From: Pseudobacteriovorax sp.
GTDB lineage: Bacteria > Bdellovibrionota_B > Oligoflexia > Oligoflexales > Oligoflexaceae
DNA length: 14,379 nucleotides
NCBI GenBank assembly: GCA_050293845.1
Contig: JBNKNM010000143.1
Location: 1 to 14,379 of the forward strand
Direction of reading: 5' to 3'
Of the stretch, positions 1-14,379 are shown piece after piece; position 1 is the stretch's first letter, and the number at the start of each line of letters is the position of its first letter. The position numbers and the translations under genes were made by a program. The notes below the pieces were generated by a model that was given only the letters and a program-made list of their open reading frames with translations, ran no database searches and was not told the origin of the DNA.

Positions 1-60
1 GAATCGCTGGTGCCTAAAGTGGCCCAGGAATCCCCCACTATAGCCGCATCAGCGGTTTAG
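1..60 (+). CDS. tnpB: Probable C-terminal fragment of a TnpB (partial, 5' truncated by the window)
   Basis: Frame 1 reads ESLVPKVAQESPTIAASAV*. ESLV matches the C-terminus (GRESLVS*) of the TnpB at 1877-2914. It could equally be a non-coding MITE-like remnant. Confidence 0.45.
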   Translation, partial: ESLVPKVAQESPTIAASAV

Positions 61-77
61 TGGCGGGAGGACGTCAA
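1..77 (+). mobile_element. Right end of a second IS200/IS605-family (tnpB-type) element, truncated by the window edge
   Basis: 1-77 aligns with the reverse complement of 1829-1894. Shared blocks: GAATCGCTGGTG, TAA, AGTGGCCCAGGAATCCCC and GAGGACGTCAA. GAAT sits at the foot of a subterminal hairpin (CCACTA-TAGCCGC-ATCA-GCGGTT-TAGTGG) and TCAA is at 74-77, the IS608-type right cleavage motif. Confidence 0.85.
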
Positions 78-80
78 TGA

Positions 81-668
81 CTACACACTCATTGTAAAGT
101 TCCAGAAAGCATGTAGTCCAATCGCGGCAATTAACCCGCTTCTAAGAAAGACAATCGTAAGGATTATTGAACCTGGAATATACGTAGTAAAGAATTTAAA
201 AAATATATTCCAAGGTCCAAACTGGCAATGAGCCAAGGTAAATAGCAAAACAGAGACAGTACACAATAAGACTGTATTGATACCTCTATCAGAAAAATAA
301 CCGATTAGAAAGCGTCTGAAAAAAACTTCCTCAAAAATGGGTGATATCACTGCTCTATCAATTATTTTCCATGCATATTCTAACCCAGATACATCTGGCA
401 TTGGTTGTCCTACACCACCTTCAATGGGAGGGACGAACACTAAATAATCATATGTCTTTGTTACTGTGATTAAAGATATAATTGATATTATATAATACAT
501 GCCTATAAGTAATATTGTTTTAAAAAACCCTTGATAATTTTTAAGAATATCATCTTTTTTTAAGATCAATATAGCAAGCATTTCAAAGTAAATTGCTATT
601 GATCTAAAATAAAAATTAGATATCGTTACTAGCATTATTATAACAACATATAATACAATTAAATTCAC
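81..668 (-). CDS. CPBP (CAAX protease/Abi) family intramembrane metalloprotease
   Basis: Motifs EEVFFR (EExxxR), FTLAH (FxxxH) and HAFWN (HxxxN) in a multi-TM 195-aa protein. GTG start 1 nt after the upstream stop, with a GAGG RBS. Confidence 0.9.
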   Translation of the reverse strand: MNLIVLYVVIIMLVTISNFYFRSIAIYFEMLAILILKKDDILKNYQGFFKTILLIGMYYIISIISLITVTKTYDYLVFVPPIEGGVGQPMPDVSGLEYAWKIIDRAVISPIFEEVFFRRFLIGYFSDRGINTVLLCTVSVLLFTLAHCQFGPWNIFFKFFTTYIPGSIILTIVFLRSGLIAAIGLHAFWNFTMSV

Positions 669-669
669 T

Positions 670-1680
670 CTATGCCTCTGGGTCTAGACATCCTGCAATT
701 GATCCACAACCGGGTAAGCTTGGGCTTGGTGTTTCTCCATGCCTGCATGAAATTGATCTATAGCTGTATTTCCAATCTCCATAGTTACATGTTTTATAAG
801 TCAACTGCTTTCTGCCATTCCTACAACGACTCTCACTGTCTAGTTTCTTAATTCCATGTAGGTATCCATTACATCTTTTCGGTGCACATAATGTATTGTC
901 TTCCTCATACCCATCGTCGCAATTAACTTCTGTTACTGCTAGTGATGCATAGCTGCAAGTGTAATGCTGTATGCCATTATCTATATATTTATGTGTAGTC
1001 TCACCAGGCTGATATGCTCTCTCTGGGTAAAAACAAGGAGCATTAAAACTTACAAATTCACCTGTACTAAATAATTGAATCATCTCAATCTCTGGTCCTG
1101 TCTCATCATCCACTAGAATATACCTTGCCTCTCTTGTGAATGTTCCGAGAACATAAACACCCTCTGCAAATTCATAAGGTACTAGCGGTTGAAATTTTAT
1201 AATCATAGTACCATCGTGATGCGTAATTACCATCTTGGTACAGGCATTCGATGCGTTTATAGATAGGCAATGCCTTGTCTCTTTCTCTTTCACTTTTTCA
1301 CCTTTACTATTAAAAATTGTTTCGGTCGTTCTTACATCCGAAACAAACGATCTATCAAAAATTGCTTTCAGTGTGTCAAAACCTTCTTTAAAAAATCTGT
1401 CAATGATATACACAAAAGCTTCATCAGATAGTTCTAATTTTTTTTCCTTGTCTAATTTTGATAGTCCTTCCGCGTCCGAAGGAATGGGATCAGGTGCTTG
1501 ATTTCTTCTGCCTATCTGCTTGCCACCACCAAGAGATTGTCCCACAGCTAGATCGCCACCTGAAACCATTTCATGAAATTCATATGGTCTTAATCTTGGA
1601 CCTGTTACTTCAATGACTTCTGTTTTCATTGCATAACCGTAATTTGAAAAAATGAGTAAACTTAGGAATAGCAATTTCAT
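670..1680 (-). CDS. Secreted cysteine-rich hypothetical protein (336 aa from the ATG at 1680)
   Basis: ATG at 1680 is preceded by AAGAGG and begins a signal peptide MKLLFLSLLIFSNYGYA. 12 Cys, 10 of them in the C-terminal ~120 aa. The ORF track start at 1728 is probably too far upstream. Confidence 0.8.
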   Translation of the reverse strand: MKLLFLSLLIFSNYGYAMKTEVIEVTGPRLRPYEFHEMVSGGDLAVGQSLGGGKQIGRRNQAPDPIPSDAEGLSKLDKEKKLELSDEAFVYIIDRFFKEGFDTLKAIFDRSFVSDVRTTETIFNSKGEKVKEKETRHCLSINASNACTKMVITHHDGTMIIKFQPLVPYEFAEGVYVLGTFTREARYILVDDETGPEIEMIQLFSTGEFVSFNAPCFYPERAYQPGETTHKYIDNGIQHYTCSYASLAVTEVNCDDGYEEDNTLCAPKRCNGYLHGIKKLDSESRCRNGRKQLTYKTCNYGDWKYSYRSISCRHGETPSPSLPGCGSIAGCLDPEA

Positions 1681-1808
1681 TAAAAACCTCTTTAATATGT
1701 TTGTGATATTTCTTTGTATCCCAGTCATAGCTTGACTTTTAAGCCGTGTTAACTCATTTGTAAATTAAATTTAAGATGGTGTTTATTGCCAACAAAGTTT
1801 CAATGACA

Positions 1809-1960
1809 ATTACTAAAAACCAACAGAGTTGACGTCCTCACCCATGGCTAAAGCCAAGGGGATTCCTGGGCCACTATTAGGACACCAGCGATTCACGCCC
1901 GAATCGGAGAATGTTCAGAGCAGCATTCACGTCACGATCATGGACCGCTCCACAATTGCT
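1809..1960 (-). ncRNA. Predicted TnpB omegaRNA: scaffold overlapping the tnpB 3' end down to 1829, guide from 1828 (CTCTGTTGGTTTTTAGTAAT)
   Basis: Right-end hairpins and TCAA boundary seen in sequence; existence inferred from known TnpB systems. The 5' end (1960) is a guess. Confidence 0.55.
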
Positions 1961-2914
1961 GCACACCCACTCTCTTACCCCAAGACCTTTCAACCCTTTC
2001 GGGCCGCTATCTGGAATTTCTTCGCAGCTAGAACAGATCTGAGTTGAGAAGTTCTCGGGAACTTCTACGAATATACGATGCTGCTGCGCGCTCGCTTTAT
2101 ACTTCAGCATCGTTTTGAATGCGGTGGTAGCCGCATCATTGACAGATTTTGCCATTTTAGTTTTGGCTAGTCCCTTTGCTCCAAACTTACCTACAACTAT
2201 TAGGCAGTTTTCTTGGACGATTTCAGTTGAAGCTTTGTGCAGATCGTCCATTCTCTTATTGCGAATCTTTGCGTGGATTTTCCTAGCTTGCCGCTTTTTT
2301 TTGTGCTTCTGCGCACGAGAAAGCTTTCGCTCCATCATCCGATAGTAGCGCCCGTTAGATACCTTTTTGCCACTAGAGAGCGTGGCGACGTCTTTCAGAC
2401 CAAGGTCAATGCCAACTTCAGCGCGAGCATCGTATTGTTCTGGTTCGTATTCGATAGGAATGCAGATATACCAACGACCTCTAGAGTCCTGACAAAACTC
2501 TCCGCTCTTGTAGTCAGATTCGGGAAGACGCTCCGGTTGAAATAGCCAGTAGGACTTTTTATTGAAGGTCACAATACCGTCTTTGAACTTGATACAATCA
2601 TGGCGAAAGGGAATCCACCCCAAAGACTTTCGACCACGCCATCTGAGTTTTCTTTTTTTGAACTGCCGTCTTCGTGTTACATACTCACGACAAACCATTT
2701 GTACAGAAGCAGAATTCAGCCCAAGTTCTTTGTTAGCGCCTTTAGTTAGCTTCTGAAGATCTTGATAACTAAGCCATTCACTGTTTTTCCGTACAGCTTC
2801 GAAAGAGGTTTCATTGCAATAATTCCAGACAAAATTGATTGCCCTAGCCATACGGTTCAGCTCTTTACAAGCTGTACTGTCTTTTATTCGTATTTTTAGG
2901 GTTTTTGTTGCCAT
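1877..2914 (-). CDS. tnpB: TnpB RNA-guided endonuclease (IS605 OrfB), 345 aa, RuvC-II-rearranged type
   Basis: RuvC-I VGIDLG (D170), zinc finger CSSC...CSNC, RuvC-III DRDVNAALNI (D328). Gly242 occupies the canonical RuvC-II Glu position and Glu287 lies in VPENFSTQ. GAGGA RBS. Confidence 0.95.
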   Translation of the reverse strand: MATKTLKIRIKDSTACKELNRMARAINFVWNYCNETSFEAVRKNSEWLSYQDLQKLTKGANKELGLNSASVQMVCREYVTRRRQFKKRKLRWRGRKSLGWIPFRHDCIKFKDGIVTFNKKSYWLFQPERLPESDYKSGEFCQDSRGRWYICIPIEYEPEQYDARAEVGIDLGLKDVATLSSGKKVSNGRYYRMMERKLSRAQKHKKKRQARKIHAKIRNKRMDDLHKASTEIVQENCLIVVGKFGAKGLAKTKMAKSVNDAATTAFKTMLKYKASAQQHRIFVEVPENFSTQICSSCEEIPDSGPKGLKGLGVREWVCSNCGAVHDRDVNAALNILRFGRESLVS

Positions 2915-2939
2915 TGCAATTCCTCTACTTATGAGCTAG

Positions 2940-2968
2940 ATCATAGCCAGGAGGTAATACAGTGTCAA
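2940..2968 (-). promoter_or_regulatory. Near-consensus sigma70 promoter for tnpB/omegaRNA
   Basis: Minus strand: TTGACA (2968-2963), 17-nt spacer, TATGAT (2945-2940), about 25 nt upstream of the tnpB ATG. Confidence 0.8.
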
Positions 2969-3384
2969 CGACAAAAAACTATCTAAGATCACATCATCAT
3001 TGCATATATAAGATTACCTATCACTTAGTGTTGGTGACAAAGTACAGGCGAAAGTGCTTCACAAAAGAAATCCTCGATCGCCTTCAAGAGATCTGCAAAG
3101 ATATCTGTGAAAAATGGGATATTGGGCTTATCGAATTCGGTGGAGAACAGGATCACATTCACTTACTTTTGGACTTTCATCCTTCGGCTCAGCCTAGCAA
3201 ATTCGTCAATAATTTGAAGACTGTCAGCTCTAGGCTTATCAGGAGAGATTTCAATGATCATCTTGCAAAATTTTACTGGAAACCTGTTATGTGGACACGG
3301 GCCTATTGCTTGTTATCAGCGGGGGGTGCACCAATTGAAGTCATCAAGCAATATATAGAAAATCAGGAAACGCCTACAGAATGA
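2962..3384 (+). CDS. tnpA: IS200/IS605 Y1 HUH transposase TnpA
   Basis: YHLVLVTKYRR, HUH motif DHIHLL, catalytic Tyr in KQYIENQ; 140 aa; GTG start with AGGAGG RBS. Confidence 0.96.
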   Translation: MSTTKNYLRSHHHCIYKITYHLVLVTKYRRKCFTKEILDRLQEICKDICEKWDIGLIEFGGEQDHIHLLLDFHPSAQPSKFVNNLKTVSSRLIRRDFNDHLAKFYWKPVMWTRAYCLLSAGGAPIEVIKQYIENQETPTE

Positions 3385-3567
3385 TTGCTCACCTCGCTTT
3401 TGCTCGGATCACAATTCGCCTATCCATCTCCCCCTAAGCCTCGACCACCTTCGGTTGTCTACGTTCTAGAGGGAGAATTTCGGCGAGTCATGTTAAACCA
3501 TTTAACTATTGAATATTATTTAGAAAAACCATTCGAAATCATCACCGAAATGAACTCATTTCCTGAA

Positions 3568-3642
3568 TGGCGGCCCCACCAGGAATCGAACCTAGAACTA
3601 ACGCTTAGGAAGCGCTTGTTATATCCGTTTAACTATGGGGCC
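3568..3642 (-). tRNA. tRNA-Arg (anticodon CCT)
   Basis: Reverse complement GGCCCCATAGTTAAACGGATATAACAAGCGCTTCCTAAGCGTTAGTTCTAGGTTCGATTCCTGGTGGGGCCGCCA: acceptor stem GGCCCCA/TGGGGCC, anticodon loop TT-CCT-AA, T-loop TTCGATT, encoded CCA end. Confidence 0.96.
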
Positions 3643-3657
3643 ATCAAAGGAACTAAG

Positions 3658-3686
3658 TAAATAACAGATTGTAGCGCGATCGTCAA
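3658..3686 (-). promoter_or_regulatory. Possible tRNA promoter
   Basis: TTGACG, 17-nt spacer ending TGT, then TATTTA (imperfect -10), about 15 nt upstream of the tRNA. Confidence 0.4.
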
Positions 3687-3707
3687 CGAACCCTAAAGGG
3701 CTCGTTA
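3684..3707 (-). terminator. Stem-loop after the pdhC stop (possible terminator or processing hairpin, no U-tract)
   Basis: TAACGAGCCC-TTTA-GGGTTCGTTG, 6 nt after the pdhC TAG. Confidence 0.45.
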
Positions 3708-3713
3708 CAAAAG

Positions 3714-4985
3714 CTAGCTCAGCATCATTAGTGGATCTTCTAAATAGGAGACCAAGGACTGCAGAAACTCCGCACCTAAGGCCCCATCTATGACGCGATG
3801 ATCACACGACATAGTCAACTTCATACGCGGCTGTACCGTTATCTCGCCACTATCGCCAACCCAAGGTGTCGGAATGGTAGCTCCTATCGCCAGTATAGCT
3901 GACTGCGGGGGATTAATGATGGCGGTGAACTCTTCAATTCCCATCATGCCCAGATTGGAAATGGAGAAGGTTCCTCCCTGGTATTCTTCAGGTTTTAAAT
4001 CACCTGACTTGGCCCGCCCTACAAGATCTTTGGTCATCATCGCTATGTCTCTAGCCCCGAGACGATGGGCTGCTCTAACCACTGGTGTGATGAGTCCATC
4101 AGGAACCGCTACCGCCACGCTGATATCGGCGGAGCCATAACGACGAATAAAATCTCCCTGCCAGGAAGCATTCACTGCGGGATGTCTTATAAGGGCCTTA
4201 GCACAGGCTTGGATGATCAGATCATTAACACTCACTTTCGACATGCCTGAAGTCGCAGCTTCTTCATTCAAGCGTTTACGCCAGGCCATTAACCTCTCCA
4301 TATTAACAGAGCGGGTAAGGTAAAAGTGTGGGGCATCGTTCTTTCCTGCAAGCAACCGCTTAGCGATTGTTTTTCGCATCATCGTATTGGGTACATCAAT
4401 ATCTTCTATACCTAGAGCAGGAGCCGCAGGCATGGGAGACGGCTGCGCCATGGCAGGAGTCCTGGCTCGTCCCGAAACTAACGCCTCGTCAACATCGCGC
4501 ATCACAATGCGCCCCTGGGGACCCGACCCCGATAGAGTCGCTAAATCTAGACCGTTCTCTTGGGCTACTTTTTTAGCAAGGGGAGACGCTTTAATACGCT
4601 CACCTCCTGCTGTTGAAGGTCGAGTAGCAGTGCTACTGCTCTCGGTTTTGCTGCTATCCACTGGCTCCGTACTCGCTCGCTCAGCATCTTCTTTTGCACT
4701 ACTTTTTTTTGTAGCTGCCAGCAAGGCATCCAAATCAAAAGCCTCACCTTTTTCGCCGACAATGCATATCGGTGCATTTAGTTCACAAGCTTCTCCCCCT
4801 TTAACAAGAATTTTGAGCAGGGTACCCTCTGCAGGAGAATTATATTCCATGGTAGCTTTGTCGGTTTCCACCTCGACAAAAGCTTCCCCTTCTTCGATAA
4901 ACTCACCTTCTTCTTTCAACCAAGATGAAATCGCACCCTCTTCCATGGTGTCGCTCAGCTTGGGCATTTCAATGATTTCAGCCAT
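3714..4985 (-). CDS. pdhC: Pyruvate dehydrogenase E2, dihydrolipoamide acetyltransferase
   Basis: One lipoyl domain (MPKLSDTMEEG...ETDKA), E3-binding domain (ASPLAKKVA), catalytic DHRVIDGA; in operon with E1 alpha and beta. Confidence 0.95.
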   Translation of the reverse strand: MAEIIEMPKLSDTMEEGAISSWLKEEGEFIEEGEAFVEVETDKATMEYNSPAEGTLLKILVKGGEACELNAPICIVGEKGEAFDLDALLAATKKSSAKEDAERASTEPVDSSKTESSSTATRPSTAGGERIKASPLAKKVAQENGLDLATLSGSGPQGRIVMRDVDEALVSGRARTPAMAQPSPMPAAPALGIEDIDVPNTMMRKTIAKRLLAGKNDAPHFYLTRSVNMERLMAWRKRLNEEAATSGMSKVSVNDLIIQACAKALIRHPAVNASWQGDFIRRYGSADISVAVAVPDGLITPVVRAAHRLGARDIAMMTKDLVGRAKSGDLKPEEYQGGTFSISNLGMMGIEEFTAIINPPQSAILAIGATIPTPWVGDSGEITVQPRMKLTMSCDHRVIDGALGAEFLQSLVSYLEDPLMMLS

Positions 4986-4995
4986 CGTTACTACC

Positions 4996-5976
4996 TTAGT
5001 TTAAGTATAAAACCTGTTTTACTGCCTTGATGATGCGGTCGGGCTGTGGCAGCACGCGCTCCTCTTGTGCTTCATTATACGGCATGGGAACAAACTCATT
5101 GCTGACGCGCTTGACGGGAGCATCAAGATAATCAAAGCATGCATCCTGGATGCGATCGGCGATCTGGGCACCCACAGAAGCAAATCCCCAAGCTTCCTCC
5201 ACAATCACCACCCGATTGGTCTTACGCACCGATGCAAAAATCAAATCCTCATCGAGGGGTTGTAGCGTGCGCGGGTCAATAATTTCAGCGTTAATACCAT
5301 CTTTATGAAGCTCTTCACAGGCCTTCACAACCTTGTGGTATACTTTGTTCCAACAGATGATGGTAACATCGGTTCCAGAGCGCTTAATATCTCCCTTCCC
5401 GAGAGGAATCAAGTATTCTTCTTCAGGTACCTCTCCCTTCAGCCCATACATCATTTCGCTCTCAAGAAAAATCACTGGATTGTCATCGCGGATAGCGGAC
5501 TTGAGTAAGCCTTTGCCATCATAAGGGGTTGAACAGGTCACCACCTTCAGACCCGGAATGTTCGTCAAGAGAGGTTCTACAGCTTGGCTGTGCTGCGCTC
5601 CTAGCATATGAGCGGCACCATTAGGCCCCCGAAAAACGATGGGCACCTTAAACTGTCCTCCAGACATGTAACGTAGCTTAGCTGCATTGTTGATAATCTG
5701 ATCAAAAGCCTGAATGCCAAAGTTCCAAGTCATCATCTCGATGATCGGCCGGAGACCTGTTAGAGCAGCTCCAATTCCTAAACCAGCAAATCCCCCTTCT
5801 GAAATAGGAGAATCCCAAACCCGCTTGGCTCCGTACTTATCCAAAAGCCCTTTAGATACCTTGTAGGCGCCATCGTATTGTGCAACCTCTTCGCCCATCA
5901 AAAAGATTGTTTCATCGCGAGCCATTTCTTCGTCCATAGCTTGACCAAGGGCTTCGCGAAAGGTTAATAATGCCAT
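4996..5976 (-). CDS. pdhB: Pyruvate dehydrogenase E1 beta subunit
   Basis: MGEEVAQYDGAYKVSKGL, PISEGGFAG, FRGPNGAA..GAQHSQ; no fused lipoyl domain. Confidence 0.96.
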   Translation of the reverse strand: MALLTFREALGQAMDEEMARDETIFLMGEEVAQYDGAYKVSKGLLDKYGAKRVWDSPISEGGFAGLGIGAALTGLRPIIEMMTWNFGIQAFDQIINNAAKLRYMSGGQFKVPIVFRGPNGAAHMLGAQHSQAVEPLLTNIPGLKVVTCSTPYDGKGLLKSAIRDDNPVIFLESEMMYGLKGEVPEEEYLIPLGKGDIKRSGTDVTIICWNKVYHKVVKACEELHKDGINAEIIDPRTLQPLDEDLIFASVRKTNRVVIVEEAWGFASVGAQIADRIQDACFDYLDAPVKRVSNEFVPMPYNEAQEERVLPQPDRIIKAVKQVLYLN

Positions 5977-6002
5977 ATTGTATTCTCTTTCGTAGCTCAG
6001 TG

Positions 6003-6983
6003 TTATACTAATACATGATCGAAGGCTTCATCCACGGACGGATTTGGTGAATTATCAGCAAATTCCTCAGCATCCTTGGCTTCCTGTTTTGCTGCCTTAT
6101 CCCACTCCTTTAGCTGCTCTTCTGTGGCGATCTTTTTTTCCACCAAAAAGCTTCCGAGGCGCTTAATAGGATCATAATTTTTTTGATACTCTTCCACTTC
6201 CTGCTTCGTCCTGTATGTCCCAGGGTCGGATACGGAATGACCCCGGTAACGATAAGTCAAAGCTTCTAGAAAATGGGGTTTTTTACCTTCCCTCATGGTC
6301 GCTGCTATCTTACCCACATGATCGCAGACTGCCATAGCATCCATACCATCCACATCCGAGTGGGTCATATCAAAGGCTAAAGCCCGTTTCCATAAGTGCT
6401 CTACACTGGTGGTGCGATGGATGTCTGTTCCCATGCCATATTTATTATTCTCGACAATAAATAATACAGGTAGACTCCAGGTAGCCGCCAGATTCATAGC
6501 TTCGAAAAACTGCCCTTGATTGGTGGCAGCATCACCCAAGTAGCAGACACAAATATCATCTGTTTCCTGATAGCGGATGGTAAACCCTACACCTGCGGCG
6601 ATAGGTACCTGCCCACCGACAATGCCATGGCCGCCAAGGAAGCGCAGAGGCTCTGAAAACATATGCATAGATCCCCCTTTCCCGCGACAAATGCCACCTT
6701 CCTTACCAAAAAGCTCAGCCATCACCTGCCCAGGCTTGATGCCTTTGCCGATAGCCTGGGTATGAGATCGATACCCTGAGATCAAGTAATCGGTAGGTCT
6801 AAGAACCTGTTGCACACCAACAGCCAGCCCCTCCTGCCCAATATGAAGATGACAGAAACCGGAAAATTTCCTTTTTGTGTAGGCTAAGCCTACTCGCTCT
6901 TCAAACCTTCTAAAGAGGCACATCTGCTGATACATGGAGATGAGCGTCTCGTGATCGATACTTAACTTTTTACTATTCGCCAT
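6003..6983 (-). CDS. pdhA: Pyruvate dehydrogenase E1 alpha subunit
   Basis: GFCHLHIGQE, GKGGSMH, TPP-binding GDAATNQG...ENN, TYRYRGHSVSDP. Confidence 0.96.
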   Translation of the reverse strand: MANSKKLSIDHETLISMYQQMCLFRRFEERVGLAYTKRKFSGFCHLHIGQEGLAVGVQQVLRPTDYLISGYRSHTQAIGKGIKPGQVMAELFGKEGGICRGKGGSMHMFSEPLRFLGGHGIVGGQVPIAAGVGFTIRYQETDDICVCYLGDAATNQGQFFEAMNLAATWSLPVLFIVENNKYGMGTDIHRTTSVEHLWKRALAFDMTHSDVDGMDAMAVCDHVGKIAATMREGKKPHFLEALTYRYRGHSVSDPGTYRTKQEVEEYQKNYDPIKRLGSFLVEKKIATEEQLKEWDKAAKQEAKDAEEFADNSPNPSVDEAFDHVLV

Positions 6984-7079
6984 ATTTTCTCCCTAACAGC
7001 ATAGACTATGAAAATAGTCCCGGCGGCAAAGCAATCATAGGAACTGCTGCCGCCAAATGATTGTCATGGTAACAAATCC

Positions 7080-8312
7080 TCAGTCAACCGCGCGAAATGC
7101 TATTGTTGCATTGGTACCCCCAAAGCCAAACGAATTTGACAAGGCGGCTCTTATTTTCTTTTCTCTAGCATGGTTTGGAGTGTAGTCCAAACGGCAATCG
7201 GGGTCAGGTGTAGTATAATTCGCAGTGGGAGGGACAATATTGTGATGAACCGATAATGCAGTATAGATTGCTTCTATGCCCCCTGCTGCTCCAATACAAT
7301 GCCCCGTAACTCCTTTTGTCGAAGAGATTGAGATCTGCTTTGCAGTAGCTCCAAAGGTCTTCTCTATGGCTTCCGATTCATATTGATCGTTCAGCTTTGT
7401 TGAGGTTCCATGGGCATTGATATAGTCCACGTCCTCTGGATTTAAGCCAGCACTGTCCAGAGCCATTTTCATACAGCGCTGGCCCCCTTCTCCATGGGGA
7501 GCAGGAGCTGTAATGTGATAACCATCTCCCGATAATCCATAGCCAATGACTTCTGCATATATGTGAGCACCGCGCTTCCTGGCAGCTTCATACTCTTCAA
7601 GAACAAGAATGCCTGCACCTTCGCCCATAATAAAGCCATCACGATGCAGATCAAAGGGCCGAGAGGCTATAGCTGGATTGTCATTAGCAGCACTAAGAGC
7701 TTTGAGGGCTGTAAAGGACGAAATTCCCAAAGGTGAAATAGTCGATTCGGCTCCGCCACAAACCATGGCATCCGCTACCCCTGTCTGAATATAACGGAAG
7801 GCTTCACCCACCGCGTGGCTGCCACTAGCACAAGCCGTTGTGGGACACATATTGGGGCCTTTCAGGCCAAAGTGAATCGATACATAGCCCGCTCCCATAT
7901 TGGGAATCGTGAACGGAATGAAGAAGGGAGAGATACGTCGCTCACCTCTTGCATCGAGGATACGAGTGCTGTTTTCGATAGACTCCAATGAGCCCATACC
8001 AACCCCGACAGCACAGCCAACCCTATGGGGGCGATTCGCAATTTCAATGCCAGAATCTTTGATGGCTTCTTGGCTCGCTACCACGGCAAACTGAACAAAA
8101 CGACTTAGTTTTCGTTGTTCTTTTACATCAATCACAGCGGAAGGATCAAAGTCTTTCACCTCCCCAGCAATTTTTACTTTCTGGCCTTTTGGGTCGAAAA
8201 GGGATATCCGTGTCACTCCAGACTGGGCGTTTAAAGCGGCTTTCCAAGCCTCTTTAACACAAGAACCTGTTGGAGCTACCATCCCTAAACCAGTTATTAC
8301 GACACGCCTCAT
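7080..8312 (-). CDS. fabF: 3-oxoacyl-ACP synthase II (410 aa from the ATG at 8312)
   Basis: MRRVVITGLG start with GAGGGTG RBS; Cys-His-His triad in TACASG, NAHGTST and GHCIGAAG; C-terminal SNSFGFGGTN. Confidence 0.95.
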   Translation of the reverse strand: MRRVVITGLGMVAPTGSCVKEAWKAALNAQSGVTRISLFDPKGQKVKIAGEVKDFDPSAVIDVKEQRKLSRFVQFAVVASQEAIKDSGIEIANRPHRVGCAVGVGMGSLESIENSTRILDARGERRISPFFIPFTIPNMGAGYVSIHFGLKGPNMCPTTACASGSHAVGEAFRYIQTGVADAMVCGGAESTISPLGISSFTALKALSAANDNPAIASRPFDLHRDGFIMGEGAGILVLEEYEAARKRGAHIYAEVIGYGLSGDGYHITAPAPHGEGGQRCMKMALDSAGLNPEDVDYINAHGTSTKLNDQYESEAIEKTFGATAKQISISSTKGVTGHCIGAAGGIEAIYTALSVHHNIVPPTANYTTPDPDCRLDYTPNHAREKKIRAALSNSFGFGGTNATIAFRAVD

Positions 8313-8430
8313 TATCACCCTCTGCTCTAATTGACATGAAAGTTCTACCATCCAATTATCAAATACCTTACGGGATAGCACTCTATTTTTTGTGTAGAGT
8401 TTGTAAAAACTACATATACATCTTTTCAAT

Positions 8431-9639
8431 TCATGGCAGCGATCGAGGTCGTCGTAATTTCTTTAGTCCTGGAATATATCGGGGGTCCAATGTCGACTCC
8501 GAAGGTGGCAGACGATTTTTTTGGACAACCAAGAACGTACCAAAACTCAGCAAGATGACATTTGGCAGCCATGCTGCCATGGGAGCACCTATCATGCCCT
8601 TTTCTGCAGCAAACTTAAAAGCCATGAGAAATACATAGCCTAATATAATAGTTAAAACAGCTCCCAAGTAACCAAAACTTCTCCCTTTTCGCTCATCTTG
8701 TATGCCCAAGACCATTGCAAAACAAGCAAAGGTGATGCACGAAAACGGCAGTCCTATACGCTGGTGGAGAAGAAAGCGTGCCTTATAGTATTCTTGTCGC
8801 TTAATCGGGTCCGTTGTCTCTTTCAAGGAATCTACATGATTCCACAGTTGCAGCGGGGTATAGCTACGATAGTCATCGCTTGCAGAGTCAGGGCCAAAAA
8901 TTTGCTCTTGAAAAATGCGGATAAGATCCAGTTCGGCCTTTTTAAACTTTACCACCGAAATTTCGTCGCTACCCGAGCTATTGGAATAAATCACACCATG
9001 TCCGAAAGACATTCTTAGATTCCCTTCCTCCACAGAGCCTTTCACACCACCCATAGGTGCCAGTAGGGTGAAGTTCTGATCTTTATTCTTACCACCGGGT
9101 GCCAGCATCACGTTCTCAAATCGGGTGCGATCCGGGGATATCGACTCCGCATAGAGCACATAACCTAAAAAGTCATCAAGGAAGACTCCCGGTTTTAATT
9201 TGACCCGCAACATGTTATCCAATTCGGTTTGTGTTTTGCGATGGTAAAATTGAATCGTTTCGCGCCTTCCCCAGGGCTCGAAATTCAAAGCGCAAAAAAC
9301 AGCTACGCCATATAAAATGGCACCGATAAGCATGACTGGTACCGCCGCCCTTTTAAGGGAATAGCCAGCAGCGAGCATGGCAGTAAACTCGCCGTCGGAA
9401 GAAAATCGGCTAAATGCCAAGAGAACAGCAAACATATAGGCTATGGGGATGGTAAATGCCAAAAAAGGTACCATAATAAATAGAAAAGGTAGGAGAATGT
9501 TTTCCAGTGTTAACCCAAAGGTAACAAGCACCTCGGACAAGCGTATGAGCTGGGACACCACTATCACTGCACTCAGAACACATAGGGAAGTTATAAACTG
9601 CGGTAAAATTTCTTTTAAAAAGTAAATAAATAGCGTCAA
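8431..9639 (-). CDS. LptF/LptG-family LPS export permease (LptF-like)
   Basis: YFLKEI, 3 TM, FSSDGEFTAMLAAG, periplasmic domain, 3 TM ending AAWLPN. Likely TTG start at 9639 (AAGGA RBS, 7-nt spacing) rather than 9711. Confidence 0.88.
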   Translation of the reverse strand: MTLFIYFLKEILPQFITSLCVLSAVIVVSQLIRLSEVLVTFGLTLENILLPFLFIMVPFLAFTIPIAYMFAVLLAFSRFSSDGEFTAMLAAGYSLKRAAVPVMLIGAILYGVAVFCALNFEPWGRRETIQFYHRKTQTELDNMLRVKLKPGVFLDDFLGYVLYAESISPDRTRFENVMLAPGGKNKDQNFTLLAPMGGVKGSVEEGNLRMSFGHGVIYSNSSGSDEISVVKFKKAELDLIRIFQEQIFGPDSASDDYRSYTPLQLWNHVDSLKETTDPIKRQEYYKARFLLHQRIGLPFSCITFACFAMVLGIQDERKGRSFGYLGAVLTIILGYVFLMAFKFAAEKGMIGAPMAAWLPNVILLSFGTFLVVQKNRLPPSESTLDPRYIPGLKKLRRPRSLP

Positions 9640-9756
9640 AAATTTTTCCTTAAGGAGCTTTTGTCCAAATTGGTGCTTTGTAGCCCAGATCGAGATATTA
9701 AATGCCCTCATGATCCGATATAATGATTAGGTCACTTTGAACCAAGGAGCAGCTAA

Positions 9757-10950
9757 TTGCCTGCAACTATATATAAATACTACATTTCCTTACTTTTTTC
9801 GATATGGGTTTGGTGTATAATTTCTCCGGTTTTGGCAAAGGATAGTAATAAAGACATCCCCATAACCTTCCCCTCTTGGGAACATGCTGCCATCGCCCAT
9901 ATCAACAACCGTCCCGTACATATAGTTCCACGGATTCAATCGAGATTAAAACAATTTTTAAGGCACAGAGGAGATCCTGTTGCCGCCATGATGATTGTCG
10001 AGGTCAGTAGTGGCAACATCCTAGCTATGGTTCAAGGGGCTTCCCCAACCACTTGGAATAGTCTCACTAATACTAACTTACATACAGGCTTTCCAGCAGC
10101 CTCCCTATTTAAGACTGTCGTAGCTGCGGCAGCTTTAGAGAACATGCCTTTAGATCCGCGTAAGAAATTTATCCTTGATGGGGGGTGCGGCACCATCAGC
10201 CCCAAAGGCTATTGGATGCGAAACGATCTGAAAGGACGTCGCTTCCAACTCGATTTACGCCGCGCTTATGGGTCAAGCTGTAATGGTTTCTTTGCAAAAA
10301 TGGCAGTCAATGAAATTGGTTTTGGCCCCATACTGGATATGGCACATCGATTTGGTTGGAATCAGAATGGAGTTCCCGCCGATTTTACCATACCTGTGAG
10401 CCCCATAAAGCCCCCAGACCCCAGTGTTTCTTCCGCCCATATGGTGGGTCGTTTCGCGGCTGGATTTGGTTATGTGGGATTATCTGTGGCCCACGCCGTT
10501 TGGCAGATGCTCGCTATCGCCAACTATGGCTACGCTAAACCCCTATCTCTTTTCAGCGATGATATAGACCAGAGCATAGCCCCCGTTCCCCATCGACAAA
10601 TCATTCAACCCACAACGGCTGAAGATTTACTCAGTATTATGGACGCTACGATTCTTGGGGGCACCGCCAGCTCGTCTTTTAAAAGGGGGCGTTACCGTAA
10701 AATTCGTCGTCATATCGGAGGAAAAACTGGAACCCTTACGGGATCTTTTCCTAGAGGTGTGACAACCTGGTTTGCTGGTATGTACCCATTGGATCAACCA
10801 GAAATTGTGGTAGCATCAGTGGTAGTGCTTAAAGATCTTTGGCATATCAAGGCTTCAGACCTGGCAGCAGAGGGAATCATTTCCTACATTGATTTCAAGA
10901 GAAGCTCTAAGATTGCGAAACTAAAGATTAATCAAGGTAACAAAAATTAG
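9757..10950 (+). CDS. Penicillin-binding protein, transpeptidase-domain-only, with N-terminal signal/TM segment
   Basis: SxxK (SLFK), SxN (SCN), KTG (GKTGT), plus WFAG; TTG start with AAGGAG RBS. Confidence 0.88.
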   Translation: MPATIYKYYISLLFSIWVWCIISPVLAKDSNKDIPITFPSWEHAAIAHINNRPVHIVPRIQSRLKQFLRHRGDPVAAMMIVEVSSGNILAMVQGASPTTWNSLTNTNLHTGFPAASLFKTVVAAAALENMPLDPRKKFILDGGCGTISPKGYWMRNDLKGRRFQLDLRRAYGSSCNGFFAKMAVNEIGFGPILDMAHRFGWNQNGVPADFTIPVSPIKPPDPSVSSAHMVGRFAAGFGYVGLSVAHAVWQMLAIANYGYAKPLSLFSDDIDQSIAPVPHRQIIQPTTAEDLLSIMDATILGGTASSSFKRGRYRKIRRHIGGKTGTLTGSFPRGVTTWFAGMYPLDQPEIVVASVVVLKDLWHIKASDLAAEGIISYIDFKRSSKIAKLKINQGNKN

Positions 10951-11041
10951 AACGCTACTATCTTTTAATACGAATTGACCTACCTGCTTGTTCTTTGTTA
11001 CCAAGCCTATCGCTACTTATTCAAACTTGAGGTCCACCAAT

Positions 11042-11974
11042 ATGAGTCAAAACACCATTCCCGTAGTCGATTTAGAAGATTATTTGTCGGATGATCCTAC
11101 TCGTCGTCAAACATTTGTAGATGCTGTTGGGAGCTCCCTCCGTGACATCGGCTTTTTCGCCTTAATCAATCACCGGATTGATAACGACCTCAAAGACAAT
11201 GCGTATCGTGTATCACAAGAGTTCTTCGACCTTCCCGACTCAGCTAAGGCTGCCTATGAAAAGCTAGAAATTAAAGGACAAAGGGGTTACACCTCATTCG
11301 GTCGTGAACACGCTAAAGATTCTAACGCTCCAGACCTAAAAGAGTTTTGGCATGTGGGCCAAGAACACCCTCAATCAGATTACCCTGCAAATATTTGGCC
11401 CCAAGAATTACCTGAATTCCAAAAAGTGATGACATCCGTTTACAGCAAATTAGAATCCTGCGCCTTTTCAGTTCTGGAAGCATGTTCTCTATTTATCAAT
11501 GAAGATAAGAAAGTTCTTAGGGAAATGGCAGAAGACGGAAACACCATCCTCCGGCTCATCCATTACCCACCCATCCCTGATGATGCTCATCCATCAAGTG
11601 TTAGGGCTGCTGCCCATGAAGACATCAATCTGATTACGCTGCTTATAGATGCCACAAGCTCGGGCCTTGAAATCCTTGATCGCCATAACAATTGGCTACC
11701 TGTGGTCACTCCTAACAATAGCATTATTATCGACTCCGGAGATATGCTGCAGAACGTTACCAATGGGTATTTCAAAGCAACAACTCATCGGGTCGTAAAC
11801 CCAGAGGATTCCAGACAACGACGGTTTTCTATGCCATTTTTCGTTCATGCTCGCAGTGAAGTGCCTTTGAATCCACTTCCAAGCTGCCTGGCATTGACAG
11901 GGGATCAAAAATATCCCGATATTACTGCTGGACAGTATCTCCATCAACGACTGGTAGAAATCGGCTTGGCTTAA
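11042..11974 (+). CDS. Isopenicillin N synthase-family 2OG-Fe(II) oxygenase (310 aa from the ATG at 11042)
   Basis: IPVVDL..GFFALINH N-terminus, LRLIHYPP, HxD (HED), distal His (THRV), RxS (RFS); GAGG RBS before 11042. Confidence 0.92.
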   Translation: MSQNTIPVVDLEDYLSDDPTRRQTFVDAVGSSLRDIGFFALINHRIDNDLKDNAYRVSQEFFDLPDSAKAAYEKLEIKGQRGYTSFGREHAKDSNAPDLKEFWHVGQEHPQSDYPANIWPQELPEFQKVMTSVYSKLESCAFSVLEACSLFINEDKKVLREMAEDGNTILRLIHYPPIPDDAHPSSVRAAAHEDINLITLLIDATSSGLEILDRHNNWLPVVTPNNSIIIDSGDMLQNVTNGYFKATTHRVVNPEDSRQRRFSMPFFVHARSEVPLNPLPSCLALTGDQKYPDITAGQYLHQRLVEIGLA

Positions 11975-14004
11975 ACTACTTCCGGATCTTTGCGAGAACG
12001 ACTTCGGGGGTCTTGATAAAGGCTCAAATTACTAGCGATTAATGTTTGCCCCTCCAGCTGGGGGGTGAATTTAATTTGCATACCAGCCTCTACCTTAAAT
12101 ATACTCGCTTTTTTAATATCATAGGGGAAAAACATAATTTGCCGGGCTCCTAGGCTGGAATCATCAACCTTAAGCCACCCTACCCTTGATGGGTTGTAAG
12201 ACATCACTTCACCAACAAATTCATTCTTGATGGTAGTACGATCCACTGTCATAGACCCGGATAGATCGAGTTTTTCCAGGGCAGATTTCATAGCTATGTG
12301 CTTATCATCACCTTTTTTAACCATTACATAGAGCATATGTTTAGCTCTTGTACTCGCCACATAGAACAGGCTCGACATAATGGGATTCGTAATAGACAGG
12401 TTATATTCACTGAGATTGACAATGATTCCTACATGGGTTTCTAAACCTTTGAATCCAGCTATAGTGGATACGCGGGTTTTGGCTTGCATTTCCTTATCTG
12501 TCCAGCGCTCGACCTTAGCAGGAGTCATATGAATCAGTTCGTGCTTGCCCAATTTTTTATGATTGTGCAGAATAGAACCGTCATGAAACGGCTTTCTGGC
12601 ACTCAATAATGTCACTTCTTGAGGACTTAAACCTTCCACCTGATAAAGCCGACTCAACAGATCCTTTAACTTATGCCGGGCATCTTGCTCATCTTCATAT
12701 ACGACAAGTTCTGGCACATAGCCCAACCTCCCCGAGTGACTTTGGAGAATCTCCCGACCCGTTCGAAATGAACGCGAAAATGTCGATATTTCTCTTGTTG
12801 TCCGATAATTATTGACCAAAGGAAAGTATGGAGTATCTATGGGTAGCACGTCTTCGGGTATAAAAGTTTCTTCAGCTGAGCCGGAGCCAAAAACCCCTTG
12901 ACTGCGATCAAAAAAGATATAGAAATGACTCTCTCCTTCGTCCCGCAGAACGGTTTCAATGGATTCCCACCAAAAAGGCTGCACATCCTGGGCTTCATCA
13001 CAGAGCAAGACATCGTAACGCACATCAGACGCCAGAATCGCTTCCTTCAATCGCTCGGGTCCCACATACTGAATCCAATCATCTCGCTTGCCTTCAAACT
13101 GAGCAGGTCGTCGCAACAGCTCGACTCCATATGACGATGCTAGCTCCGCGTAAGTTTTGACTTCGATCTCTTCCCCAACCTGGTCTTTGAGAAAAGTATT
13201 TAACATCGCGTTGCTGGATAACAGTAGAACTTTCTTACCTAAATTGCGAAAGTGTTTTGCCAGAATCATGGCCAGTAATGTTTTGCCTGTTCCTGCTTCG
13301 CCTTCAATGGCTAATCTTTGCGCGCCAGCGATGGGAGTCACTAAAGTCTCGTGTACTGTCTCCACATCCTTAACCTTCATTTCGTGATTATCTAAATAAT
13401 CACGCAAATAAAGTTTTGTGGAATAGGAAGCACCCTTCAGGGTCAAATCGATGCTCTTGCGAACATCGGAAAAATGCAAATATTTTTCTGGATGAACCTT
13501 GGCACAAACTTCCTGCAGATAGGATTCCAACTGGGTGAGGCGATTGCGACCTAGAATCAGCATGGGCTCGACTTCCGCACCGTTGACGATATCCGATTCC
13601 ACGACATTGGGAAAACAAACTAAATGCGTGGCAGGTACCTTGATGCCACGGCCTTTCATAAACCGTAGAAATCGACTTTTCCAAACTAAAGCCTGTTGAA
13701 AGGGATTCCTGATGGAGAAGGATTTCCCATGGCGGTTGATGGAATGAAATTCCCCACTACTAACATCGTACTTGATTTGACCGCCTTTAACTTCAATGAC
13801 AAAGACCCCATGTTGCGGATGATAAAGCACAAAATCGATTTCATTATCCAGCAAGCCCCTACCGGGCTCCAGGGCCGAAAGGGTGCATGAGTAATAGACA
13901 CTCCAGCTTTTGGGGAGGTTTCTACATTTTTCATAAAATTGTTCTTCTGCCTGACTGGCAAATACTACGCGGGATGAGTTCGCATCGGGGTAAATCTGGG
14001 CCAT
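11971..14004 (-). CDS. NERD (PD-(D/E)xK) nuclease fused to an SF1/UvrD-like helicase with a C-terminal cold-shock-like domain
   Basis: EIDFVL...VIEVKGG (NERD), Walker A GEAGTGKT, Walker B LCDEAQD, NYRTT, STIAGFKGLE, YVASTRAK. Start at ATG 14004 or TTG 14016. Stop overlaps the oxygenase stop within TTAA at 11971-11974. Confidence 0.88.
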   Translation of the reverse strand: MAQIYPDANSSRVVFASQAEEQFYEKCRNLPKSWSVYYSCTLSALEPGRGLLDNEIDFVLYHPQHGVFVIEVKGGQIKYDVSSGEFHSINRHGKSFSIRNPFQQALVWKSRFLRFMKGRGIKVPATHLVCFPNVVESDIVNGAEVEPMLILGRNRLTQLESYLQEVCAKVHPEKYLHFSDVRKSIDLTLKGASYSTKLYLRDYLDNHEMKVKDVETVHETLVTPIAGAQRLAIEGEAGTGKTLLAMILAKHFRNLGKKVLLLSSNAMLNTFLKDQVGEEIEVKTYAELASSYGVELLRRPAQFEGKRDDWIQYVGPERLKEAILASDVRYDVLLCDEAQDVQPFWWESIETVLRDEGESHFYIFFDRSQGVFGSGSAEETFIPEDVLPIDTPYFPLVNNYRTTREISTFSRSFRTGREILQSHSGRLGYVPELVVYEDEQDARHKLKDLLSRLYQVEGLSPQEVTLLSARKPFHDGSILHNHKKLGKHELIHMTPAKVERWTDKEMQAKTRVSTIAGFKGLETHVGIIVNLSEYNLSITNPIMSSLFYVASTRAKHMLYVMVKKGDDKHIAMKSALEKLDLSGSMTVDRTTIKNEFVGEVMSYNPSRVGWLKVDDSSLGARQIMFFPYDIKKASIFKVEAGMQIKFTPQLEGQTLIASNLSLYQDPRSRSRKDPEVV

Positions 14005-14336
14005 GGGAGTTTCCAATTTGATAGGTGCAACAACTACAATATTACCACGGTTGTACTTTCAAATTCTAAGCCAGTGCTAAGTATCTATTATTGCAGGAAG
14101 CTATGCTTCCTCTTCCCAGAATCTCTGAGCAATTGTCAAAAAGATGTTCATCACGAAGCGGTGCTATAACTGAGTATCTTTCTTATCGAGAAATAATTTA
14201 TAATTTTATCTGATAGTCACAAAAAGATTAGCTTGCGATGGCTTTATTAAAATTAATCTGCTCTAGTTTCTATAGAATCCGAAACGGGCTTACTAGAGCG
14301 AATAGTAAGGTTCAGTGCAGTCTTCAGCCAAAAAGC

Positions 14337-14369
14337 AAAACCCCGACTTATTTCTAAGCCGGGGTTTTT
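14337..14369. terminator. Rho-independent terminator, probably bidirectional (best on the minus strand)
   Basis: Minus strand: CCCCGGCTTA-GAAA-TAAGTCGGGG-TTTTGCTTTTT. The plus strand has one mismatch in the stem and a TTTTT tail. Confidence 0.85.
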
Positions 14370-14379
14370 ATATTTTAAG

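Follow-up and report, generated by a model that had tools for sequence, protein, structure and literature searches.

In this study, we analysed a window (the whole stretch of DNA considered here, 14,379 nt) that begins at base 1 of contig C143 in the genome of Pseudobacteriovorax sp., a 741-contig, 6.68-Mb assembly with sequence that can also be found in metagenome runs. At its left edge the right ends (RE) of two insertion sequences, here called elements A and B, face one another across a two-gene cassette, and the remainder of element B is followed by a tRNA gene. The features are as follows.

1-77, plus strand: RE of element A (RE-A), long-stem subtype, ending in TCAA at 77 and 100% identical to positions 140-216 of contig C67
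78-97, plus strand: predicted guide A, ~16-20 nt of flank, placed by its position relative to RE-A and the TnpB rule
81-668, minus strand: intact gene of the CPBP/Rce1-like intramembrane protease family, 195 aa, with a complete Rce1-like domain (PF02517 match at E 5.1e-15 that covers profile positions 5-92 of 93)
670-1728, minus strand: gene for a secreted cysteine-rich protein (352-aa ORF) with an N-terminal hydrophobic leader
1809-1828, minus strand: predicted guide B, in sense orientation within the 148-nt cassette upstream region (1681-1828), adjoining RE-B
1829-2044, minus strand: RE of element B (RE-B, 1829-1905, short-stem) and predicted omegaRNA scaffold over the 3' end of tnpB
1877-2914, minus strand: tnpB, 345 aa, RuvC-II "rearranged" type (PF07282, E 5.1e-19; PF01385, E 1.2e-13)
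2940-2968, minus strand: sigma-70-like promoter match upstream of tnpB (TTGACA, 17-nt spacer, TATGAT; 11/12), a consensus match only
2962-3384, plus strand: tnpA, Y1 HUH transposase, 140 aa, divergent from tnpB (PF01797, E 2.5e-44, residues 15-135)
3385-3497, minus strand: left end (LE) of element B with a TAM-like TTTAAC at 3492-3497, placed by homology among 10 LE copies
3568-3642, minus strand: tRNA-Arg(CCU), its 3' end facing element B, at the edge of a variable region

RE-A (1-77, plus strand) and RE-B (1829-1905, minus strand) share the terminus GACGTCAA, and the original prediction had placed both ends correctly, with TCAA at 77 (+) and 1829 (-). It had also stated that only the secreted-protein/CPBP operon and its upstream region lie between them, and this was borne out: the interval holds the CPBP gene (81-668, minus strand), the secreted cysteine-rich protein gene (670-1728, minus strand) and the region upstream of the latter. 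The first end does stop 3 nt (78-80) beyond the CPBP stop codon (81-83), again as described; since the CPBP gene is intact, an insertion at this distance was tolerated. A gap of just 1 nt between the stop codon of the secreted-protein gene and the CPBP start points to an operon, and the true start of the secreted protein is likely the ATG at 1680 (336 aa), which follows AAAGAGG.

Element B is a complete IS605-type element that runs from its RE at 1829 through tnpB and tnpA to its LE at 3497, beside the tRNA-Arg gene, and contigs of the metagenome runs X3 and X5 depart from the window sequence exactly at 3497. A megablast search for element B in plasmids gave no match. Its TnpB (TnpB-B) matched TnpB chains in the PDB at E 5.7e-24, and alignment to the ISDra2 TnpB chains revealed that D170 and D328 are conserved (= D191 and D361), with G242 at the position of the canonical glutamate (E278); D191, E278 and D361 are the RuvC catalytic residues of ISDra2 TnpB. 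D170, G242, E287 and D328, together with four cysteines, were invariant in 30/30 TnpB homologues. The nearest named carriers of such elements are Pseudobacteriovorax and Oligoflexus, which makes Oligoflexia the probable host lineage. The consensus fold of the predicted omegaRNA, from three copies, has 69 pairs, six with changes on both sides and four of those six in the terminal stem; the fold of the single sequence is unexceptional (z -1.69), and an Rfam search matched tRNA only and no omegaRNA family.

The IS family to which both elements belong is multi-copy and decaying in this genome. Genome-wide domain searches gave 17 TNB matches (14 above cut-off) and 23 Y1 matches, whereas only one full-length tnpB of element B's family was assembled. 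At least 12 right ends are present, and 12/12 copies terminate in GTCAA with flanks that diverge from the very next base, which fixes the RE boundary. Five of the 12 lie no more than 220 nt from a contig start; thus, the repeat breaks the assembly. Homology among the ~10 copies of the left end starts at TTTAAC (five copies), TTTATC (two), or CTTAAC, ATTATC and TTTACC (one each). Contig C54 carries at least one ~0.37-kb LE-RE mini-element, and many other fragments occur in the genome. Next to a third RE, on C67, is a further stretch of low GC that carries AbiEi/AbiEii.

The features of the IS605 group were found here: a Y1 TnpA, a TnpB with OrfB_IS605 and zinc-ribbon domains, insertion 3' of a conserved short LE motif, a conserved RE cleavage site and no target-site duplication, the flanks of element B being unrelated. 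Subterminal hairpins without terminal inverted repeats were present at both ends, more weakly at the LE, where the hairpin of element B is imperfect (z -1.18); the DNA hairpin of RE-A has a z of -3.87. Both elements are of the IS605 type of the IS200/IS605 family, related but distinct. In the inner part of RE-A and RE-B, 35/37 bases are common; their subterminal hairpins, long-stem "A type" and short-stem "B type", differ in sequence with the pairing kept. Hairpins of both subtypes fold, and the pairing survives changes on both sides. Both also recur in other genomes, so that A and B are different subfamily members, which fits two separate insertions.

Only the terminal 77 nt of element A are in the window. 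Overlaps between contig ends in the assembly number 64 at k=77 and none at 21, 33, 55, 99 or 127, so bases 1-77 are an exact k=77 assembler overlap and the window holds only the terminal k-mer of the element. As position 1 is also the contig start, the window shows nothing of the body of element A, which we infer from an identical copy on C67 and from a contig of another sample. On C67, the C-terminus of a tnpB (50 aa, 90% identical to TnpB-B) precedes the RE-A copy, and in run X5, which is from another study, a tnpB 3' end of 224 nt comes before the same 77 nt, in which there are 0 differences. Extension further leftward gave nothing: no other contig ≥500 nt contains the 77-mer with which C67 begins. 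With respect to the identity of the physical left neighbour, only synteny in the related genome G005, in which aconitase and the following genes are collinear with C67:14505-19126, suggests C67, and the genomes G001 and G002 give no support for it.

Instead of belonging to a full element beside the cassette, end A might be a right-end remnant on its own, or a junction that only some of the sampled population carries. The 77 nt present equal the assembler k, the genome is rich in fragments such as the mini-element on C54, and the assembly is in 741 pieces with sequence that is found in metagenomes. However, within the assembly only a tnpB 3' end (C67:1-139) ever precedes the RE-A 77-mer, and the identical 77 nt in run X5 again stand behind one. 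In run X1, which may be the source sample, a separately assembled Logan unitig matching 48-1440 with 0 differences links the final 30 nt of RE-A with the cassette, and unitig depth there was similar over the cassette (8.4) and on the tRNA/E2 side (10.4), contig depths being coarse. We therefore consider a remnant or partial junction unlikely, although it is the strongest of the alternatives.

The sequences next to the two right ends determine the predicted guides. Guide A runs antisense to the final codons of the CPBP gene, its stop codon and the 3 nt beyond, and guide B lies upstream of the cassette in sense orientation; the geometry proposed in the original prediction, in which both guides are made of cassette sequence, is correct. 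The 12-nt seed of guide A has no second site in the genome, and that of guide B has two other matches (on contigs C28 and C94), neither after a TTTAA-like motif. According to Meers et al. (10.1101/2023.03.14.532601), the guide of a TnpB is the DNA adjoining the RE and its target is the donor joint, at which the TAM abuts the RE flank. Because a guide derived from the flank is the general rule for TnpBs of IS200/IS605 elements, guides made of the cassette need no special explanation. The expectation that two nucleases would cut is less safe than assumed: the window does not include the tnpB of element A, and in TnpB-B glycine takes the place of the canonical RuvC-II glutamate.

The cassette differs from its surroundings. 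Its GC content is 31-38%, versus 45-53% for neighbouring genes, and its flanks are at the lowest 3.5 and 7.4 percentiles among 1-kb windows. In the cassette, TTTAA reaches twice its genome-wide frequency (9.7 versus 4.7 per kb); the 6-nt forms TTTAAC and TTTATC are absent from the cassette interior. Only 5/12 RE flanks fall below the 16th GC percentile, a modest AT bias. The linkage of the tRNA gene to E2 is present in the close relatives G001, G002, G005 and G006, whereas the DNA beyond tRNA-Arg(CCU) differs in the three examined (G001, G002 and G005). The assembly contains no second copy of the tRNA 3' end that could bound an integrative island, and this reading was set aside.

The proteins of the cassette are rare. 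The 352-aa protein was matched in 0/40 relatives and in 1/41 genomes (its own only), and it had no match in GTDB genome contigs or JGI metagenome contigs, nor in Pfam, PADLOC or the ESM Atlas. A single 50%-identical homologue was found among 5.8 billion clusters, and 11 matches with E ≤0.001 among 1.84 billion representatives. A first predicted model had a pLDDT of 33; a second was confident only for residues ~190-316 and gave no Foldseek fold match at E ≤0.001. The highest VIA Z for this model, 4.2, covered 38 residues, and small fibronectin-type-I/EGF-like modules reached Z ~4, below any meaningful level. The CPBP protein was matched in 2/41 genomes, the second at only 30% identity and elsewhere, and its only close homologue is P0126 (194 aa, 52% identity), with the same end position. 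P0004 and P0126, the only close homologues of the pair, are both listed with a single contig, 10,013 nt long, and the gene pair thus appears to be conserved in one other assembly. The two-gene operon was probably acquired horizontally.

The same searches bear on whether the elements belong with the cassette. The IS family was matched in 10/26 related genomes searched, the own genome included, and run X5 has it nearly intact with neither the cassette nor the tRNA flank. Among nine related loci with a recognisable RE, none had a second inward-facing RE within 4 kb. The earlier interpretation is thus partly supported. Its guide geometry is right, but the comparisons gave no specific link of the elements to the cassette: the IS family is in 10/26 genomes, the 352-aa protein in none of the 40 relatives, and inward pairs at none of the nine loci.

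It is likely that two independent IS605-type insertions occurred on either side of a low-GC operon in a variable locus downstream of tRNA-Arg(CCU). This was the null explanation in the original prediction, two independent insertions into AT-rich DNA, and it is now the best-supported reading: the RE subtypes differ, the IS family is multi-copy and the locus is low in GC. As element A's body and LE are outside the window, the independence of the insertions rests on the differing RE subtypes. In the order of events that we infer, each element would have inserted 3' of a TTTAA(C)-like motif that it retains at its LE; with the motif at the LE, the RE abuts whatever came after the motif. By the normal TnpB rule, that RE flank would become the guide part of the omegaRNA, and the guides would consist of cassette sequence simply because the flank happens to be the cassette. 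Excision by TnpA would leave a re-joined donor site, motif plus flank, as the target of the TnpB-omegaRNA complex. Such targeting would favour retention of the element and would not be a function specific to the cassette. No IS-free (donor-joint) allele was found among the joints of four runs, in which coverage of the organism was low, and the pre-insertion state was found in no genome or run compared. Among the runs listed as containing the sequence, none was an RNA data set.

The modest AT bias of the RE flanks and the absence of TTTAAC and TTTATC inside the cassette speak against independent insertions, and so does one calculation. Uniform placement of 12 copies in 6.68 Mb predicts 0.035 pairs within 1752 bp and 0.009 that face inward, by which the observed close pair is nominally unlikely; this test is post hoc, and insertion is non-uniform.

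Could the pair instead have been co-opted as a regulatory context? Read-through from the tnpB-B promoter would then drive the secreted-protein/CPBP operon, and convergent transcription from element A would damp or terminate it. Read-through from element B is plausible from the arrangement: tnpB-B and the cassette have the same orientation, a strong promoter-like site (11/12) lies at 2968-2940 upstream of tnpB, and no minus-strand terminator-like site lies between tnpB and the cassette, all five in 1-3700 being on the plus strand. The scan gave no promoter-like site in 1681-1828, and visual inspection of that region showed no more than a weak TTTACA, a 17-nt spacer and TAAAAG. However, promoter-like sites numbered six versus a mean of 10.7 in shuffles, so the consensus scan has little discriminating power, and the intact 148 nt upstream of the start may hold a native promoter. 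In addition, a homologous cassette pair exists in one other assembly, and read-through would be a by-product rather than evidence of selection. Co-option is accordingly doubtful, and somewhat more so than a remnant at end A.

Recombination between the inverted copies could also flip the cassette between two expression states. Inverted homology is 35/37 nt within the window and, should element A be like the C67 copy, would reach 92.6% over 176 nt, but 7% divergence over <0.2 kb of known homology would make recombination inefficient. The only opposite-strand joints in the four runs (X5 1->1895 and X3 13->1883) are the normal A-type structure, a tnpB 3' end with RE-A behind it as in C67:1-216, and not inversion junctions, in contigs too short to detect a crossover upstream of the distinct hairpins, and the inward arrangement did not recur at any of the nine loci. 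An invertible cassette is thus extremely improbable. Scarcely better is the combined idea of a working bracket, in which tnpB-B read-through would pass the omegaRNA, element A would set a convergent limit and the cassette would occasionally flip on or off; we consider it very improbable. If true, a lineage related to predatory bacteria (Oligoflexia) would have a switch based on IS605/TnpB that serves a surface or secreted factor acquired by horizontal transfer.

As independent insertions, the two elements still make the locus useful. It offers an IS605-type element that is complete and has clean boundaries, defined ends and a TTTAA(C)-like motif, in a lineage that has been little studied (Oligoflexia relatives), a TnpB with glycine for glutamate in RuvC-II that could test whether "rearranged" TnpBs cut DNA, and a very rare secreted-protein/CPBP gene pair. 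It also carries a caution: all TnpB elements have a guide derived from the neighbouring gene, and this is not to be taken as a sign that they target it.

CPBP/Abi-family proteins pair with secreted peptides or proteins in bacteriocin immunity or maturation. Similarly, the CPBP gene here is directly downstream of a gene for a secreted cysteine-rich protein, with probable translational coupling, but the partner has 336 aa, belongs to a very small family and has no known domain or fold match.

The elements themselves are close in design to known ones. TCAA is also the right-end site of IS608. IS608 (H. pylori), ISDra2 (D. radiodurans) and ISGst1-5 (G. stearothermophilus) share with elements A and B a Y1 TnpA with TnpB, and subterminal hairpins without inverted repeats. 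By the mechanism given in 10.1101/2023.03.14.532601, the likeness extends to insertion 3' of a short AT-rich LE motif with no target duplication, a conserved RE tetranucleotide, a guide taken from the RE flank and gene-less mini-elements. In contrast to those elements, the ones here have divergent tnpA and tnpB genes, a TTTAA(C)-like motif and two coexisting RE hairpin subtypes; compared with ISDra2 TnpB, the TnpB is short (345 aa), with 24-25% of its length aligning weakly.

RuvC-II-rearranged TnpBs (e.g., RIIr-5), in which glycine replaces the canonical glutamate and an active site is predicted, are described by Altae-Tran et al. (2023, PMC10691335), as are inactivated TnpBs. TnpB-B resembles these clades in having G242 at the canonical position and a conserved E287 downstream, a likeness of residue pattern; by its sequence it matches the "rearranged, predicted active" class as PMC10691335 presents it.

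A different comparison is with nuclease-dead regulators. TldR is an immobilised tnpB product of this kind, encoded without transposase or ends, in single copy and with an inactivated RuvC. The non-canonical RuvC residue and a guide near a promoter region are reminiscent of TldR, whereas tnpB here belongs to an element that is mobile and multi-copy and has tnpA, LE and RE, two of the three catalytic residues are invariant, as is the alternative glutamate, and at its own locus the guide match comes after the RE rather than a TAM. The presence of tnpA, LE and RE and of multiple copies in the genome and relatives rules out a TldR-like regulator.

Composite transposons also have two related IS copies around a small cargo. 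A Y1 TnpA, however, uses the LE and RE of one strand. Here, both cassette-facing ends are REs on opposite strands and no LE lies in 1-1828; hence, no LE...RE pair encloses the cassette and a composite transposon is ruled out. A full-text literature search on IS605 composite transposons listed no paper on the subject. Compared with these known systems, the locus looks like ordinary independent insertions rather than a new device.

Two inward-facing right ends (REs) of TnpB elements do bracket the two-gene cassette, and the situation is an ordinary one. Very probably, two members of a resident, decaying IS605-type family inserted independently next to both ends of a small acquired operon that lies in a variable locus beside a tRNA gene; this was the null explanation in the original prediction, and it is the verdict that we adopt. 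The left 3.6 kb of the window, which begins at base 1 of contig C143 in an assembly of 741 contigs (6.68 Mb), is arranged as follows.

1–77, +: RE of element A (RE-A), finishing ...GACGTCAA
78–80: three bases between RE-A and the CPBP stop codon
81–668, −: CPBP/Rce1-like protein, 195 aa (PF02517, E 5.1e-15)
670–1728, −: 352-aa ORF, without Pfam match
1681–1828: upstream region of the 352-aa ORF
1829–1905, −: RE of element B (RE-B), terminating, identically to RE-A, in GACGTCAA
1877–2914, −: tnpB of element B, 345 aa (PF07282, PF01385)
2962–3384, +: tnpA of element B, 140 aa (PF01797, E 2.5e-44)
up to 3497: left end (LE) of element B
3568–3642, −: tRNA-Arg(CCU)

The coordinates predicted for both REs proved correct, as did the 3-nt distance from RE-A to the stop of CPBP and the strands assigned to the two putative guides relative to the cassette. 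A genome search with the conserved RE core gave 21 matches, 12 of which retain the full RE tail (on contigs C38, C53, C54, C60, C67, C137, C174, C249, C339 and C416, and twice on the window's contig, C143). All 12 terminate in GTCAA, with unrelated flanking DNA from the following base. The copies fall into two subtypes by their subterminal hairpin, a long-stem A type that includes window 1–77 and a short-stem B type that includes 1829–1905, and hairpin pairing is retained among them despite two-sided stem changes (folded as DNA, A z −3.87, B z −1.3). Homology among about ten LE copies starts at TTTAAC (5/10), TTTATC (two) or CTTAAC, ATTATC and TTTACC (one each), and contigs of two other sequencing runs diverge from the window at exactly 3497; together these indicate that insertion takes place on the 3' side of a TTTAA(C)-like motif and duplicates no target sequence. 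Members of the IS200/IS605 family, to which element B belongs, likewise insert 3' of a short motif and leave the target unduplicated. Numerous of the 17 TnpB zinc-ribbon matches (14 above the cut-off) and 23 Y1-transposase matches genome-wide are truncated or contain stops, and element B holds the only full-length tnpB of the family in the assembly. A gene-less miniature of ~0.37 kb, with only an LE and an A-type RE, lies on C54 (~13808–14176, −).

Element A is known only from a terminal k-mer. Contig ends in the assembly overlap in 64 cases at k=77 and in none at the other k tested, and window 1–77 is 100% identical to C67:140–216, the two sequences parting at the following base. This fixes the RE boundary and identifies window 1–77 as an assembler k-mer shared with C67, placing the body of element A outside the window and beyond the reach of the present assembly. 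On C67 the A-type RE is preceded by the last 50 tnpB codons (90% identical to TnpB-B, the protein of element B), and in run X5, part of another study, one contig has those 77 nt (0 differences) continuous with 224 nt of a tnpB 3' end; both contigs are indirect evidence that REs of this type come from tnpB elements. RE-A is also connected to the cassette in a Logan unitig of run X1 (window 48–1440, 0 differences); since X1 is possibly the source sample, this represents a second assembler, not a second sample.

The cassette looks like acquired accessory DNA, given its low GC (31–38%, versus 45–53% in adjoining genes and 41.2% genome-wide) and its scarcity in relatives: the 352-aa protein had matches in 0 of 40, and CPBP in one, at a different locus and only 30% identity. 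The true start of the 352-aa ORF is probably the ATG at 1680, preceded by AAAGAGG, giving a cysteine-rich 336-aa product with a hydrophobic leader. The 352-aa protein has one homologue (50% identical) among 5.8 billion clusters and 11 matches at E ≤0.001 among 1.84 billion representatives (nine at E ≤1e-10); Pfam, PADLOC and Atlas gave no lead, and a structure search with the predicted model no meaningful fold match. With P0004 and P0127–P0134, it forms a very small family of ~330-aa secreted proteins with eight invariant cysteines in the C-terminal half. CPBP has one homologue, 52% identical and ending at the same residue, so CPBP was not truncated by insertion A. Each of the two homologues lists just one contig, 10,013 nt long, an indication that the genes stay together as a pair in one other assembly.

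Under a uniform model, 12 copies would yield 0.035 pairs within 1752 bp, and 0.009 inward-facing pairs, making the pairing nominally unlikely by chance in a test that is post hoc and applied to a non-uniform process. Both cassette flanks lie in the lowest 3.5–7.4% of GC, and the cassette has twice the TTTAA density of the genome; five of the 12 RE flanks fall under the 16th GC percentile, indicating a real but modest AT bias. Among 80 loci with TnpB-B relatives in other genomes, 11 had a core match and nine a genuine RE; none of these nine had a second inward-facing RE within 4 kb, although a diverged RE could escape detection.

The bracketed locus is variable and dispensable. The linkage of the tRNA to the 2-oxoacid dehydrogenase E2 gene is present in the close relatives G001, G002, G005 and G006, and the DNA beyond the tRNA differs among the first three. 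That of G005 is collinear with C67:14505–19126, so C67 might be the left neighbour of the window. Directly after its A-type RE, C67 carries a low-GC stretch with an AbiEi/AbiEii type IV toxin-antitoxin pair (1057–2470), followed by a degenerate tnpA fragment (~2908–3173). A repeat of the tRNA-Arg(CCU) 3' end was not found in the assembly. Across the tRNA, the context is ordinary core genome (3714–8429, −: 2-oxoacid dehydrogenase E2, E1-beta and E1-alpha operon, then beta-ketoacyl synthase). Farther on, a 681-aa NERD-plus-helicase protein (11971–14016, −) has as its best PADLOC match RTasNERD-Hel (E 2.2e-41), the NERD-helicase partner of a defence reverse-transcriptase system. Of 26 related genomes, counting the present one, 10 have a match to the IS family; the closest named carriers are Pseudobacteriovorax and Oligoflexus, a hint that the host is a member of the Oligoflexia.

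That the guides consist of cassette sequence follows from the general TnpB mechanism, in which the RE flank serves as guide. The preprint 10.1101/2023.03.14.532601 describes the donor joint, a TAM abutting the RE flank, as a target of TnpB. No other genomic site carries the 12-nt seed of either guide preceded by a TTTAA-like motif, and no IS-free allele of the cassette edges was seen in the four runs compared. It is plausible that read-through from tnpB of element B transcribes the cassette: a promoter-like site (11/12 match) lies at 2968–2940, and a sequence scan found no minus-strand terminator-like site ahead of the cassette. Mobilization of the cassette as a composite transposon is ruled out, since the ends that face it are two right ends, one on each strand. 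Two opposite-strand joints were rejected as evidence of inversion, being A-type elements aligned to the part of the window that holds the B-type tnpB end.

Beyond the probably independent insertions, the locus is of modest interest for its rare secreted-protein/CPBP pair and for element B itself, which is complete, has well-defined ends and encodes a glycine-type RuvC-II TnpB. Overlapping the 3' end of its tnpB is a predicted omegaRNA scaffold, for which Rfam has no matching family. Aligned to ISDra2 TnpB structures, TnpB-B has D170 and D328 at the first and third RuvC residues and G242 at the canonical glutamate position. When 30 homologues with identities as low as 50% are aligned, D170, G242, E287, D328 and the four cysteines of the zinc finger show no variation. 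Large TnpB clades with glycine for the RuvC-II glutamate are described by Altae-Tran et al. (PMC10691335), with an alternative glutamate predicted to complete the site. TnpB-B, likewise having G242 at the glutamate position and E287 downstream in 30/30 homologues, fits the 'rearranged catalytic site' class as described there.

Follow-up and report, generated by a model that had tools for sequence, protein, structure and literature searches.

Inward-facing right ends of a multi-copy IS200/IS605 family on either side of an AT-rich two-gene cassette in Pseudobacteriovorax sp.

IS605 carries divergent tnpA and tnpB genes, the right end of IS608 finishes in TCAA, and both elements insert beside TTAC; the cutting of IS-free alleles by TnpB is the standard homing model. 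IS605 and IS608 have subterminal hairpins that replace inverted repeats, and insert beside a short specific motif; for element B considered here such hairpins are predicted, and a short motif next to the left end is likewise seen. In its treatment of mechanism, PMC8612924 (Karvelis 2021) gives as established that IS200/IS605 transposition depends on left and right ends located on the same strand, and that the TnpB guide is the flank of about 16 nt beside the right end, the target being the donor joint of TAM plus flank. Large TnpB clades that have Gly in place of the RuvC-II Glu, with a different Glu predicted to complete the site, are described by Altae-Tran et al. 2023 (PMC10691335), in whose account of this class nuclease activity is a prediction, without an assay there. 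The window analysed here, 14,379 nt of Pseudobacteriovorax sp., contains two homologous IS200/IS605 right ends that face one another, at 1–77 (+; element A) and 1829–1894 (-; element B). The arrangement is most probably the outcome of two independent insertions, in opposite orientation, of one multi-copy IS200/IS605 family beside an AT-rich, strain-specific cassette.

Element B and the closest described elements

Element B is a complete autonomous element of about 1.66 kb, running from 3492 to 1829 (-), and comprises a left end beside its TTTAA target, tnpA, tnpB and a right end:

3493–3497 (-): TTTAA, putative target site and TAM beside the left end, from comparison of left-end junctions
3385–3492 (-): left end with a predicted subterminal imperfect hairpin, from homology to other copies starting at 3497 and a DNA fold (z -1.2)
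2962–3384 (+): tnpA, 140 aa, Y1 HUH transposase, divergent from tnpB (Pfam PF01797)
2940–2968 (-): promoter-like site upstream of tnpB, TTGACA-17-TATGAT, 11/12 by consensus match only
1877–2914 (-): tnpB, 345 aa (Pfam PF01385 and PF07282; NCBIfam guided_TnpB, 223 bits, cut-off 100)
1829–1981 (-): right end with the predicted scaffold of the omegaRNA, which overlaps the 3' end of tnpB (RNA fold, consensus fold of eight copies)

The transposase matches PF01797 over profile positions 2–121 of 121 (E 2.5e-44) and NCBIfam transpos_IS200 at 144.5 bits (cut-off 55), and among solved structures is closest to the TnpA of Helicobacter pylori IS608 (E 2.6e-28, aligned residues 8–137). Element B differs from IS605 and IS608 in its putative TTTAA target, as well as in the short TnpB of its family (345–359 aa) with a rearranged RuvC-II site. 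TTTAA is present exactly at 14/19 distinct left-end junctions in three genomes, with unrelated sequence upstream, and from these junctions we infer that it forms the target and TAM, to within the exact boundary that an empty site would fix. The element ends are conserved across the family copies. An RNA fold is predicted for the tnpB 3' end and right end of B (z -3.15), and a consensus fold of eight copies contains 44 pairs, five with a compensatory change, while an Rfam search of the window yielded a tRNA as the sole match and no omegaRNA family. A structured RNA region reaching from the 3' end of tnpB across the right end is thus predicted here as it is described for ISDra2 in the part of PMC8612924 dealing with this element; the putative nature of the TAM is a point of difference, as is Glu278 of ISDra2, which corresponds to Gly242 in TnpB of element B.

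A rearranged RuvC-II site was observed in this TnpB. Its residues include D170 and D328, with G242 where RuvC-II canonically has Glu and E287 as the alternative Glu, together with a C4 zinc finger (C294, C297, C318 and C321). In the alignment to ISDra2 TnpB the Asp residues of RuvC-I and RuvC-III coincide, as does the zinc finger, and both Gly242 and Glu287 are invariant in 20/20 aligned family members. Gly242 and the alternative Glu287 resemble the pattern given for the RIIr clades (e.g. RIIr-5) in PMC10691335, a likeness of residue pattern and not a placement in the tree or on a named branch of that paper. By analogy, these residues fit the rearranged class, which is predicted to be active in the literature.

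The right ends, the cassette between them and the assembly break

The other features of the locus are as follows:

1–77 (+): right end of element A, A-type subfamily (77-mer identity to C67:140–216, TnpB tail, DNA fold)
81–668 (-): gene for a CPBP / Rce1-like intramembrane protease, 195 aa, second cassette gene (Pfam PF02517)
670–1728 (-): secreted Cys-rich orphan protein, ORF of 352 aa (no family; one homologue)
3568–3642 (-): tRNA-Arg (CCT), Rfam match

Both right ends terminate in GAGGACGTCAA, and alignment of 1–77 (+) with the reverse complement of 1829–1894 reveals the common blocks GAATCGCTGGTG..GTGGCCCAGGAATCCCC in addition to the terminal GAGGACGTCAA. In a within-genome BLAST search with the first 35 nt of the window, ends A and B matched with an E-value of 4.6e-7. 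Furthermore, right end A is 100% identical across all 77 nt to positions 140–216 of a second contig (C67), where the 139 nt upstream of the shared 77-mer constitute the 3' end of a tnpB, with 93% identity to that of B. On this comparison of sequences, the likeness of the two right ends is therefore homology and not chance. The subterminal hairpin of A (at about 31–68, the end itself reaching ..GTCAA at 77) is 15 nt longer than that of B. Folding predicts hairpins for the left end, for right end A (-18.1 kcal/mol) and for right end B, with z-values against shuffles of -1.2, -3.87 and -0.45, respectively, and just A stands out. Alignment, BLAST and the identity to C67 hence bear out the first-pass annotation, which had placed homologous inward-facing right ends at 77 (+) and 1829 (-). 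The ORF coordinates likewise agree with its claims that only the secreted-protein and CPBP genes lie between them, and that 3 nt separate end A from the CPBP stop codon: the 1751 nt from 78 to 1828 hold the CPBP ORF, the ORF at 670–1728, and nothing else other than four short + strand ORFs (52–88 aa) inside these, and the CPBP stop codon lies at 83–81, with end A stopping at 77.

The CPBP protein matches PF02517 over profile positions 5–92 of 93 (E 5.1e-15), with NCBIfam CPBP models matching below their cut-offs only. The likely start of the secreted protein is the ATG at 1680, giving 336 aa beginning MKLLFLSLL; it falls into none of the Pfam or NCBIfam families, nor did the Atlas provide a usable match. 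Its one homologue among 5.8 billion proteins searched (P0004) is 50% identical and also 336 aa long, and no loci related to P0004 were found in the genome and metagenome contigs searched. The first-pass annotation had linked the cassette to the elements; in relatives this link largely fails, with the secreted-protein gene found in 0/40 genomes and CPBP represented by distant matches (28–30% identical) in 1/40, and no linkage of cassette and element was seen in the other loci searched. The cassette contains 9.7 TTTAA per kb, twice the genomic density of 4.7, with 3.6 per kb elsewhere in the window, and has a G+C content of 30–38%, against 41% for the genome. The 3' end of tRNA-Arg (CCT) points towards element B and the cassette. 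Synteny with the relatives G001 and G002 stops at this tRNA gene by both DNA and protein comparison; with synteny gone beyond the tRNA, neither of these two provides an empty site. The cassette would thus sit in a variable region beside tRNA-Arg (CCT).

Two IS copies flanking accessory genes recall a composite transposon. This candidate was rejected, as the right ends face each other on opposite strands; since a left and a right end are required on one strand, the cassette cannot move as a unit by this route.

The window is one whole contig (G000:C143) of an assembly made with k=77, in which contigs overlap by exactly 77 nt. Element A as visible is merely the k-mer common to this contig and C67, and position 1 marks a break in the assembly rather than a biological terminus. 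Positions 1–60 encode, in frame, ESLVPKVAQESPTIAASAV followed by a stop, i.e. the last 19 codons and TAG of a tnpB of the 359-aa type, and this tail matches the C-terminus of the 359-aa TnpBs P0005, P0006 and P0008. Element A belongs to a second subfamily, its last 77 nt alone being assembled, and one half of the two-element picture rests on these 77 nt. The likely source run has also been assembled separately with k=31, and a unitig over 48–1440 from that assembly spans the junction of A and the cassette. Leftward extension by 77-mer overlaps reaches only C67:140–216, and the start of C67 overlaps no retained contig; the Logan contigs of four runs from one study also break inside the repeat and do not extend A.

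Element A may equally have no tnpB behind it: the proposal that it is a miniature element or the short remnant of a solo right end comes close to even odds, if slightly under, and would mean that a second nuclease gene is absent at this locus. Among the eight right-end loci with 2 kb assembled upstream, only B is of full length, the other 7/8 being remnants in which homology covers 44–104 nt, or a mini-element of 369 nt on contig C54 that has both a left and a right end, and just one intact tnpB is assembled in this genome. However, an overlap search of the assembly contigs found none other than the C67 side ending in the 77-mer, so that A probably shares C67:1–139, and with it the tnpB 3' end, upstream; in addition, an intact TnpB tail is encoded by the A-type ends. 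A remnant at this position would be a sub-case of two independent insertions rather than an alternative to them.

Copy number, insertion sites and exchange between copies

At least 16 right-end copies are present in the genome, with different flanks in 14/14 of those read, and the flanks also differ for the copies in three relatives (G001, G002 and G013). The family right end occurs in 9/21 other genomes of the taxonomic family. The reading of the paired ends as specific to the cassette is largely contradicted by these many copies with differing flanks and by left ends that follow TTTAA at otherwise unrelated sites. Since flank G+C lies between 0.31 and 0.46 over the 14 copies read, the family overall is without a strong AT preference. 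If 16 copies were placed uniformly at random, the probability of a pair within 1752 nt would be about 0.06, and that of an inward-facing pair about 0.014; the closeness of A and B is mildly unexpected unless insertion is non-uniform. Non-uniform insertion is argued, rather than proven, from the TTTAA density and from a second close pair of right ends, 1393 nt apart on C54. Given this pair and the mini-elements and solo ends common among the family copies, clustering of right ends is not peculiar to the cassette.

Two independent insertions into AT-rich DNA, which the first-pass annotation had named as its null explanation, is the best reading of the copy number, the differing flanks, the TTTAA density and the relatives. 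A and B would have inserted independently into intergenic DNA on either side of the two-gene cassette, element B 3' of a TTTAA. Both insertions spare genes and lie at the cassette edges, A as close as 3 nt past a stop codon, a placement that could reflect selection or mere survivorship.

A second tnpB copy, of the P0006 type, is a mosaic with that of B. The two proteins differ at 25 positions in residues 1–83, at none in residues 84–303 and at six in residues 304–345, and P0006 ends in an A-type tail. By sequence, the identity over residues 84–303 shows recent recombination between copies, and the present arrangement therefore may not consist of two untouched insertions. That recombination between IS copies shaped the arrangement is nonetheless unlikely. 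Apart from the shared core with its A-type tail, it is consistent with the positions in this genome of the parts of P0006, which map to C563 (99%), to the middle of B and to C67 (100%), with the 77-mer overlap between the end of C563 and window positions 2589–2665, and with Logan unitigs over 2096–2665 at about twice the chromosomal depth with 0–1 mismatches. If A carries a tnpB of the P0006 type, the cassette lies between long inverted repeats (identical core of ~660 nt), would be invertible, and the elements could exchange sequence by gene conversion. However, A-type right ends form two junctions, in C67 and in the window, against only about one extra core copy by depth, so that C67 may be the locus to which the mosaic gene belongs. 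P0006 is encoded on an 89-kb database contig, whereas for the cassette protein P0003 the window's own contig is the only one recorded. A joint inverting the cassette was not seen in the contigs, short-read contigs being blind to such an inversion in any case, and the sole opposite-strand joint, 13 to 1883 in run X3, falls inside the right-end homology.

Predicted guides and possible coupling to the cassette

The rule of about 16 nt in PMC8612924, with which the first-pass assignment of the guides to the flanks beside the right ends agrees, places the two guides as follows:

78–97 (+): predicted guide of omegaRNA A, 16–20 nt of flank (coordinates and the guide rule of PMC8612924)
1809–1828 (-): predicted guide of omegaRNA B, 16–20 nt of flank (same basis)

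Guide A is predicted to be antisense to the CPBP stop codon (83–81) and the last codons, and guide B to be the sense strand of the cassette upstream region. OmegaRNA B would extend from the 3' end of tnpB across the right end and take in about 16 nt of flank. For neither 16-nt guide does the genome offer another site with fewer than two mismatches, both 16-mers being unique in the genome. The claim that both guides are made of cassette sequence thus stands in its geometry (A antisense to the CPBP 3' end, B sense to the upstream region) and falls as a special mark of the cassette, as the same holds for every insertion of such an element; cassette-sequence guides would be a by-product of the landing sites. 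In the occupied allele both targets are preceded by GTCAA instead of the putative TTTAA, so neither TnpB complex would be expected to bind or cut the cassette there. Each guide would serve only to cut the TTTAA-plus-flank joint after its own element excises, upon which the element would be copied back. In the contigs of the four runs, from which rare variants are lost, neither an IS-free allele nor a joint skipping element B or the cassette was found.

A guide beside a promoter region invites comparison with the TldRs, nuclease-dead TnpB repressors, in the description given of them in PMC10705468. TnpB of element B differs in keeping Asp, the alternative Glu and Asp, and its guide target has no TAM in cis. 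TldR-like repression of the cassette promoter was rejected: the catalytic Asp and alternative Glu are kept, tnpA is adjacent, and the element is a bounded, multi-copy mobile element.

Functional coupling, in which tnpB B transcription drives the cassette, omegaRNA A is antisense to the CPBP mRNA 3' end, or the guides lock the borders, is very improbable. A strong promoter-like site lies at tnpB B and no terminator-like site lies between this gene and the same-strand cassette, so that read-through into the cassette is possible from the sequence, and predicted guide A overlaps the CPBP stop codon. Against this, the GTCAA that precedes the targets leaves them without the putative TAM, and the arrangement is not conserved, since relatives with the family have other flanks and the secreted-protein gene was not found in any of the 40 relatives covered. 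Moreover, what homing would protect under the model is the element itself and not DNA lying between a pair of them, and loss of the whole segment would take both targets with it. Hardly any likelihood attaches to the fullest combination, in which A is a mosaic element of the P0006 type, the pair converts and may flip the cassette, homing restores the borders and read-through from tnpB B aids expression; an accessory cassette would then be held between two self-repairing elements, each border restored by RNA-guided homing.

The literature searched contained no account of a cassette flanked by a pair of inward-facing IS605 ends, a statement restricted to that search and not extended to all print. 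Everything checked points to two ordinary insertions, not to a new system, and the locus carries little biological weight beyond the typical behaviour of a multi-copy IS200/IS605 family in an accessory, TTTAA-rich region near a tRNA gene. A guide made of the neighbouring gene holds true for every TnpB element and is no signal by itself, and, as a general lesson, a right end of exact k-mer length at a contig start is an assembly overlap from which the element behind cannot be deduced. With an autonomous copy with intact tnpA, many copies, mini-elements and a putative TTTAA TAM, the family is a reasonable candidate for testing the nuclease activity of TnpBs with Gly for Glu at the rearranged RuvC-II site.

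The right ends and the cassette between them

The window, a complete contig (C143) of a 6.68 Mb assembly in 741 contigs, carries a complete IS200/IS605 element (element B) and the right end of a second copy of the family (element A), separated by 1751 nt (78-1828) containing two minus-strand genes, here termed the cassette:

1-77 (+), right end of element A
81-668 (-), CPBP/Rce1-like intramembrane protease, second gene of the cassette
670-1728 (-), ORF of a secreted Cys-rich protein, probable start 1680, giving 336 aa (ORF analysis)
1829-1894 (-), right end of element B
1877-2914 (-), tnpB of element B, 345 aa, with Pfam OrfB_IS605 and Cas12f1-like TNB matches and an NCBIfam guided_TnpB score of 223 bits (cut-off 100)
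2962-3384 (+), tnpA of element B, divergent from tnpB, matching the full Y1_Tnp profile
3497 (-), left end of element B, where homology to other copies begins (comparison of copies)
3568-3642 (-), tRNA-Arg(CCT), just outside element B

Alignment of 1-77 (+) with 1829-1894 (-) revealed homologous right ends with the blocks GAATCGCTGGTG and GTGGCCCAGGAATCCCC and the terminal 11 nt GAGGACGTCAA in common, and with a hairpin that is 15 nt longer in A than in B. The stop codon of the secreted protein and the CPBP start are 1 nt apart. Together with this ORF layout, the alignment bears out the inward-facing homologous right ends bracketing a two-gene cassette described in the first-pass annotation, as well as the placement of the first end 3 nt past the CPBP stop codon (stop at 83-81, end at 77). 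The secreted protein is an orphan rich in conserved Cys, with a single homologue (database protein P0004; 50 % identity), while the best NCBIfam matches of the CPBP protease, all below cut-off, are MrtJ, MrtS and the PEP-CTERM CAAX type, which are proteases of C-terminal sorting systems. The two proteins may form a substrate-protease or toxin-immunity pair. The closest solved structure to the element B tnpA product is IS608 TnpA. A consensus promoter-like site (TTGACA-17-TATGAT) lies upstream of tnpB, and no terminator-like site was found between tnpB and the same-strand cassette; read-through from the former into the latter is possible.

Contig ends in this assembly share exactly 77 nt with other contigs, and window 1-77 is identical to positions 140-216 of contig C67. 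The right end seen up to position 77 thus corresponds to a k-mer node common to two copies that diverge exactly at the element end, and no further retained contig ends in this 77-mer. The 139 nt further upstream in C67 represent a tnpB 3' end, 93 % identical to that of B. Window 1-60 translates to ESLVPKVAQESPTIAASAV followed by a stop, the tail of the 359-aa database TnpBs P0005, P0006 and P0008. This tail and the longer hairpin thus place A in a second subfamily, distinguished by a longer TnpB tail and terminal hairpin, which also occurs in the related genomes G001 and G002. Extension past A also breaks in the repeat in the Logan read-based contigs of four runs of one study. Many contig ends carry an unrelated repeat of at least 77 nt or so (14 or more matches, including C563:1-77, C38:1-77, C34, C342, C433, C271, C354 and C156), which probably represents the terminus of a different mobile element and breaks up the sequence preceding the P0006-type tnpB.

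Predicted guide RNAs and the TnpB catalytic site

The RNA bound by ISDra2 TnpB is reported to comprise the tnpB 3' end, the right end and approximately 16 nt of flank, and the complex to cleave the donor joint, flanked by the TAM, that remains after excision (PMC8612924). Following this rule, two guides are predicted:

78-93/97 (+), guide A, antisense to the final codons of the CPBP gene, stop codon included
1828-1813/1809 (-), guide B, in sense orientation to the cassette and upstream of it

The geometry proposed earlier for both guides thus stands, while the functions suggested for them are unsupported. Between the tnpB 3' end and the right end, the predicted fold is more stable than that of shuffled sequences (z -3.15), and the consensus fold of eight copies comprises 44 pairs, five with compensatory change, largely due to one divergent copy. 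No Rfam family matched the predicted guide-RNA region. Each 16-nt guide occurs once in the genome, all other sites having at least two mismatches. In the present allele the sequence in front of both targets is GTCAA, from the element itself, instead of TTTAA, so the TnpB complexes should ignore the cassette. Action of each complex would be limited to alleles that its element has left by excision, with re-insertion of the element as the outcome. As loss of the whole segment would remove both targets, the cassette is not protected by the two elements. A guide made of neighbouring sequence is a property of every insertion of such an element, and is not special to this arrangement. The single-strand mechanism does not allow the pair to mobilise the cassette, their right ends being on opposite strands.

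In the TnpB of B, Gly242 aligns with ISDra2 Glu278, so that the canonical RuvC-II glutamate is absent. Gly242 and Glu287, further on, are invariant in 20/20 aligned family members (50-100 % identity), drawn from over 5,800 proteins at E ≤ 1e-20. The protein thereby resembles the RuvC-II-rearranged clades of Altae-Tran et al. (2023), with Gly for Glu and an alternative Glu which, according to the models in that paper, is predicted to complete the site, the consequences being left for testing (PMC10691335). For a TnpB of this class, cutting by the two nucleases, as put forward in the first-pass annotation, is thus an inference. The TnpB of this type belongs here to an autonomous element with intact tnpA.

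Family copies, putative target motif and recombination

The genome contains many copies of the family at unrelated sites; many copies at random TTTAA sites were among the conditions that the first-pass annotation named against its own reading. Searches with both right-end types located at least 16 right-end loci, and the flanks differ in 14/14 copies for which they were read. Among 19 distinct left-end junctions from three genomes, unrelated DNA is followed by TTTAA (exact in 14/19) and then by conserved CAT.... By analogy with the mechanism of the family, TTTAA would be the target and hence the TAM, the likely position of the boundary being deduced from occupied sites. For eight loci the assembly extends 2 kb upstream, and B alone among them is full length; the remaining seven are either remnants, in which homology extends over 44-104 nt, or a 369-nt mini-element. 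The latter (C54:13808-14176) is gene-free and carries both a left and a right end. Solo right-end remnants of approximately 70-145 nt occur inside contigs, with derivatives at C38:1-199, C53:6628-6712 and C249:2886-3029. Six further right-end loci sit at contig ends, and the only intact family tnpB assembled is that of B. Of 22 genomes in the taxonomic family, 10 (this genome included) have the right end and the 3' region of tnpB, and 5 have the left end.

The P0006-type tnpB is a mosaic. Compared with that of B it differs at 25 positions in aa 1-83, at none in aa 84-303 and at six in aa 304-345, beyond which comes the A-type tail; counterparts of its segments are found in this genome on C563, in the middle of B and on C67. 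Depth across 2096-2665 is about double. The mosaic shows recent recombination among IS copies, and the sequences point to recombination or gene conversion. There is some evidence that the P0006-type copy is the C67 locus; should it instead be element A, long inverted repeats would flank the cassette. Logan unitig depth in the likely source run is 8.4 for the cassette and 10.4 for the adjoining chromosome, and another run of this study also contains the B/cassette junction. No joint across element B or across the cassette occurs in the Logan contigs, the sole listed joint, from 13 to 1883 on opposite strands, reflecting homology between the right ends.

Genomic setting and origin of the arrangement

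The arrangement does not recur: the secreted protein was found in 0/40 relatives, CPBP matches of 28-30 % identity in 1/40, and family copies in relatives have different flanks. Synteny with G001 and G002 stops at the tRNA, with the cassette on the variable side. Past the tRNA-Arg(CCT) 3' end, the three genomes carry different DNA (window 3493-3642; loci L021 and L022), a pattern suggestive of an integration hot spot.

When 16 copies were placed uniformly on the real contig set (20,000 trials), a pair within 1752 nt arose in 6 % of trials and an inward-facing pair in 1.4 %, for an arrangement chosen after the fact, making the closeness of the two right ends mildly unexpected. A second right-end pair 1393 nt apart on C54, the TTTAA density (9.7 per kb in the cassette, 4.7 in the genome, 3.6 in the rest of the window), the low cassette GC (30-38 %; genome 41 %) and the variable tRNA side suggest that the uniform model is wrong. 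By contrast, flank GC varies between 0.31 and 0.46 among the 14 copies read, and the family is therefore without strong general AT preference. Two independent insertions in AT-rich DNA, the null considered at the outset, provide the best explanation, the copies being multiple and their flanks different; such insertions, with survivorship of those sparing genes, probably account for the arrangement. The copies are new copies of an already known kind of element.
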